A stretch of DNA of 64,000 bases from Campylobacter sp. (GTDB lineage Bacteria > Campylobacterota > Campylobacteria > Campylobacterales > Campylobacteraceae), in contig JALFKC010000055.1 in the NCBI GenBank assembly GCA_022775765.1, forward strand, positions 3,051 through 67,050. The letters are read 5' to 3'. Within the stretch, counting starts at the first letter, position 1. The number at the start of each line of letters is the position of its first letter. Made by a program: the position numbers and the translations under genes. This document shows, piece by piece, positions 1-64,000 of the stretch. The notes beneath the pieces are model-generated. The model did not search any database. It had not been told where the DNA came from and saw nothing but the letters and a program-made list of their open reading frames with translations.

Positions 1-766
1 TTATAAAAAAGGCGATATTTAACTCATGTGGTCTTGTGAGTGTTGAGATTTTAAGTTTATCAAAGATTTCACTAACTATATCTTTTGAGTAGAAATTTAA
101 GAGATTTTTAAATAGCGTTTTTCTAGGCTGGCTAAAAGCCACTTTCAAAAAACTCTTAAATTCATCATATGAACTATTGTCAAATTCATAGAATCTTTGG
201 TCAAATTTCTCTATCATCATAACTGCTGAAGTTACTTTTGGGGGCGGATTAAACGCCTCTTTTCCTATGTCAAAAAGTATCTTTGAGTTAGAATTTAAAT
301 TTGCCAAAATAGAAAGCGAACTAAATTCTTTTTGCATAGGAGTTGCACAAAATTTAACCGCAACCTCTTTTTGAACCATCACTATCATAGCTACACAACT
401 CTCATCCTCTAAAGCTTTTAGGATTATATTAGTTGCTATATAGTATGGTAAATTTGCTACCAAAATATATTTTTTATCTGATAAATTTCTATCTTTCCAT
501 ATATCCAACACATCACAAGCGACAAGTTTAAATCTATCGCAAGCTATCAAGTCTGCAAATTTATCTTTTAATATCTCAACCAACTCTTTATCTATCTCAA
601 AGGCGGTTGTTTTTGCAATCTTTACAAGCTCTTGTGTTAAATCACCTAAGCCAGGCCCAATTTCTACGATATTATCGCTATTTTTGGGTATCGCTTGGAT
701 GATTTGTGAAATCACAGATTTATCTATCAAAAAATTCTGTCCGAACCATTTTTTTGCTTTAATCAT
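1..766 (-). CDS. rsmA: 16S rRNA m6,2A dimethyltransferase RsmA/KsgA (3' end runs off the window)
   Basis: Manual translation from ATG at 766: MIKAKKWFGQNFLIDKS...GPGLGDLT...VANLPYYIA...AFNPPPKVTSA...RPHEL. Not in the ORF track because there is no stop in the window. Confidence 0.93.
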   Translation of the reverse strand, partial: MIKAKKWFGQNFLIDKSVISQIIQAIPKNSDNIVEIGPGLGDLTQELVKIAKTTAFEIDKELVEILKDKFADLIACDRFKLVACDVLDIWKDRNLSDKKYILVANLPYYIATNIILKALEDESCVAMIVMVQKEVAVKFCATPMQKEFSSLSILANLNSNSKILFDIGKEAFNPPPKVTSAVMMIEKFDQRFYEFDNSSYDEFKSFLKVAFSQPRKTLFKNLLNFYSKDIVSEIFDKLKISTLTRPHELNIAFFI

Positions 767-853
767 TCCTCGATTTTATCCAAAATTTACTTATATATAG
801 CTTTACCTTATCATTAAGTTTATTATAGTAAAATACAGTTTTAAGGAGAATTT

Positions 854-1636
854 ATGCAAAATATCAAAAACCCACAAAACCAAACCATCACCAAACGCAT
901 AATTCCCTGTCTTGATGTATTTAATGGCAGGGTTGTTAAAGGGGTAAATTTCGTCAATCTCATCGACGCTGGCGATCCAGTAGAGAGTGCTAAACGCTAC
1001 AACGATGAAGGTGCGGATGAGCTGACATTTTTGGATATTAGTGCTACAAACGAAGAGCGAAAAACTATTGTAGAAGTTGTGCGAAATGTCGCTAAAGAGT
1101 TATTTATACCACTTTGTGTAGGTGGCGGAATAAGAACGGTTGATGATGTCTGGGCTTTGCTTGATGCGGGCTGTGATAAGGTGAGTATAAACTCAGCTGC
1201 CATCAAAAATCCAAATTTAATTACAGAAATAGCCTCTAAATTTGGCTCACAATGCGTTGTTGTGGCTATTGATGTCAAAAAAATTGATAATGATTATAGG
1301 GTTTTTACTCACGGTGGCAAAGTTAGTAGTGGCATAGAAGCACTCTCTTGGGCAAAAAAAGTTGAAAATTTGGGGGCTGGAGAGATAATGCTAACTTCTA
1401 TGGATAAAGATGGCACAAAAGATGGCTACGATATTCCTATAACCAAAGCTATGAGCGAAATGCTTCAAATCCCTATAATTGCAAGCGGTGGGGCTGGGAA
1501 TATGACGCATTTTAAAGATATATTTGAAAATGGTGCGGACGCGGCTTTGGCAGCTAGTGTGTTTCACTTTGGCGAGATAAGGATAAATGAACTCAAAAAT
1601 TATCTATCCCAAAACGGCATTGAAGTAAGAATTTAG
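854..1636 (+). CDS. hisF: Imidazole glycerol phosphate synthase cyclase subunit
   Basis: [45 protein letters not shown]; AAGGAG RBS upstream. Confidence 0.97.
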
Positions 1637-1647
1637 GATGAAAAATT

Positions 1648-2187
1648 ATGATAGTTTGTGCTGGTAGGAGTGAGATTTTTGATTTTGCGACCCCTATTGG
1701 GGTGGGGCTTGTGGATAGTGCGATAAATTTAACCACCCTACTTTTGGATAAAAAGCCCAAAAATATTTTGTTTGTTGGGACGACTGGGCTTTATAGAGAT
1801 GGAGAAATTTTGGGAATTTATGAGAGTTCATCGGCTGTTCAGCACGAAATTTCAGAGATAAATTCACAGAGCTATTCGCCTATTTTTAGCGATTTAATCT
1901 GTAATGTTTCACGTGAAACATTGGTTGTAAATTCATCAAATTTTATAACTACAGATGAAATTTCTGTTGCAAAATTTGCAAAACTTGGCTATTTTATGGA
2001 AAATATGGAGTTTTATTCTGTTGTGCAAGTTGCTAAAAAATTTGAGATCCCTTGCCTTGGACTATTTTGTGCAACAAATTTTTGTAACTCTTTAGCTCAC
2101 GATGATTTTATCAAAAACCACCAAGTTGCAAAAGAAAAACTTGAAATTCATACAAAAAAGAGAGGTTACCTTGAAAAATTTCTTTAA
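1648..2187 (+). CDS. Purine nucleoside phosphorylase / MTA-SAH nucleosidase-like protein
   Basis: [28 protein letters not shown] motifs; lies upstream of rlmN as in C. jejuni. Confidence 0.75.
1905..1920. other. parS: parS centromere-like site (ParB/Spo0J binding)
   Basis: Exact TGTTTCACGTGAAACA; the palindrome extends to 1903-1922 and reads NVSRET in the CDS. Confidence 0.9.
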
Positions 2188-3235
2188 TTTAACCAAAAAA
2201 GAGCTTGAAGAGCTAGTAAGTCCAAAATTTAGAGCTACACAAATTTTTGACTGGGTCTATAAAAAATACGCCACTGACTTTTTACAGATGTCAAATTTAC
2301 CCAAAGATTTACAAGAAAATCTCTCGAATTTACTCTTTCTTGATCCACTAAAAGAGATTAAAAAAGAGATTAGCAAAGATGGAAGTATCAAATATCTTTT
2401 TGAATTAAAGGATAAAAACACCATTGAAACCGTGCTTTTGCCGATGAAAGAAGAGATTAATGAAAATGGGAAAACCGTCTCTCACGCTCGTTATACGATA
2501 TGTGTTAGCTCACAAGTTGGCTGTAGAATGGGCTGTGCGTTTTGTTTGACTGGCAAAAGTGGGTTGATTAGAAACCTAGAACCAGGTGAAATAATAGCAC
2601 AAGTTTGGCACCTCAAAAAAGACAACTCAATCCCATATGAAAGACGCGTAAATATCGTCTATATGGGAATGGGCGAACCGCTTGATAACTTTGAAAATCT
2701 GACAAAAGCTATAGAGATTTTCAAAGAAAATGATGGTCTTTGTATTGGTGCAAGGCGTCAAACTGTCTCTACAAGCGGCCTTGCTTCGCAGATTAAAAAG
2801 CTTGGGCAAAAAGATTTAGGAGTGCTTTTGGCAATCTCTCTTCACGCTGTAAATGATGAGCTTAGAGTAAAACTTATGCCTATAAATCGTGCTTACAATA
2901 TAAAAGCGGTGATGGATGCGGTAAAGGAATTTCCTATAGATATGCGAAAAAGAGTGATGTTTGAATACCTTGTGATGGATGGTCTAAATGACAGCTTAAA
3001 AGACGCAAAAACTTTGGTAAAACTGCTTCACGGAATAAAGGCAAAGGTCAATCTGATATATTTTAATCCGCACAGTGGAAGCGAATTTGGTCGTCCAAGC
3101 GAAGAAAAAATGGTGGAATTTAGAAATTTTTTGCAAGCTCACGGCGTAACCTGCACTATCAGACAGAGCAAAGGCCTTGACATAAGTGCGGCTTGCGGAC
3201 AACTCAAAAATAAGGAAGAAAATGCCAGCTCTTGA
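2171..3235 (+). CDS. rlmN: Dual-specificity RNA methyltransferase RlmN (radical SAM)
   Basis: [33 protein letters not shown] at 2171 follows AGAGG; the ORF-track start at 2102 is probably too long. Confidence 0.96.
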
Positions 3236-3332
3236 TATGATACAATATATAATCATCGCCATAGTTTTTGTTGCAGCAATTGCTACGATAATATATGTCA
3301 TTATTAATGACAAAAAAAACGGCGATTTGTAG
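3222..3332 (+). CDS. Small hydrophobic single-pass membrane protein (36 aa)
   Basis: AAGGAAG RBS; [36 protein letters not shown]; overlaps the rlmN 3' end. Confidence 0.65.
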
Positions 3333-3746
3333 ATGAAATTTATACAATTTACCTGCAAATTTCATAGAAATTCTGCTTAAATTTGCTTATAAATTTTAAG
3401 CAGATTTACTGTTTTTGTTACTCAAATTCACCCTATCTTAATTATTCAATCTTTTAAAACAGATAAATGGGCGTGAGATTTAAGCTCAAACTCGTCTCTC
3501 ATTTAGTGGTGACTAATCCCCTTTTGGCTCGGTTATAGTCCAAAGCTTTTGAATACGTGGGCTAAGTATTGTGAGACATTTGTGGCTGATAGAGATGAGG
3601 GATGATGGCAAATTTAACTGCGATTATCGTAGGCTTATTTGCTAAAATCCACCAAATTATGAGAGCTTTATCTTAAGCAAAACTAGCAAAAAAGCTAAAA
3701 ATTTAAAGATGGTAAGAGAGATAAAACTTTGGACCAGAATAGAGAG

Positions 3747-4347
3747 TTAAATACCAGTGGCGTTGCCAATATAAATAAGGGGTACAAAGACTGCTATCGC
3801 AATAACAAGCACTTTAATATCATATCACCAATTATCGCCTATGTAGTGGCGACCAGTATTGTAAATTTTTCTTCACCAAAAGCTTTAACAATAGAAAGTG
3901 CAATAATGCTACTTATAAGGGTTATAGTAAGACTTTTAAAAACAAAAGCTGTTACTATAGCAGTAATACAAAAAGCTACTGTGCCATTAAAAAAAGATGG
4001 TTTATAGAGCTTCAAAAGTATGATAGACATAACAGTCACAGCAAACGCTGCACTGCTTTGAGTTGCAAACATTTTCTTAACTACTTTCATATAGTTTTAT
4101 TAAATCTAAATAGCTTAAAAAATAAGCTTAAAAATTCCATATATATAAGCAAAAAAATACCAAAAATTGCAGAAATAGCGAGTTCAAAACCTTTTTTAAC
4201 TCTCATTTCTCCTTTAGTAGTTGGATAAAGTTCAGGGAAAAGCTCTTTTTCTCTAGCAATTTTGCCTTTTTTGATAATAGACAAGCATCAAAGAAAAGTT
4301 ATAAACATATCGACACTGCCCAAAAAGCCAAAGCTGACATATATCAT
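3747..4347 (-). pseudogene. Fragmented membrane-protein gene(s)
   Basis: Successive hydrophobic fragments in shifting frames with internal stops (MIYVSFGFLG..., MRVKKGFELAISAIFG... after AAGGAG, ...VLVIAIAVFVPLIYIG). Family not recognised. Confidence 0.35.
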
Positions 4348-4662
4348 CTAAGCCCCTTTCATATAGTTTAATGCACAAATTATACACTAAAAAAGGTTAA
4401 AATGTAAAAGATTATAAATGGACAAAAAATAAACTTATTTCTAATTGCATAAATTCATTAAGTTTTAGCCGCTTCAAAAACAGTAGAATTAAAAAAACCT
4501 CTAGCCGTTATACTGCAAGTGGCAAACCAATAAAATAGAGCAACTATTTGATAATTTTACAAATAAATTGTTTGAGATAAATCCTAAGATAACAAATTAA
4601 ATTCTTAAATTTAATCAATATATTTTCAAACAATTTAAAAGTAATAATTTAAACGCCCACCA

Positions 4663-5568
4663 CTACACACTAAGCGATTTTAAAAATTCATCTCTATAAT
4701 CCATCTTAGTTTTTATACAAAATTTTTCACCCAAAAACTCAAATTCTAGCTCACTAGCATGCAAGCACAATCTGCTTGCACTGGTTTGTTTCACTCTATC
4801 AATAGGCGAAATTCTCTCATCCATTATGGTCTCGACCGTCTCTTTGCTAACGCCATAAAGTGGATCGCCAATTATGCGATGTTTCACGTGAAACATATGC
4901 AGACGAATTTGGTGCTGACGCCCAGTTAGCGGGATACATTTAAGCAAACTAGCGTCAAATTCATCAAAATACTCTACCAATTCAAAACGCGTGATCGCTG
5001 TTTTACCATCATCTCTGATACGCATTCTTACCTTGACATCGTCATTCTCAAAAGAGCTTCCAATCTTAGCATTCACTTCAAATTTTTCATCTACCCTACC
5101 CTGAACCAAAGCATAATAGCTTTTTTTGACTAGCTTTTTTTCAAACATAGTTTTGAGTAAATTTTGAGCCTTGGCATTTTTAGAAACGAGTATCACGCCA
5201 CTAGTTTCTCTATCTAGTCTATGAGCTACGCAAGCATTTTTATCATATAAATTCCAAATTTCATCATACAGCGAGTATTTGCAATGCCTGCCGTTTGGAT
5301 GGCTCAAAACGCCACTGGGTTTATCAAAAACAGCAAAATATTGATTATCAAAAATAGGCAAAATTTCTCTTGGATAACATTTATAATCAATTAGATAAAT
5401 TTCACTAGCGATTTGATTTTTTTCAGTGATAGTATTACCAGCAAAACTCTGCACCCTGCCCTTGTCGATAATCCGCTGAGCTTGGGGCATTGTATAGCCA
5501 TTTTGCATTAGAATTTTATAAATTTTTGTTGGTTCTTTTGAAGTAATTTTAAACTTTTCATAAGCCAT
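4663..5568 (-). CDS. RluA/RluD-family 23S rRNA pseudouridine synthase
   Basis: DKPSGVLSHP, HRLDRETSG, TGRQHQIRLH, IIGDPLYG, LCLHA. Confidence 0.94.
   Translation of the reverse strand: MAYEKFKITSKEPTKIYKILMQNGYTMPQAQRIIDKGRVQSFAGNTITEKNQIASEIYLIDYKCYPREILPIFDNQYFAVFDKPSGVLSHPNGRHCKYSLYDEIWNLYDKNACVAHRLDRETSGVILVSKNAKAQNLLKTMFEKKLVKKSYYALVQGRVDEKFEVNAKIGSSFENDDVKVRMRIRDDGKTAITRFELVEYFDEFDASLLKCIPLTGRQHQIRLHMFHVKHRIIGDPLYGVSKETVETIMDERISPIDRVKQTSASRLCLHASELEFEFLGEKFCIKTKMDYRDEFLKSLSV
4880..4895. other. parS: parS centromere-like site (ParB/Spo0J binding)
   Basis: Exact TGTTTCACGTGAAACA; reads MFHVKH in the pseudouridine synthase frame. Confidence 0.9.
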
Positions 5569-5646
5569 TATTAACCTACTTTTTATACATATTTTTATAT
5601 AATTTATAGCTTAATTATACAAAATTTTACTGAAAAAGGCTACTTG

Positions 5647-6975
5647 ATGGTTGAGAGATACGCACGAAAAATTATGAGTGATAAATGGAGTATTCAGGCT
5701 AAATATGATGCTTGGCTTGAAGTTGAAAAGGCCGCTGTAAAGGCGTGGAACAAGCTTGGTTTTGTAAGCGATATAGATTGCGAAAAGATAGTCAAAAACG
5801 CCAAATTTGATGTCACAAGAATAGATGAGATAGAAAAGACCACAAAGCACGATGTCATCGCATTTTTAACAAGTGTGAGTGAGAGCTTGGGAGACGAGAG
5901 TAGATTTGTGCATTATGGTATGACAAGTAGCGATTGTATCGACACTGCGACGGCTTTGCAAATGCGTGATAGCCTAGAAATCATCATTGCTGATATTAAA
6001 GAGCTTCAAAATGCTATCAAAAAAAGAGCAAACGAGCATAAATTCACTCTGATGGTAGGCAGAAGCCACGGAATTCACGGCGAACCGATAACATTTGGGC
6101 TAGTTTTAGCAATCTGGTATGATGAAATTTCACGCACACTTGAACTTATAAAACACGCCAAAAAAGTCATCAGCGTCGGCAAAATCAGCGGTGCGATGGG
6201 AAATTTCGCTCACGCCCCACTTGAACTTGAAGAGCTAACTTGTGAGTTTTTAGGTCTTAGCCCAGCACCTGCGTCAAATCAAGTTATCCAAAGAGATCGC
6301 TACGCACAGGTTATCACTGCGATTGCCCTGTTAGCTAGTTCGTGCGAAAAAATCGCCGTTGCAATTCGCCACTATCAAAGAACGGAAATTTATGAAGCAG
6401 AAGAGTTTTTCAGCCCTGGTCAAAAAGGATCGTCCGCAATGCCGCACAAAAGAAATCCAGTTCTTAGCGAAAATGTCACAGGACTTTGCAGAATGCTACG
6501 AAGTTACGCCACTCCTGCGATGGAAAATGTCGCACTTTGGCACGAAAGAGACATCAGCCACAGCTCGGTTGAAAGATTTATCCTACCTGACGCGTTTATC
6601 ACGGCTGATTTTATGCTCTCTCGCCTAACTGGGCTAATTGATAAACTCTTAATTTATCCTGAAAATATGATGAAAAATCTAAATCTCACAGGCGGACTTG
6701 TTTTCTCGCAACGCGTCTTATTAGAACTGCCTAAAAAAGGCGTTAGTAGAGAAAATGCGTATAAAATCGTCCAAAGAAATGCAATGAAAGTTTGGGCTGA
6801 TTTGCAACACGGCAAACCTGCGATTGACGGAAACAGTCATAGCCTATTTTTGCAAAATTTACTAAATGATGATGAGCTTAAAAGCTATCTTAGTGATGAT
6901 GAGATAAAATCGTGCTTTGATTACGATTACTACACCAAAAATGTAGATAAAATTTTTGCAAGAGTGTTTAAGTGA
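5647..6975 (+). CDS. purB: Adenylosuccinate lyase
   Basis: MVERYARK start, TKHDVIAF, GSSAMPHKRNP signature. Confidence 0.97.
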   Translation: MVERYARKIMSDKWSIQAKYDAWLEVEKAAVKAWNKLGFVSDIDCEKIVKNAKFDVTRIDEIEKTTKHDVIAFLTSVSESLGDESRFVHYGMTSSDCIDTATALQMRDSLEIIIADIKELQNAIKKRANEHKFTLMVGRSHGIHGEPITFGLVLAIWYDEISRTLELIKHAKKVISVGKISGAMGNFAHAPLELEELTCEFLGLSPAPASNQVIQRDRYAQVITAIALLASSCEKIAVAIRHYQRTEIYEAEEFFSPGQKGSSAMPHKRNPVLSENVTGLCRMLRSYATPAMENVALWHERDISHSSVERFILPDAFITADFMLSRLTGLIDKLLIYPENMMKNLNLTGGLVFSQRVLLELPKKGVSRENAYKIVQRNAMKVWADLQHGKPAIDGNSHSLFLQNLLNDDELKSYLSDDEIKSCFDYDYYTKNVDKIFARVFK

Positions 6976-7181
6976 GTAAAAATTTATCACGCAATAAACG
7001 AAGCGTTTTTGTTAGTCAAAAGATAGAAATTCAGCTAAAAAAGCTCACTTTAAAAGCACAAAGCGTTTGGATTAATAAAGTAAATTTAGCAGTGCAAAAG
7101 TACTCTAAATTTATCATCCAAAAAACAAAAAGCGTAATTATTTTGAATAAATTTATCTTAATTAATAGTGCCAAAATCTAA
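6972..7181 (+). CDS. Possible small basic hypothetical protein
   Basis: GTG start overlaps the purB TGA (GTGA); no recognisable motif. Confidence 0.25.
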   Translation: MSKNLSRNKRSVFVSQKIEIQLKKLTLKAQSVWINKVNLAVQKYSKFIIQKTKSVIILNKFILINSAKI

Positions 7182-7241
7182 AAACATCGTAGCAAATAAT
7201 TTAAATAAAACTTGCTTAAAATATAAAATAAAGAGGTGTAA

Positions 7242-9623
7242 ATGAAAGTAATAAAACGAAACGGTAGAACCGAAGAATTAGATATATCAAAAATCAAAAA
7301 ATACACAACTTCAGCTGTTGAAGGCCTTGAAAATGTAAGCCTTAGCGAGCTTGAGGTGGATGCGAAAATTCAATTCCGCGATATGATAACCACTGAAGAA
7401 ATTCAGCAAACTTTAATAAAAACCGCAGTTGATAAGATAGATGTGGACCGTCCAAACTGGACTTTTGTGGCTGCAAGACTCTTCTTGTATGATCTTTATC
7501 ACAAAGTCACCGGGTTTAGTGGATATAACTCTTTGCAGGAGTATTTTAAGCGTGGTGAAGAAGCGGGCCGTATAGCCCTTGGCGTCAAAGAAAAATATGA
7601 CCTTGAAGATTTAAACTCATATATAAAGCCTGAACGAGATTTGCAATTCACCTATCTTGGCATTAAAACTCTATACGATAGATATCTCATCAAGGACAAA
7701 AATGCAATGCCAATTGAACTTCCTCAGCATATGTTTATGGCGATTGCGATGTTTTTGGCTCAAAATGAGATGGATTCACAAAGCTGGGCGAAGAAATTTT
7801 ATGACATAATCAGCAAATTTGAAGTTATGCCGGCTACCCCTACTCTTTCAAACGCTAGAACAACTCGTCACCAACTCTCAAGCTGCTACATTGGTTCAAC
7901 CCCTGATAATATTGAAGGGATTTTTGATAGCTACAAAGAGATGGCACTTCTGTCTAAATTTGGCGGCGGTATCGGCTGGGATTGGACGAAGGTTAGAGCG
8001 ATGGGTGGAAGCATTGATGGGCACAAAAACGCGGCTGGCGGGATTATACCGTTTCTAAAGGTGACAAATGATATCGCAGTTGCGGTTGATCAACTAGGCA
8101 CTAGAAAAGGTGCAATCGCCCCATATATCGAGCCTTGGCATATGGATGTGAGCGATTTTTTGGATCTTAGGAAAAACTCAGGCGAAGAAAGACGCAGAAC
8201 ACACGAGTTATTTCCGGCATTGTGGATAAATGACCTATTTATGAAACGCATCGAAAACAACGAAAAATGGACGCTTTTTGATCCTGCGGATGTGAGTGAT
8301 TTAAGTGATTTATATGGTGAAGAGTTTGAAAAACGCTACGAAGAGTATGAAAATGACCCAAAAATTCCAAAAAATATAATGATGGCAAAAGAGCTTTGGA
8401 AAAAGGTTTTGACAAACTATTTTGAGACCGGGATGCCGTTTTTATGCTTTAAAGACAACGCCAATAGAGCCAACCCAAACTCGCATGTAGGAATAATTAG
8501 AAGCTCAAATTTATGCACTGAAATTTTCCAAAATACAGAGCCAAATCACTATAGTATAAAAGTAACATTTGAAGATGGTGAAGTTAGGTATTTTGAAGAG
8601 GATGATATCCTAACAATAGATGGTGGATACACCAAAAAAGCCAAAAAAATTACCTCTCTTGATAGCCTTGATGGCAAACAAGTCTATATCGTAGAAAAAG
8701 GCGTCAAGGATGGCAAAACCGCAGTTTGCAATCTAGCGAGTATAAATTTAAGCAAAATTCACACCAAAGAAGATATCGCTAGAGTTGTGCCAATTGCAGT
8801 AAGAATGCTTGATAATGTCATCGAGCTAAACTTTTACCCACATATCAAGGTTAAGCACACAAATTTAGCTAGCCGCTCTATTGGGCTTGGCGTGATGGGT
8901 GAAGCTCAAATGCTAGCCGAACAAGGAATAGAGTGGGGAAGCTACGAGCACTTTGAAAAAATCGACGCGATAATGGAAAACATAAGCTACAACGCCATCT
9001 ACACCTCATCAAATTTAGCCATTGAAAAAGGCGTGTATCCGGACTTTGAGGGTTCAGCGTGGAGCAAGGGAATTTTCCCAATCGATAGAGCAAAAGATGA
9101 AGCAAAGGCTCTAACTAGTAGATCAAATCTCTTTGATGATAATATCTGCGACTGGGAAAAACTAAGGCAAAAAGTCAAAAAAGATGGTATGCGAAACGGC
9201 TATTTGATGGCGATTGCACCGACTTCTAGCATCAGCATTTTGGTTGGAACCACCCAAACAATTGAGCCAGTGTATAAACGCAAATGGTTTGAGCAAAACT
9301 TAAGTGGAATGATCCCTGTTGTGGTGCCAAATCTAAGCCCTGATACTTGGGCGTATTACACCCCAGCCTACGAAATCGACCAAACCCTGCTCGTAAAAGC
9401 CGCTGCTGTTAGGCAAAAATGGATAGATCAAGGCCAAAGTCTAAATATCTTTATGAGCCTTGATAAGGCAACTGGTGGGCACCTTAGCCAAATTTATATG
9501 TTAGCGTGGAAGCTAGGGATCAAATCCACTTACTATCTAAGAAGTGAAAGTCCAGCTAGCGAACATTTAAACAGCAAACCAGCCACAATGGATAGAAGTA
9601 TAGAGTGTGAGGGTTGTCAATAA
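7242..9623 (+). CDS. nrdA: Ribonucleoside-diphosphate reductase class Ia alpha subunit
   Basis: N-terminal ATP cone (KVIKRNGRTE), PATPTL, SSCY, SNLCTEI, VCNLAS, APTSSIS, STYY, C-terminal CEGCQ. Confidence 0.97.
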   Translation: MKVIKRNGRTEELDISKIKKYTTSAVEGLENVSLSELEVDAKIQFRDMITTEEIQQTLIKTAVDKIDVDRPNWTFVAARLFLYDLYHKVTGFSGYNSLQEYFKRGEEAGRIALGVKEKYDLEDLNSYIKPERDLQFTYLGIKTLYDRYLIKDKNAMPIELPQHMFMAIAMFLAQNEMDSQSWAKKFYDIISKFEVMPATPTLSNARTTRHQLSSCYIGSTPDNIEGIFDSYKEMALLSKFGGGIGWDWTKVRAMGGSIDGHKNAAGGIIPFLKVTNDIAVAVDQLGTRKGAIAPYIEPWHMDVSDFLDLRKNSGEERRRTHELFPALWINDLFMKRIENNEKWTLFDPADVSDLSDLYGEEFEKRYEEYENDPKIPKNIMMAKELWKKVLTNYFETGMPFLCFKDNANRANPNSHVGIIRSSNLCTEIFQNTEPNHYSIKVTFEDGEVRYFEEDDILTIDGGYTKKAKKITSLDSLDGKQVYIVEKGVKDGKTAVCNLASINLSKIHTKEDIARVVPIAVRMLDNVIELNFYPHIKVKHTNLASRSIGLGVMGEAQMLAEQGIEWGSYEHFEKIDAIMENISYNAIYTSSNLAIEKGVYPDFEGSAWSKGIFPIDRAKDEAKALTSRSNLFDDNICDWEKLRQKVKKDGMRNGYLMAIAPTSSISILVGTTQTIEPVYKRKWFEQNLSGMIPVVVPNLSPDTWAYYTPAYEIDQTLLVKAAAVRQKWIDQGQSLNIFMSLDKATGGHLSQIYMLAWKLGIKSTYYLRSESPASEHLNSKPATMDRSIECEGCQ

Positions 9624-9651
9624 ATTTATAGCCAAATTTGGCTATAAATTT
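9622..9651. terminator. Perfect 30-bp palindrome after nrdA (probable terminator)
   Basis: AAATTTATAGCCAAA|TTTGGCTATAAATTT at the nrdA stop. Confidence 0.7.
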
Positions 9652-10058
9652 GTGTGTTTGCAATAAAATCTTATCTCGGGTATAAATTAAAAGTGTCATC
9701 TATCTGAGTAAATTTACAATGATATTTGCAAATACTTTTATATCCAAAGAGCGGTTTTTGCAAAGTATTTTTAAAATGGTAGCTAATAGATAGAGTTTAT
9801 GATGGTTTCTAAAGCTCAAAAGCAAATGGTTTAAGGTTGCAAAATTAACTGGCATATTAATTGCGATAAAGGATTATTTTAAAATAAATCGGCAAATTTG
9901 TGAGTTGATTTTGGTAGTTTTTTATGTCAAATTTACTCTTTTACACACATAATTGCTATAATATTTTGCATTCGTTTGTATGATAAAACAATATAAATTT
10001 AGCAGTATTGATAGCAACTGGTAAATAGCCACCATCAACAAACTACTAAATTTATCTC

Positions 10059-10574
10059 TTATAAGCTTTTTATAAACTTAACATACTCTTTAGCGTTTTC
10101 ATCAAGTTTATCTTGACTATACTCACTCTCAGCACCATAAAATGCGTGAATTCCAGCAAATTTGCTACTGCAATAATACGCAGTGCTTTCAAAACAAGAT
10201 AGTAGCTCACTTAAGCTTCTGTGTCTAGCAAAGCCATCTTCATCCGCACCAGCACTCACTGCAACGGCTAGTTTTTTATCTCTTAGGACAGGATTTTCTA
10301 CACCATAAGCCCAACCAAAAGTTAGCACATCATCTAGCCATTTTTTAAGAAGTGGTGTCATACTATACCAAAATAGTGGAAACTCAAAAACTAAATTTGA
10401 GCTATTTTCTATCAAATTTTGCTCTTTTTTGATATTTATTTTAAAGTCAGGGTATTTGCTGTAGATATCGTTGATTTCGATACTATCAGAGTGCTTTTGA
10501 AGCTCTTTAATCCATCTTTTATTGATTTTTGAGTTAGTCATATCTGGGTGAGCTAAAATAACAAGTGTTTTCAT
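10059..10574 (-). CDS. NAD(P)H-dependent oxidoreductase, flavodoxin-2 fold (KefG/YwrO-like)
   Basis: LAHPD, FPLFWYSMTPLLKKWLDDVL, GWAYG, SAGA. Confidence 0.9.
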   Translation of the reverse strand: MKTLVILAHPDMTNSKINKRWIKELQKHSDSIEINDIYSKYPDFKINIKKEQNLIENSSNLVFEFPLFWYSMTPLLKKWLDDVLTFGWAYGVENPVLRDKKLAVAVSAGADEDGFARHRSLSELLSCFESTAYYCSSKFAGIHAFYGAESEYSQDKLDENAKEYVKFIKSL

Positions 10575-11404
10575 GATTTTCTCCTAAAGTGAATTGCTAA
10601 TTGCTCTTAGTATAGCCAAAAAGGTAAAATTTCATTTAAATTTTATAATATAATAAAGATTATATGGTCTTAGCTATGATTTTATTACTTATATGTGTAA
10701 GATTATTTTGGTTTTCGTAGGTCTTAAACTCAAGGACTAAATAGCTAAATTTAACCTTTTAGCCTTTTAATTATAAAGAGATTTTGGATATGCAAATAGA
10801 TGAGTTCAATGAGTTTGTAGAGATTTCAAAAGAGATTTTAAAGGCTAGAGGTCCTCTTTAGAATGCCACTCTTTTCTTATGTATTTACTATGCCAAACCC
10901 CCATTACTACATAGTTCCAAAAGGCAAAAGCGGCATAGTCTACACCAAAAAGGATATGTGGAAAAATAGCAAAAATTATACAAAAAAATGCTGGAAAAAT
11001 GGCATTTCAAAGAATATTTTAATCATATTATCTCCTTATTTTTAGGGTATTTTACCACAAAAGGGATAAAAATGGCTAATGAGATTAAAAAACTTTTAGG
11101 AGTAGAAATTTTTAGAGATATTATTCATTATTGCTAGTTGTAAAAAAGATTTCATAAATCCAAAAAATAGCATACAACAAAAAGCCAATAGTTGGATAAA
11201 TCACAATAAGAAGCAAAGCAGAGGTAAAAATTTGTCAATGATTGTATAGAGCCCATAAGCCCTACTGGCTCATCAATATCATAAAAGTTTGATTAAATAG
11301 ATATCAAACTATGGTTTTGAAAAATAGTTAAGTCTTAAGCGTAGTGCTTTAGTCGCAATATAAAATCCCAAAGCACCACGCTAAATTGAGTATAAATTTC
11401 AAAT

Positions 11405-13102
11405 TTATATATGAAATTTACTCTTAAAATACTCATCTATATCAAAATAATAATCCCCATTTTCGCTAGCGAAAGTAAGCATACTTTTATCAAATTTTTC
11501 GTGAGAGTTTATCCCCATCACAGCCATTATCGTCTTTAGACTTTTAAGCATTGTGGCATGATAGTTAGCGATATGTTCGGCTTTTTTGTCTATTAGATAT
11601 GAAAGGCGTTTTTTCTTATCTTGCGTTGCGAGCCCTACAGGGCAGTGTTTGCCAGCTCCCGCACACGCCCTAGCCCTAATGCACCCAGCACTCATCATAA
11701 AACCCCTTGCAATTCCAACCAAATCAGCCCCCAAGCACAGCATTACAGCAGCGTCATCAGGGGTTAAGACCTTGCCACTTGCTATAAGCTTGATTTTGTC
11801 TTTTAGACCAAACTCTCTAAGCTTGCTATCTACGATATAAACTCCGTGTTGCGCGTTTAAGCCAACAGACTCCATCAATTCAAGTGGCGCTGCACCACTT
11901 CCGCCATCAGCCCCATCTATCGTGATAAAATCGGGCAAATCTTTGCCGTTATCCATACGAGATTTGAGTTTTTCACACATTTTTTCGACCTCTTTTATAT
12001 CAGAGATGACGATTTTAAAGCCAACTGGTTTGTCTGAGAGATTTTTGAGTTTTGCGACAAAATCAAAAAGCTCATCATAATCTTTTGCATATGGAAAACG
12101 GTTAGGACTAAAAAGATCCTTGCCAATCTCCACACCCCTATAATACGCAATTTCGGGGCTTATTTTGTCACCTAAAAGCTTGCCACCGGTTTGCTTTGCA
12201 CCTTGAGCGATTTTGATCTCTGTGGCTTTGCAAAACCGCATAACTTTTTGATATCTAAGCTCATCAAATTTGCCATCATCATCTCTAACACCATAAAGTC
12301 CTGAGCCGATTTGAAAGATGATATCAGGCATATCATCAGGAACTTCGCTAGGAAAATTTGAGATATCGCTATTCCAATTAATTCGGTAAAATTTAAGTGA
12401 CTTTTTGTCAAGCACAAAGCTATCTATGGCTTTACCTTTTAGTGCTATCGCTCTATATTTACGGCTTGCGACGGTGTGATTAAAGAAAAATTTATAAATT
12501 CTATACACAGCTTTGCAGAAACTACTAGGATCTATCACCTCAAAATAGCTCTCTCTTTCCTTGGTAAGAGTGTGAGAAAAAAAGTAATTACTAGTTAGCG
12601 ACCCCTCACCTGTATTTACTGTAAATTTGCCTATTTTAGCTGCTTTTGCAAAGGCTCTAGTCCCCTCAGGACTTAATGCACCATCGCTCATTGCTGATCT
12701 TATTATCACAGATTTTGCCACAAATGGCTTTTTACAGCTCTCACCGATTTTCACACTAAAATCACTATTTACCTCAGTATCGTTTAGCACAGATGATGAG
12801 TGTTTTAGTAAAAAATGATTGCCTTTTACAGCTTTTGAAAGGCTAAAACTCATCAATACATTATCTTTTTTGGCGGCCTTATAAACCCAGTTAATTTTAT
12901 CCCTAGAATCATAAAAGCTCTCTTCAGCAAAATACTGCCTAAAAGGCTCACGAAGCTCTTCAAAAAGATATCTAAAACGTGCAATTACTGGGTAATTGAT
13001 AAGCAGCGCGGACTCTCTTTGTACATATCTATCATGCACAAAAAGTGCAAATATCGCCACTACAATACACAAAATCACAATCCAAAAAATGAAATTTATC
13101 AT
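11405..13102 (-). CDS. Stand-alone FMN-binding glutamate synthase-family protein with N-terminal TM helix
   Basis: SAMSDGALS, NTGEGS, EIKIAQGAK, ITIDGADGGSG, LIASG, CPVGLATQD. Confidence 0.88.
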   Translation of the reverse strand: MINFIFWIVILCIVVAIFALFVHDRYVQRESALLINYPVIARFRYLFEELREPFRQYFAEESFYDSRDKINWVYKAAKKDNVLMSFSLSKAVKGNHFLLKHSSSVLNDTEVNSDFSVKIGESCKKPFVAKSVIIRSAMSDGALSPEGTRAFAKAAKIGKFTVNTGEGSLTSNYFFSHTLTKERESYFEVIDPSSFCKAVYRIYKFFFNHTVASRKYRAIALKGKAIDSFVLDKKSLKFYRINWNSDISNFPSEVPDDMPDIIFQIGSGLYGVRDDDGKFDELRYQKVMRFCKATEIKIAQGAKQTGGKLLGDKISPEIAYYRGVEIGKDLFSPNRFPYAKDYDELFDFVAKLKNLSDKPVGFKIVISDIKEVEKMCEKLKSRMDNGKDLPDFITIDGADGGSGAAPLELMESVGLNAQHGVYIVDSKLREFGLKDKIKLIASGKVLTPDDAAVMLCLGADLVGIARGFMMSAGCIRARACAGAGKHCPVGLATQDKKKRLSYLIDKKAEHIANYHATMLKSLKTIMAVMGINSHEKFDKSMLTFASENGDYYFDIDEYFKSKFHI

Positions 13103-13213
13103 AATTTGCTCCTTAGAATTTTGTGACTATTTTAGCTAATATCTCATTTTAAACTTATCAAATTTTTATATTAATTTTTATTTTTATTTTACCTTTAAAT
13201 ATTGCCTATTTTT

Positions 13214-14305
13214 CTAAATTTCTAATGAAATTTGACTAAATTTAATCCATTTAGTCAAAAATATTTGATATTTTGCTAAATTTAAAAACTTTTTAAATTT
13301 AGCAAATTTTTTTAGCAGTTTTTTGCCATCGCCATATAAATTTGATGAGAAATTTTGATTAAAATCAAAGCTGTGATAAATTTCTACAATCTTATCTCTA
13401 TTTGCACCAGCTAAAGCGTTGTATTTAAGCTCTGTTAGTTCAGTCCATTCGGTTTCATCTCTTAAACTACCGCATTTTAGCAAAAAATATGTCTCTTTTT
13501 GCAATCCGCCACAATCATCTTTAAGTGCTTTATCAACCAAACCATCTTCAAATATCCAACCGACTCAACTATCATAATATTTTTTGAGATATTAATATCT
13601 GAGTTTGAGAGTATGTTTTTGGTGCGTGGATGAATAGGAAGCACTATTTTTATCTCATTTGAAATTAAATTTAGCCCATCAAAAATATCTTTTAGTCTTT
13701 TTAAATTGTCAGTATTTTCAGCTCTGCGGATGGTGCAAAGTAAAAAATTACCGTTTAGATTAAAATCCGGCTTTTTTGCAAATTTAGCATAAAAAATTGC
13801 ACTATCTTGCATAATGTCACCTATATTGTGGATATTTTGTTTGAAATCTGGCGTATTAAAAGCAAAGCCTTCGTTTTGTAAATTTGCTACCACTATAGTA
13901 GCCCGACAAAACAAAATACTGCTAACTCCATCGGTGGCTATTGATCTCTTCAGGCATTTGCATATTAAAGCTTCTTAGCCCAGCCTCAATATGGGCTAAA
14001 TTTATGTGAGCCTTACTAGAGCCCCAGCTAAGGTTGAATTGGTATCTCCATACAACAATAATCGGGCTTTTCTTTGAATACAATCTTTTTAATCTCTATC
14101 ATCATCTCGCCAGTCATAGCAGAGTGAGTTTTGCCCCCAAGACCAAGAAAATAGTTTGGTTTTTGGGATTTTCATCTCATCAAAAAATATATCACTCATA
14201 TTTGCATCATAGTGCTACCTTGTGTGGATTATAATCTCATCAATGCTCTCATCTTTGGCAACTTCTCTGCTTAAATTTCCAGCTTTTATAAACTGCGGTC
14301 TAAGC
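13214..14305 (-). pseudogene. wbpI: UDP-sugar 2-epimerase pseudogene (WbpI/WecB non-hydrolysing family)
   Basis: Motifs spread across frames with stops: RPQFIK, IIHTR*HYDANMSDIFF, GDTNSTLAGAL, AHIEAGLRSFNMQMPEEIN, IRRAENTD, LPIHPRT, GGLQKE, LRDETEWTEL, LYGDG. The extreme N-terminus is missing. Confidence 0.88.
13272..13306. terminator. 35-bp AT-rich palindrome at the end of the glycan cluster
   Basis: TTTGCTAAATTTAAAAA C TTTTTAAATTTAGCAAA. Confidence 0.55.
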
Positions 14306-14317
14306 CTGTGAGTAGTT

Positions 14318-15388
14318 TCATACTAATCTTTTCATAAACTCTACTCTATCTCGCTCTTTTTTTTCGCTATCAAGGTGGTTTAGTGCAAATTTTCTTACTT
14401 CGTCGTTGATTTTAATATCACCAAAAACTCTATTTACAAACTCTTTAATTGTCTCTAAATCCACATTATTAGGTGAATTTGCAAGCTTCAAAGCAAAGCT
14501 CTCATCCCCGCTTAAATCGCTATCATCATACGCATAGATTATAGGTAGCCCACAAGCCAAATACTGCCTTGTCTTAAGTGGACTTGCTTCACTCATCCCT
14601 TTTTTATAAAGGCTAAGGGTGCATATTCCAATGTCGCAGCCACAGATGATTTGGCTAGCTTTTTCATCGCTCATTTTGCCTAAAAATTTAAGATTTTGAG
14701 TGTCATCGCCATCAATTCCAATCATATAAAAATCATATTCCCTTAGCGCATTTGCCATAGAAATTATCTTATCCACGCCGTGCCAACTTTGACCGCTTGA
14801 GCCGATAAATATTAGCCTAGGGCGAGAGTTTTGAGTGGTTTTAAGTGGGTATTTAGCTACGCTTACGCCGTTTGCCATCACACAAAGCGGTCTATTGTAA
14901 CTCTTAAACTCGCTAGCTAATTCAGAGCTTACACATACAAAACCGCTAACTTTTTTGTAGATTAAATTTCTTGTCAAAAGGTTATAATAATACCAAATTT
15001 TACCCCTAAATTTGCTCTCTTTTTTGTCATCACTATTTATCTCCATCACGGTTTTGTTAACGCCTAAGAATTTAGCGAAATTTGGGGTAAAAAATAGATA
15101 TCTAGTATAGATTATGTCAAATTTAAGATTTTTAGTTAGTGCTAAAAGAGTTTTGCTTTTTTGAAAATGCTCTAAAATCCTAGCAATCTTGCCACTACTA
15201 GCCGTTTTTTTGGGAATGCTGCGAATTGTCTTGCCATCAAATTCACGCATTTGCCCTTTTACCAAATCAGCCACGAAAACTTCGCACCCCATAGCTTGCC
15301 AGTGCGAAATTTGCGTACAGATTTTCTTAAAAACTCCAGAATCTTTTTGCGAAATACTTCGCTCATTGATGATATAAAGCACTCTCAA
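14318..15388 (-). CDS. Glycosyltransferase (GT-B, GT4-like)
   Basis: FIGSSGQSWHGVDKI, SPLKTRQYLACGLPII. Confidence 0.85.
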   Translation of the reverse strand: MRVLYIINERSISQKDSGVFKKICTQISHWQAMGCEVFVADLVKGQMREFDGKTIRSIPKKTASSGKIARILEHFQKSKTLLALTKNLKFDIIYTRYLFFTPNFAKFLGVNKTVMEINSDDKKESKFRGKIWYYYNLLTRNLIYKKVSGFVCVSSELASEFKSYNRPLCVMANGVSVAKYPLKTTQNSRPRLIFIGSSGQSWHGVDKIISMANALREYDFYMIGIDGDDTQNLKFLGKMSDEKASQIICGCDIGICTLSLYKKGMSEASPLKTRQYLACGLPIIYAYDDSDLSGDESFALKLANSPNNVDLETIKEFVNRVFGDIKINDEVRKFALNHLDSEKKERDRVEFMKRLV

Positions 15389-16512
15389 GCTTTAGCCTTT
15401 ACTTCGTAAATTTCAGCTAAAACTTGCTCTTGATTCTCCCAATTGTAAATCTTAGAAGCGTTTTTTAGATTTTGACTTAGGGCATTTTTGTCAAGCTTAG
15501 CAATCTCACCACAAGCTTTAATAAGAGCGTCTTTTGAGCTTTCGCTCACTACGACGCCAACTTTGTTGGTTTCAATCACTCGTTTTATCTCGGGCAAATT
15601 TGAGCCCACTACGCCAACTCCAGCCATAATGTATTCAAACATCTTATTTGGAAGTGAATAGGTATAGCTTAGGCAAATTCCCTCAATCAGGCAAATTCCA
15701 TAATCCGCACTGCTTGTATAATCTAGCAAAATCTCAGGACTCACCGCCTCGTGATAGTAGATATTGTTTGAGATTTTGGCACTCTCTTTGATAAGACTAG
15801 AAAGCTCACCATACCCCATAAAAATAACGCATTTTGTGCTATCACTTAGTCCTTTAAACGCTTCAACTATGAGCTCAATCCCACGCCCCCGCGAGAGCCC
15901 ACCTTGATACAAAAATATATCAGTATCTTTTGAAATCCCAAATTTTTCCCTAAAAATGTCGTGCTTTTTGCTCTGTTTAAATGGTGGCGTATTTAGCACG
16001 AGATAGGGCTTAACCGCGTAAAGTTTGGCGTAATCTTTGGCAATAGATGGACTAACCGTTATGACGCGGTAGGCGTATTTAATGAGAAATTTCTCTATTT
16101 TTTTGGATAGAGTTTTAAAAATACCTCTTAAATTTACAGTTTCAGTCTCGTATTCGTGTGCGTCGTAGATGATTTTTGTGTCTTTTTTGAAGAGTTTTTT
16201 GATCAAAAATGCCGTTGGCAAGGTGTGAATATCGTTGGCGTGGATATAGTCTGCGTCTTTAAATTTAAGAGTTTTTAGCACAAAATGAAGATATTGAAAA
16301 AGCCTTATAAATTTGCTCTTTGACCAGCCGTTGCCAAAAAATTTAACTCTATTAACCGCGATATTATGGACATTTTCACTCTCTTTTAGCCCATTTTCAA
16401 AAAAGGCTATTATCCTAACTTCAAAGCCAAATTTATCTAAGCTCATTGCGGTTTTTAAAACCCTAGTGTCATTTTTAAAACTATTTAATACAAACATATT
16501 TACTTTTTTCAT
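15385..16512 (-). CDS. Glycosyltransferase (GT4 family)
   Basis: DTRVLK, YDAHEYE, GGLSRGRGIE, LPNKMFEYIMAG. Confidence 0.88.
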   Translation of the reverse strand: MKKVNMFVLNSFKNDTRVLKTAMSLDKFGFEVRIIAFFENGLKESENVHNIAVNRVKFFGNGWSKSKFIRLFQYLHFVLKTLKFKDADYIHANDIHTLPTAFLIKKLFKKDTKIIYDAHEYETETVNLRGIFKTLSKKIEKFLIKYAYRVITVSPSIAKDYAKLYAVKPYLVLNTPPFKQSKKHDIFREKFGISKDTDIFLYQGGLSRGRGIELIVEAFKGLSDSTKCVIFMGYGELSSLIKESAKISNNIYYHEAVSPEILLDYTSSADYGICLIEGICLSYTYSLPNKMFEYIMAGVGVVGSNLPEIKRVIETNKVGVVVSESSKDALIKACGEIAKLDKNALSQNLKNASKIYNWENQEQVLAEIYEVKAKA

Positions 16513-17720
16513 ATTTTACCTTTTGTTATTATCTTTACAAATTCACTATAATTTTTATCAGCACTATATTTTTCTAAAAAAATCTTGTATGAGTTTTGCC
16601 TTGTATTTTTGTCCTTGAACAATAGCATTTTAGAAAAAGCATTTTTTAGCTCATCAATATTAAAGTTTTGATTTAGCAAGATGCCATTGAATCCGCTTCT
16701 AACCATATCGCTCACACCGCCAATATCTGGGGCAATGATTGGGATTTTAGCACTCATAGCCTCCATTATAGAGACCGGAACGCCCTCTGAAGAGCTAACA
16801 TTTACAAATACATCCACCATATTTTTGTCATAAAAATCAAAAATTTCTGAGTTCTTTAGTTGTCCCAAAAATTTAAACTCTATATCTTTTAGTTTTTGAT
16901 TAGCTAGGGATTTAATCTCGTTTTCAAGCTTGCCACTTCCAATATGAAACCAAGAAATTTTTATATTTTTGTGATTTTTTGCAAACATTTCTAAAGCAAA
17001 TATTAACCTATCAATTTGCTTAACCCTAGAAATACTTGAGCAAGAAACAACTACAAATTCATCCAAATTTGACGGCTTAGTCTCAATTGATTTATCCTTT
17101 ACACCAAGCGGACTAAAAATAATCTGATTTTCTTTAAAACCATAATTTTTAATTAAATACTCTTTTGCTAAGTGCGTTATGATAAAAATTTGATCCAAAT
17201 CTGTATATTGAGATTTAAATGGCATATAAGAAAATGGCTTATTTTCTTTGTAAATATCTTGCCTATGAATTCTACTAACAAGCTTAAAGCCAAATTTATC
17301 TTTCAACTCGCACAAGGCATAAGTCTCTTCTAAATTCCAATATGTATAAAATATATCATCTTTTTTTACATTGTTTTTAATGCAAAATTTATAAAAATTT
17401 TTCTTGTAAAAACAAATTCTCCCAATTGAACGCAATAATATCTTAAATTTAGATAAATTTGAGATATTTTGGGAAGTGATTTCTTTATAAAATTGCACTT
17501 TAAATAGTGATTTTACAAAACATTCACATTTTTGAAAAAATCCATATTTTTGCTTAACAAATAGATTATCAACTTTAATATTTTTGTCTCTTGTGATTAA
17601 AGAAGTAGGAAAAAGCGGTATGAAAATAACTTCTAAATTTTTATAATATTTTACTTCAGTTTCTAAAAACTCTTCGCCTTTTGCATATGGAAAATTGTGT
17701 GTTATTATGAAAATTCTCAT
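16509..17720 (-). CDS. Glycosyltransferase (GT4 family)
   Basis: FPYAKGEEFLETE, SSEGVPVSIMEAMSAKIPIIAPDIGG. Confidence 0.88.
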   Translation of the reverse strand: MRIFIITHNFPYAKGEEFLETEVKYYKNLEVIFIPLFPTSLITRDKNIKVDNLFVKQKYGFFQKCECFVKSLFKVQFYKEITSQNISNLSKFKILLRSIGRICFYKKNFYKFCIKNNVKKDDIFYTYWNLEETYALCELKDKFGFKLVSRIHRQDIYKENKPFSYMPFKSQYTDLDQIFIITHLAKEYLIKNYGFKENQIIFSPLGVKDKSIETKPSNLDEFVVVSCSSISRVKQIDRLIFALEMFAKNHKNIKISWFHIGSGKLENEIKSLANQKLKDIEFKFLGQLKNSEIFDFYDKNMVDVFVNVSSSEGVPVSIMEAMSAKIPIIAPDIGGVSDMVRSGFNGILLNQNFNIDELKNAFSKMLLFKDKNTRQNSYKIFLEKYSADKNYSEFVKIITKGKI

Positions 17721-18970
17721 TTTTTACTAAGCCTTTTTGTATGAAAAAACACTAAAAATATCAATATCAAAAGCAAAATCGCCATCAAATTTGCCATTAC
17801 GCCAAGTGCGTTTAAAAAGCCTAAATCTCGCAAAAAATAGAGCGAACTAAGCGGGACAATCATATAAAAAATAGAAAATATCAAAAGATCTTTTTGCCTA
17901 CCTAAAACGATGAAAATTTGAGATAGCGGCGAAGTAATAAAGTTTAGATAAACCCACGGCGTCATAACTGCTGCTATTTTGCCCGCCACTCTCCACTCAG
18001 CCCCAAATACAAAGGCAAACAAAGGCTCAGCCAAAAAATAAAGACAGGCAAAAATGGGAAGTGCGATTATGGCAAGTTTGATAGTAAAGCTTTTAATTAT
18101 ATTATGAAGATCGCTTTTTTTAGCTACCGCAATCTCTCTAAAAAACACCTGTGAAAACGCACTCCCAATAATTGCTGATGGGGCGTAAATACTTCTATAA
18201 GCTAGTGAAAACTGCCCTAAAAATGCTGTCCCAAAGAGTTTGTTGATGATGAAATTTACCCCTGAGAGCCTAATGGTATCGATGATGGCGTTGGGTAAAT
18301 TTAAGAGTGGGAAATTCTTGTATTTTTTAGCTAGAGCGATGATTTTGAGCCTATTTATATCTTTTAGCTTACTCTTAAATTTAGCCAAAAAAACTCTTAT
18401 AAAATTTGAAGTTGCGATAATTTGAGCACATAAATTTGAGATAATCAGCCCAAAATTTGTAAGGCTCACAAATCCAAAGCCAAGATTTAAAGATGATGAC
18501 GAAAGGCTTTGGACTACGCGGTTAGAACTGATTAATTTATAGTTTTTGTGTCTATTAAACCAGTAATTTAAAGAGTTGTAAATTCCTATCAAAAACACGC
18601 TAAGTGGGGCTAAATAGAGCCAATTTTTGATCTCAGCGTTGCCAAGAAGCCTAGCAATCTCGCCACCAAAAATCGCTATAATCACTAAAAACAAAAAGCT
18701 TATAAAACTCACGCAAATTAGCGATAAAGCCACGACATTAAGGGCGTCGCTGTGCTTTTTGGGAAGCATAATGGCAAGTTCATATCTAGCACTTACTATT
18801 ATTGAAGCTAGACTAACCACACTCAAAAAAAGTGCAAACACACCAAACTCTTCAGGGCTATAAAGACGCGTAAGAATGGGGCTTATCGCAATTGGAATGG
18901 CTTGGGCGATAGTAGTTCCTGTGATGAGAGTTAGGATATTTTTGGTAAATTCACTCTTTATCAAATGCAA
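17717..18970 (-). CDS. wzx: Wzx-family oligosaccharide flippase
   Basis: TGTTIAQAIPIAISPILTRLYSPEEFG and many TM helices. Confidence 0.9.
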   Translation of the reverse strand: MHLIKSEFTKNILTLITGTTIAQAIPIAISPILTRLYSPEEFGVFALFLSVVSLASIIVSARYELAIMLPKKHSDALNVVALSLICVSFISFLFLVIIAIFGGEIARLLGNAEIKNWLYLAPLSVFLIGIYNSLNYWFNRHKNYKLISSNRVVQSLSSSSLNLGFGFVSLTNFGLIISNLCAQIIATSNFIRVFLAKFKSKLKDINRLKIIALAKKYKNFPLLNLPNAIIDTIRLSGVNFIINKLFGTAFLGQFSLAYRSIYAPSAIIGSAFSQVFFREIAVAKKSDLHNIIKSFTIKLAIIALPIFACLYFLAEPLFAFVFGAEWRVAGKIAAVMTPWVYLNFITSPLSQIFIVLGRQKDLLIFSIFYMIVPLSSLYFLRDLGFLNALGVMANLMAILLLILIFLVFFHTKRLSKK

Positions 18971-19083
18971 ACTTTAAAATTTAATCTAGCAATTTAGCTT
19001 TGAATTTGGGATAAATTCCATGGCAGAAATCTCTAAATTTCTCATCAAATCCACCGCATTTTCCGCGACAATTTCTATAAATT

Positions 19084-20619
19084 TCATAAATTCTCAGCCA
19101 CAAACTCTATCTCATCATCACTTAAATATGGATTCATAGGTAGGGATAAAATCTCACTAGAAACTCTCTCGCTAATTGGGAAATCACCTAATTTATAGCC
19201 TAAATATTTAAAGCACTCTTGCAAATGAAGTGGCTTTGGATAGTGGATGGCAGTTGGAATGCCTTTTTCTTTTAGCCTTGCTTGAATAGTGTCTCTATTT
19301 TTCACTCTTATAGAAAACTGTGCGTAAGCTGAGATGGCTCTTTTGTCAATAAAAGGTAAAATCAAATCTTTATCTTTTAAGGCTTCATAGTATTTGCTAG
19401 CAACCTCTCTTCTTAGAGCTAAATCATCTTTGTAATGTCTTAGCTTTACTCTTAAAACCGCAGCTTGAATAGTATCAAGTCTTGCACCAAGGCCGATAAA
19501 TTTATGGTGGTAGCGTCTATCTTGCCCATGAACTCTAAGCTGAGCGATTTTCTCACAAAGCGTTTCATCATTTGTAAAAACTGCTCCGCTATCGCCATAG
19601 CAACCAAGTGGCTTTGATGGGAAAAATGAAGTTGTGCTAATATCGCCAAGCACACTATCTTTTACTCCTTCCCACTGCGAACCAAAGCTTTGAGCACCAT
19701 CGATTATGAGCTTAAGGCTATATTTTTGGCAAATTTCACTAAGAGCGGTTATATTTGCTGGTTGGCCATATAGTGAAACTGCGATGATAGCTTTAGTTTT
19801 TGGTGTGATTTTAGCCTCTATTAAGTTCTCATCAATATTGTAGGTCTGTTCGTTAATATCTACAAATACAGGCGTCGCACCAGCTAAAGCTATGATTTCA
19901 GAGGTTGAAATAAATGTAAATGGTGTGGTTATAACTTCATCGCCCTGCTTTAAACCTAGAGCTATAACCCCAAGCAAGAGTGCGTCTGTGCCGTTACTGC
20001 AAGTTATGCAGTGTTTTGCACCACTATATTCGCAAAGCTCACTCTCTAGGGCTTTAATCTCATCACCCATTATAAAATTTGCCTTGTTTAAAACAGCGTC
20101 TAGGCTTTCTTCAAACTCACTGATGTATCTTGTATGCTGAAGTTTTAAATTTGCAAAGTCGATTTTGGATGGTTTTAGTTTGCCTGTTTTTTCGTCGTAA
20201 TATTCGCTTAGAAAATCCTTTGGTGATACGCAAATTTCAGGGTGTTTATTTAGCAGATTTTCATCTCTTGTTAGAAGTTTTGCATCTATTGCTTTGGCTG
20301 AGGCTAGGATTAGTGAGCTTTCTAAATTGTCAAAATTTATATCAATATAAGATGGGGTTTTGGCGATTTTAAAAAAGCTTAGAATCTCTTTGATGACTTG
20401 ATGAGTGATATTTTTAGCCTTAGAAGTAGTAAAATTAGGATTGTTTCTTTTAATCTCACTAATGCAGATAAACTCAAAATTGTCAATTGAGCTTGAGGAA
20501 ATAAAGATTTCGCCACTGTTTTTTAAAACTTCAAAGCATTTTAGTGAGTGGGGGAATTGCTTGGTTCTAGCGTTTGAATAGATATCAAGTAAAATATTTA
20601 AATCAAATAAAACTTTCAT
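19084..20619 (-). CDS. wbpE: PIN-domain / WbpE (DegT/DnrJ/EryC1/StrS) aminotransferase fusion
   Basis: aa 1-138 PIN-like (MKVLFDLNILLD...LILASA...LLTRD...SPKDFL); aa ~152-511 sugar aminotransferase (SNGTDAL, IDGAQSFG, SFFPSKPLGCYGD, RLDTIQAA, LSLPM). Confidence 0.88.
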   Translation of the reverse strand: MKVLFDLNILLDIYSNARTKQFPHSLKCFEVLKNSGEIFISSSSIDNFEFICISEIKRNNPNFTTSKAKNITHQVIKEILSFFKIAKTPSYIDINFDNLESSLILASAKAIDAKLLTRDENLLNKHPEICVSPKDFLSEYYDEKTGKLKPSKIDFANLKLQHTRYISEFEESLDAVLNKANFIMGDEIKALESELCEYSGAKHCITCSNGTDALLLGVIALGLKQGDEVITTPFTFISTSEIIALAGATPVFVDINEQTYNIDENLIEAKITPKTKAIIAVSLYGQPANITALSEICQKYSLKLIIDGAQSFGSQWEGVKDSVLGDISTTSFFPSKPLGCYGDSGAVFTNDETLCEKIAQLRVHGQDRRYHHKFIGLGARLDTIQAAVLRVKLRHYKDDLALRREVASKYYEALKDKDLILPFIDKRAISAYAQFSIRVKNRDTIQARLKEKGIPTAIHYPKPLHLQECFKYLGYKLGDFPISERVSSEILSLPMNPYLSDDEIEFVAENL

Positions 20620-20837
20620 GAATGCTTCCTTAAAAGATACTCTCCATACTCATTTTTCCACTCATCACCTATATTGCCAATTGAGTTTAAAACTATCTCT
20701 TTAACGTTAGAGACTGTTTTGTTAAATTTAGTGCTATTTTCTTGTATATCCACATCCACCCCATTTAAATTTCCTAAAAACCACAAAATTTTCTCTCTTA
20801 ATTCAGCATTTTCTACTCGTATAACTATCTCGCTCAT
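20616..20837 (-). CDS. Small antitoxin-like protein (73 aa)
   Basis: TAATG overlap with wbpD and ATGA overlap with PIN-wbpE. The C-terminus WKNEYGEYLLRKHS resembles, from recall, small proteins found upstream of PIN toxins (DUF6364-like). Confidence 0.6.
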   Translation of the reverse strand: MSEIVIRVENAELREKILWFLGNLNGVDVDIQENSTKFNKTVSNVKEIVLNSIGNIGDEWKNEYGEYLLRKHS

Positions 20838-21424
20838 TATATTTTCCTTAAATTCTCTCCATCAAGCTTGTATTTTGAAGAGTCATATTGATCTATGGCT
20901 TCTCCATTTTCATCAAATTTTAGAGTATTTCCAGCCACACTTACCCAGCCTATCTGTTTAGCAGGAACTCCCACCATTAAAGCGTGAGACTTTACATCTT
21001 TATTTACAACCGCTCCACTTCCAATTAAGGCGTATTCGCCAATTGTTACCCCACACACGATAGTTGCGTTTGCTCCTATGCTTGAGCCCTTTTTTAGGAT
21101 GGTTTTTTTAAACTCATTGCGGCGAACTATGAAAGCTCTAGGATTGATAACATTTGTAAAAACCATACTAGGACCCAAAAACACATCATCTTCTATCTCA
21201 ACGCCTTCATAAATACTAATATTGTTTTGAACTTTTACACCATTTCCAACCCTTACATTTGGTCCAACTACGCAGTTTTGTCCAAAAGAGCAGTTTTTGC
21301 CAATATTTGAGCCTTTTAGGATATGGCAAAAGTGCCAAATTTTAGTATTATCACCGATAGTTACCCCATCATCTACAAACGAACTTTCATGAGCGAAATA
21401 TCCCATCAAAGCACCCTTTTGCAA
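20837..21424 (-). CDS. wbpD: UDP-3-amino-sugar N-acetyltransferase (hexapeptide repeat)
   Basis: [51 protein letters not shown]. Confidence 0.9.
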
Positions 21425-22368
21425 AACTCATGGTATTCACCCTTAAGTGGTGAAATCTCAGCGTTTCTAACGCTTGAGACGATATTTATAGAGTTTCTTG
21501 CCTCGTCAAGCCCAAAGCCTTCGCCATTTAGGATTTTTTCGTAACTTCTAGTGTGAAGATCAAAAAATCCACCACTAAACTCTATCTCTTCACCATCAAC
21601 TGTTATACTTCTATAAGTTCTTTGACCCTTTGCTTTGATCTCATCAGGGATATAATCATAATTTACACTCAAAAACCATCTAACCCTAGCGTGAGCTAGC
21701 TCTAAATATCCAGCGTTTGCGTCAGGTTTTTTAAGATGAACTATGTTTTGTTTAACGGGACCAAATATCCAAGTTATCATATCAAAAAAATGCACCCCTA
21801 TATTTGTAGCGATTCCGCCACTTTTGCTCTCATCGCCTTTCCATGAGATAAAATACCACTTTCCGCGACTTGTAAGGTAGGTTAAATCTATATCATAGAT
21901 TTTATTTGGATTAGCCTTTAACTCATCTTCAACTCTTTTTTTAAGTGCGATAATATTTTCGTGAAGTCTTAGTTGGAGTATATTATAAACCTTTTTGCTA
22001 GTTTGATTTTCTAAGCTTTTGAGTTGCTCTATGTTGTGTGGGTTTAATACTAGAGGTTTTTCACATATTGCGTCAGCCCCATTTCTAAGTGCACACCTAA
22101 TATGTGCGTCGTGTAGATAGTTTGGGGTGGTTACAGAGATAAAATCAACCTTATCTTTTGTAAGAGAGAGTTTATAAAGGTGTCTATCAAATCTCTCAAA
22201 TTCAGTAAAAAAGCTAGCATTTGGAAAAAAGCTATCCATTATGCCAACACTATCACTTTTATCTAACGCACAGACCATCTCATTATTTGTTTCTTTTATA
22301 GCTTTTAGGTGGCGTGGGGCGATATATCCACCAACTCCAATTATTGCGAAATTCATTATAACCTCCAA
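21406..22368 (-). CDS. wbpB: UDP-GlcNAcA 3-dehydrogenase (Gfo/Idh/MocA family)
   Basis: [36 protein letters not shown]. Confidence 0.92.
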
Positions 22369-23612
22369 GTAGGATTATCAATAATCCCTTTTATATCTAT
22401 TATTATATCTGAAAGATTGTTAAACTCATCCATAGAGTGCTTTTTAAACTCATCGTGAGCTACGGCCACTATAACTGCGTCGTAAGCTTTGCCTGCTTTA
22501 AATGGGTCTTTGATAAGGCCGTGCTTGTAGTCTTTTTTCTCTTCATTTGGATCAACCCACGGATCATAAACATCTACATTTATCTCAAATTTCTTAAGCT
22601 CTTCAATGATATCAATGACTTTGGTGTTTCTCATATCAGGGCAGTTTTCTTTAAAAGTAAGCCCAAGCATTAAAACATTTGAGTTTCTTATAAGGACATC
22701 GTTTTTTATCATTAATTTGACTGTTTTTTCGGCGATATATTTTGCCATAGAGTTGTTGATATGTCTTGCATTAAGGATTAAATTTGGCTTGTAGCCTAGC
22801 TCTTCAGCCTTATAGGTTAGATAGTAAGGATCAACGCCTATGCAGTGTCCGCCTACAAGACCTGGTTTTAGCTTGATAAAGTTCCACTTTGTAGCAGCAG
22901 CTTCAATGACTTCATTGGTATCAATCCCCATCGTATCAAATATCAAAGCTAGTTCGTTGATAAGAGCGATATTGACATCTCTTTGGGTATTTTCTATGAC
23001 CTTGCTAGCTTCGGCTACTTTTATGCTACTAGCTCTAAAAGTTCCAGCTGTTATTATGCTTTTGTAAAGTTCATCAACTTCATCGGCGATTTTTGGTGTG
23101 CTTCCACTTGTTACTTTTAGAATTTTGCTTACTGTGTGGGTTTTATCCCCTGGATTTATTCTCTCAGGTGAGTATCCACAAAAAAAGTCTTTGTTAAACT
23201 TAAGCCCTGAGGTCTCTTCAAGGCAAGGCACACAAATCTCTTCTGTTACGCCTGGATAAACAGTGCTTTCATAGATGACGATATCACCAATACTAAGCAC
23301 CTTGCCTATACTTTGGCTTGATTTAATAAGCGGGGTAAGATCGGGCTTATTTTTAGAATCTATCGGGGTTGGGACGGTTACAATGAAGATATTTGCCTTT
23401 TGAAGCTCATTTAGATCGGTTGTGTATAAAACATCTATCTCTTTTAGTTGATTGCCATCAAGCTCTAAGGTTCTATCGTAGCCGTTTTTTAGCTCATCAA
23501 TTCTAGTAGGGTTTATATCGTAGCCTATTGTTTGGTATTTTTTAGCAAATGCGTGAAGAAGTGGCATTCCTACATAGCCAAGTCCTATAATTGCGATAAT
23601 TTTATCTTTCAT
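22356..23612 (-). CDS. UDP-N-acetylhexosamine C6 dehydrogenase (WbpA/WbpO/TviB family)
   Basis: GLGYVG, ESTVYPG, SPERINPGD, KVIENTQRD, GLVGGHCIGVDPYYL, FKENCPD. Confidence 0.93.
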   Translation of the reverse strand: MKDKIIAIIGLGYVGMPLLHAFAKKYQTIGYDINPTRIDELKNGYDRTLELDGNQLKEIDVLYTTDLNELQKANIFIVTVPTPIDSKNKPDLTPLIKSSQSIGKVLSIGDIVIYESTVYPGVTEEICVPCLEETSGLKFNKDFFCGYSPERINPGDKTHTVSKILKVTSGSTPKIADEVDELYKSIITAGTFRASSIKVAEASKVIENTQRDVNIALINELALIFDTMGIDTNEVIEAAATKWNFIKLKPGLVGGHCIGVDPYYLTYKAEELGYKPNLILNARHINNSMAKYIAEKTVKLMIKNDVLIRNSNVLMLGLTFKENCPDMRNTKVIDIIEELKKFEINVDVYDPWVDPNEEKKDYKHGLIKDPFKAGKAYDAVIVAVAHDEFKKHSMDEFNNLSDIIIDIKGIIDNPTWRL

Positions 23613-23639
23613 ATAAGATTCCTTTCTTTTAAAGCATTA

Positions 23640-23687
23640 ATTTTAGCATTATTTTGGTTTATTGATATTTAATAGCATTATTTTGGT
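23640..23687 (-). promoter_or_regulatory. Glycan-operon promoter region: extended -10 plus a 15-bp direct repeat
   Basis: Minus-strand TGCTAAAAT at 23640-23648; TAGCATTATTTTGGT at 23644-23658 and 23673-23687. Confidence 0.5.
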
Positions 23688-23760
23688 GGAGATTTTTATT
23701 AATAAGGTGGTTGAATTGCTAGGATTAAGCTTTATAAATTAGTGGCTATTTTTTTATAGT

Positions 23761-23788
23761 AATTCAGCCAAATTTAATTGGCTGAATT
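23761..23788 (-). terminator. Hairpin downstream of cmeC
   Basis: AATTCAGCCAA-atttaa-TTGGCTGAATT. Confidence 0.65.
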
Positions 23789-23806
23789 TAAAGGACGAGT
23801 AGTAGG

Positions 23807-25252
23807 TTATTTACTAAATGGGGATTTTGACATATTTGGCTGAATTGTGACATTTGAGTCTATTAGCTCTTTTTGTTCATCTAGCTTAATCTCAAATCCA
23901 CCACCAAACGCTTTATAGACATTGACGACACTATTTAGGGTTTGTTGTTTGGCTTGAGAGTATCTAAGCCTTGCGTCAAGTAGTCCTCTTTGAGCGTCAA
24001 GTAGATCTATAAACTCACTATATCCAGCGTTGTATCTACTTGAAGCGTTGGTATAAAGTCTCTGGGCTGATTTAAGCAAATCAGCAGTTCTAGTCTCTCT
24101 TTGCATAGAGTATTTTCTAGCATCAAGAGCATTTCTAACATCAGTAAATGCGTCTTTTAACGCCTTATCATAAGAGATAAATGAGGCGTTTTGATCTAAA
24201 TTTGCTATTTCAACTCTTCTAGAGGTTCTACCAAAGTCAATCAAAGGGCCAGCTAAAGATCCAACGATATTCCACGAATTGCTTATGCTATCAAATAGAT
24301 CAGAAAACTCTCCACTTTGATATCCCAAAACTCCTGTCAAAGAAAACGATGGGAAATAATCGGCCTTAGTTGCACCTACTAGGTAGTTAGTGGCCCTTAG
24401 GTTTTCAAGTGCTCTACCAACATCGGGGCGTTTTAAAAGCACATCTGAAGGCACACCATTTGGCACTACAGGCACTTTAATCTCTGATTTGGTAACCATC
24501 ATCTCTTTGTAAAGTAGATCATTATAATCACTTCCACTCATATTTAAAAGTGCGTTATTGACTTGAGAAATCTGATCTGTAACTTCAACTAAATTTACCT
24601 TAGCTCTTTGAAGCTCTACATCTGTTTGATTAACTGCTACATTATCGATCACACCTGCGTTATACTGTCTTTGTCTATAGCTTAGGCTATTTTGATAGCT
24701 TTTGACTGTCTCTTTTAGGATAGCTTGTTGCTCAATTAAAAATTTAAGCTGAAAATATGCGGTTACAGCGTTGCTAATAAGACTGAGTTTAACAGCTTCA
24801 TAGTCATAAATTCCAGCATTTAGCCTTGAAGTATTGGCTGCGATAGTGTTTGCTATCTTGCCCCAAACATCAAGCTCATAGTTAAGTGCTAAATTTGCAG
24901 AATAGACTGAATTTGAGGCTGAATTTGGTGCAGTAGGGAAGTTATTTTGCCTACCTGCGTCAAAGCCATAAGTTATATTTGGCAAGTGCGAGAGCTTGCT
25001 AAGTCCTAAAGTCGCTCTAAGAATTTCAATATTATTTAAAGCAAGTTGTAAATCTGAGTTGTTTTTAAGCACATCCATTACAAGCTTATTTAAGTTGCTA
25101 TCGTTAAAATCCATCCACCACTTATCACTAATGCTTACGCCCGTTAAATTTGCATCAAATGTAGTGTCCCTTACTGGGGTTGTTGGTTTAAACGAACAAC
25201 CTGTCAGTAAGAGTAAAGCTCCAAAACCTGCTATTAAAGTTTTTTTCATCAT
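23807..25252 (-). CDS. cmeC: RND efflux outer-membrane channel lipoprotein (TolC/NodT family)
   Basis: Lipobox LLTGC, YELDVWG, RPDV, YFPSFSL, LIDFGR, YKAFGGG; follows cmeB. Confidence 0.92.
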   Translation of the reverse strand: MMKKTLIAGFGALLLLTGCSFKPTTPVRDTTFDANLTGVSISDKWWMDFNDSNLNKLVMDVLKNNSDLQLALNNIEILRATLGLSKLSHLPNITYGFDAGRQNNFPTAPNSASNSVYSANLALNYELDVWGKIANTIAANTSRLNAGIYDYEAVKLSLISNAVTAYFQLKFLIEQQAILKETVKSYQNSLSYRQRQYNAGVIDNVAVNQTDVELQRAKVNLVEVTDQISQVNNALLNMSGSDYNDLLYKEMMVTKSEIKVPVVPNGVPSDVLLKRPDVGRALENLRATNYLVGATKADYFPSFSLTGVLGYQSGEFSDLFDSISNSWNIVGSLAGPLIDFGRTSRRVEIANLDQNASFISYDKALKDAFTDVRNALDARKYSMQRETRTADLLKSAQRLYTNASSRYNAGYSEFIDLLDAQRGLLDARLRYSQAKQQTLNSVVNVYKAFGGGFEIKLDEQKELIDSNVTIQPNMSKSPFSK

Positions 25253-28200
25253 TGTATCTCCCTACCTTGTGCTACGACTATTTCTGTGGCTTGTTTCTCA
25301 TCATTTTTACTTTTTTTGCTTGATTTTAGCCAAGTGCTAAATTTCTCAAGCAGATAGTAAAATAGTGGTACAAAAAATATCGCAACAGTAGAAGCAAATA
25401 TCATACCGCCAACAACACCAGTTCCAAGTGAGTGCCTACTTGCTGCACCTGCTCCGGTGCTTATCACCATAGGGAAAACCCCCAAAGTAAACGCAATAGA
25501 AGTCATAACTATCGGTCTAAATCTAAGCCTTGCAGCATTAACCGCAGCCTCAAATATGGTCTCATCTTTTGCTCTTTCTGCCATCGCAAACTCAACAATC
25601 AAAATAGCATTTTTAGCTGCCAAACCAATAAGAAGCACAAGTCCTATTTGGAAATAAACATCACTACTTAATCCCCTTAACCAAGTAAATAGTGCTGATC
25701 CTAGAACCGAAAATGGCACCGCTGTTAAAACAGCTACTGGCATTAGCCATCTTTCGTATTGAGCTGCTAGAATTAAATAGACAAATATTAGACCAAATAC
25801 AAAAGCTATAGCACCAGTTCCGCTAGCTTGAACCTCTTGATAGGCTGAACCTGTCCAGCCGATATTGTATTCGCTGCCAAATGTTTCATGCATAACTTCA
25901 CTCATAGCTTTGATAGAATCTCCTGAAGTGTATCCAGGGGCTGGCTCACCAAGAATCTTAGCCGCTGGGAAACCATTAAATCTATCAAGAGAATCAGCAC
26001 CCAAGGTTTTTTTTAGACTGACGATTGAATTTAATGGAACAAGTTCGCCATATGAGCTCTTTACAAACATCTTCTTAAGATCGCTTGGCTGACCTCTATC
26101 ATTAGCTTCAGCTCTTAGATAAACTTTATAAGTTTTACCAAGTAAGTTAAAGTCATTGACATAATATCCTGCAATATTAGCATTCAATACATCAAATATA
26201 TCATCTATATCAATTCCAAGCATTTTTGCTTTGTCTTCATCAACTTTTAGATCATACTGTGGAAATCTCGTATCAAGAGTTGTTCTAACCATAGTAAGTT
26301 CTGGTCTTTGATTTGCTATAGCGGCAACTTTTTCCATATCAGCTTGAATATCGTGAAAGCTTTTGCCGGTTCTGTTTTCAGCAAAAAACTCAAAACCACC
26401 TGTTGTAGATAGACCCATAATTGGTGGTGGGTTGGTTACGAAAGTAAGAGACTCTCTATCTGGGGCTAGGGCCGCATTGTATCTAGCTGCCATATCAAAA
26501 GTTGAAGTTCCCTCTCCTGTTCTTAGTGACCAATCTTTTGCCTTAATAAATCCAATAGAAGCATTTTCTCTCAAAGAGCCTGATAATATGTCATAACCTG
26601 CCATAATTGCTATCATCTCAACATTTTCATCTTGCAAGACCATTTGGGCAATTTTGTTGGTATTATCTATAGTTCTTTGAAGTGAAGCTGCTGATGGAAG
26701 AGTAGTTATTACCATAACCGCACCCTTATCTTCATCTGGGACAAGCCCGCCAGGCAGTGTTTTTAGAAGTGTAAATGCTGAAAAAACTAAAATTCCAACT
26801 ACTACCAAAGATGGTATAACATGTCTTAAAATTTTAGCAACACCTGCAGTGAATATTCCTGTGCACCAGTCAAAAAAGTCGTTAAATTTCTTAACAAACC
26901 ACCATTTTTCTTTTCTCTCTTTTTTTAGAAGTGTGATACAAAGTGCAGGAGTTAGTGTTAGGGCAACAAATCCTGATATTATAACCGAAACAACAAGTGT
27001 TAGTGCAAATTGCTTTTGGATAATTCCTACAAAGCCTTCCATAAATGAAACTGGCACAAAAACCGCTGACAAAACAAGCACTATCGAAACAACAGGGGCA
27101 AAAATTTCACTCATTGCTTTTTCAGTTGCTTGCTTGACCGTGAGTTCGGGCTCTTCTTCTAGGATACGCTCCACATTTTCTATAACAATAATCGCATCAT
27201 CCACAACAATACCGATTGCCAAAATTAAGGCAAACAGCGTAATTGAGTTAATACTAAAGCCCATCAGATACATACCTGCAAACGCACCGACAATTGATAC
27301 TGGCACTGCAAGCATCGGTATAATAGTAGCTCTAAGATCCCCTAGGAATAGATACATAACTATACAAACAAGAACTAGTGCCTCAAAAAAAGTTTTGGCA
27401 ACTTCTTTGACATTTTCATTGATAAAGTCTGTAATATCATAAGGAACTTGATATTCTAGCCCTTCAGGGAAAGTCTCAGCAATTTGAGCTATCCTAGCCT
27501 TTACAGCTTCAGATGTAGCTAGAGCGTTTGCACCATTTTGCATAAATACAAGCACTGGTGCCATATCATATCCATTAATGGATCCTGTAAATACATCTTT
27601 TTCACCATCTAATTTAACTTCAGCTACATCTTTTATCCTTAAGGTTGAGCCATTTGGATTGGTAGCTATGATGATATTTTCAAACTCCTCAATCGTCACA
27701 AGCCTTCCTTTTGGATTGACTGAAAATACAAAAGCATTGTCTCCAGCTGTTGGCCTTTCGCCAAATTTACCAACTGCATATTGGCTATTTTGTTCTCTTA
27801 TCACCGAGATAATTTCAGGGACGGTTATGCCGTGTCTTATAAGCTTGTCAGGCTGTAGATATACTTTCATAGAGTAGCTTTTGTTACCTATCAAAACAGC
27901 TTGGCCAACGCCATCGACTCTTTTTAGTTCATCTTCAACATTTATCTTTATGTAGTTGTTAAGTTCAACTGTCCCCATAGAACCACTTTTATCATAAAAA
28001 GCAACGACTTGCAAAATACTTGGACTTCTCTCAAAAATATTAAGTCCGTATCTTCTAACCTCTTCAGGCAAAAGTGGCTCTGCAGTTTTTACTTTATTGT
28101 TAACATTAACTAGTGCGGTTTGAGGGTCTGTGCCTACCTTAAAAGTAACGGTTAAAGTAAGCTCACCAGATGAACTTGAGCTAGATTGCATATAGATCAT

Positions 28201-28425
28201 ATCCTCAACGCCATTTATCGCCTCTTCTAGTGGTGCAGCAACAGTATCGGCGATGGTTTGAGCTGAAGCTCCTGGATAGCTAGCTGAAACTATAATCTCA
28301 GGCGGGGTGAGTTGTGGATAATCCTCTACTGGCAAAACCTTCATACACACTAGCCCTGCTATCACTATGATTATAGACATAACCATAGCAGCTATTGGTC
28401 TGTTGATTGAAAATTTAGCAAACAT
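25249..28425 (-). CDS. cmeB: RND multidrug efflux transporter (HAE1)
   Basis: GIVVDDAIIVIENVER, ALTLTPALC, GLAAKNAILIVEFA, RFRPIVMTS. Confidence 0.95.
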   Translation of the reverse strand: MFAKFSINRPIAAMVMSIIIVIAGLVCMKVLPVEDYPQLTPPEIIVSASYPGASAQTIADTVAAPLEEAINGVEDMIYMQSSSSSSGELTLTVTFKVGTDPQTALVNVNNKVKTAEPLLPEEVRRYGLNIFERSPSILQVVAFYDKSGSMGTVELNNYIKINVEDELKRVDGVGQAVLIGNKSYSMKVYLQPDKLIRHGITVPEIISVIREQNSQYAVGKFGERPTAGDNAFVFSVNPKGRLVTIEEFENIIIATNPNGSTLRIKDVAEVKLDGEKDVFTGSINGYDMAPVLVFMQNGANALATSEAVKARIAQIAETFPEGLEYQVPYDITDFINENVKEVAKTFFEALVLVCIVMYLFLGDLRATIIPMLAVPVSIVGAFAGMYLMGFSINSITLFALILAIGIVVDDAIIVIENVERILEEEPELTVKQATEKAMSEIFAPVVSIVLVLSAVFVPVSFMEGFVGIIQKQFALTLVVSVIISGFVALTLTPALCITLLKKERKEKWWFVKKFNDFFDWCTGIFTAGVAKILRHVIPSLVVVGILVFSAFTLLKTLPGGLVPDEDKGAVMVITTLPSAASLQRTIDNTNKIAQMVLQDENVEMIAIMAGYDILSGSLRENASIGFIKAKDWSLRTGEGTSTFDMAARYNAALAPDRESLTFVTNPPPIMGLSTTGGFEFFAENRTGKSFHDIQADMEKVAAIANQRPELTMVRTTLDTRFPQYDLKVDEDKAKMLGIDIDDIFDVLNANIAGYYVNDFNLLGKTYKVYLRAEANDRGQPSDLKKMFVKSSYGELVPLNSIVSLKKTLGADSLDRFNGFPAAKILGEPAPGYTSGDSIKAMSEVMHETFGSEYNIGWTGSAYQEVQASGTGAIAFVFGLIFVYLILAAQYERWLMPVAVLTAVPFSVLGSALFTWLRGLSSDVYFQIGLVLLIGLAAKNAILIVEFAMAERAKDETIFEAAVNAARLRFRPIVMTSIAFTLGVFPMVISTGAGAASRHSLGTGVVGGMIFASTVAIFFVPLFYYLLEKFSTWLKSSKKSKNDEKQATEIVVAQGREIQ

Positions 28426-29582
28426 TATTTACTCTCCGAAACTTTTTGTGCTGGGGCACCTACTCTGATTTTTTGGAAATTATCAAGTATTAGTTCATCG
28501 CCATCGTTTAAGCCTTCGCTAATTACAACATATTCTGGTCTTTCATATACTATCTTAACATCAGCTTGTCTTACTATGCCATCTTTTAAGATATAAACAA
28601 ATGGTTGAACCAATCCTTGTTGGACAGATGATGATGGAATTTTAAATGCATTCTTTTGATATACACCTCTAAGCACTACAGTTGAGAATGTTCCTGGCGT
28701 CATCTTGCCTTCTTTATTAGGAAATTCAGCCTTTGCATCTACGCTACCTGTGCGAGCATTTATAACCTCATCTACAAAAACCAAGGTTCCATTGTAATCA
28801 ACACCATTATAATTAGTCGTTACATACATTTTGCCATCGTTCCAAGTTCCATTTGCAATATTTCTTGTAATCTGCAAATGCTCTGTATCAGCTATAGCAA
28901 ACTCAGCATCTATTGGATCAAGTCTAGTAAGTCTTATAAGGCTTGGGTCTTGTAAATTTATATAGCTACCCACATCTTTTAGTTTATCGCCAACTACACC
29001 ATCAAACGGGGCAGTTACAACTGTATAGCCAAGATCAAGTGCTGCGTCTTCGAGCTTTGCTTCAGCTGAAGCTAAATTCGCTTTTGACATAGCATAAGCT
29101 GAAGTTGTAGCGTCGTATTCTTTTTGGCTGATTGCACGAGATTTTCTAAGTTTTGTAGCTCTTGTAAAGTCTCTTTTGGTTTTGTTGATATCAGCTATAG
29201 CAGTATCAACGCCAGCTTTTGCCATATTGTAAGCAGCTTGATATTTATCAGGGTCTATCAAAAATAGCTTATCTCCAGCTTTGACAAAATCCCCAGCCTT
29301 AACATACTGTTCCATCAAAGTTCCAGCTACTTTAGCCACAACTATAATATCTTGTCTGCTGTTAAGCTTTGCAGGAAATTGCAAAGCAACTTCAACATCT
29401 TCTTGCTTCACATTCATAGTGCTAACCCTTGGTGCTTGAGGTTTATTTGCAGAAGTACCATTAGCCTTGCTGGCTATTTTGCTCTCATCTACAAATTTAA
29501 GAAGCAAATTATCTATTTTATCGCATCCACTAAGCAAAAAAGCAAGTGAAACCGATATAATAATAGAGTATATCTTATTCAT
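28425..29582 (-). CDS. cmeA: RND periplasmic adaptor lipoprotein
   Basis: Lipobox LLSGC, lipoyl/hairpin motifs (LFLIDP, VTAPFDG), PGTF. Confidence 0.93.
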   Translation of the reverse strand: MNKIYSIIISVSLAFLLSGCDKIDNLLLKFVDESKIASKANGTSANKPQAPRVSTMNVKQEDVEVALQFPAKLNSRQDIIVVAKVAGTLMEQYVKAGDFVKAGDKLFLIDPDKYQAAYNMAKAGVDTAIADINKTKRDFTRATKLRKSRAISQKEYDATTSAYAMSKANLASAEAKLEDAALDLGYTVVTAPFDGVVGDKLKDVGSYINLQDPSLIRLTRLDPIDAEFAIADTEHLQITRNIANGTWNDGKMYVTTNYNGVDYNGTLVFVDEVINARTGSVDAKAEFPNKEGKMTPGTFSTVVLRGVYQKNAFKIPSSSVQQGLVQPFVYILKDGIVRQADVKIVYERPEYVVISEGLNDGDELILDNFQKIRVGAPAQKVSESK

Positions 29583-29602
29583 TTTCGTCCTTTATTTGAA
29601 TA

Positions 29603-29618
29603 TGTAATATAAATTACA
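29603..29618. promoter_or_regulatory. CmeR operator (inverted repeat)
   Basis: TGTAAT-ATAA-ATTACA between cmeR and cmeA; matches the TGTAAT-N4-ATTACA architecture of the C. jejuni CmeR site. Confidence 0.85.
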
Positions 29619-29685
29619 ACAAACGATAATTTTATCTATAAAGCTTAAACAAGTCAAGAAAAATTTATTTGTTAATTGTAGCTAT

Positions 29686-30330
29686 TTAAGCAAGTATCCC
29701 ATGTAAAAATATTTTAACTACAAATCTAACATGATCTTTTATCTCTTCTTCGCTATAGCTAATAGGCTCTTCAAAAATTATGACATTTTCAAAGTATGGG
29801 GCTTGTATATATTTGATAAATATAAAAGCCATAGTAAAGAATGTCTTCTTGTCGATATTTTTTTCACCGGGTAAATTTGAGAAGTTAAATTTGAATTTAT
29901 CTTTGTAACTATACAGATATTTGGTTAAATTCCCATAAATTCTATCAGCACCTCTTTTATAATACATACTGCCTATATCCTTTTTTACACTCATTTTGGT
30001 TATAAGTCTATAGAGCATTACTTTTCTGGGTTCTAAAAAAACTTTGAGATGATGAATGCCGTATCTATATAAAAACTCGTCTAGTTCCAGATTTAAATTA
30101 GCTTCATATCTAAAATCTTTTATAAAATTATCAATTTCGTTGGTTATAATTTTTTCAAAAAGCTCTTCTTTATTTTTAAAATGTTTGTATATAGTAGAGA
30201 GTGAGCCCCCGCTAAGAGCTACAACATCACTAAGGCTTGTATTGTCATAGCCATTTTTTAAAAATAGCTCAACTGCTGCGTCTAGGATTTTGTTGTATCT
30301 CTCTTCGGCTTTGGAGCTTAAATCTCTCAT
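29686..30330 (-). CDS. cmeR: TetR-family repressor of cmeABC
   Basis: TetR HTH (ILDAAVELFLKNGYDNTSLSDVVALSGGSLSTIYKHFKNKEELF); directly upstream of cmeA. Confidence 0.9.
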   Translation of the reverse strand: MRDLSSKAEERYNKILDAAVELFLKNGYDNTSLSDVVALSGGSLSTIYKHFKNKEELFEKIITNEIDNFIKDFRYEANLNLELDEFLYRYGIHHLKVFLEPRKVMLYRLITKMSVKKDIGSMYYKRGADRIYGNLTKYLYSYKDKFKFNFSNLPGEKNIDKKTFFTMAFIFIKYIQAPYFENVIIFEEPISYSEEEIKDHVRFVVKIFLHGILA

Positions 30331-31715
30331 TTTCCATCTGCCTTTTGCGAGATTTTATCGGCAGATGGGTAGATGAAAGTTGAACTAATATTTGTAAATA
30401 TCTCTTTATCATCAACCGAGTATGCGTGGATATTAAATGGCACAACAACATCTGAATTTGTGTTATTTGTTGGGTTTTCTTTGAGTTTTAACTCTACTAT
30501 TACTCTTCTTTTTCCATTTCCTGAGACTTTTATATCAGAACTTGGTTTAAGCAAAATTATATTTTTATCATCTATGTCAAATTTGTATGAGTGATCTTTG
30601 TGGTCGGTATTTTCTATCATAAATACATAGTTGTTTGTGATCTCCATCACACCATTTGGAAGTTTTTGAATATAGTAAGGTTTTTGGTCGCTTGTAATTT
30701 TAACAATCATTCCATCTTTGCTAGCAAAAAGGCCAAATCCCAAAACTAATGCAAGCAAAATAATAACTATATAGCCAACTGTTTTAAACCTAAAAAGTTT
30801 TGGTGAGGTTTGAGATTTCATAGCGTTTTTACTAGTCCATTCGATGAGTGATGGTTCATTAAATCTTTTCATAACTTTCGCACACGCATCCGCACACTCT
30901 AAGCAGTTGATACACTCAAGCTGCATACCTTTTCTGATATCAATATGAGTTGGACACACTACCACACAGCCATTACAGCCTATGCACAAATCATCTTTAC
31001 CGGCTGGTTTGTTTGAGATTTTGTTACCAGTTTCATCATAAATTTTACCGCCTCTTTGTTCGTTATAGATAACTTGAACGCTATCACTATCAAAAAGGGT
31101 GGATTGAATTCTCGCATACGGACAGACATATACACAAAATCTCTCTTCCAAAAACGCAACATCAAAAAACAAAAACAGTGCAACTATAAACAAAAACCCC
31201 ATCATTATAGGATGGTCGGCTGGGGATTTAATATACTCAAAAAAATCCTCTGGTGGGATAAAAAACCACACAAAATTTGAAGCAATTATTAGGGCTAAAA
31301 TTCCCCAAATAACTGTGCCAAGTATATATTTGGTGTCTTTTTTAACGGGTTTTTGTTTGTTTGCAGAAGTTTTTCTGATTTTTAAAAGTTTAGTCTGAAT
31401 TAAATCTCTGTAAATAAACCTAAATATCGTTTGTGGACATGACCATCCACACCAAACTCTTCCAGCCAAAGTGGTTACAAAAAATATAAAAAGAAAAAAT
31501 GCAATTATAAAAAACGGCATAAATTTGAGCTCTTGGGCTGAAAATGAGTTAAAAAATAGATGAATCGTCGTGTGCTCAAAATTTAGTAAAAAGAAATGAT
31601 TACCACCAATTGTAATAAATGGGACTATCAAACCAAATAGCGTAATACAGACAAAAATTAAATGTCTTTTTCTTAGATAGTGATCTGCCTTAAAATTAAC
31701 TTGTAGGCTACTCAA
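30327..31715 (-). CDS. ccoG: Cytochrome c oxidase accessory protein CcoG/FixG
   Basis: GRVWCGWSCPQT, CVYVCPYARIQ, CIGCNGCVVVCP, CINCLECADAC. Confidence 0.95.
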   Translation of the reverse strand: MSSLQVNFKADHYLRKRHLIFVCITLFGLIVPFITIGGNHFFLLNFEHTTIHLFFNSFSAQELKFMPFFIIAFFLFIFFVTTLAGRVWCGWSCPQTIFRFIYRDLIQTKLLKIRKTSANKQKPVKKDTKYILGTVIWGILALIIASNFVWFFIPPEDFFEYIKSPADHPIMMGFLFIVALFLFFDVAFLEERFCVYVCPYARIQSTLFDSDSVQVIYNEQRGGKIYDETGNKISNKPAGKDDLCIGCNGCVVVCPTHIDIRKGMQLECINCLECADACAKVMKRFNEPSLIEWTSKNAMKSQTSPKLFRFKTVGYIVIILLALVLGFGLFASKDGMIVKITSDQKPYYIQKLPNGVMEITNNYVFMIENTDHKDHSYKFDIDDKNIILLKPSSDIKVSGNGKRRVIVELKLKENPTNNTNSDVVVPFNIHAYSVDDKEIFTNISSTFIYPSADKISQKADGK

Positions 31716-31824
31716 TACAGCTCCTTTTATTTTCTTTACTAAAAAAGTAAAAAATAAGTTTCATTAATATTATGCCGTATTGTAATGCTTTTTACTTAAA
31801 AATAAGATTAATTTTAAAATTTTA

Positions 31825-31833
31825 TGCTAGAAT
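31825..31833 (+). promoter_or_regulatory. Extended -10 (sigma70) for rpsU
   Basis: TGCTAGAAT about 35 nt upstream of the ATG. Confidence 0.55.
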
Positions 31834-31868
31834 GTGATTTCAATTTTAAAAAGAAAGGTGGTGGGGAT

Positions 31869-32081
31869 ATGCCTGGTATTAAGGTACATCCAAATGAGTC
31901 TTTTGATGAGGCTTATAGAAAGTTTAAAAAACAAACCGATAGAAACCTTATCGTAACAGAAGCAAGAGCTAGAAGATTTTTTGAGCCAAATACTGAGATT
32001 AGAAAAAAACGCAAAATTTCAGCACGCAAAAAAATGCTTAAAAGACTCTATATGCTTAGACGCTATGAGTCAAGACTCTAA
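31869..32081 (+). CDS. rpsU: 30S ribosomal protein S21
   Basis: [22 protein letters not shown]...RYESRL; true start is ATG 31869, not the ORF-track start at 31824. Confidence 0.97.
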
Positions 32082-32091
32082 CAACTATAAG

Positions 32092-32118
32092 CTAACTAAC
32101 AGAAAATCTGTTAGTTAG
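32092..32118 (+). terminator. Hairpin after rpsU
   Basis: CTAACTAACAGA-aaa-TCTGTTAGTTAG (12-bp stem). Confidence 0.65.
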
Positions 32119-32183
32119 TGATTTTACCTAGAATTTATCATAATTTTGCCATAATAACTAACAAAAATTAGGAGGTTAGTTAT

Positions 32184-32804
32184 ATGCGTAAGCTAACAAT
32201 TGCTGACGCTGCGGTGTTTTTTGGAATAACAAAAGAAGCTGTTTATAACAGAATTAGACGCAAAGCACTAAAAAGCGTTGATGAAAATGGTTTTAGATAT
32301 GTTATCATAGATGACGACAAAGAAAAGAATTCCCAAAAATCCACAAAACAAACCTCAAATTTATCCCACGCTAACCCACAAAAGATTTCAAAAAATAGTA
32401 GCGAGTTTATAAACTATCTCATAAAAGAGATCGATGAATTAAAAACAAAAAATCAAATTTTGCAAGATAGCAAAGATGAGCTTCACAGACAAAAAGAGGA
32501 GCTTTTAATAAGCACAAAAGAAGAGATCAAAAACTTATACGAAACAAGAGATCAAAAACTTCAGTATTTCTTAGAGGCGATATCTCGCCCTATCAAGCAG
32601 ATTGATTATGTAGAACCAGATGAGAAAAGGACAAACTGGATAAGTTTTTGGAAATTTCTGAATAAATTTAAAGGCAATAAAAAATATAGAAAAGCTGTTA
32701 AAAAATTTTTGATAAAAAACATAGATAATAACCCACAAATTAGATCAATTAATGGTGAGTTTTTTGTGGATGAAAATATTGACTTATCACGCTTAAAGGA
32801 TTAA
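32184..32804 (+). CDS. HTH DNA-binding protein with coiled coil
   Basis: N-terminal HTH (TIADAAVFFGITKEAVYNRIRR), central heptad-rich segment; AGGAGG RBS. Confidence 0.75.
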   Translation: MRKLTIADAAVFFGITKEAVYNRIRRKALKSVDENGFRYVIIDDDKEKNSQKSTKQTSNLSHANPQKISKNSSEFINYLIKEIDELKTKNQILQDSKDELHRQKEELLISTKEEIKNLYETRDQKLQYFLEAISRPIKQIDYVEPDEKRTNWISFWKFLNKFKGNKKYRKAVKKFLIKNIDNNPQIRSINGEFFVDENIDLSRLKD

Positions 32805-32805
32805 A

Positions 32806-33411
32806 ATGAAAAAATACATTAACAAATTTAAAAAAATAGCCACTTACAGCTTAGCTGGAGGCTTTGGGCTAGTTTTGGCAGGAAGTTTAGCAGGTTGTGG
32901 AAACAACAACTCAAATGATACTCAAATGACGCAAAACGCTATGCAAGGGGCATTTGTCAAGATCGAAGAGACAAGCCCTGGGGTTTATAAGGTGCTTGAA
33001 GAGGTTCCTAGCGAAACTACAACTGTTATTTTAAAAGATATCAATGGAACTGAGAGAATTCTCTCTGATGCTGAGATAGATGAGTTACTCAAAAAAGAGA
33101 ATGAGAAAATAGACAATGGCACTTCAAATTTAACCAATGAGGCAAGGATGAGTAGTGGCGGGCTTAGTCTAGGTGAGGCAATACTAGCGAGTGCGGCTGG
33201 GGCTTTGCTTGGTAGCTGGATAGGAAGCAAGCTTTTTAACAATCAAGCTTTTAACTCTCAAAGACAAAACGCCTACAAAAACCCTAGTGCATACTCAAGA
33301 AGTGTAAATAGTTTTAATCAAGCCAAACAAGGTGCCACAACCAAAAAAACAAGCAGCGGTAGAAGCGGATTTTTTGGTGGCGGATCAAAATCAAGTAGCG
33401 TTGGTGGATGA
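32806..33411 (+). CDS. UPF0323-family lipoprotein
   Basis: Lipobox LAGC; G/S-rich C-terminus (SSGRSGFFGGGSKSSSVGG); synteny with the downstream ATP-grasp gene. Confidence 0.85.
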   Translation: MKKYINKFKKIATYSLAGGFGLVLAGSLAGCGNNNSNDTQMTQNAMQGAFVKIEETSPGVYKVLEEVPSETTTVILKDINGTERILSDAEIDELLKKENEKIDNGTSNLTNEARMSSGGLSLGEAILASAAGALLGSWIGSKLFNNQAFNSQRQNAYKNPSAYSRSVNSFNQAKQGATTKKTSSGRSGFFGGGSKSSSVGG

Positions 33412-33428
33412 GATTAAAAAGGAAAACA

Positions 33429-34604
33429 ATGAAACTATTAAATTTACAACCCCTAAAAAAAGACTACCTTGAAAGTATAGGATTTACTTGGCACACTGAT
33501 GAGGATTTAAGTCCATATGTTAGTTCTGACGTGGTAGTTGTTAGCAAAGATGAGGCTGAGGCGTATTACAGGGCAGCAAATGAGCTATACGATATGTTTG
33601 TTGAAGCAGCTCAGTATGTGATAGATAATGAGCTATTTTACGAGATTGGCATACCGTTTAATCTAGTAGAAATCATCAAAGATAGCTGGGAAAATGATGT
33701 GCATTGGCACCTTTATGGGCGTTTTGATTTTGCTGGCGGGACCAGCGGTAAGCCTATAAAACTACTTGAGTTTAACGCCGATACACCAACCTCTCTTTTT
33801 GAAACCTCAGTAATTCAGTGGTGTTTGCTCAAACAAAATGGACTTGATGAGAGTTCGCAATTTAACGATGTTTATGAGGCTTTAGTGTTAAATTTTAAAA
33901 GACTAGTAACTCTTAGCGATGATACTGATAAATTTGATGAAATTTATGATGGCTGGAAAATTTTGTTTTGTTCGGTAGCTGGCAATGAAGAAGATGAGAT
34001 AACTACTAGATTTTTGCAAACTGCGGCTGATGAAGCGGGCTTTGTGACTGAGTTTGCGTATATTGATGAGGTTGAGTTTAGCGACAATGATGGGATATTT
34101 TTTAATGGTGAAAACTATGAGTTTTTGTTTAAACTTGTGCCGTGGGAAAATATCGCAATTGACGAAAATGAACTCGCTTCAATTCTAAAAAATATCATCA
34201 AAAATCGCAAAGCTATCATACTAAATCCAGCTTATACTCTACTTTTCCAAAGCAAGGGTATAATGAAAATTTTGTGGGATTTATATCCAAATCATCCGCT
34301 TTTGCTTGAGAGCAGTTTTGAGCCATTAGCAAATAAAAAGCAGGTTAAAAAGCCATTTTTAGCCAGAGAAGGTGCAAATGTAACAATCCAAGATGAAAAC
34401 GGCAAAATTATAAAAAAAACAGGTGGCGAGTATGAAAATAGCAAATTTTTATACCAAGAATACACCGAACTTGACACTGATGAAAATGGTGATAGCTATC
34501 AAGCTGGAGTGTTTTTTGCATATGAAGGGTGTGCGTTAGGTTATAGAAAAGGTGGTAAAATTTTGGATAATTATGCTAAATTTGTAAGTCATATTATAAA
34601 ATAA
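33429..34604 (+). CDS. Glutathionylspermidine synthase-family ATP-grasp protein
   Basis: YGRFD, LLEFNADTPTSLFE, KLVPWE, QSKG, VKKP, REGANV. Confidence 0.92.
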   Translation: MKLLNLQPLKKDYLESIGFTWHTDEDLSPYVSSDVVVVSKDEAEAYYRAANELYDMFVEAAQYVIDNELFYEIGIPFNLVEIIKDSWENDVHWHLYGRFDFAGGTSGKPIKLLEFNADTPTSLFETSVIQWCLLKQNGLDESSQFNDVYEALVLNFKRLVTLSDDTDKFDEIYDGWKILFCSVAGNEEDEITTRFLQTAADEAGFVTEFAYIDEVEFSDNDGIFFNGENYEFLFKLVPWENIAIDENELASILKNIIKNRKAIILNPAYTLLFQSKGIMKILWDLYPNHPLLLESSFEPLANKKQVKKPFLAREGANVTIQDENGKIIKKTGGEYENSKFLYQEYTELDTDENGDSYQAGVFFAYEGCALGYRKGGKILDNYAKFVSHIIK

Positions 34605-34613
34605 GGAGAAGCT

Positions 34614-35540
34614 ATGAAGTTAGTATTTTTAGATGCTGGGACTTTAGGCAATGATATCAGCCTTGATATTTTCAAAGAGTTTGGTGAGTTTATCGCCTAT
34701 GAGGAAACCAGGCAAGATGAGGTCATACAAAGGCTAAAAGACGCAGATGTGGCTATGACAAACAAAGTCCTTATAACCAAAGAGATTATTGCTAACACTA
34801 ACATAAAACTAATTTGTGTTAGTGCTACAGGAACTAACAATATTGATATGCAAGCTGCCAAAGAAGCGGGTATTCCGGTTAAAAATGTAGCTGGATATTC
34901 TACTAACAGTGTTAGTGAGCAAACCTTTGCAAATCTGTTTGCACTTAAAAGACAGATAGAGTTTTGCAACGAATTTTGTCAAAGTGGTAACTGGAAAAAG
35001 CTTGATATCTTGCAAAAAATTCCTAGATCAATTACCGAAATTTATGGCAAAAAATTTGGCATAATCGGACTTGGCGATATAGGACGCAATGTTGCCAAAA
35101 TAGCCACTGCGTTTGGTTGTGAAGTGGTGTATTATTCAACAAGTGGCAAGAATAGCAATAATGACTATCAAAGAGTTAGCCTTGAAGAACTGCTTAAAAC
35201 TTGCGACATTATCTCAGTGCACGCCCCACTTAATGAAAATACCAAAAATTTAATCGCAAAAGAGCAAATTTTGCTTTTAAAAGATGGTGTTTATTTGATG
35301 AACTTTGGCCGTGGCGGAATTATTAATGAAGAAGATATCGCAAAAGCTATCGACGAAAGAGAGATATATTTTACCACTGATGTGCTAGAAACCGAGCCGA
35401 TGAAGCCAAATCATCCGTTTTTGAGTATCAAAAATAAGCACAATATTCTTATCACACCGCACACTGCGTGGGGAAGTATTGAAGCTAGAAAAGAGCTTTT
35501 AAAGCAGATGGTAAAAAATATTAGAGACACTTTGCTTTAA
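34614..35540 (+). CDS. D-2-hydroxyacid dehydrogenase
   Basis: ATGTNNID, GIIGLGDIG, HAPLN, NFGRGG, DVLETEP, TPHTAW. Confidence 0.93.
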   Translation: MKLVFLDAGTLGNDISLDIFKEFGEFIAYEETRQDEVIQRLKDADVAMTNKVLITKEIIANTNIKLICVSATGTNNIDMQAAKEAGIPVKNVAGYSTNSVSEQTFANLFALKRQIEFCNEFCQSGNWKKLDILQKIPRSITEIYGKKFGIIGLGDIGRNVAKIATAFGCEVVYYSTSGKNSNNDYQRVSLEELLKTCDIISVHAPLNENTKNLIAKEQILLLKDGVYLMNFGRGGIINEEDIAKAIDEREIYFTTDVLETEPMKPNHPFLSIKNKHNILITPHTAWGSIEARKELLKQMVKNIRDTLL

Positions 35541-35641
35541 TAAAAATAAAGCTAAAGATTTAATTTTAAATTTTTAGCTTTAAACTAAATTTTATCTTTT
35601 TTGTGCTAGAGTTACAGATATAATTTAAAGGTAAGGCAAGA

Positions 35642-36988
35642 ATGCTTTTTAATAATATAGTTCAAAATTTCACTACCAATTATGCTGGCAAAATTATGCA
35701 AAGGTCCTTAGAAAGGGCTTTTGAAGTTGATATTTTAAGTAGCGAACTCAAAAAAATCCCAAATCCTAACAAAAAATATATGTTATACGCACATGTGCCT
35801 TTTTGCCATACATTTTGTCCGTATTGTTCCTTTCACAAATACGCATATGACGAGGATTTATGCAAAGAGTATTTTGTAAATTTAAGGAAAGAGTTGCTTA
35901 TGATGAAAGAAGCTGGCTATGAATTTGACTCTATGTATGTGGGCGGTGGAACGACTCTTATAGATGAATATGAGCTTTTAAAAACCTTAGAACTTGCCAA
36001 AAAAACCTTTAATATTGCTCAAATTTCTTGTGAGACAGACCCAAATCATATTGAGCCAAAAAAACTTAGTATGTTTAAAGGGGTGATTGATAGATTAAGC
36101 GTTGGGGTGCAAAGCTTTGATAATGACATTTTAAAAAAAGTAGCTCGCTACACTAAATTTGGCGATAAAAATACTCTCATAGAAAAGCTTTCAAAAGCTA
36201 TCGATATCTTGCCGATTTTGAGCTTAGATTTGATTTTTAACTTTCCATTTCAAACCAAAGAGGCTTTGATTGATGATATCAAAACAGCCAAAATGCTAAA
36301 TCCACAGCAAATCACTCTCTATCCCTTGATGAAATCAAATATCACCAAAGAGGCAATCGCAAAAACTTTGGGCGTGAGTTCTGTGGATAATGAAAAAGAG
36401 TTTTATAGGGTGATTTTGGATGAGTTTAAAGATTATCACCAAAATAATGCGTGGTCGTTTAGCAAAAAGCTCTCAAATTTAAAAGATGAATATGTCGGTC
36501 AAAATCACGAATATGTGGGTATTGGAAGTGGTGCGTTTAGCTTTTTGGATGGGCGACTTTTGATAAATGCGTTTAATCTCAAAGCCTACTCAAATTTTAT
36601 CCAAAAATCCCAAAGCCCTGTTATTGCAAAGTGTGATTTTAGCAAAAATGATAGAATAAAGTATATATTTTTAACCGAGCTTTTTGATGGCGATATCGAT
36701 ATAGACGAGTTTAATCTCACCCACTCTTGTGATTTGAAAAAAGATCTTTTTGCTGAACTTTGGCTCTTAAAACTCGCAAATGCCTTAAGCGTAGATGATG
36801 GCGTGATAAAGCTTAATGATCTTGGTCGCTATATCTGCGTGATACTGATGAAAGAGTTTTATATCGGTATGGATAGGGTTAGAGCAACTTTTAGAGATGA
36901 TACAAAAATCAAATCGGCCAAAAAGCTTAAAATAATTGAAAAAGAGAAAAATTTACACAAAAAGAGAGAATTGGGGCATAGTGATTAA
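35642..36988 (+). CDS. mqnK: HemN-like radical SAM protein, probably the menaquinone C8-methyltransferase (MqnK/MenK type)
   Basis: YAHVPFCHTFCPYCSF, YVGGGT, RLSVGVQSF and QITLYPLM. Confidence 0.7.
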   Translation: MLFNNIVQNFTTNYAGKIMQRSLERAFEVDILSSELKKIPNPNKKYMLYAHVPFCHTFCPYCSFHKYAYDEDLCKEYFVNLRKELLMMKEAGYEFDSMYVGGGTTLIDEYELLKTLELAKKTFNIAQISCETDPNHIEPKKLSMFKGVIDRLSVGVQSFDNDILKKVARYTKFGDKNTLIEKLSKAIDILPILSLDLIFNFPFQTKEALIDDIKTAKMLNPQQITLYPLMKSNITKEAIAKTLGVSSVDNEKEFYRVILDEFKDYHQNNAWSFSKKLSNLKDEYVGQNHEYVGIGSGAFSFLDGRLLINAFNLKAYSNFIQKSQSPVIAKCDFSKNDRIKYIFLTELFDGDIDIDEFNLTHSCDLKKDLFAELWLLKLANALSVDDGVIKLNDLGRYICVILMKEFYIGMDRVRATFRDDTKIKSAKKLKIIEKEKNLHKKRELGHSD

Positions 36989-37455
36989 AACAGTTGTTTA
37001 TCAATCAAATTTGCTAATTTATAGTTTTGTTTGATGAAAAACAGACTGATTTTACAAATTTGCAGACAATCTATATTTATAGCATTGAGTTTTGTTAATA
37101 AAGATATCTAATTAATCATTGGAATAAACGACACAATAGATATTATGTTAAATTTCCTAATCAACATAAGCCTAGAAATTTCTCATCTTATTTTAACAAA
37201 ATTATTCTTATAGTTTTTGCTCTAAGTGCTTTTTGAGTAGTCAGCTTTTAAGTGTTGTATATTTTATCTCATCGCTAGATTTTAAAGAATTTAAGTTATT
37301 TTGAAGCTAATTTTACTCTGTGTTAAGAGTGTAAAATTAGGCAGAATAATCAAAATTGCTAGATAATTAAAAATTAAGTCACTATCAATAATTCATAAAT
37401 TTGCTTTAATTAACCAAGTCAGATTCACGCATATTTACAGCATAAATTTAACAAT

Positions 37456-37481
37456 TTGCAGGAATCTACAAATTCCTGCAA
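37456..37481. terminator. Hairpin at the nitroreductase 3' end
   Basis: TTGCAGGAAT-ctacaa-ATTCCTGCAA. Confidence 0.65.
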
Positions 37482-37487
37482 TAAAAT

Positions 37488-38102
37488 TTACTTTTTATAT
37501 AATAGAATCTCATCAAGCCCCAGCCTTAGTTTTGGCTTTGATGGTGCGTCGCTGTAGCCAAGGGCAACAACCAAGCAAGGCCTAAATTTATCATCAAGAC
37601 TTATAAAATCTTTGAGTTTTTCATAGTTAAAACCACCGATAATGCAACTTTTGACATCATTTGCAAATGCGATATTGACTAAATTTGCAGTTGCTAGGTA
37701 GCACTGCATATTCGTGTATGCAGCCATCTCTTTATCACTCATAGCGTCAGTTTTGTGCCCTACTCTTTGCAAAAACGACTCAGCCATCTGTTCGCCTTTG
37801 TTTTTGGCAAATATCACATGCCTTAAAAACTCATCACCGCTTCTTAAATCGTCCCTTGCTATCACTACAATTGCCACACTGCAATTTGCAACGTGTGACT
37901 GATTGTAGCAGATTTCACCAAGCTCTTTTAAAAACTCACCTCTAACTATCATAAATTTCCACGGCTCAAGTCCCAGTGAGCTAGGGCTTAGCCTAGTTTG
38001 ATCTATAATATCTCTTAAAAGCTCGTCGCTTATCTCTTTGCTGTTAAATTCTCTACACGAATATCTGCTATTCATAATGTGTTTTATAACTTCACTTTTC
38101 AT
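37488..38102 (-). CDS. Nitroreductase-family NAD(P)H oxidoreductase
   Basis: RYSCREF, LSPSSLGLEPWKF, SCIIGGF, ALGY. Confidence 0.9.
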   Translation of the reverse strand: MKSEVIKHIMNSRYSCREFNSKEISDELLRDIIDQTRLSPSSLGLEPWKFMIVRGEFLKELGEICYNQSHVANCSVAIVVIARDDLRSGDEFLRHVIFAKNKGEQMAESFLQRVGHKTDAMSDKEMAAYTNMQCYLATANLVNIAFANDVKSCIIGGFNYEKLKDFISLDDKFRPCLVVALGYSDAPSKPKLRLGLDEILLYKK

Positions 38103-38112
38103 CTTTTCTCCT

Positions 38113-38952
38113 TTATATCATATCTCTTAGAAGCTTTATTTCGCTTTTCCAAATTTCAGAGTCTATAGTCTCTAGGATGAGTGGAATTTCATCGATATTT
38201 TCATCCTTCATTATGTTTTCAAATGCACTCAAACCAAGGGTTCCTTTGCCGATGCTTTCGTGTCTATCTTTTCTAATTCCAAGCTCATTTTTAGAGTCGT
38301 TTAGATGCATTCCGCTTAAAAAATTATACCCAATGATTTTATCAAACTCACCCATAGTTTTAGCATAAGCACTTTTATCTCTTATATCATATCCGCCTGC
38401 GAAAAAATGGCAAGTATCTATGCAAACGCCTATCCTGTTTTTATCCACACAATGCTCTATCAAATACGCTAAATGCGACAAAACATAGCCTAAATTTGAG
38501 CCTTGACCGGCTGTATTTTCTATAACAAGCTTGAGCGAGCTTGTATTTAAAATCAGCTCATTTATACTCTCAGATATATTTTTTAAGCACTCCTCTTCGC
38601 TAATTTTTCTAAGGTGAGAGCCTGGGTGAAAGTTAATAAGCTTAAGGCCCAAAATTTCGCACCGCTCTATCTCATCTCTAAACGCTGCAATGCTTTTTTG
38701 ACGAGCGGCGATATCTGGGTGACCTAAATTTATAAGATAGCTATTGTGAACCAAAATATGCTCTTTTTTGATATTAGCAAGCTTTAAATTCTCATCAAAT
38801 TCACTGATATCTTTTTGAGTAAGAGGCTTAGCACTCCATTGGCGTTGGTTTTTGACAAATACACCAAAAGCGTCCGCTTCTATCGCAAGTGCGTTGAGTG
38901 GGGCATTTGCGATCCCACCACTTGCACTAACATGAGCACCTATTCTTTTCAA
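38113..38952 (-). CDS. nfo: Endonuclease IV
   Basis: GAHVSASGG, HPGSH, ENTAGQG, CIDTCH, HLNDSK, DRHESIG, LET. Confidence 0.96.
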   Translation of the reverse strand: MKRIGAHVSASGGIANAPLNALAIEADAFGVFVKNQRQWSAKPLTQKDISEFDENLKLANIKKEHILVHNSYLINLGHPDIAARQKSIAAFRDEIERCEILGLKLINFHPGSHLRKISEEECLKNISESINELILNTSSLKLVIENTAGQGSNLGYVLSHLAYLIEHCVDKNRIGVCIDTCHFFAGGYDIRDKSAYAKTMGEFDKIIGYNFLSGMHLNDSKNELGIRKDRHESIGKGTLGLSAFENIMKDENIDEIPLILETIDSEIWKSEIKLLRDMI

Positions 38953-39410
38953 TTTATTTCCTTGTAATTTATTTTAATGTTAAATTTTGCGTCTTTAAAG
39001 CTAACTTCATCGTTGCAAACGCTATATTTTATATCATCACTTATAATTTGAGTAAAACCGCAATCTGATTTTTGTAAATTTCTGCCATCATAGATAGGCT
39101 TTGCACTCAAAATTTCACCCAAAAATCCCCTATAATGCTCTCTTTTGAAAAACTTAGAGTTAAAAACCATCTCATCATCGCACGCCCCATTCATACAGAC
39201 CTTTTCTTTTAGATATAGATTTAAAACGCTAACTCCACTGCTATAAATCTGCAAATTTATCTCATTTTTGTATCTATGCAAAAAGCCCATATCGCTAATC
39301 TTAACCATTGGCGAGATGATTGTAAATTTAAGTCCAGTGGAGCTTTGTGGCGTTTTTTGAACGCACCCTGCAAATAAAATCGCAAAAACAACGATGAATA
39401 TCTTTTTCAA
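38949..39410 (-). CDS. Conserved hypothetical lipoprotein
   Basis: Signal peptide with FAGC lipobox; overlaps the nfo start. Confidence 0.75.
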   Translation of the reverse strand: MKKIFIVVFAILFAGCVQKTPQSSTGLKFTIISPMVKISDMGFLHRYKNEINLQIYSSGVSVLNLYLKEKVCMNGACDDEMVFNSKFFKREHYRGFLGEILSAKPIYDGRNLQKSDCGFTQIISDDIKYSVCNDEVSFKDAKFNIKINYKEIN

Positions 39411-39475
39411 ATTTTTCCTTTTTAAGTTTATTTTAATACATATTTTTGTATAATCTCAACTTCAATCCCAAAAAT

Positions 39476-39550
39476 GGCCCCTTCGTCTAACGGTTAGGAC
39501 ATCGCCCTTTCACGGCGGTAACACGAGTTCGAATCTCGTAGGGGTCACCA
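39476..39550 (+). tRNA. tRNA-Glu (TTC)
   Basis: Cloverleaf GGCCCCT...AGGGGTC-A-CCA, anticodon TTC at 39509-39511, TTCGAAT T-loop; TATAAT at 39449-39454. Confidence 0.97.
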
Positions 39551-39744
39551 AAATTATATAAAGTGATACATACCTGTTATTTTAGCGACTTCTAATTAAA
39601 TACTTTGTTAAATATAGCTTAAAAATAATAAATAACACACTTGTTACTAGGGGGTAATTTTAACAAAATCCCACAAGTCTCAAATTTCCTTTGTTTTAAA
39701 AAAATTGTACGGCATACTTTTAAAAATTGTAAAAAAGGTATGTT

Positions 39745-39903
39745 ATGACAGACTTAGAAACTAGAGCAAACTTAGTAAATTTGCTGTGTGATGGGGGGCT
39801 TGAAAACCCCACAGAAAGTCCAAAATGGCGACTTCTAAAAGACTATGACGAAAAGATTACGCTAATGCACTTGATAAAACCAAACAAAAGCGTATTGCTC
39901 TAG
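39745..39903 (+). pseudogene. Short gene remnant, weakly resembling the N-terminus of a type I R-M HsdM
   Basis: MTDLETRANLVNLLCDGGLENPTES...; resemblance to the GGLxNP motif only. Confidence 0.2.
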
Positions 39904-40153
39904 GCAGTGGCTTGCTAGGTTAATTGAAAAATCTTATTGAGATTTTTAAGGACAAACAGAGTAAAATTTGGCTCTAAAACAGAAAAATAAAGAATTTTTT
40001 AAAATTGGTAAATTATTGCATATTTTTATCCAGTGTTTGCATAATTTAATTATGGGTGAGATTTTGACATAAAATTATGCTGTGATTAATTTATTTTTTA
40101 ATTTGAAGATATACTTTAGAATTTCTTTTATTACCTTTTTAAACTTATCGTCG

Positions 40154-40451
40154 TTAAACTCGCTCATCAAGCCTCCAATCTTCGTCAAATTCCCTGCCAA
40201 TATATGGACATTTCACACCGCACCCCATCGAAATCGCAATATCATAGGGTTCTTTTAGAAGTTTTGGCTTATTTGCACTTATATCGATGCTATACATCTT
40301 AAAAACAAGTCGCACAGCGGTTTGGTTGGTAGATCTTAGTTTGTTTACAGCTGAAAAGTTCTCAAATCCTTTGCAAAAATGTTTCGCCAAACTCTAGGCA
40401 ATTTGGCTTCTGCACGAATTGTGTGTGCAGATAAATAGGGATTTTTTTCAT
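40154..40451 (-). pseudogene. arsC: Arsenate reductase (LMW-PTP type) pseudogene
   Basis: MKK then frameshift to LFICTHNSCRSQIA* (CX5R motif, then a stop); ISMGCGVKCP downstream. Confidence 0.85.
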
Positions 40452-41435
40452 CAAATTCCTTTGAAATTTTGCTTTTTTGCGTTTAAGATTGCGACCAAAC
40501 ATAGCATTACAGGCACTTCTACTAAAACTCCAAAGCACAGCGGGGCTGTTCGCACCAAAAAGCAAAATTGCCACAGCAAGGGCTAATTCAAAGAAATTTG
40601 AAGCACCAATAAGCGTGGCAAGGGCGGCAATTTCAAATGGAAGTTTGATGATTTTTGCACCAAAATAGGCAATAAAAAATATCAAAAATGTCTGCAAAAT
40701 CAGTGGCACCGCAATTAATGGGGTATGCAAAGGGCTTGAGATGATACTTCCTACCTGAGTTGCAAAGATTAAAATCAAATGTAGCCCGGCTGTGGTAATT
40801 TCGTCAAATTTATGCAAAAATTCGCCCTGAAAATACTTCGTGCCACGCGTCTTTTTATCACAAAAATTCTAGTCATTATCCCAGCGATTAATGGAGCAAA
40901 ACGAATAAAATCGCACATAAAAATAGCGTATCGTAGGGAACTTTCATTTGAGACGCCAAGCAAAAAGCCTACGATTGGCACAAACAGAACTAAAATTATG
41001 ATATTATTTGTCGCCACCTGAATGACAGCGGGTTTCTTTTTGTGAGGGCACTCCACACAAAAACCATCGCCGTGCAACGCCCAGCAAAACCGCACCGCTT
41101 AGATATCTGCTTGCCAAATCCGCGTCCAAAAATCCATCGAAAATTATGCGAAAAAACAGCCACGCAATCAAAAACATCGTAAAAGGGCAAAATCCGCCAA
41201 TTTACAATCCAAGTTAAGATGCAAGGGGTTTTTGATGGCATTTTTGAGTGTTAAAAAATCAACCTTAATCATCATAGGATAGATCATCACCCACATCAAA
41301 ACCGCCATTATAAAGAGATATTTGAGATTTCAAAACTGCTTAAAAGCGCGTTTATATTTGGAAAAGTTTTGCCAACCATTACGCCAAAAATCATAATCAC
41401 CCCAAACGCTTAGATATTTTTTTGAAAAATTTCAT
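40448..41435 (-). pseudogene. acr3: ACR3-family arsenite efflux transporter pseudogene
   Basis: Fragments MKFFKKYLSVW, MIYPMMIKVDF, VATNNIIILVLFVPI, APLIAG, PLILQTFLIF, LIGASNFFELALAVAILLFG in different frames. Confidence 0.85.
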
Positions 41436-41497
41436 TTTTATCCTTTTAGCATAGAACTATTTCTATCTATTATTTTATGACAAATGCAGTTTTCTTT

Positions 41498-41773
41498 TTA
41501 CTCAAAAATCACTCTTAAAACTAAAAGTAAATTTTGCAGATTTGCTCTGTATAGACTGTAATAGATATTTTTGCCATCTTTTTTAGCGGTGATAATTCCA
41601 GCGTTGATTAATTGCTTCATATCGTGCGAAAGTGTGGGTTGTGTGATATCAAAGCCTTTTAAAATTTTACACACACAAACCTTGCCACACGATAACATAT
41701 CAATGATTTGAAGCCTTTTTGGATCACCTAAAATCTTTAAAACTTGTGCTGTATTTTCATAAAAATTTTGCAT
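41498..41773 (-). CDS. arsR: ArsR/SmtB-family repressor
   Basis: LGDPKRLQII, CVC metal-binding motif, TQPTLSHDMKQL; directly upstream of acr3. Confidence 0.88.
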   Translation of the reverse strand: MQNFYENTAQVLKILGDPKRLQIIDMLSCGKVCVCKILKGFDITQPTLSHDMKQLINAGIITAKKDGKNIYYSLYRANLQNLLLVLRVIFE

Positions 41774-41861
41774 TTTTTCTCCTTATTAAAGTACAAAATT
41801 ATGGCAGATAAATAGAAAAACTTCAATATATAATATAAAATTATATTCTTAAGGCTAAATT

Positions 41862-41870
41862 TGCTACAAT
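41862..41870 (+). promoter_or_regulatory. Extended -10 for rarA
   Basis: TGCTACAAT about 20 nt before the ATG. Confidence 0.5.
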
Positions 41871-41889
41871 CAAAACAAAAAGGAAGTCA

Positions 41890-43056
41890 ATGAATTTCGC
41901 ACTCAAATATCGCCCAAAAACTCTTGATGATATCTGTGATCAAGATGAGATAGTTTCAATGTTTAAAAACTTCATCCGTTCAGATAAAATCCCACACTCT
42001 ATATTTTATGGTGGTGCTGGTAGGGGTAAAACTAGTCTAGCAAGGGCGTTGGCAAATGATTTGGGGGCTTTGTTTTATGAGTTTGACGCGGCAAATTTAA
42101 AAATAGATGAAGTTCGCAAAGTAATCCCCAAAAACGCCCTAATTAAGCCGATAATATTCATCGACGAGGTTCATCGTCTAAGTAAAAACCAACAAGAAAC
42201 TCTGCTTATCCCTATGGAAAATTATGACGCTATTTTTATCGGTGCAAGCACAGAAAATCCGCTTTTTGCCCTTACAAGTGCGATAAGAAGTAGAAGTATG
42301 ATATTTGAGTTTAAGCCGGTTAGAAGCTTTGAAAAGCTCTTAGAAAGAGTGCAACAAGATGAGAGTTTTAGCATAGATGATGACGCAAAAGAGTATCTGT
42401 TTGTTAGTAGCGGTGGTGACGCAAGAGCGATGCTAAATTTACTTGAATACGCACTAGCACAAACTAACAGTGTTAGTTTGTATTTGCTAAAAACTATGAG
42501 ACCACAACCTTATGGCGTTGGCGTTAGCTCGGCTGATACTCACTACATTTTGGCTAGTGCACTTATTAAAAGCCTACGTGGAAGCGATATTGACGCTGCG
42601 ATTTACTATCTAGCAAGTCTTATAAATGGGGCTGAAAGCCCTGAATTTATAGCTAGAAGGCTGGTGATATTTGCAAGTGAAGATATAGGAAATGCTAACC
42701 CAAATGCACTAAATTTAGCTACTAACACGATGTTAGCTGTTAGTAAAATTGGCTATCCTGAGGCTAGAATTATACTAGCTCAATGTGTGGTGTATTTAGC
42801 AAGCTCACCCAAATCAAACTCAAGCTACAAAGCTATAAATGAAGCTCTAAATTTTGTCAAAGAAAATGATCCGCTAGAAGTTCCAAAATACCTTATAAAC
42901 AGTGATAAAGAGATCAAAAACTATCTTTATCCACACGACTATGGTGGCTGGGTAGATCAAAAATATCTCTCAAAAGATCTGAAATTTTATGAAAGTAGTG
43001 ATGTGGGATATGAAAAAACTTTAAATTTGTGGGTTGAAAAAATCAAAAATAGATAA
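41890..43056 (+). CDS. rarA: Replication-associated recombination protein A (RarA/MgsA)
   Basis: YRPKTLDD, Walker A GGAGRGKT, DEVHR, GASTENP, SLRGSD, SEDIGNA, KSNS, YLYPH. Confidence 0.95.
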   Translation: MNFALKYRPKTLDDICDQDEIVSMFKNFIRSDKIPHSIFYGGAGRGKTSLARALANDLGALFYEFDAANLKIDEVRKVIPKNALIKPIIFIDEVHRLSKNQQETLLIPMENYDAIFIGASTENPLFALTSAIRSRSMIFEFKPVRSFEKLLERVQQDESFSIDDDAKEYLFVSSGGDARAMLNLLEYALAQTNSVSLYLLKTMRPQPYGVGVSSADTHYILASALIKSLRGSDIDAAIYYLASLINGAESPEFIARRLVIFASEDIGNANPNALNLATNTMLAVSKIGYPEARIILAQCVVYLASSPKSNSSYKAINEALNFVKENDPLEVPKYLINSDKEIKNYLYPHDYGGWVDQKYLSKDLKFYESSDVGYEKTLNLWVEKIKNR

Positions 43057-43074
43057 TCTCAAACCACTAACAAA

Positions 43075-43101
43075 CTAACTAACAAAAATATGTTAGTTTA
43101 G
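43075..43101. terminator. Hairpin between convergent rarA and a hypothetical gene
   Basis: CTAACTAACA-aaaata-TGTTAGTTTAG. Confidence 0.55.
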
Positions 43102-44811
43102 TAGCAAGTTGATTTGGTCGCTGCCAAAAACACCACCATTTTCAAAAATCTCGCCTATGCTTTTATCTTGATAAATTGCTTGACAATACTCGCTATCTGC
43201 GTCATCTCCGTATCTTAGCAAAATCTCACCACTCTTAAGTGTGCTAATTCTCACGCAATCAAACTGCGACTCAAACCTGCCATCACTATTAATTGAGACA
43301 TTTGTCATAATTGAAAAATCACTATCAAACTCGCCCCTTGCTGTGTGGTAAGCAAGCAAATCCATCATAGCCGTTTTTATGTTTGATATATCTTTTTCTA
43401 GCAAATTTTCATCATTGCTCTCTTCCAAAGTTGTGGCAAAAAACTCACCAAGACTAATATTGTCATTCAAAATCAAATCAACTTTTTCTTTGTCAAATTT
43501 AACTCTCATTTTGTCGTTTTCATCCAAAATTCCCTCGCTTTTTATAGTTGATAAAACCCCATCTGTCATTACCCCAAGATATGGTTCAAAAAACTTTTTT
43601 GCACTGCTATTAAAGCTAAGAAGGGCGTTGAAGTCTAAAATTTGAGCAAAATTTTCTTCGGTAATTCCATCATTTTTGTCTATTTTAAAATTTAAACTCA
43701 TATCCAAAGTTGTGCTGTTTTCGCCTGTAATGGTGAGCTTATCTATATTATAAATTAGCCCTTTTTTAAGTGAGTTTAATACATTTTCAAAACTCGCCTC
43801 ATTTATATTGCTTTCAACTTCAGCGTCTTTGATAATGCTTTCATAAATTCTAGCATCAAAACTCGCACTTGCTAAAATCTCTAACTTTGGCAAATTTATA
43901 TTAATCCCCATAAGATTTAGGCGTATATCATCAATATTAAGAGTTTCGTTGGTATCGCTCATACCGCTATTTAGCGTAGTTGTAGCGGTTTGATAGAGAT
44001 TTTTGGCACTTATTGTGTCATTATCAACTTTGAGCTCTAAGCTAGCAGTTTTATAAATTTGGCTTGAATCAGCGGTTAAAAATTGCATAATATCTGGCTT
44101 TTTAATAGCGTCTTTTAGTTCAAAAATATACTCATTGCCACTCATTTCAATGCTTGAATTGTCAAATTTAAATGCTAGAAGTGGAATTTTTAATTTAGCA
44201 CTTTTAAATAGTTCGCTATTTTCACCGCTATTTTTGATGGACACGGTAGCTGAATTTAGCCAAAAAGTCGCCGCATCATTAGCCGCTTCAATATCTGAAA
44301 ATGTTAAAATTGTATCCAAAAATCCATCTTTTTTGCTTATGGCTACTTTTATAGGCTTGTTTGTCTTAAAAATTTTTTCGCTAACACTAGCGTAGCTTGG
44401 TGTTAGAATTTCTACAATACCGCTACTGCTAAACTCTTTGCCAAGCGAGTTGATGGGATGATTTACGCTGTAGGTGTAGCGAAACTCAAAGTCATCTTTG
44501 ACGCTATTTTTAATCTCATCAAGCACCTCTTCGATCTCATAGCTCTCAATATAGTTCATCTTTAAAAGAGGTAAAATATAGTTGATAAAAGTGTTTTGAT
44601 AAATTCGCACAAGCTCATCTTTTGTTATCACGCCCTCAAGCTCACCACTGCTTTGAGTAAGAGTGCTTTTGACCTCATTTTTCTTAACCTGCACTATTTG
44701 GCTAGCACTAAATGCGCTCTTTATAGAGCTTTCAAACTTTTTTGGTAGATAAAATATCACCCCAGCAACCAGCACGATGATAACTACTAAAATTGCTAAT
44801 AATTTTTTCAT
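43093..44811 (-). CDS. Membrane-anchored periplasmic protein (YdgA/DUF945-like appearance) with a pilin-like C-terminal segment
   Basis: N-terminal TM helix; beta-rich body; C-terminus DLLAYHTARGEF...MTNV...C...C. Confidence 0.6.
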   Translation of the reverse strand: MKKLLAILVVIIVLVAGVIFYLPKKFESSIKSAFSASQIVQVKKNEVKSTLTQSSGELEGVITKDELVRIYQNTFINYILPLLKMNYIESYEIEEVLDEIKNSVKDDFEFRYTYSVNHPINSLGKEFSSSGIVEILTPSYASVSEKIFKTNKPIKVAISKKDGFLDTILTFSDIEAANDAATFWLNSATVSIKNSGENSELFKSAKLKIPLLAFKFDNSSIEMSGNEYIFELKDAIKKPDIMQFLTADSSQIYKTASLELKVDNDTISAKNLYQTATTTLNSGMSDTNETLNIDDIRLNLMGININLPKLEILASASFDARIYESIIKDAEVESNINEASFENVLNSLKKGLIYNIDKLTITGENSTTLDMSLNFKIDKNDGITEENFAQILDFNALLSFNSSAKKFFEPYLGVMTDGVLSTIKSEGILDENDKMRVKFDKEKVDLILNDNISLGEFFATTLEESNDENLLEKDISNIKTAMMDLLAYHTARGEFDSDFSIMTNVSINSDGRFESQFDCVRISTLKSGEILLRYGDDADSEYCQAIYQDKSIGEIFENGGVFGSDQINLLLN

Positions 44812-44819
44812 AAATTTCC

Positions 44820-45794
44820 TTATTTGTAGATTACACTACTTCCTTTAATTATCTCACCAATAGCATATCCATCGCTATTTTGGATGATATAATCAGCGTT
44901 TTGTTTTGAGGCAACTACTACCATTCCAACACCACAATTAAAGGTCCTATCCATCTCAGCTCGCTCAACTTTTTTGGCTAAAATCTCAAAAATTTCGCTT
45001 TGTTTGATAGTGCTTCTTTGCACCACAGCCCCAAGTCCATCAGGCAAAACTCGTGGCAAATTCTCAATAATTCCGCCACCTGTTATGTGAGCTAGCGCGT
45101 TAATTTTATCTTTGAGAGCCAAAAACTCCTTGACATAAATTCTAGTTGGCTCAAGCAAGATTTTGATAACATTTTCATCGTTTTGAAGTCCTAAATCCTT
45201 GATGACTGCTCTGGCAAGCGAGTAGCCGTTGCTGTGAAGCCCACTGCTTGGAAGTGCTATTAAAACATCACCCTCTTTGACAAATTTGGTCCTATCAATC
45301 TCATCTTCTTCGGCAATTCCGACTGCAAAGCCGGCCAAATCAAAATCGCCCTTTTCATACATACTTGGCATTTCAGCGGTCTCACCGCCTATCAATGCAC
45401 ACCCTGCTTGCCTGCAGCCATCTGCGATTCCTTTGACGACTTTGGTGGCAACTTCAAGCTCTAATTTTGCAGTAGCGTAGTAGTCCAAAAAAAACAGCGG
45501 CTTTGCAAAATTGCAAATCAGATCATTGACGCACATTGCCACCAAATCAATGCCGATACTATCATAATGCCCTGCGTCTATTGCAACTCTAAGTTTGGTG
45601 CCAACCCCATCAGTTCCTGCTAAAAGCACTGGATTTTTATAACCACTTGGAAGTTTATACGCTCCACTAAATGAGCCTATAGTGCCCAGCACTCCGTCAT
45701 TTGTGGTGGATTTAACAAATGGTTTGATGAGATTTACAAACTCATTGCCTGCGTCGATATCCACCCCTGCTTCTTTGTAGCTTATCAATTTCAT
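44820..45794 (-). CDS. purM: Phosphoribosylformylglycinamidine cyclo-ligase
   Basis: YKEAGVDID, GTDGVGTK, GGETAEMP, SSGLHSNGYS, HITGGG, TFNCG. Confidence 0.97.
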   Translation of the reverse strand: MKLISYKEAGVDIDAGNEFVNLIKPFVKSTTNDGVLGTIGSFSGAYKLPSGYKNPVLLAGTDGVGTKLRVAIDAGHYDSIGIDLVAMCVNDLICNFAKPLFFLDYYATAKLELEVATKVVKGIADGCRQAGCALIGGETAEMPSMYEKGDFDLAGFAVGIAEEDEIDRTKFVKEGDVLIALPSSGLHSNGYSLARAVIKDLGLQNDENVIKILLEPTRIYVKEFLALKDKINALAHITGGGIIENLPRVLPDGLGAVVQRSTIKQSEIFEILAKKVERAEMDRTFNCGVGMVVVASKQNADYIIQNSDGYAIGEIIKGSSVIYK

Positions 45795-45852
45795 TCCTTT
45801 AAGTAAATTTATGTATAATTCTATCCTAAAGTTAATAAATTTAGGATTTTAT

Positions 45853-46470
45853 ATGTATAAAAATGCTATCGTAATCACAGGAAATATCGCAAGTGGAAAA
45901 AGTAGTGTGTGTGAAATTCTCAAAAATCGCGGATTTGAAATTATAGACGCCGATAGTATTTCGCACGAAATCTTGGCTAAAAACAGTACTAAGATTGCTA
46001 AAATTTTTGGAAATTTTATCCTTGATGAAAATGGCTTAGTTGATAGAAAAAAGCTTGGAAAGATAGTTTTTGCTGATAAATTAGAGTTAAAAAAGCTTGA
46101 AAGCTTGCTTCATCCACTTATAAAAGATGAGATTTTTGCTAAGGCTAAAGAGCTTGAAAAACTCATAAACTTAGGTGAGGTCAAAAGTCCATATTTTGTA
46201 GATATCCCGCTTTTTTTTGAAAGCGGGGACAGATACAGGGATTTTAAAAAAATAGCCCTAGTTTTTACGCCTTTTGATCTACAAATCAAAAGACTGATGA
46301 AAAGGGATAATATCAGCAAAGAGTTTGCCTTGCAAAAGCTTTCTAACCAAATACCAGCCGACGAAAAACTCAAAAAAGCGGATTTCATCATAGAAAATAG
46401 CGGAAGCTTAGCCGGTTTAAAGAGAAATATTGATGGGTTTTTAAGAGAGGTTTGCAATAAAAATGCTTGA
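45853..46470 (+). CDS. coaE: Dephospho-CoA kinase
   Basis: ITGNIASGKS, IDAD, DRKKLGKIVF, HPLI, DIPLFFE, RLMKRD; start at ATG 45853. Confidence 0.94.
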   Translation: MYKNAIVITGNIASGKSSVCEILKNRGFEIIDADSISHEILAKNSTKIAKIFGNFILDENGLVDRKKLGKIVFADKLELKKLESLLHPLIKDEIFAKAKELEKLINLGEVKSPYFVDIPLFFESGDRYRDFKKIALVFTPFDLQIKRLMKRDNISKEFALQKLSNQIPADEKLKKADFIIENSGSLAGLKRNIDGFLREVCNKNA

Positions 46471-46484
46471 TTTATTGTGTAAAT

Positions 46485-47660
46485 TTAATCTTTTTTCAAA
46501 ATATAAAGATACTCATTTAGGTGAATATTTCGGTTTTTTAGATTTCTAGAGCCACGAAATGTATTATACCGCTCTTGCAAAATCTCAAATTTACCAAATT
46601 TGGCTAGGTTTTCTTTAAATTCATTTTCATTTATAAAGCCCTCTGAATTAAATGAAATTAGCACAAATTTAGCCCTTAAATCATTTACTAGCTCAAAAAG
46701 TGCGTCTTTTGCATATGATTTTTTGTTGTATTGTGAGCGGTTCCAACTCTTTGGAATCCCTGCAACTTTTGAGATCTCTTTGGGTGCTTTATTAGAGGCG
46801 ATTAAATTTAGCATAAAATAGTTTGAGCCGTAAGGGTGTTGGTTGTAAGGTGGGTCAAGATATGCTATATCGATATTGCCAACGCTTTTAGCTAAAGAGT
46901 TGGAATCTTGTTGATAGACTTTAAATTCGCAGTTAAATTTGCTAAATACAGGTAGTTCTAGGTTAAATTTTGCAGTTATTCTGTTTAAGGAGTTTTTGCC
47001 CTCACCGCCAAATTCACCAATATTTTGCCTATTTTTATAAAATCCTTTAAAAACCCCAGCCGTATTTGACTTTACACTCGCTTCATAAAGAAGCGGAGCG
47101 ATGAAAAAGGCCTGCAAATTTCTAGGGATATTTTTATCGATTAAAAAACGCATAGTATCGATATACAAGGCGTTTTCTTTGGTATAAAATACCCTTTCGC
47201 CACTTTTTATGCACTCATCATTATTTGGGGCGTATAGTTTAGTGATAAAGCCACTTTTTGTGTGCATGGAAAAATCTTGCGTAAGTTTTGAGTGGTAAAA
47301 TATAAGCTCTTGCATTAGATCTGGGCTAGAGTTTGTAAGATAGCACTCATTTATGATTTTTGAATAGAGCTCAAGGTCGTTTGCAATTATAAAATTTGAG
47401 TGCTGTTTAGCATAACGTGAGACAATCCCAGAGCCAGAAAAAACATCAAAAAATGAGATTTTATCTTTGCAAAGGTCATTTTTTGCTTTTTTGATACCTT
47501 TGGATATAAAGTTTAAAAGCGAGCGCTTATTGCCAAGATATGTGATAATCTGTTTGGTTAAAAAATTAGGATTTTCAAAAACTATATCTGTTGTTGGATT
47601 TGAGATTTTATGATGATTATTTTTTGAGTGATTGGTAGCAGCGTAATCTTTTTCTTGCAT
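46485..47660 (-). CDS. ctsM: Orphan N6-adenine DNA methyltransferase, CtsM (Cj0208)-like
   Basis: ITYLGNKR, DVFSGSG, DPPY motifs; lies downstream of the thrS-infC operon; no cognate endonuclease nearby. Confidence 0.75.
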   Translation of the reverse strand: MQEKDYAATNHSKNNHHKISNPTTDIVFENPNFLTKQIITYLGNKRSLLNFISKGIKKAKNDLCKDKISFFDVFSGSGIVSRYAKQHSNFIIANDLELYSKIINECYLTNSSPDLMQELIFYHSKLTQDFSMHTKSGFITKLYAPNNDECIKSGERVFYTKENALYIDTMRFLIDKNIPRNLQAFFIAPLLYEASVKSNTAGVFKGFYKNRQNIGEFGGEGKNSLNRITAKFNLELPVFSKFNCEFKVYQQDSNSLAKSVGNIDIAYLDPPYNQHPYGSNYFMLNLIASNKAPKEISKVAGIPKSWNRSQYNKKSYAKDALFELVNDLRAKFVLISFNSEGFINENEFKENLAKFGKFEILQERYNTFRGSRNLKNRNIHLNEYLYILKKD

Positions 47661-47694
47661 AATCTAGGATAAGTGGCCTTAAAGACCACTTTTG

Positions 47695-48048
47695 TTATAA
47701 GGCTTTTTTTGCCAAATTTGCAATTTCACTAAACGCTTTAGCGTCATTCATAGCCATATCAGCTAAAATTTTTCTATCAAGTTCAATGCCGGCTTTTCTA
47801 ATTCCGTTGATAAATTTAGAATAACTTATATCATTTAAGCGGCACGCAGCGTTGATTCTGATAATCCAAAGTCTTCTAAAATCTCTTTTTTTCCTGCGTC
47901 TATCTCTATAAGCATAACACAAACTTCTCTCAACTTGCTCTTTAGCTTTTCTAAAATGTTTGCGTCTTCCGCTATAAAAGCCTTTGGCTAACTTTAATAT
48001 CTTTTTGTGGCGTCTTCTTCTAACTACGCCTGTTTTTACTCTTGCCAT
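47695..48048 (-). CDS. rplT: 50S ribosomal protein L20
   Basis: [23 protein letters not shown]...[11 protein letters not shown]. Confidence 0.98.
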
Positions 48049-48133
48049 ATTTATCCTTTCACAAATTGGCGCCCAAAAGGGTCTTTCCCACGAACTTTTT
48101 CAATGGGGAGTTTGAATGACTTGCGTCAAAAAC
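48049..48133 (-). promoter_or_regulatory. Structured GC-rich rpmI-rplT spacer (candidate cis-regulatory RNA)
   Basis: Minus strand: UGAC-GCAA-GUCA GNRA hairpin, a CCCA...UGGG stem and a CCC-UUUU-GGG stem before the rplT RBS. Confidence 0.4.
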
Positions 48134-48325
48134 TTATTTACAAAGCATCTTTTTGACAGATTTAACATCTGTGCTATGAACGAATTTCTCTTGTCTTAGG
48201 TCTCTTTTGCGTTTTTTAGACATTTTGGTTAGGATATGGCTTCTAAAAGCTGAACCTCTCTTGATTTTGTTTTTGCCTACTTTAAAACGCTTAGCAGCAC
48301 CACGAACAGTTTTCATCTTTGGCAT
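48134..48325 (-). CDS. rpmI: 50S ribosomal protein L35
   Basis: [15 protein letters not shown]...HILTKMS. Confidence 0.98.
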
Positions 48326-48407
48326 ACTAAATCCTTTTAAAAATTTTATGAAATTTCATAAGAATATGGATGATACTATAAATTTGCTTTGACAAAGATA
48401 AAATTAT

Positions 48408-48923
48408 CTATTTTTTAGGCACAACCAGCATATTTACATATCTTCCCTCAAACATCGGCTCTTTATCTCTATCGCAGATATCTTGCATCTCTTCCCAAAT
48501 TTTTTCGAGCAAAACCTTGCCAATTTCAGGGGTATTCATCTCTCTGCCCTTTAAAAATACACGAAATTTTACATGTTTTCCACTCTGTATAAATTCTCTT
48601 GCGTGTTTGATTTTGTAATTTATATCATTTTGTGCGATTTTTGCTGAGAGTTTGATCTCTTTGATATCGATAGTTTTTTGCTTCTTTTTTGCTTCTTTTT
48701 GCTTTTTTTCTTGCTGATATCTGAATTTGCCATAATCCATAATCTTGCAAACTGGGGGTTTGGCATTAGGGGCTATAAGGACCAAATCAACTCCAAGCCT
48801 GTTTGCGATACCTAATGCCTCTTCTTTTGAGATGATACCATAGACCTCTCCATCATCTCCAACGCACCTTACCTGTGATGCGTTAATGTCCTCGTTGAGA
48901 TAAACCTCTTTTTGCTTACTCAA
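48408..48923 (-). CDS. infC: Translation initiation factor IF-3
   Basis: [36 protein letters not shown]. Confidence 0.97.
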
Positions 48924-50746
48924 AAAACCACCTCATTTAATTTCTCCTTTAGTAAATTTATAAATTCATCCAAACCAAGGTCTGATTTGGCTCTAGCCCT
49001 TCTGTCTCTTAGGGCAACAAATCTATTTTTAATCTCTTCATCTCCAATCACCACAATCATAGGAACATGTGCTTTTTCAGCTGTTCTTATGCGTTTGTTT
49101 AAAGTCTCTTCTTTTGAGAGAATTTCAGTATCTATGCCAAGTTCATTTATCTTTGAAGCGACTTTTTTTGCGTATTCTAAATGCTCGTTTTTGATAGGGA
49201 TTATACTAACGCCAACCGGGGCGATAAATAGTGGGAGCTCACCTGCGGTGTGTTCTATCAAAATCCCAATAAATCTCTCAAAGCTTCCTAAAATCGCTCT
49301 GTGAAGCATAACTGGGCGTTTTTTCTCGTTGTTTTCATCAATATAACCCAAATCAAATCTCTCAGGCAAGTTAAAATCTACCTGAATAGTTCCACACTGC
49401 CATTTTCTACCAATAGCGTCAGTGATTTTTATATCTATTTTTGGACCATAAAATGCCCCGCCGCCCTCGTCAATGCCGTATTTTAGCCCTTGTTCATCAA
49501 GAGCATCTTTTAAAGAGTTTGTAGCGATCTCCCAAATCTCATCATCGCCGATAGCTTTTGTGGGTTTTGTAGAAATCTCCATCTCATAGCTAAAATCAAA
49601 TAGTTTCATCAAACTATCTACAAAATTTAAAATCTCAAGCACTTGAGATTTGATTTGAGATGGCATACAAAATATATGTGCGTCATCTTGAGTAAATTCT
49701 CTAACCCTAAAAAGTCCGTGCATAACGCCACTTTTTTCGTGTCTATGCACTACGCCATACTCGAAAAATTTAAGTGGTAAATCCCTATAGCTTCTAACAT
49801 CGCTTTGATAAATTTTGATATGACCTACGCAGTTCATCGGCTTAATGCCGTATTCTTGCTCGTCAATCACAGTAAAATACATATTTTCTTTGTAGTTTGC
49901 ATAGTGTCCGCTTTTTTTCCACGCGTCGGATTTTAGAATTTCTGGACCACGAACTGGTTCGTAGCCTCTTTTTCTATGAATTTTAAAAAGAATTTGCTCT
50001 AGTTTTGATCTAAGTCTAGCACCATTTGGTAACCAAATAGGAAGCCCTGCACCAATCTCTTCGTCAAATGTAAAAAGTTTCATCTCATTGCCAAGTTTGC
50101 GGTGATCCCTTTTTTTGGCCTCTTCAAGCATTTTAATGTATTCGTTTAGCCTGTCTTTGCTAGCAAACGCAACGCCATAAATTCTAGTAAGCATCTCTTT
50201 GGTTTCATCACCGTCAAGATAAGCCCCAGCCACTCTTGTGAGTTTGAAATTTCTTAGATATTTAGTGTTTGGCACATGTGGGCCACGACAGATATCTTTG
50301 AAGCTTCCTTGCGAATATATACTAACAACACCATCTTCTATGCGTTTTAACACCTCTTGCTTTAGATCATCGTCTTTAAATTCAGCACTCACTTTGGCTT
50401 TGGTTGAGCTTGTTTTGACAAAAGGTAATTTTGCGTTTATTAGCTCTTTCATCTTTTTTTCAATAGCTTCTAAATCTTCACTTCCTATCTTGCTTCCATC
50501 TTCTTTGGTAGCTCTAAAATCATAATAAAATCCATCTTCAATAGCTGGTCCAACAAAGAATTTAGCGTCTGGATAAAGCTGAGTAATCGCCTCAGCCATA
50601 AGGTGAGCACAGGAGTGTCTGATAACTTCAAGAGTCTCTTTTGAATCATCAAAATATATCGGCTCAGCTTCGTTTTTTAGTTCATCACTGATACTTTGAG
50701 TATCGATGATTTGAGAGTTTAGTTTATATGCGATAATATCGCTCAT
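48920..50746 (-). CDS. thrS: Threonine--tRNA ligase
   Basis: [45 protein letters not shown]. Confidence 0.98.
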
Positions 50747-50945
50747 TTGTTGTTTTATTCCTTAAGTAAAAATTTGTTAATAAATCTCTATTTTATCTAT
50801 TTATATTTTAATATAAACTTAATATGTGGGCTGAATTTGATTTTATATGGAAATTTATCGTTGAAAATAGATTATATTTTGCATTAAGTAAAATTTATAG
50901 CGGTTTTTAATATAATACTGACTTATTAAATTTCAAAGGAAAATC

Positions 50946-52235
50946 GTGCTTACAAATCCAGTTTTAATAAGCATTATCGTTATGATGGTGCTATGTCTTT
51001 TAAAGTGCAATGTTATGCTTGCTATTTTGATCTCAGCGATAGTAGCAACTTGCCTAAGTAGTATTCCCCTTGTTAAAGCGATACCGCTTTTTATAGATGG
51101 AATGAGTGGAAACCTTGAAACCGCCCTATCATATGTGCTTTTAGGTGTGATCGCTGGGGCGATATCTTATACAAATTTAACCGTTATTTTGGTAAATAAA
51201 ATCTCAAATATTATTAGTGACAAAAAATATATTTTTGTCTTTTTAGTGGCATTTTTTTCGTGCTTTTCGCAAAACTTAATACCGATTCATATCGCTTTTA
51301 TACCGATTTTGATCCCACCACTTCTTAGCGTGATGAACAAAATGAAGCTTGATCGCCGTGCTGTAGCGTGTGCACTAACTTTCGCACTTCAAACGCCATA
51401 TATCTCACTTCCGGTTGGTTTTGGACTGCTGTTTTTCACCCTACTTCAAAGAGAATTTGCAAATAACGGCATAGATATAAGCATAAGCGATATTAGCTCA
51501 GTTATGTGGATGGCGGCAATTCCTATGGTGTTTGGGCTGATTTTGGCAGTTTTTGTCTTTAGAAAGCCTAGAGTTTATGATGAAATCTCTAAAAATATAG
51601 AGCAGAATTTAGACGCTAAAATGGGGCTTAGAGAGTATGGGGTATTAGCTGGTGTTGTGGTGGCGTTCGTGGCTCAGCTTTATTTTAAATCCTTGCCGGT
51701 TGCCGCACTTCTTGGCATAATCGTGATGATAATCACCACAGGAATTGAGTGGAAAAATATGGATAGAGTTTTTGAAAGAGGTATTCATATGATGGGATTT
51801 ATCGCGTTTGTAATGCTTGTGGCAGCAGGGTATGGCACTGTTATTAGAGAAACTGGTGGCATTGAAGATCTTGTAAATTTTGCAGCTGGAATAAGTGGCG
51901 GACAGCTTGGTGGAGCGATTTTAATGCTAGTGATTGGACTACTTGTTACGATGGGGATTGGCACCAGCTTTGGCACGATTCCAATAATCGCAGCGATTTA
52001 TTGCCCCTTGGCCTTAGAGCTTGGATTTAGCATAAATGCCATTATTATCTTAGTTGGGATTGCAGCAGCTGTTGGGGATGCAGGAAGCCCAGCAAGTGAT
52101 AGCACTCTAGGGCCAACTAGTGGGCTAAATGCTGATGGCCAGCACAACCATATTTGGGATACTTGTGTGCCGACTTTTGTGTTTTTTAATATTCCGCTGA
52201 TTATATTTGGTGCGATTTTTGCGATGATTTTATAA
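50946..52235 (+). CDS. Na+/H+ antiporter-family (YuiF-like) amino-acid transporter
   Basis: SQNLIPIHIAFIPILIPP, TMGIGTSFGT, GDAGSPASDSTLGPTSGL, HIWDTCVPTF. Confidence 0.85.
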   Translation: MLTNPVLISIIVMMVLCLLKCNVMLAILISAIVATCLSSIPLVKAIPLFIDGMSGNLETALSYVLLGVIAGAISYTNLTVILVNKISNIISDKKYIFVFLVAFFSCFSQNLIPIHIAFIPILIPPLLSVMNKMKLDRRAVACALTFALQTPYISLPVGFGLLFFTLLQREFANNGIDISISDISSVMWMAAIPMVFGLILAVFVFRKPRVYDEISKNIEQNLDAKMGLREYGVLAGVVVAFVAQLYFKSLPVAALLGIIVMIITTGIEWKNMDRVFERGIHMMGFIAFVMLVAAGYGTVIRETGGIEDLVNFAAGISGGQLGGAILMLVIGLLVTMGIGTSFGTIPIIAAIYCPLALELGFSINAIIILVGIAAAVGDAGSPASDSTLGPTSGLNADGQHNHIWDTCVPTFVFFNIPLIIFGAIFAMIL

Positions 52236-52244
52236 GGAGAGATT

Positions 52245-52892
52245 TTGAAAAATAGAAATTTAAATAAAATTGAGATAAATCTGCTAAATTTCACCCCGCT
52301 TTGGGTGTGTTCTAACGCAATTCGCACTTGTTGGCAGAGCTTTGAAAGGGGCGATAATGGCGGCGAAAAAGATATTGAGCTAATTGATAGAGTTGGCAAT
52401 AAATTTAAACACGCCTCAACCCTAGAGCACTTATACTATAACTTTTATATCAAAGGGATTTCAAGGGCACTTTTGCAAGAACTCGCTCGCCATAGAGTGG
52501 CAAGTTTAAGTGTAAAATCCACCCGCTACACCCTAAAAGAGCTAAAAAACGAAAGCGAGTTTAGAAGTGGCGACTTTGAAAATGCAAGTAGATACATTGT
52601 ATTAAGTGGCGATGAGATGGTAGATAATTTTAGCATCGTGGCCCTAGAAAATATGCGTAAAATTTTGCTTAAAAACATTAGCCTTGATATCGCTAAATAC
52701 GCCCTTCCTGAGTGCTATAAAACTGAGCTTAGTTGGAGTATTAACGCTAGAAGTCTTCAAAACTTTTTAGCTCTTAGAAGCTCAAAATCAGCTCTTTGGG
52801 AGATAAGAGATTTGGCCTACGCTATTTTTGAAGCTCTACCGGACGAGCATAAATTTATATTTGAAGATTGCATAAAAAAGGAAAATAATTAG
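52245..52892 (+). CDS. thyX: FAD-dependent thymidylate synthase
   Basis: HASTLEH, ELARHRVASLSVKSTRY, NARSLQNF, WEIR. Confidence 0.96.
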   Translation: MKNRNLNKIEINLLNFTPLWVCSNAIRTCWQSFERGDNGGEKDIELIDRVGNKFKHASTLEHLYYNFYIKGISRALLQELARHRVASLSVKSTRYTLKELKNESEFRSGDFENASRYIVLSGDEMVDNFSIVALENMRKILLKNISLDIAKYALPECYKTELSWSINARSLQNFLALRSSKSALWEIRDLAYAIFEALPDEHKFIFEDCIKKENN

Positions 52893-52936
52893 CCTATAGT
52901 TTTGCTATAATTTTATAAATTTAAAAATGTGATATT

Positions 52937-53504
52937 ATGAAAGAGATACTAAGTTTGATTAAGAGCTTTGAAGAGATTTTAGATGAAAAACTCTATCAAA
53001 TTTTAAAGCTAATCCAGCTAATTTTAGGTCCGAACTATTTAAATTTGCATATCAAAATATAGAGTGTGATAGTGTTTGTCGCTATATAAAAATTTTTAAT
53101 GATTATAAGTTTAAAGCTGGTGTTTTTTATAATAAAAAAAGACTTTGTGTTGCTATTTCTAAATTTATCACTCAAATTTTGAGCATAAAAAGAGATGGAG
53201 TTTTGCTATTTAAAACAAAAATCGCTGGAATGAACTATGTGAGCGATATTACTACTCTGTTTGTAGATTTAAAATTTAATAAAATCGTAAAATTAAAGCA
53301 AGAACCGCACAATCCACACGATAAAAACGCTATTTTAATTTTATGTGATGACAAAAAAATAGGCTATATTCCAAGATATAAAACAGAGATTTAAATAATC
53401 TAATCAACGCAAAAGCTGTGATTAAGGCTTATATAAACTACGCTATTTGGGACAGCGATGGAATAGAGATTCAAATTTTTATCTATTTGGAAAATTTGGC
53501 ATAA
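52937..53504 (+). pseudogene. HIRAN-domain protein pseudogene
   Basis: TKIAGMNY...LKQEPHNPHDKNAI...KIGYIPR in fragment 53179-53394; flanking parts are in other frames. Confidence 0.7.
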
Positions 53505-53799
53505 ATTTTGGGATTTTGAGAATTTAAAGAGTAAATTTAAAAAATTAACGCAAAATTTAAGATCTGCACTCAATATGGTAAATTAATTTTAAGATTTGTA
53601 TTAAATTAACATAAATTTTAAAATCATTATTTGATTTTATGCAGTGTAAAATAACGCCCTATATAAGTGCTATCACTAAAAACAGTAGCTAAATAGAGCA
53701 CACGAGTATGTAGATATAAAAGTAAAAGCTACATTTTTTAAAGTACAAATTTACTTGTAAAAGAGTTTTTGGTAGAATTTAGTCATAAAAGCAAAAGCT

Positions 53800-53823
53800 G
53801 TGCTAGTTTTATAAAACTAGCAC
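53800..53823. terminator. Perfect 24-bp palindrome at the end of the M48 peptidase gene
   Basis: GTGCTAGTTTTA|TAAAACTAGCAC. Confidence 0.65.
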
Positions 53824-53843
53824 TTAATAAGCATTATAACTGT

Positions 53844-54659
53844 TTATTTGCGTCTAGCCTCTTCATAGATTGGCATAAGTTTATTTGAAATCACCTTTAA
53901 ATTCTCTATTCTGGTGTTAGCTGATGGGTGTGTTGACATAAACTCAGCTACGCCGCTTCCACTATTTGCAGACATTTTTTGCCAAAGCTTAACCGCCTCT
54001 CTTGGATCATATCCAGCCCTTGCCATTAGCTCAGCCCCTATCGTGTCGGCCTCATTTTCATGGCTTCTTGAGTATGGAAGCGTGATGGTGTATTTGGCAG
54101 CGATATTGGCCACATTTGTTGCCAAATCACTTCCTGTGACTGCACTTATTGTAAAAAGCCCCAGTTGTTTCATCTGTTCGGTGCTAGCTTGTTCTCTGCT
54201 GTGTTCTCTTAAAGCGTGAGCCATCTCGTGTCCCATAATCGCGGCAATTTGTGCGTCATTTAGATTTAGCTTTTCGATAATTCCGCTATAAATCACCATC
54301 CTGCCACCCGGCATACACCAAGCATTGGTAGTTGGTTCGTTGATGACATTAACTTGCCAGTTCCACTTAAGTGCGTCTTGTCTAAACACGCCTACATTTG
54401 AAATCAGTCTATTAGTGATATTTCTAACTCTTTGAGTCTGTTTTGGGTTTGAGTTTAGAGTACCATCTTTTCTAGCTTTGGTTAGCACTTGTGAATAATA
54501 CTGAGCTGAGCTCTCATCCATCTGTTTTTCGCTTACCAAAAACATCTGTTTTCTATCAATTCCAACTGCCCCAGCGTTAGTTGATGCACTCATACATCCA
54601 CTCAGGCTTAGGGCTAAAAATCCACTACAAAAAGCTATTAAAACTTTTTTGAATTTCAT
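53844..54659 (-). CDS. M48-family zinc metallopeptidase lipoprotein
   Basis: Lipobox LSGC, NAWCMPGG, HEMAH (HExxH), EAD, STHP. Confidence 0.93.
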   Translation of the reverse strand: MKFKKVLIAFCSGFLALSLSGCMSASTNAGAVGIDRKQMFLVSEKQMDESSAQYYSQVLTKARKDGTLNSNPKQTQRVRNITNRLISNVGVFRQDALKWNWQVNVINEPTTNAWCMPGGRMVIYSGIIEKLNLNDAQIAAIMGHEMAHALREHSREQASTEQMKQLGLFTISAVTGSDLATNVANIAAKYTITLPYSRSHENEADTIGAELMARAGYDPREAVKLWQKMSANSGSGVAEFMSTHPSANTRIENLKVISNKLMPIYEEARRK

Positions 54660-54662
54660 AGA

Positions 54663-55514
54663 TTATCCTTGAGTAATATTTTGATTATTTTGGACTAAAA
54701 TATCTATATTTTTTAAAATTTCATCTTTTTCATCTTTGCTATAGATGGCTTGATCTTTGGTAACGATATCGATTGCCCTTTCGCAAGATGGGTAGTTGCC
54801 AAGTTCGCAACCTTTGATAAATTGTTTGAGAGCGTCTTCATATTTTTGATTCATATAGTTGGTGGTTGCAGCGTTAAAGCAACCCTTTGATTCCCCTAGT
54901 TCGCACGCTTTTAGATCATAACTATAAGAGATTTCATTTTGAGCTTTTGTTCTATAAAGTGTGGCTAAATTTGTGCAAGCAAGCCCAAGACCAGCATTGC
55001 AAGCTTTGATATAATACTGTTTTGAAAGCTCAGTATTAGTTGAAGCGTAAGCAATTCCCAAAGAGTAATCTCCATAAACACTGCCTAAATTTGAAGCCTT
55101 TTTAAAATTCTCTATAGAGGCATTTTCGTTATTTTCTATCTTGTATAAAACGCCCAAAGTGTGACATCCATCAGCGTCATTATGTTCGCAAGCGTAGGTT
55201 AAGTGCTTCTTGGCTAGGTTAATATCTTTTGCAACTCCTATTCCGCGAAGTTCCATCTTGCCAAGTTGCGTGCACCCTGCTGCGTTGCCATCATCGCAAT
55301 ACGCCCTAGCCAAGGCTAAAAGCTCAGCACTATTTCCACTTTTTTCAAGCTCTTCAAACTCAGCTTTTGTAGCCAGATCTTGCGTTGTATTAGAGACTCT
55401 TTTTACTTCACCATAAGTTTCGCCCGGCCATCTTGCGTATTTAGAGGTCGCACACCCTACAAAATATACTCCAAAAACTACAATAAACAAAAATTTAACT
55501 AAATTTCTCATCAC
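54663..55514 (-). CDS. Sel1-repeat cysteine-rich lipoprotein (Hcp-like)
   Basis: Lipobox FVGC; repeated ACxxxxxxGC motifs. Confidence 0.88.
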   Translation of the reverse strand: MMRNLVKFLFIVVFGVYFVGCATSKYARWPGETYGEVKRVSNTTQDLATKAEFEELEKSGNSAELLALARAYCDDGNAAGCTQLGKMELRGIGVAKDINLAKKHLTYACEHNDADGCHTLGVLYKIENNENASIENFKKASNLGSVYGDYSLGIAYASTNTELSKQYYIKACNAGLGLACTNLATLYRTKAQNEISYSYDLKACELGESKGCFNAATTNYMNQKYEDALKQFIKGCELGNYPSCERAIDIVTKDQAIYSKDEKDEILKNIDILVQNNQNITQG

Positions 55515-55546
55515 TTTCTCCCATTAAAATTCTTATAATAAATTTG

Positions 55547-56512
55547 CTATTTATACCCAATATTTATTTCAAATTCGCTTAATCTTCTGTAGATACTTCT
55601 AAGTTCTGTGATTGTCGTCCAGTTTCGTATCAGCACCGAAAAACTCTCTCTAACCTGCGAAAAAGCGTTAGATACTTGAATCAAAACTCCCAAAGTTATC
55701 GCCCCTAAAAAAAGCGAAGTTCCCATAAAAAGGTGTGGAACTATCACCATAAATTGCTCAAACGCATAGAGCCAAACATTAAAATATCCATAGTGCAAAA
55801 AAAGCCTATGGTAGTTTAGCCTAAGCCCTGTAAAAAGCTCAAATAGAGTGCTTTCGTGCCCATAATTAGCCTTGTCATCTTCAGCATAAACTAGCTCTTT
55901 TCTAAAGGCCGCTTCGACTTTTTGGTTGTTGTATTCAAGTCCTGGAAGTTTAATCCCCACAAACCACGAAATACTAAGCCCACCAATTGATACTATCAAG
56001 GCAATCCACACAAGCGATCCAGGCGTTGTTCCCATTATAGGGATATCAAGCCCTTTGCTTAAATTCCACAAAATCGGCAAAAATGCTATCAGAGTCATAA
56101 TTGCTTTAACTACTATCAAGCCCAAATCTTGAATAATCCTAGCAAATCTATAGATATCTTCTTGGATTCTCTGTGATGAGCCCTCTACATCTTGCTTGAC
56201 CTCTCGCCACTGGTGGATATAGCTAAAAGTCATCGCCTCTCGCCATCTAAATGTGTAAAGACTAGTAAAATATTTGGTAAGGGCTGCGACGATGACATAG
56301 GGCATTGCAATATACAAAAATCTGCGAATTTGTGCCCAATACTCGCTGATATCGTGCTTTTCAACCTCTTGCATAATGTTATAAAAATCCTTATACCACT
56401 CATTTATCATAACATTAAATCTAACTTGTAAAAAGAGCATTATAAACAAAATCGCCCCGCCACCATACGCCCAAAGTGCCCATTTTTTGCTAGCAAAAAA
56501 CGACCTAAACAC
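55547..56512 (-). CDS. SbmA/BacA-like peptide transporter
   Basis: FRWREAM, EGSSQRIQED, LPGLEYNNQKVEAAFRKELV, WTTITELRSIYRRL. Confidence 0.9.
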   Translation of the reverse strand: MFRSFFASKKWALWAYGGGAILFIMLFLQVRFNVMINEWYKDFYNIMQEVEKHDISEYWAQIRRFLYIAMPYVIVAALTKYFTSLYTFRWREAMTFSYIHQWREVKQDVEGSSQRIQEDIYRFARIIQDLGLIVVKAIMTLIAFLPILWNLSKGLDIPIMGTTPGSLVWIALIVSIGGLSISWFVGIKLPGLEYNNQKVEAAFRKELVYAEDDKANYGHESTLFELFTGLRLNYHRLFLHYGYFNVWLYAFEQFMVIVPHLFMGTSLFLGAITLGVLIQVSNAFSQVRESFSVLIRNWTTITELRSIYRRLSEFEINIGYK

Positions 56513-57756
56513 TAGTTGTCTTCTTTTTGGTTTTCTAAATTTTGCTTAGCAGCGTCAATTGAGCGTTGTGCTGTTTTTTGAGCGTTATTGTCTTTTTTGG
56601 TATCATTTTTTTGTCTAAAATTAGTAAATTTTTCAACAAGTGATTTTTCAAGATCTACTATCTCTTTTTTGAGCTTTGAAATTCTATCTTCAAGTTCAAA
56701 ATTCTCTTTAAATTTAGTGCTTCTATCGCTTAGATCGTTTTTAAATTCCTCAAGCTTTTGGCTGACTAGACGGCTAAATTCTTTGTAGTTTTCGTTGATA
56801 TGCATATCTTCGAGTTTTATGCGAATTTGCTCGGCTGTATCATTTGAGAGCCTTTTCATTTTGACAATGTAATTATCATACTCTTTTTTAATAATCTCTT
56901 CGACTATGCTTTTTGCTGGCTCACTAGCACCAAAAGAGATCTCTTTTAGCAAATTTACAAAGTCGTTTTGTATATTAAGCAGATCATCTTCAGTGTTTGC
57001 TATCATTTTAGCCATCTCATCTGGGGCAAATTTGATGCGATCCTTAAACTCATTTACGCTTTTTTGCACGCCCTCATCAGCCCCTAAAATCGCTCCACTT
57101 ATAAGTTCTTTAGCATAAATTTTGCTCTCTGTGGCGATTACAACCGCCTCTGTGATTAGAATTCTACAAATGTCTAAAATTGCGGTTTTGTTAAATTCAC
57201 TCTCGCTAACAGAGTAGTAGACTAAATTCTTAGCCACTTCTTTAGTTGTGTCTTTAACACTCACCCCGCTTTCTACAATCACAATTAGCGTGCTTTCGCA
57301 CACTTCTTTGAACATATCTTTAAGATAAGTCGCGTCAAGCAAAAACTCATTTAACACCAAAAGTAGATTTTCATTTTTGTTTAAGTCATCTTTTGCCCAC
57401 TTTTCAATCGGTTCAAAGCTCTGGAAAATCGAGTTTTTGATACTATTTCTAAGGGTTGAAATTTCGTGTAGTATTTTATATCGTCTCTCAACAAGTTCCA
57501 TAAATTTATCTTCATCATCTTTAGTTAGAGCGATTTTTATCCCCATTAAAACACTTTTGATATTTGGTTTTGTAGCTAGATTAAGCTCTTTTAAAACTTC
57601 AAAAAACGCTTCAAAAAGCTCTTTGCAAAGTTTGGATTTCTCAGTTTCACTGAGCCCATCAAATGCTTTTTTAGAGTGTTTGAAAGCGAGATTTTGAATA
57701 GTACTCAAACTCTTTTCACTACTTTTTAAATCATTTAAAAATTCACTATTTTGCAT
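56512..57756 (-). CDS. Alpha-helical hypothetical protein
   Basis: Long ORF coupled to its neighbours; coiled-coil-like C-terminus; no motif recognised. Confidence 0.7.
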   Translation of the reverse strand: MQNSEFLNDLKSSEKSLSTIQNLAFKHSKKAFDGLSETEKSKLCKELFEAFFEVLKELNLATKPNIKSVLMGIKIALTKDDEDKFMELVERRYKILHEISTLRNSIKNSIFQSFEPIEKWAKDDLNKNENLLLVLNEFLLDATYLKDMFKEVCESTLIVIVESGVSVKDTTKEVAKNLVYYSVSESEFNKTAILDICRILITEAVVIATESKIYAKELISGAILGADEGVQKSVNEFKDRIKFAPDEMAKMIANTEDDLLNIQNDFVNLLKEISFGASEPAKSIVEEIIKKEYDNYIVKMKRLSNDTAEQIRIKLEDMHINENYKEFSRLVSQKLEEFKNDLSDRSTKFKENFELEDRISKLKKEIVDLEKSLVEKFTNFRQKNDTKKDNNAQKTAQRSIDAAKQNLENQKEDN

Positions 57757-57768
57757 AAATTTACCTCA

Positions 57769-58026
57769 TTACAATATAAATTTTGATATATTTTTTAGCT
57801 TTTTGAAAATATCAAATCTATCAGCGTCGCTATGAACCATCACGCTGACATTAAAACTTTGATATTTGCCGCCACTACTCTGTTTTGAAAAATTTATTTT
57901 AAACTCTTTACCTTTAAGAATTTCTTTGATATTTGTGATGACATCTTCATTTTTATCAAAAATCACCTTATATTCCCAGAAATTTGGATAGTCGATTTTG
58001 GGCTTAGTTTCGCAGATATTCGCCAC
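57769..58026 (-). CDS. DUF493/YbeD (HP0495)-family protein
   Basis: [25 protein letters not shown]. Confidence 0.85.
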
Positions 58027-58474
58027 TTTTGCCCCCTGATTTTTTTAAAAGATAGATATCATAAATTTCCATACTTTTATCGATGGCTTTTACCATATCA
58101 TAAATTGTCAAAAGCCCTACACTAACGCCAGTTAATGCCTCCATCTCTACGCCTGTTTTGCCATCGCATTTTACGCTAACAAAAAGCTCAAAAGCTGAGA
58201 TTTTGGGGTGTTCTTTGATATCAGTTTTGATAGAGTTTAAAACTAAGGGGTGAGTCATTGGGATGAGTTCGCTAGTTTTTTTGACCCCCATAATCGCTGC
58301 AATCACAGCAGTTTGAAGCACGGGGCCTTTTTTGGCGGTATTTTCTTTGATGACCTTGTAGGCTTCATCACTCATTTTGATTTTACCAGAAGCTGTGGCG
58401 ACGCGTGTTGTAATGGTTTTGTCACCTACATCTACCATTTTGGGTCTATCGTTTTCATCTAAATGTGTTAGCAT
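58004..58474 (-). CDS. moaC: Cyclic pyranopterin monophosphate synthase
   Basis: [36 protein letters not shown]. Confidence 0.97.
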
Positions 58475-58560
58475 AAATTTCCTTTTTTAGAAATTATATC
58501 AAAGTATGAAAAATAAAAGTAAGATTTTAAAAATTTAAAAATAAAAAATGGGTTAAATTT

Positions 58561-58625
58561 AAAAAACCCGAAGAGCCTTAGCTCATTCGGGTATTACAAA
58601 AAGGAGGTTTTTATCTTGTTGGACG
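58561..58625 (-). ncRNA. Candidate small RNA with anti-SD motif and intrinsic terminator
   Basis: Minus strand: TATAAT (58631-58636), then AAAAACCUCCUUUUUG, then ACCCGAAUGAGC-UAAG-GCUCUUCGGGU followed by a U-tract. Confidence 0.55.
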
Positions 58626-58701
58626 ATGTAATTATAATCCCTAAAGATAAATTCTACCATAATTTAATATTAATAAATTATAACGCAATAAATTTTATCA
58701 T

Positions 58702-59063
58702 TTATTTTGAAATTTCTGCGTCTTTTGCTTGATTAATCACTAAATTTATCACCTTTAAACAGTCTTCTTTTTTGATAAAATCATCGCTTGTAGCGATAAT
58801 TTGACCGTTTGTTGCACAGAGTCTAAATCTAAATTTGCCTGCTTTATCGGCATAAATTTGAAATTTTGGGAAGCTTAGTTTTTGTGAGCTATCTACGCTT
58901 AAATCCTCAATTTTGCCAAAAGATGAGTTTTTCTTAACACTTTGTATGCTTTTTTTGCAACTAGCCAAAGTTGTATAAACTTCAGACGAAAGGCTATGTG
59001 CCCATCTATACTAAAGTCAAATTTCACGCCTGTAGCGGTCTTTTTTAAGATAAACTCTGCCAT
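58702..59063 (-). pseudogene. YegP/DUF1508-family gene, frameshifted
   Basis: MAEFILKKTATGVKFD from ATG 59063 shifts frame to SEVYTTLASCKKSIQSVK...KFQIYADKAGKFRFRL...NGQIIATS. Confidence 0.75.
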
Positions 59064-59101
59064 CTTTTACTTCTTGTAAAAATTTAGTGTATTTTATCTA
59101 A

Positions 59102-61006
59102 TCAAAGTAATTTTTTGGCTTCATTTGCGATATTTGTATCACTAAATCCAAAATATTTAAATAAGTCATCAGCCTTGCCACTCTCACCAAAAGTTTTCAT
59201 TCCAAAAACTTCATCTGCGAATTTATACCACTCTAATGCACTTCCTGCTTCAACGGCTAAAATTTTGCTATTTTTATCAAAGATTTGATCCAAATACTCA
59301 CTACTTTGTTCGCACAAAATCTCAAAGCAAGGTGTGCTAACCACGCTTGTAGGGATGTTTTGAGCTTCGAGTAAATTCGCAGCTTTTAAGCAAAGGCTAA
59401 CCTCACTTCCGCTTGCAACAAGAGTAATACGCGGATTTTTGGCTTTTTTGACTAGATATCCGCCATTTTCTACTCCTCCAAACTCAGATTTTGGAAGTGG
59501 TTCAAGCCCTTGACGCGAGCACACAAATGCACAAGGAAACTCACTTTTTAGCGCAATTTGCCACGACTTGGCATTTTCATCGCCATCAGCTGGGCGAAAT
59601 GTGTAGAAATTTGGCAAAGCTCTAAAGGCACTTAATTGCTCAATTGGCTCGTGCGTTGGCCCATCTTCGCCAACCCCAATGCTATCGTGAGTAAATATAA
59701 AATAGTGCTTTAATTTCATCAGTGCAGCAAGCCTAGCTCCAGTTTTTAGATAATCGCTAAAGATAAAAAATGTCGCTGAAAATGGCACAAAAAGCCCGTA
59801 TCTTGCAAAGGCGTTATTGATGGCGGCCATTGCGTGCTCTCTTATGCCAAAGTGAATATTTTTGCCATAAGGAAAATCACCACTATCCTTTAGAGTGGTT
59901 TTATTTGATGGTGCAAGGTCAGCACTTCCACCCAAAAAGCTAGGGACTGCTCTACTAATTGCGTTAATAATCTCAAAATTGCTATCTCTAGTGGCAAGCT
60001 TTTTGCCTGCAAAATTTGGATAGATTACCTTTGAAAAATCAGGATTTAACAGCTCATTTAAAAGCTCTTTTTTCTCGCTTGAGAGCTTTGAGAGTTTTTC
60101 ATTCCAAATTTTCTCTTCTAATTCGCCCTTTTCAACTGCACTTCTAGTCTCAAAAAGCACATCTTCGCTAACTGTAAATTCCCCGCTTATCTTAGCTAGC
60201 TCTTTTGATTTGGCTAAAACCTCAGCTCCAAGCGGTGAGCCGTGAGTTTTGGCAGTTCCTTCAAGGCCAACCGCACCCTTGCCAATAGTTGTGTTAGCGA
60301 TAATCAAATATGGACGGTCTTTGTTTTTAGTCTCACTTAGAGCAAATGCGATCTCATCAAAGCTATGACCGTTTATTCTAGCGACATCAAAGCCTTGTGC
60401 TTCAAATCTAACCTTAACATCCTCAGCCCACGCCAAAGAGATATCGCCCTCAATTGTGATATTGTTTGAATCATAAATAAGCACCAAATTATCAAGCTTA
60501 TGAGCCCCGGCTAACGCACACGCTTCATAGCTAATTCCCTCTTGCAAATCCCCATCTCCACAAAAGCAATAGACTTTGTGGTCTATGATTTGATTGTTTT
60601 CATCATTAAGCAAATTTGCAGCGTATTTTGACGCCATAGCAAAACCAACTGCGTTTGCTACGCCCTGGCCTAAAGGTCCAGTCGCTATCTCAACGCCAGG
60701 GGTGGTGATTTCAGGGTGGCCTGGGGTACGTGAGTGAAGTTGGCGAAAGTTTTTGAGATCATCCATACTCAAATCATAGCCACTTAGATACAAATAGCTA
60801 TAAACTAAAGCACTCGCGTGTCCGCCTGAAAATACCACTCTATCGCGGTTTAGCCAGTTTGGATTGCGTGGATTGTGCCTTACAAAACGCATAAAAACGC
60901 TCATTATATCAGATAGCCCCATCGGTGCTCCCGGATGACCAGAATTTGCCTTTTGGATCATATCCGCACTTAAGAATTTGATGGTGTTTGAAATCTTTTC
61001 TAACAT
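59102..61006 (-). CDS. tkt: Transketolase
   Basis: NSGHPG, SGGHAS, TPGHPE, TGPLGQG, GDGDLQEG, FGIREHAM, GEDGPTHEP. Confidence 0.98.
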   Translation of the reverse strand: MLEKISNTIKFLSADMIQKANSGHPGAPMGLSDIMSVFMRFVRHNPRNPNWLNRDRVVFSGGHASALVYSYLYLSGYDLSMDDLKNFRQLHSRTPGHPEITTPGVEIATGPLGQGVANAVGFAMASKYAANLLNDENNQIIDHKVYCFCGDGDLQEGISYEACALAGAHKLDNLVLIYDSNNITIEGDISLAWAEDVKVRFEAQGFDVARINGHSFDEIAFALSETKNKDRPYLIIANTTIGKGAVGLEGTAKTHGSPLGAEVLAKSKELAKISGEFTVSEDVLFETRSAVEKGELEEKIWNEKLSKLSSEKKELLNELLNPDFSKVIYPNFAGKKLATRDSNFEIINAISRAVPSFLGGSADLAPSNKTTLKDSGDFPYGKNIHFGIREHAMAAINNAFARYGLFVPFSATFFIFSDYLKTGARLAALMKLKHYFIFTHDSIGVGEDGPTHEPIEQLSAFRALPNFYTFRPADGDENAKSWQIALKSEFPCAFVCSRQGLEPLPKSEFGGVENGGYLVKKAKNPRITLVASGSEVSLCLKAANLLEAQNIPTSVVSTPCFEILCEQSSEYLDQIFDKNSKILAVEAGSALEWYKFADEVFGMKTFGESGKADDLFKYFGFSDTNIANEAKKLL

Positions 61007-61008
61007 AG

Positions 61009-61842
61009 TTAATCCTTTAGATATTTTGTGATTAGTGAATTTATAAGGTTTTTGATGGCTAAATTTTCAGTTTTAGTTGAAATTTGACCTATCAATGTCT
61101 CTTTGTAATCTTTTGCTTTTTGAAGGCCTAGTAAATTTACAAATGAGTTTTTGTGAGTGTCGTTTCCGGCGGTTTTGCCTATCTCTTCGCTACTTTTTGT
61201 CGCGTCAAGTATATCGTCATTGATTTGAAACAAAAGCCCCAAATCAAGCCCTATTTGGTAAATCTCGCTTATTAAACTCTCATCAAGTTCGCTAATAATC
61301 GCACCCATCTCAAGGCTTGCAGCGATTAATTTGGCGGTTTTGTGAATGTGCAAAAACTTAAGACTATTAAAATCCAACTTTTTATTCTCAAAATAGCAAT
61401 CAATCGCTTGACCAATTACCATTCCGCCAATTCCGCCATTTTGCGACAGAGATCTCACACATTTTGTGATGATTTCATAGCTAAAATTTGAAGTTGCAAT
61501 GAGATAAAAAGCGTGAGTGTTTAGTGCGTCAGCCACCAAAACCGCAGTGGTTTCGTCAAATTTAATATGCATAGACGCAGCCCCACGGCGAAGTGGCGAG
61601 TTATCCATACAAGGCAGATCATCGTGAATAAGCGAATATGAGTGAAACGCCTCAACCGCGTAAGCTACTCTCATTGCATTTTCTAAGCTCTGGGGCCTAA
61701 AAATTTCAACAACACCAAGCAAAAGCTTAGCTCTAAAATGTTTGCCACCAAGCCCCAAAGTGTAGTTTAGTGCCTCGTCAAAAAATGGATGAAAGCTATT
61801 TGCTTTGATGGGATTAGCCTTTAAATACTCTTCAAAGCTCAA
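61009..61842 (-). CDS. ispA: Polyprenyl synthetase (farnesyl diphosphate synthase)
   Basis: GGKHFR, SLIHDDLPCMD, LRRG, KTA, FQINDDILD. Confidence 0.9.
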   Translation of the reverse strand: MSFEEYLKANPIKANSFHPFFDEALNYTLGLGGKHFRAKLLLGVVEIFRPQSLENAMRVAYAVEAFHSYSLIHDDLPCMDNSPLRRGAASMHIKFDETTAVLVADALNTHAFYLIATSNFSYEIITKCVRSLSQNGGIGGMVIGQAIDCYFENKKLDFNSLKFLHIHKTAKLIAASLEMGAIISELDESLISEIYQIGLDLGLLFQINDDILDATKSSEEIGKTAGNDTHKNSFVNLLGLQKAKDYKETLIGQISTKTENLAIKNLINSLITKYLKD

Positions 61843-62156
61843 GCTATTCCCCCAAATCCGCCAAGGCCACCAAGTGTTTTTAAAGCAGTATTTTTCTTCT
61901 CATCTTCTATGAGTTTTACAGCGTCATTTACCGCTGAGATAAGCAGAATTTGAAGGCTTTCTTTGTCTTCAAGCAAACTATCATCTATGCTTAAATCTAG
62001 CACTTCACCTTTGCCGCTAATCTTAATCTCTATAAGCCCACCGCCGCTTTTTACGCTAAATTCGCGGTTTTCGCTCTCTTTTTCAAGCTCTTTGGCTTTT
62101 TCTTGCATCTGCTCTAGCATTTGCGACATTTTTGAAAAATCCATTCCTTCGAACAT
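61839..62156 (-). CDS. YbaB/EbfC nucleoid-associated protein
   Basis: SGGGLIEI, LQILLISAVNDA. Confidence 0.92.
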   Translation of the reverse strand: MFEGMDFSKMSQMLEQMQEKAKELEKESENREFSVKSGGGLIEIKISGKGEVLDLSIDDSLLEDKESLQILLISAVNDAVKLIEDEKKNTALKTLGGLGGFGGIA

Positions 62157-62157
62157 T

Positions 62158-62508
62158 TTAACCCTTTATGATTTGATTTTTTTCATCTACATGAACTATG
62201 GTTGGTGTGAAATTTTTAGCTTCATCTAAATTCATACTCACATAACTAACTATAATCACAATATCTCCAACGCAAACTTTCCTAGCGGCCGCACCATTTA
62301 GGCAAATCTCACCTCTTTTTTGCCCTTCGATTATATATGTTGCAAATCTCTCGCCATTATTGATATTTAAAATCTCAACCTTTTGAAAAGGTAGTAAATT
62401 CGCAGCCTTTAAAAGCTCTTTGTCTATTGTGATAGAGCCGACATAGTTTAAATTTGCGTCTGTGACTGTGGCTCTGTGAATTTTGCTTTGAAGCATTTCA
62501 ATTTTCAT
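62158..62508 (-). CDS. panD: Aspartate 1-decarboxylase
   Basis: [34 protein letters not shown]. Confidence 0.97.
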
Positions 62509-63787
62509 CTCTATCCTTTAAAATTTCCAAAACGCACTCTTTATCGCTAAAATGGTGCTTTACACCTTTAATCTCTTGATAATCCTCATCACCCTTGCCT
62601 AAAATTGCGATGATATCATCTGCTTTGGCTAAGCTTATAGCTTTTTTGATCGCTTCTTTTCTATCTGGTTCGATTATGAGAGAATTTCTGTCATTAATCC
62701 CTGCAACGATATCAGCGATGATCGCTTCTTTTTCTTCACTTCTAGGGTTATCGCTTGTGACGATGGCTAGTTTTGAGTAACGCTTTGCAATTTGCCCCAT
62801 TAGCGGACGTTTGGTCTTGTCTCTATCGCCACCTGCACCAAAAACTGTGATAATATTTGGGCTCTTAAGAGCACTTAGGACTTTTTGCATACCATCGGGT
62901 GTGTGTGCAAAATCAACGATGATTAGGGGATTGTTTGCTACAACTTCAACTCTACCACGCACTCCCCCAAAGCCATTTAACGCCCCAGCAATCTCATCAT
63001 CTGGCTTTTTGGTAATTAGTTTTAGGGCACCAAAAGCTGCCAAAAGATTATATAGATTAAACTCGCCCACTAGTGAGCTCTCTAAGTTTGTATCATTTCC
63101 TAAAGAGCTAATAAGTGCGTTAATGCCTAATTTTAGCGAGTAGGCTTTTACACTAAAACTAGCTGGGCTTTGAAGCGAATATGTATAAGCATTTTTGGGA
63201 TTATAACGGATAAATTTATCATCTTTGTTGATAAGCTTTAAGCTCTCATCTTCAAAAAAGCTACTTTTTACCCTTGCGTATTCTTCGAAGGTTTTGTGAT
63301 AATCAAGGTGATCTTGGCTTAAATTTGTGAAAATTTTCAGTGTGAAATCTATCCCATCAATGCGGTTTTGAGATATGGCGTGAGAGCTAACCTCCATCAC
63401 TACAAAGTCGCATTTTGCTTCACTTGCTAACTTTAAAAAGTGCAAATTTTCAAGCACCATTGCAGTGGTTAGAGCCTTTGGGGCGACTTGTTTATCATCA
63501 ATAAATGCTCCCCTTGTGCCAATTAGCATAGCTTTGTATCCAAGGTCTAAAAGTGCTGAGTAGATGGCGGCTGCGGTGGTGGTTTTGCCATTTGTGCCGG
63601 TTATTCCTACGACTTTTAAATTAGGGTCTATATTAAGAAGTTTTTTAGCTTCATCTGCGTTTATGATGGTAGCGTTTTTAACCTGAGGCAAATACTTTTT
63701 ATTTAGCTCTGTTTTTAAAAAATATGCCCCATTTTCAAGTTCTTTGGTGTTGTCGGTGATAAAATTATCTTGTAATTGTATTTTCAT
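62498..63787 (-). CDS. murE: UDP-MurNAc-tripeptide synthetase
   Basis: [53 protein letters not shown]. Confidence 0.96.
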
Positions 63788-63995
63788 TGCTTAATCTCTT
63801 TATGATTTCGTCAAATCTAGCGTCGTATGAGTAAAACTCGCTTGCCACCTCTACATAGTTCATAGCAAATTCTCTCATATCATTTTCAAGTAGCAACTCG
63901 ATAAAGTCCATCAGTTCATCTTTGTTTTTTAGCACGAGTTTGGATGAGAACATAATGCTTTGAATATGGTGTTTTAGGTCGCCTTTGGTGCTCAT
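63765..63995 (-). CDS. Small acidic hypothetical protein
   Basis: 76-aa ORF overlapping the murE start. Confidence 0.65.
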   Translation of the reverse strand: MSTKGDLKHHIQSIMFSSKLVLKNKDELMDFIELLLENDMREFAMNYVEVASEFYSYDARFDEIIKRLSNENTITR

Positions 63996-64000
63996 TACCT

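What the first reader, a model, noticed from the sequence alone, without database searches (positions are those of the whole stretch)
19084..20837. Toxin-antitoxin-like module fused into a glycan pathway: antitoxin-like ORF plus PIN-WbpE aminotransferase fusion
Seen in sequence: the wbpE ORF is 511 aa. Its first ~138 aa (MKVLFDLNILLD...NLESSLILASA...LLTRDENLL...SPKDFL) precede a normal-length (~360 aa) aminotransferase, and there is no Met at the junction (KPSKIDF). A 73-aa ORF sits between wbpD and this fusion, coupled on both sides (TAATG and ATGA overlaps). Established: D-x-N-x-x-x-D at the start and TRD near the end are PIN/VapC hallmarks; a small upstream gene coupled to a PIN gene is the VapBC layout; WbpB-WbpE-WbpD make UDP-GlcNAc(3NAc)A. 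Inference: a VapBC-type pair has been integrated into the operon, so the aminotransferase is made only as a PIN fusion. This could make the cell addicted to the glycan locus, couple PLP or UDP-sugar flux to RNase activity, or repurpose a dead PIN as an autoregulatory domain. The usual DxEDA segment reads NLESS here, so the nuclease may be degenerate.
Basis: partly seen in the sequence, partly recalled or inferred. Interest (0 to 1): 0.88.

Follow-up and report, generated by a model that had tools for sequence, protein, structure and literature searches.

The report
Disarmed PIN toxin fused to WbpE
A toxin-type nuclease domain (PIN) and its small antitoxin-like partner gene really are built into this surface-sugar operon, with the PIN domain joined in frame to the WbpE aminotransferase; the design recurs in many bacterial lineages and I found no description of it, but this copy has lost three key acidic residues and looks disarmed.

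Summary
ORF 19084-20619 (-) is one 511-aa protein with a 142-aa N-terminal domain, a 10-aa linker and a complete WbpE. A 73-aa ORF overlaps both neighbours (TAATG, ATGA). Pig-gut metagenome contigs reproduce the junction without indels.

The N-domain has a PIN/VapC fold (AF2 pLDDT 95; top Foldseek hits are nearly all PIN/VapC). The fusion is not local. I found 97 protein clusters and 46 genomic loci, in Campylobacterota, Aquificota, Methylococcales, Chromatiales, Zetaproteobacteria and others.

Nearly every locus has a homologous small ORF coupled upstream. It has a conserved C-terminus and interchangeable N-terminal modules, as antitoxins do. All 33 loci with an intact acidic site keep it. 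Of 7 degenerate loci, 3 have lost or pseudogenised it.

The window is an intermediate. Family-conserved D95, D98 and D101 read N, N and S here. Its small ORF is the most diverged intact member.

No other species of 36 sampled in the genus has the PIN. One carries a plain wbpB-wbpD-wbpE-wzx "empty site".

Best reading: a VapBC-derived cassette welded to WbpE, catalytically disarmed here. The PIN is kept because WbpE has no start codon of its own. Toxicity, neutralisation and biological role are untested. I found no description in the literature.

The parts
20616..20837 (-). 73-aa antitoxin-like small ORF, a diverged member of the family of small ORFs found upstream of PIN-DegT fusions
   Evidence: ORF. 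It scores 21.1 bits against an HMM of the upstream small ORFs of other loci, against 12.2 for the best of 2000 shuffles. Full-length alignment. AF2 alone gives helix 11-22, a low-confidence linker at 31-44 and C-terminal helices at 45-53 and 59-72. No Pfam, NCBIfam or PADLOC family.
20194..20619 (-). PIN (VapC-fold, PIN_3-related) domain, residues 1-142 of the fusion
   Evidence: AF2 pLDDT 95.1, pTM 0.88. The top Foldseek PDB hits are nearly all PIN/VapC proteins, prob 1.00, TM 0.53-0.69. 24 of 34 family members hit PF13470. hhalign to a free-standing PIN_3 toxin (L049) gives 94% probability.
20317..20337 (-). Degenerate acidic cluster, residues 95-101 (N-F-D-N-L-E-S; family consensus D-Y-D-D-I-E-D)
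   Evidence: Column counts over 97 homologues: D95 89/97, D98 91/97, E100 97/97, D101 91/97. The window has N, N, E, S, with codons AAT, AAT, AGC. The same D..D.ED pattern is present in the free-standing PIN_3 toxin L049.
20164..20193 (-). Linker, residues 143-152 (EKTGKLKPSK), variable in the family, with no start codon
   Evidence: These alignment columns are mostly gaps or variable in homologues. No in-frame ATG, GTG or TTG between codons 2 and 183.
19084..20163 (-). WbpE-type sugar aminotransferase half (residues 153-511 plus stop)
   Evidence: PF01041 E 1.4e-108. Aligns with P. aeruginosa WbpE 3NU7 residues 2-353 at E 4.5e-111, including the SFFPSKPLGCYGD motif. It is the only WbpE-type gene in the genome; other DegT paralogues are at most 33% identical.
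20837..21424 (-). wbpD-like hexapeptide N-acetyltransferase, immediately upstream; its stop overlaps the small ORF's start
   Evidence: Hexapep E 2e-23. The same gene precedes the small ORF in most related loci.
21406..22368 (-). wbpB-like GFO/IDH/MocA oxidoreductase
   Evidence: PF01408 and PF02894.
22356..23612 (-). wbpA-like UDP-sugar 6-dehydrogenase, first gene of the run
   Evidence: The three UDPG_MGDP_dh domains.
17717..18970 (-). Wzx-type polysaccharide flippase downstream of the fusion
   Evidence: Polysacc_synt_3 E 2.7e-28. It has the same position in the PIN-less locus of a congener.

Best explanation
This is a two-gene cassette of type II toxin-antitoxin (VapBC, PIN_3 branch) ancestry that has been welded onto a sugar aminotransferase. 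A small antitoxin-like protein is translated first. Translationally coupled to it is one polypeptide in which a PIN domain replaces the initiator Met of WbpE. In the family at large the PIN metal-binding acidic site is under strong purifying selection and the small partner is retained wherever that site is intact. So the ancestral unit most likely works as a toxin/antitoxin pair: an RNase domain held in check by the C-terminal helices of the small protein (inferred, not shown). In this window the cassette arrived by horizontal transfer together with a wbp-type glycan locus and has since been disarmed. Three conserved Asp of the 95-101 cluster are now N, N and S, including D101, which I judge the likely counterpart of the catalytic D98 of Shigella VapC. 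The rest of the domain signature is intact. The small ORF is still open and coupled but is the most diverged member of its family. The PIN domain persists because it carries the only start codon and ribosome-binding site for WbpE. WbpE is the genome's sole enzyme of that type, so the cell makes a ~57 kDa PIN-WbpE whose working half is the aminotransferase.
For: Shown here:
- PIN fold.
- Complete WbpE with the PLP-Lys motif.
- No internal start codon and no second wbpE in the genome.
- 97 fusion clusters and 46 loci across phyla.
- An exhaustive phmmer search of 1.84 billion representatives returns mostly fusions or fragments of them, and no clear close free-standing relative.
- Near-invariant D6, N8, D12, R18, D46, N47, AKTPSY, D95, D98, E100, D101, S102, T117-R118-D119.
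- The window departs non-conservatively from about 31 positions that are at least 90% conserved at only three, all acidic and all in residues 95-101. The chance of that is about 0.001-0.012 by simple combinatorics.
- A small ORF is coupled upstream in nearly every locus, with a conserved C-terminus and swapped N-terminal modules.
- 33 of 33 loci with an intact site keep the small ORF. Of 7 degenerate loci, 4 keep it, 1 has a pseudogene and 2 lack it (Fisher p about 0.0035).
- The window's small ORF scores 21 bits, against 55-117 bits for the others.
- A free-standing PIN_3 plus RHH-like pair aligns to the family with the acidic cluster conserved.
- A congener has the empty site wbpB-wbpD-wbpE(361 aa, MKIDFANL...)-wzx, and 0 of 36 congeners have the PIN.
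Against: - No biochemical evidence exists for nuclease activity, toxicity or neutralisation in any member.
- The mapping of D101 onto the canonical third catalytic Asp rests on the motif pattern and a profile alignment to one free-standing PIN_3 protein. It is not a residue-level structural superposition. hhalign to Shigella VapC aligned only the N-terminal 42 residues (3.5% probability).
- D6, D12, D46, E100 and D119 survive in the window, so residual metal binding or activity cannot be excluded.
- Four loci with a mutated D101 or D119 still keep a well-conserved small ORF, so partner retention is not strictly tied to these residues.
- Overall, the window's PIN half is not unusually diverged relative to its DegT half (rank 35 of 129).
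- The small protein has no recognisable DNA-binding fold.
- The co-loss statistic ignores phylogenetic non-independence.
Confidence: 0.6

Rival explanations
1. The window's cassette is still a live toxin-antitoxin pair. The remaining acidic residues (D6, D12, D46, E100, D119) suffice for metal-dependent RNA cleavage, and the diverged 73-aa protein still neutralises it. It could then serve to addict the cell to the glycan locus or to arrest growth when operon expression stops.
For: The small ORF is intact, translationally coupled at both ends and homologous over its full length. Five of eight conserved acidic positions remain. The rest of the PIN signature is intact and the fold is predicted with high confidence. 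The few population SNPs in the PIN half are synonymous.
Against: D101 is probably the counterpart of the residue whose D98N substitution was used to crystallise Shigella VapC (PDB 5ECD appears among the hits; that this mutant is inactive is my recollection). The window has S there, plus N at two neighbouring conserved Asp. The window copy is the only one of 34 tested that matches no PIN HMM at E<=0.01. The partner has lost the conserved Y..NWR and DR motifs.
Confidence: 0.15
2. The PIN domain and small protein were never primarily a toxin/antitoxin in this fused family. Instead they form a regulatory or scaffolding module. For example, a small-protein/PIN complex could repress the operon, sense nucleotide-sugar state, or tether DegT enzymes to partner enzymes.
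For: The PIN of this clade is found essentially only fused to DegT enzymes. It is always inside sugar-nucleotide operons, usually after a wbpD-like acetyltransferase. The module has been recombined onto at least two DegT subtypes at least 7 times. That suggests a generic service to DegT enzymes. VapBC complexes are known autorepressors (general knowledge).
Against: A scaffold does not need near-invariant acidic metal-site residues shared with free-standing PIN_3 toxins. Loss or pseudogenisation of the small gene only where that site has decayed is the pattern expected of an antidote, not of a co-scaffold. No DNA-binding fold was detected in the small protein.
Confidence: 0.2
3. The fusion is an artefact: a sequencing or assembly frameshift, or a recent pseudogenising mutation that joined a separate vapC to wbpE.
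For: None found beyond the unusual length.
Against: Identical junctions appear in independent assemblies and metagenomes with no indels. The same in-frame architecture occurs in 97 clusters and 46 loci. No start codon is available for a separate WbpE.
Confidence: 0.02

Closest known systems
VapBC type II toxin-antitoxin modules, PIN_3 (PF13470) branch (structural neighbours: PAE0151 2FE1, M. tuberculosis TA complex 7VWO, Shigella VapC 5ECD/5ECW, R. felis VapBC2 3ZVK, FitAB 2BSQ)
   Same: Same PIN fold. Family members match PF13470 or PF01850. The acidic residue set is shared with a free-standing PIN_3 toxin. A small upstream gene overlaps the toxin start. The partner has a variable N-terminal module and a conserved C-terminal part. 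The partner is lost only after the toxin site decays.
   Different: The toxin is not a separate ~130-aa protein; it is the N-terminal domain of a 500-570-aa metabolic enzyme. The cassette sits inside a biosynthetic operon rather than standing alone. The partner matches no known antitoxin family. In this window three conserved Asp are gone.
PhoH2 / PIN-PhoH fusions (PIN domain fused to a PhoH ATPase; some have a small upstream partner)
   Same: It is a precedent for a VapC-type PIN domain permanently fused at the N-terminus of a larger enzyme. Matelska et al. 2017 (PMC5499597) note PIN fused with PhoH. The small-partner detail is my recollection and was not checked here.
   Different: The fused partner there is an RNA-acting ATPase that cooperates with the nuclease. 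Here it is a PLP-dependent nucleotide-sugar aminotransferase with no known RNA link.
Pseudomonas aeruginosa WbpE (UDP-2-acetamido-2-deoxy-3-oxo-D-glucuronate aminotransferase; PDB 3NU7/3NYS)
   Same: Residues 153-510 align with WbpE 2-353 at E 4.5e-111, including the PLP-lysine motif. The wbpA/wbpB/wbpD-like neighbours are present.
   Different: WbpE is a stand-alone 359-aa protein. A congener of this organism also has the stand-alone form directly after wbpD. Here the initiator Met is replaced by 152 residues of PIN plus linker.

Membership tests
PIN domain superfamily (VapC-like, PIN_3/PF13470) | PIN fold (three-layer alpha/beta/alpha with a parallel sheet) | tested here: met
   AF2 model pLDDT 95.1 with strand/helix order b1-a-a-a-b2-a-a-b3-a-b4-a-b5-a. 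The top Foldseek PDB hits are nearly all PIN/VapC, prob 1.00, TM 0.53-0.69.
PIN domain superfamily (VapC-like, PIN_3/PF13470) | Match to the Pfam PIN or PIN_3 profile at its threshold | tested here: not met
   The window copy gives only PF01850 at E 0.044, 14.8 bits against a 23.6-bit cut-off, over residues 102-122, and nothing at E<=0.01. By contrast, 24 of 34 homologues match PF13470 (best 3.8e-9) and 12 match PF01850.
PIN domain superfamily (VapC-like, PIN_3/PF13470) | Complete set of conserved active-site acidic residues | tested here: not met
   The family has D6, D46, D95, D98, E100, D101 and D119, conserved in 89-97 of 97 homologues. The window has N95, N98 and S101. These positions are also D/D/E/D in a free-standing PIN_3 toxin. 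The window copy is therefore filed as PIN-derived, not as a functional VapC.
PIN domain superfamily (VapC-like, PIN_3/PF13470) | Mg2+/Mn2+-dependent ribonuclease activity | not testable with these tools
   Needs purified protein and RNA cleavage assays.
Type II toxin-antitoxin module (VapBC layout) | Small gene immediately upstream of the toxin, overlapping or translationally coupled, co-occurring across genomes | tested here: met
   ATGA overlap in the window. A homologous small ORF lies within -10 to +42 nt of the PIN start in 37 of 40 loci with enough upstream sequence.
Type II toxin-antitoxin module (VapBC layout) | Antitoxin binds and neutralises the toxin | not testable with these tools
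Unpaired rows were misaligned by MAFFT. Indirect support only: the partner is lost or pseudogenised only where the PIN site is degenerate.
Type II toxin-antitoxin module (VapBC layout) | Antitoxin carries a recognised DNA-binding domain (AbrB/SpoVT, RHH, Phd/YefM, HTH) | tested here: inconclusive
   No Pfam hit for 10 small ORFs at E<=10. AF2 of the window's small protein gives pLDDT 71 and pTM 0.37. Foldseek returns nothing below E=7. The 'MYAIEFEADIQNGMIKIP...' variants look like AbrB/DUF104 by eye only.
Type II toxin-antitoxin module (VapBC layout) | Toxin is an autonomous protein whose only role is growth arrest | tested here: not met
   The PIN is fused in frame to a complete WbpE in all but fragmentary relatives.
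WbpE-type DegT aminotransferase | Full-length DegT/DnrJ/EryC1 domain with the PLP-binding lysine motif and closest similarity to WbpE | tested here: met
   PF01041 E 1.4e-108. The best PDB hit is WbpE 3NU7 at E 4.5e-111 over 355 residues, with SFFPSKPLGCYGD conserved.
WbpE-type DegT aminotransferase | Operon context with WbpA/WbpB/WbpD-type enzymes | tested here: met
   UDP-sugar dehydrogenase, GFO/IDH/MocA oxidoreductase and hexapeptide acetyltransferase lie directly upstream on the same strand with overlapping ends.
WbpE-type DegT aminotransferase | Transamination of UDP-3-keto-GlcNAcA | not testable with these tools
   Needs an enzyme assay (coupled WbpB/WbpE reaction).

The most novel reading that the evidence does not exclude
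The PIN-DegT fusion and its small partner may be a surveillance or addiction device for surface-glycan loci. The stable enzyme-tethered RNase would be restrained only while the operon keeps producing the labile small protein. Shut-off, replacement or deletion of the glycan locus (for example phage-induced host shut-off or recombinational serotype switching) would then unleash RNA cleavage. The window would be a lineage caught midway through disarming such a device after horizontal acquisition, with the dead PIN and small ORF possibly re-used for translational coupling or autoregulation of WbpE.
Probability: 0.15. Interest if true: 0.8.

Novelty: new variant of a known kind. Interest (0 to 1): 0.56.

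Why it matters
Toxin-antitoxin modules are normally autonomous two-gene units. Here the toxin fold is a permanent domain of a housekeeping-type glycan enzyme, conserved across several phyla together with its antidote-like partner. Full-text searches found no paper describing it, and the PIN classification paper does not mention a DegT fusion. If the canonical members are active, this links RNA cleavage to expression of surface-polysaccharide operons, which are the main targets of phages and of recombinational serotype switching. It would also be a clean natural series for studying how a cell disarms an acquired toxin: intact pairs, point-mutated sites with the partner retained (this window), pseudogenised partners (L033), and partner-less dead domains (L024, L035). 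On the practical side, annotation pipelines label these proteins simply 'DegT/DnrJ/EryC1/StrS family aminotransferase', which hides the extra domain.

Tried and rejected
- Co-folding the small protein with the PIN domain. I built an in-frame read-through of the window with a custom code (CATT=H, CATG=M) and a paired alignment.
- Unpaired rows were not usable, because MAFFT stacks the small ORFs on the PIN part, even with a naturally in-frame L015 read-through as an anchor.
- Sequence-level links to solved PINs: phmmer and profile hmmsearch against the PDB found nothing relevant. hhalign to Shigella VapC (sequence from memory) aligned only residues 1-47, at 3.5% probability.
- Pfam, NCBIfam and PADLOC on the small ORFs and the PIN domain gave no family.
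- Foldseek on the low-confidence small-protein model gave no match.
- Test for accelerated evolution of the window's PIN half relative to its DegT half: not an outlier (rank 35 of 129). The 'relaxed constraint on the whole domain' idea was therefore dropped in favour of site-specific loss.
- The promoter/terminator scan was no better than shuffles. No internal promoter is claimed.
- The RNA runs hold only 4-7% of the words and were not pursued.
- The fetch of an annotated region on a GenBank accession outside the held collections failed.
Full report
**Anatomy**

On the minus strand the window carries a tightly packed run of genes:
- a wbpA-like UDP-sugar dehydrogenase (22356-23612);
- a wbpB-like oxidoreductase (21406-22368);
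- a wbpD-like hexapeptide acetyltransferase (20837-21424);
- a 73-aa ORF (20616-20837);
- a 511-aa ORF (19084-20619);
- a Wzx-type flippase (17717-18970) and three glycosyltransferase-sized ORFs.

The small ORF's ATG shares one base with the wbpD stop (TAATG). Its TGA overlaps the ATG of the 511-aa ORF (ATGA). Both starts have AAGGAA 6-7 nt upstream.

Residues 153-510 of the long ORF align end to end with P. aeruginosa WbpE (PDB 3NU7, E 4.5e-111), including the SFFPSKPLGCYGD lysine motif. The WbpE part therefore begins at the position of WbpE residue 2. It is preceded by 142 residues of extra domain and a 10-residue linker. There is no in-frame ATG, GTG or TTG between codons 1 and 184. The genome has no second WbpE-type gene. 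WbpE activity must therefore come from the fusion protein.

**Is it real?**

Two independent Logan contigs are 99.7% identical, have no gaps, and carry the same junction and the same residues. Contigs from four pig-gut metagenome runs cover 18900-21500 with SNPs only and no indels. The PIN-half SNP and the one next to the linker are synonymous.

**What the N-terminal domain is**

Pfam barely sees it in the window copy (PIN, E 0.044, residues 102-122 only). With an alignment of 34 homologues, AlphaFold2 gives a very confident model (pLDDT 95.1, pTM 0.88). Its best PDB neighbours are nearly all PIN/VapC proteins: PAE0151, an M. tuberculosis TA complex (7VWO), Shigella VapC, R. felis VapBC2 and FitB, at prob 1.00 and TM 0.53-0.69. 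The top hit is the Cas9-associated protein PcrIIC1. Of the 34 homologues, 24 match PF13470 (PIN_3) and 12 match PF01850 at E<=0.01. The window copy is the only one examined individually, and it matches neither.

A free-standing 142-aa PIN_3 protein from another family of the same order has an overlapping RHH-like upstream gene. It aligns to the family profile over its whole length (hhalign 94%, E 1.4e-7), and D6, D12, D95, D98, E100, D101 and D119 are all conserved in it. The domain therefore descends from PIN_3-type VapC toxins.

**How widespread**

A word-indexed search restricted to residues 1-155 found 97 protein clusters of 303-611 aa, nearly all about 500-570 aa. All carry DegT domains and are 38-57% identical in the PIN part. 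An exhaustive phmmer search of 1.84 billion representatives found only 44 hits. Inspection shows most are fusions or truncated or frameshifted pieces of fusions, and I saw no clear close free-standing relative.

A genome scan returned 46 loci. They come from Campylobacterota (Sulfurimonas, Sulfurovum, Arcobacteraceae, Campylobacteraceae), Aquificota (Hydrogenothermaceae, Desulfurobacteriaceae, Sulfurihydrogenibium), Methylococcales, Chromatiaceae (including cultured Thiohalocapsa marina DSM 19078), Zetaproteobacteria and others.

On a PIN tree, two DegT subtypes (WbpE-like 'IDFANLK...' and an 'IPFLDLK...NSGWY' type) need at least 7 changes even counting only well-supported branches. The PIN module has therefore been recombined onto different aminotransferase bodies repeatedly.

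Within the window's own genus, none of 36 other species has the PIN. One congener has wbpB-wbpD-wbpE(361 aa, 'MKIDFANL...')-wzx with a 3-nt gap between wbpD and wbpE. This is an exact 'empty site'. The window's locus is thus a horizontally acquired variant.

**The small ORF**

In nearly every locus with upstream sequence, an ORF of 69-107 aa ends within a few bases of the PIN start. Most follow a wbpD-like gene. These ORFs are homologous to one another and to the window's 73-aa ORF. The window's ORF scores 21.1 bits against their HMM, against 12.2 for the best of 2000 shuffles, and aligns from end to end.

The family has a conserved C-terminal half (..DEYIEKNWREL....YK.DRG.YL.EKYK or ..EAAWEFYNEKHS). 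It has at least three interchangeable N-terminal modules ('MQLIVNIKNESLA.KII..L', 'MYAIEFEADIQNGMIKIP..KHVKVIAL', 'KVKAKRVKDGFLIPL'). This is the modular build typical of type II antitoxins, although no Pfam family or fold match was obtained.

Modelled alone, the window's small protein has a moderately confident N-terminal element (helix 11-22). It also has a low-confidence linker (31-44) and two C-terminal helices.

**Coupled decay**

I classed each locus by whether D6, E100, D101 and D119 are all acidic.
- All 33 intact loci keep the small ORF, scoring 55-117 bits.
- Of 7 degenerate loci, 4 keep it.
- One (L033, Candidatus Endobugula) has it broken by in-frame stops.
- Two (L024, L035) have no room for it.

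These results are; Fisher p is about 0.0035. The test is not phylogenetically corrected.

**Where the window sits**

Across 97 homologues, about 31 PIN positions are at least 90% conserved. The window departs non-conservatively at only three: D95N, D98N and D101S (codons AAT, AAT, AGC). All three are acidic and all lie in one helix-cap cluster. Chance would give this with a probability of about 0.001-0.012.

From the D..IA.A-type motif and the profile alignment to the free-standing PIN_3 toxin, I infer that D101 is the counterpart of the third catalytic Asp of VapC. That is the position mutated (D98N) in the Shigella VapC crystal form that appears among the hits.

The window's small ORF is the most diverged intact member. 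It has lost the Y..NWR and DR motifs. The PIN half as a whole is not unusually diverged relative to the DegT half. The change is therefore site-specific, not wholesale decay.

A wecB/wbpI-type 2-epimerase next to the locus is a multiply frameshifted pseudogene, also present in the metagenome contigs. So parts of this acquired locus are decaying.

**Mechanism proposed**

Shown: a single PIN-linker-WbpE polypeptide, a conserved coupled partner gene, a conserved acidic pocket in the family, and loss of three pocket residues here.

Inferred: in canonical members the PIN is an RNase held in check by the partner's C-terminal helices. In the window the nuclease is disarmed. The domain survives because it supplies WbpE's only translation start, and perhaps folding or dimer contacts.

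Unknown: why a toxin module should be tied to DegT enzymes. Options include locus addiction, a response to shut-off of glycan operons, and autoregulation.

**Comparison and novelty**

The nearest known systems are VapBC modules of the PIN_3 branch. PIN-PhoH (PhoH2) fusions are a precedent for an enzyme-tethered PIN. Full-text searches found no paper that mentions PIN with WbpE or DegT fusions. Public annotations call these proteins plain DegT-family aminotransferases. I rate it a new variant of a known kind.

Several earlier notes of this scan describe the same architecture in other genomes. That lowers the surprise of this instance. The specific contribution here is the disarmed-but-partnered intermediate and the empty-site comparison.

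Noticed in passing
window 13220-14320 (-): A wecB/wbpI-type UDP-GlcNAc 2-epimerase is a pseudogene split over all three frames by several frameshifts. Surviving fragments include 'LLLYGDTNSTLAGAL', 'AHIEAGLRSFNMQMPEEIN' and 'GGLQKETYFLLKCGSLRDETEWTEL'. Pig-gut metagenome contigs reproduce it with no gaps apart from a 2-nt deletion polymorphism at 13319. The glycan locus is partly decaying, and its end product may lack the 2-epimerisation step.
   Followed up: partly
window 13142-13233: Many 31-mer metagenome contigs at very high depth (word depth 36-240, against about 5 for the flanks) match 13161-13191 with 2 mismatches. This looks like a short sequence that is highly repeated or shared by abundant organisms in pig gut. 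Not identified.
   Followed up: no
L033 5750-6000 (Candidatus Endobugula MAG): The small-partner gene upstream of the PIN-DegT fusion is a pseudogene. Recognisable N- and C-terminal halves ('..NWKDLLMNCQSDPYYYSSDKYKENRGVYLMGKC') are interrupted by in-frame stops. The PIN site there reads V46, T47, G101, N119.
   Followed up: yes
L011 5444-5992 (Methyloprofundus MAG chromosome): Two small-partner genes lie in tandem upstream of the fusion. One is an AbrB-like 'MYAIEFEADISNGMIKIP' type that appears to be split into two ORFs. It is followed by an intact 'MKLTVDIPDESVA' type. This suggests replacement of one antitoxin-like module by another.
   Followed up: no
proteins P0124 and P0105: P0124 reads as a wbpD-like acetyltransferase fused in frame to the C-terminal half of the PIN and then to DegT; the small ORF and PIN residues 1 to about 76 are deleted. 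P0105 is a PIN joined to only the last ~60 residues of DegT. These may be further routes of cassette decay, or assembly chimeras.
   Followed up: no
L049 1489-2179 (-) (a genome of the same order); own genome contig C81:1401-1760 (-): Free-standing PIN_3 genes. L049 has an overlapping 89-aa upstream gene with weak RHH/CcdA similarity, which is a canonical VapBC-like pair. The window's own genome has one PIN_3 ORF of 137 aa elsewhere (30.6 bits, above the cut-off).
   Followed up: partly
window 23807-29582 (-): Directly upstream of the glycan run lies an RND efflux operon. It comprises an outer-membrane factor (481 aa), an AcrB/CmeB-like pump (1058 aa) and a 385-aa ORF in the position of the membrane-fusion protein, with overlapping ends. 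This is judged from length and sequence by eye only.
   Followed up: no

Follow-up and report, generated by a model that had tools for sequence, protein, structure and literature searches.

A putative stand-alone small RNA gene with an anti-Shine-Dalgarno loop, found upstream of moaC in Campylobacter and shared with a Sulfurospirillum-like family

The analysed window, a stretch of 64,000 nucleotides of Campylobacter sp. DNA, contains on its minus strand a 227-nt gap between a yegP-like gene and moaC, and the question raised by this gap is whether it holds an independent small RNA (sRNA) gene or only regulatory sequences of its neighbours. A preliminary description of the locus had proposed a stand-alone sRNA of about 65 nt with an exposed anti-Shine-Dalgarno (anti-SD) motif, and a type I toxin/antisense layout as the alternative. 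The minus-strand genes are arranged in the order tkt (61006-59102), the yegP-like gene (58702..59063), the gap with the sRNA, moaC, and a DUF493-like gene (58026-57769). The moaC coding region runs from the ATG at 58474 to 58004, and its own -10 box, TATAAT at 58498-58493, was located where it had been reported, within the extended box TTTGATATAAT; with this box included, moaC occupies 58004..58498. The last 23 nt of moaC are also the first of the DUF493-like ORF (58004-58026; GTG start as listed), an overlap that points to translational coupling or to a true start further into the ORF. The yegP-like gene is divided into two frames (ORFs 59063..58899 and 58968..58702), with the switch apparently near GCCTTTCGTCT, and is either a pseudogene or the product of a one-base error in the 93-contig assembly.

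On the minus strand of the gap, the -10 box TATAAT was confirmed at 58636-58631, and it is followed by a predicted sRNA of approximately 64 nt, GUCCAACAAGAUAAAAACCUCCUUUUUGUAAUACCCGAAUGAGCUAAGGCUCUUCGGGUUUUUU, at 58561..58624, both ends of which were deduced from conservation and from a homologue. The run AAAAACCUCCUUUUUG was read at 58612-58597, and the anti-SD motif CCUCC lies at 58607-58603. The GC-rich 11-bp hairpin with a U-tract described earlier was present as well: at 58592-58566, ACCCGAA-U-GAGC pairs with GCUC-UUCGGGU in 7+4 bp with one bulged U and the loop UAAG, and a T6 run is found at 58566-58561. Taken from the sequence and the fold, this stem-loop 2 with its U6 tract (58561..58592) is a Rho-independent terminator. 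The hairpin was not flagged by a consensus terminator scanner in the window, presumably because of the bulged U. The yegP-like transcript would also reach the terminator, which may serve both roles.

A second -10-like box, TGGTAGAAT, was also found as described, though one base off, at 58659-58651 of the minus strand. Its suggested use as a promoter was not upheld, as the box is without a counterpart upstream of the element in the relatives, and by this comparison it is probably non-functional. A longer RNA beginning from this box and including an upstream hairpin was considered and rejected, since conservation was lacking for both the box and the hairpin.

The whole intergenic gap was used as the query in a BLAST-type search of 60 relatives. 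The conserved part was limited to query positions 54-111 (window 58652-58595), comprising the -10 box and GUCCAACAAGAUAAAAACCUCCUUUUUGUA, and was found, with 82-97% identity, at a single site per genome in almost all genomes of the window's genus; the flanks were unconserved. The 30-nt core of the sRNA was determined to be GUCCRACAAG..AAACCUCCUUUUUGU. When 325 Campylobacteraceae genomes were searched with the pattern CCRACAAN{1,5}AAACCTCCTTTTTRT, it occurred exactly once in 206 of them, among these most genomes of the window's genus (g1) and of genus g27, and the reversed pattern, used as the control, gave 0 matches. Judged by these matches, the same putative RNA gene is present in more than 200 species of the Campylobacter family.

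For the more diverged copies, a covariance model (R1) was used that was limited to the core and stem-loop 1, because the lineage-specific terminators could not be brought into register by MAFFT in a full-length model; the terminators were described instead by folding each sequence. With R1, diverged copies of the form GUCCAACAGAUAAAACCUCCUUUUUGUAAU were detected at 41 bits in genus g26. In genus g28, 17 of the 58 genomes carried a perfectly identical 29-mer, GUCCGAUCAGGGAAACCUCCUUUUUGUAG. The 29-nt core of g28, GTCCGATCAGGGAAACCTCCTTTTTGTAG, was 100% identical in 17 species-level genomes (L198-L209), and GGGA of this variant could pair with UCCU, partly masking the anti-SD motif.

In an order-wide pattern scan, a homologue (ACAAAAACCUCCUUUUUGU) was found in family f23, which is probably Sulfurospirillaceae, at 1-4 copies per genome. 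These copies retained the order of promoter, core and terminator, with a longer linker. A terminator loop with UUGCCCR was seen in all the f23 paralogues (L160-L166, L212-L214), and one f23 genome, G443, has three sRNA copies within about 32 kb. Beyond the Campylobacter family and f23 the scan gave no matches save one in family f5, and this lone match had no terminator hairpin after it. The R1 model and the core searches gave no copy of the element in those g28 genomes in which the C. jejuni hipO primer site is present; we take this site to be a mark of that species, and the C. jejuni identity of these genomes is provisional. Both C. jejuni and H. pylori appear to lack the sRNA. In most species of four Campylobacteraceae genera the sRNA family has a single copy, and in the Sulfurospirillum-like family it is multi-copy.

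The independence of the element from its neighbours was evaluated with 65 distinct variants. In all 65, a TAtaAT-like -10 box stood upstream of the first conserved base at the same spacing of 6-7 nt, in the window 7 nt, and from this fixed distance G58624 was predicted as the start, in agreement with the earlier proposal of a start near 58625. The common order was a TAtaAT-like box, 6-7 unconserved bases, GUCCRACAAG..AAACCUCCUUUUUGUA, a GC-rich hairpin and usually a U tract. The hairpin followed the core in every variant, with stem sequences that diverge widely between lineages, and a U tract came after most of the hairpins, the C. concisus-type copies having no clear one. In two C. concisus-type loci (L111, L114) the hairpin has the loop CCCCC and no U tract, and the gene for a Sel1-repeat-like secreted protein has its ATG about 12-20 nt past the end of the hairpin.

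Conservation upstream of moaC in Campylobacter, which the preliminary description had suggested as a check, was observed in part. The sRNA is located upstream of moaC in g1 and in parts of g27 and g26, including the Campylobacter sp. metagenome-assembled records L031 and L033, but it has other neighbours elsewhere. It was absent at that place from the moaC loci labelled C. concisus; in the C. concisus-type genomes it is flanked by an ABC permease gene and a Sel1-like gene. The sRNA stands upstream of a DUF493 gene without moaC in L105 and L106, beside lipoprotein genes in g28, and in f23 in other, unrelated intergenic sites. In most lineages a separate, extended -10 box is placed between the sRNA terminator and the ribosome binding site (RBS) of the downstream gene. 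The promoter at a fixed distance, the terminator of variable sequence and the conservation regardless of the neighbours are those of a stand-alone sRNA gene.

Public sequencing runs were examined for transcripts of the element. All the runs that matched the window locus well were pig-gut metagenome DNA; word matches to the locus came from a single RNA run, none of whose contigs mapped to the region. In the case of the f23 homologue L164, a 78-nt contig of the transcriptomic run X26, with a depth of 9500 and 0 mismatches, covered exactly L164:1446-1523. Contigs of neighbouring mRNA in the same run had a depth of about 23, so that the sRNA homologue was approximately 400 times deeper. The 5' end of the L164 RNA was located 8-9 nt after a TATACT box. 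T-runs were found on the plus strand at or before L164 position 1446; they show that an RNA of the minus strand, i.e. of the CCUCC strand, has a poly(A)-tailed 3' end and stops within the terminator U tract. The end at the hairpin and U tract that had been expected for the window RNA is matched by the ends of this homologue. In two sister runs of X26, 31-nt contigs with depths of 650-2600 were detected on the 3' part of the L164 RNA. Neither a tRNA (ARAGORN) nor an Rfam entry (scan of the locus) was found at the L164 site. Based on the depth, the ends and the poly(A)-tailed 3' terminus of the X26 contig, the family member at L164 is a discrete sRNA of very high abundance whose ends and strand agree with the prediction. 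That the sRNA gene is real and separately promoted, as first proposed, is supported by the comparative evidence (fixed -10 spacing, conserved core, variable hairpin) and by the expression of the homologue.

The data from the C. concisus type were of a different kind. In stranded, rRNA-depleted RNA-seq of a C. concisus-like strain, same-strand coverage with a depth of 14-31 extended from the upstream gene over the element to the downstream gene; no 5' pile-up was seen at the predicted start in this library, a type that would not keep a 60-nt RNA. The read-through indicates that the hairpin is leaky there and serves the upstream transcript too. Logan contigs of four other runs covered the C. concisus-type locus at low depth. 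In run X23, also of the C. concisus type, the coverage was zero across the sRNA and rose from about the 3' end of the hairpin and the RBS, and the Sel1-like mRNA therefore appears to begin at the hairpin or downstream of it.

These observations bear on the explanation that the element acts in cis. It would then be a leader or attenuator for the gene that follows (moaC), or else the 3' UTR and terminator of the upstream gene, and its conserved sequence would have its use in that transcript and not in a free regulator. It is directly upstream of moaC in the same orientation in g1, g27 and g26, and in L008 the moaC ATG comes only about 30 nt after the terminator; the C. concisus-type hairpin, without a U tract, abuts the RBS of the next gene, and read-through from the upstream gene was recorded in that type. 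Such a repeated position beside moaC in three genera could reflect a link in cis. However, the element is everywhere accompanied by a -10 box of its own at a constant spacing, the downstream gene varies by lineage and usually possesses its own -10 box, and the f23 homologue is a discrete RNA far more abundant than its neighbours. No alternative antiterminator pairing was seen, and the complementarity of the moaC SD to the sRNA was only 5-9 nt and unconserved. The Moco riboswitch RF01055, considered as a candidate, gave no match in the Rfam scan, nor did any other Rfam cis element. A role in cis is accordingly regarded as fairly improbable.

The 64-nt window RNA folded with -19.2 kcal/mol in comparison with -8.8 ± 2.4 kcal/mol in shuffles (z = -4.3), and none of the 200 shuffles was as good. 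In four lineages, i.e. for the window RNA and three homologues, the predicted minimum-free-energy structure was the same, with two hairpins, CCUCC in the first loop and z values from -3.8 to -5.2. In this fold a short 5' tail is followed by a weak A-U stem with the CCUCC loop, a short linker and the terminator hairpin. Stem-loop 1 was predicted at 58596..58619 (minus strand) with the stem ACAAGA/UUUUGU and the loop UAAAAACCUCCU; in f23 the stem is a perfect ACAAAAA/UUUUUGU. The CCUCC run had been described as part of an unstructured RNA, whereas the predicted fold positions it in a 12-nt loop of a weak stem. The description of the motif as exposed agrees with its display in this loop, and in the models CCUCC is exposed whether or not stem-loop 1 forms.

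In the core alignment (A3), 93% of the cells were paired in stem-loop 1. Compensatory covariation was not found in this alignment, no pair having changed on both sides, and stem-loop 1 is accordingly plausible and compatible with the data, not proven. The loop ACCUCCU is identical to the 16S rRNA 3' tail of the relatives, GGAUCACCUCCU, a tail found 2-4 times per genome. The 16S rRNA 3' end (GGATCACCTCC, AAGTCGTAACAAGGTA) is missing from the window assembly (G000), as is common in metagenome bins, and the comparison therefore rests on the tails of the relatives and not on its own. C-rich terminator loops were determined in many lineages, namely CCCCC in g27, ACCC in g28 and UUGCCCR in f23, the window copy having UAAG.

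The relation of the element to known RNAs was evaluated next to these structures. The Rfam search proposed with the first description placed it in no family, as nothing in Rfam 15 was at or near the gathering score (GA) for the window or four homologues. The best match over the element in the window was NsiR1 with 17 bits (GA 39), and the best of five weak matches covering it in one homologue, L004, was RF02278 with 24.5 bits (GA 50). In C. jejuni, the trans-acting CJnc230/FlmR has two stem-loops and an exposed anti-SD CCUU complementary to the RBS consensus and is Hfq-independent; it is 88-98 nt long, RpoN-dependent and always downstream of flgE (PMC11187230). The window RNA resembles CJnc230 in being a small Campylobacter sRNA with two stem-loops and an anti-SD motif. 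In contrast to it, the window sRNA is about 64 nt long with a sigma-70-type -10 box, has moaC or other neighbours and carries the full CCUCC; the two have no sequence in common, and C. jejuni-like genomes do not have the window element. With tkt, the yegP-like gene and moaC as neighbours and a promoter of the TATAAT type, it was not assigned to CJnc230.

The C/U-rich hairpin loop of the H. pylori sRNA RepG pairs with a G-rich leader (PMC8295292). Many members of the window sRNA family have a C-rich terminator loop like that of RepG, but the window copy (UAAG) is without one; sequence, locus and targets (G-repeats in tlpB for RepG) are also different, and there was no Rfam or sequence match. 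A similar pairing of a C/U-rich loop with G-rich leaders is reportedly used by CJnc190 of C. jejuni. RF02278, the Betaproteobacteria toxic sRNA, is short, has two hairpins with anti-SD-like CCUCC loops and is thought to bind many RBSs. The window sRNA is not a member of RF02278, as 24.5 bits is far below the threshold; the likeness is in the design and not in descent, and the phylum is another one. RsaE/RoxS of Firmicutes and the csRNAs of Streptococcus are conserved, abundant, Hfq-independent sRNAs whose C-rich or anti-SD motifs, placed in loops or linkers, repress the translation of several mRNAs, and RoxS/RsaE are linked to respiration and to NO/nitrate signals. Their sequences are unrelated to the window sRNA, no Rfam match was obtained, and the regulators and phyla differ. 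The respiration link of RoxS/RsaE parallels the nrfH lead presented below, as a functional and predicted parallel only.

We consider it reasonably probable that the locus is a stand-alone minus-strand gene of about 64 nt belonging to an undescribed sRNA family, the RNA of which would pair in trans, without Hfq, with strong SD sites. Transcription would start from the sigma-70-type promoter (TATAAT, 58636-58631) at about G58624 and would be ended near 58561 by the GC-rich intrinsic terminator. The 5-nt 5' tail GUCCA would be followed by the weak A-U hairpin showing AACCUCCU, the letters of the 16S 3' tail. The CCUCC loop and its U-/A-rich flanks may pair in trans with SD sites of the AAGGAGG type independently of Hfq, which would block 30S binding and lower translation. 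This action on ribosome binding sites is suggested by the complementarity, and caution about the targets is needed, since an anti-SD seed matches many sites. To our knowledge, the carriers, i.e. the Campylobacter lineages and Sulfurospirillum, are without Hfq.

Targets were ranked by the number of contiguous complementary bases in approximately 2000 crude translation start regions of the window genome. Contiguous counts were used because genome-wide duplex folding without accessibility terms was too noisy, giving long gapped duplexes. GGAGG was present in 36 of the ~2000 start regions, and at least 10 contiguous complementary bases were determined in 20. The top predicted site, with 14 contiguous bases (AAAAGGAGGUUUUU), belongs to nrfH (G000 C16:5786-6280), which has a TTG start and encodes the tetrahaem small subunit of nitrite reductase; with these 14 pairs nrfH would be the best candidate in the window genome. 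In roughly half of the carrier lineages that were compared, nrfH had 10-14 contiguous bases complementary to the sRNA of the same genome, and in the others 6-9. The control gene pepE had 11 nt in the window genome and at most 7 in all its other orthologues; having lost the match in all of these, it was rejected as a second conserved target and regarded as a chance match.

A C-G to U-A switch between G062 and G063 at first looked compensatory for nrfH. In the sample of 29 orthologues, the complementarity varied between 6 and 14 nt and did not clearly co-evolve with the sRNA, and the co-variation was dropped; nrfH therefore remains only a candidate. A TTG or GTG start was seen in all but one of the nrfH orthologues examined (L215-L272). 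A full AAGGAGG-type SD was present in nearly all of them, sRNA-free genomes included, and much of the nrfH signal is attributed to this universally strong SD. Regulation of nrfH by the sRNA, judged from the complementarity, is possible but rather doubtful.

A broader proposal can be formulated from the same material. In Sulfurospirillum and non-jejuni Campylobacter, the RNA would be a core riboregulator with high expression, the loop of which, copying the 16S tail, competes with ribosomes for a few mRNAs with a full AAGGAGG; nitrite respiration (nrfHA) would be its conserved target, and an ancestral adjacency to moaC would tie it to anaerobic respiration. In this complete form the proposal is speculative and unlikely to hold. 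If the competition at full-length SD sites were true, it would show a mimic of the 16S tail tuning a subset of mRNAs. The predicted target set is small, about 20-36 genes with strong SDs and nrfH as the first.

The family as such would be a new one with a known principle of action. A description of an sRNA of this type in C. concisus or Sulfurospirillum was not found in the full-text literature outside subscription journals, and the element is a candidate for a new Rfam family. As far as we know, the sRNA knowledge in Campylobacterota comes almost entirely from C. jejuni and H. pylori. The carriers of the present family are C. concisus-type and less-studied Campylobacter lineages and environmental Sulfurospirillum, and a single sRNA, strongly conserved and probably very abundant, would give a defined start for the RNA biology of these groups.

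Instead of pairing with mRNAs, an abundant sRNA could bind a protein, for instance by titrating a factor that recognises the 16S 3' tail. The identity of the loop with the 16S 3' end of the relatives, the extreme abundance of the f23 homologue and the length of the invariant block, which at 30 nt exceeds a typical seed, are in line with such a function. On the other hand, no partner is known or hinted at by the gene neighbourhood, and the sRNA is without GGA motifs for CsrA. Pairing of a C-rich loop with SD or G-rich sites, by which initiation is blocked, is, moreover, the documented mode of Hfq-independent sRNAs in the phylum (PMC11187230; PMC8295292). Protein binding as the main function is therefore held to be quite improbable.

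A DNA-level element without a functional RNA, either an operator-like inverted repeat ACAAAAA-N5-TTTTTGT or a terminator with conserved context, was suggested by the f23 core, in which two 7-bp arms form a perfect inverted repeat around a 5-bp spacer. It was rejected as very improbable on the grounds that the asymmetric centre CCTCC is invariant although the arms vary in Campylobacter, that the strand-specific order of promoter, core and terminator is kept everywhere, and that the f23 homologue yields an abundant strand-specific RNA. The type I toxin-antitoxin pair, in which the minus-strand RNA would be the antitoxin of a hydrophobic plus-strand peptide, is hardly credible: the AAGGAGG, a strong SD, and the TTG-started 38-codon ORF (58616-58732, plus strand, antisense to the sRNA 5' end) are present in the ORF list as described, but the ORF was judged non-coding, since it has 9, 11 or 19 codons in relatives (9-38 aa overall) with unrelated sequence after M-[L/S]-D, only TTG-T[T/C]G-GAC is kept, the spacing between SD and start shifts with indels in the A run, the conserved minus-strand block stops exactly at the predicted transcript start, and the abundant homologue transcript is on the CCUCC strand.

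Some minor features were recorded around the promoters and in additional copies. In the g27 and f23 copies (L109-L137, L160-L166), a TTTAGA/TTTAAA motif was located exactly 9 nt upstream of the -10 box, and it may be a regulator site common to both groups or belong to the promoter. The window lineage has instead a TTTAGG just 3 nt upstream of the box. In L105 and L106 (genomes G024 and G011), a second, divergently oriented paralogue, TGTATAAT .. UUUAACAUAUAACCUCCUUUUUAUGUA with a terminator, was found upstream of a pilin-like gene. The stem of this paralogue is ACAUA/UAUGU in comparison with ACAAA/UUUGU, an A-U to U-A swap.
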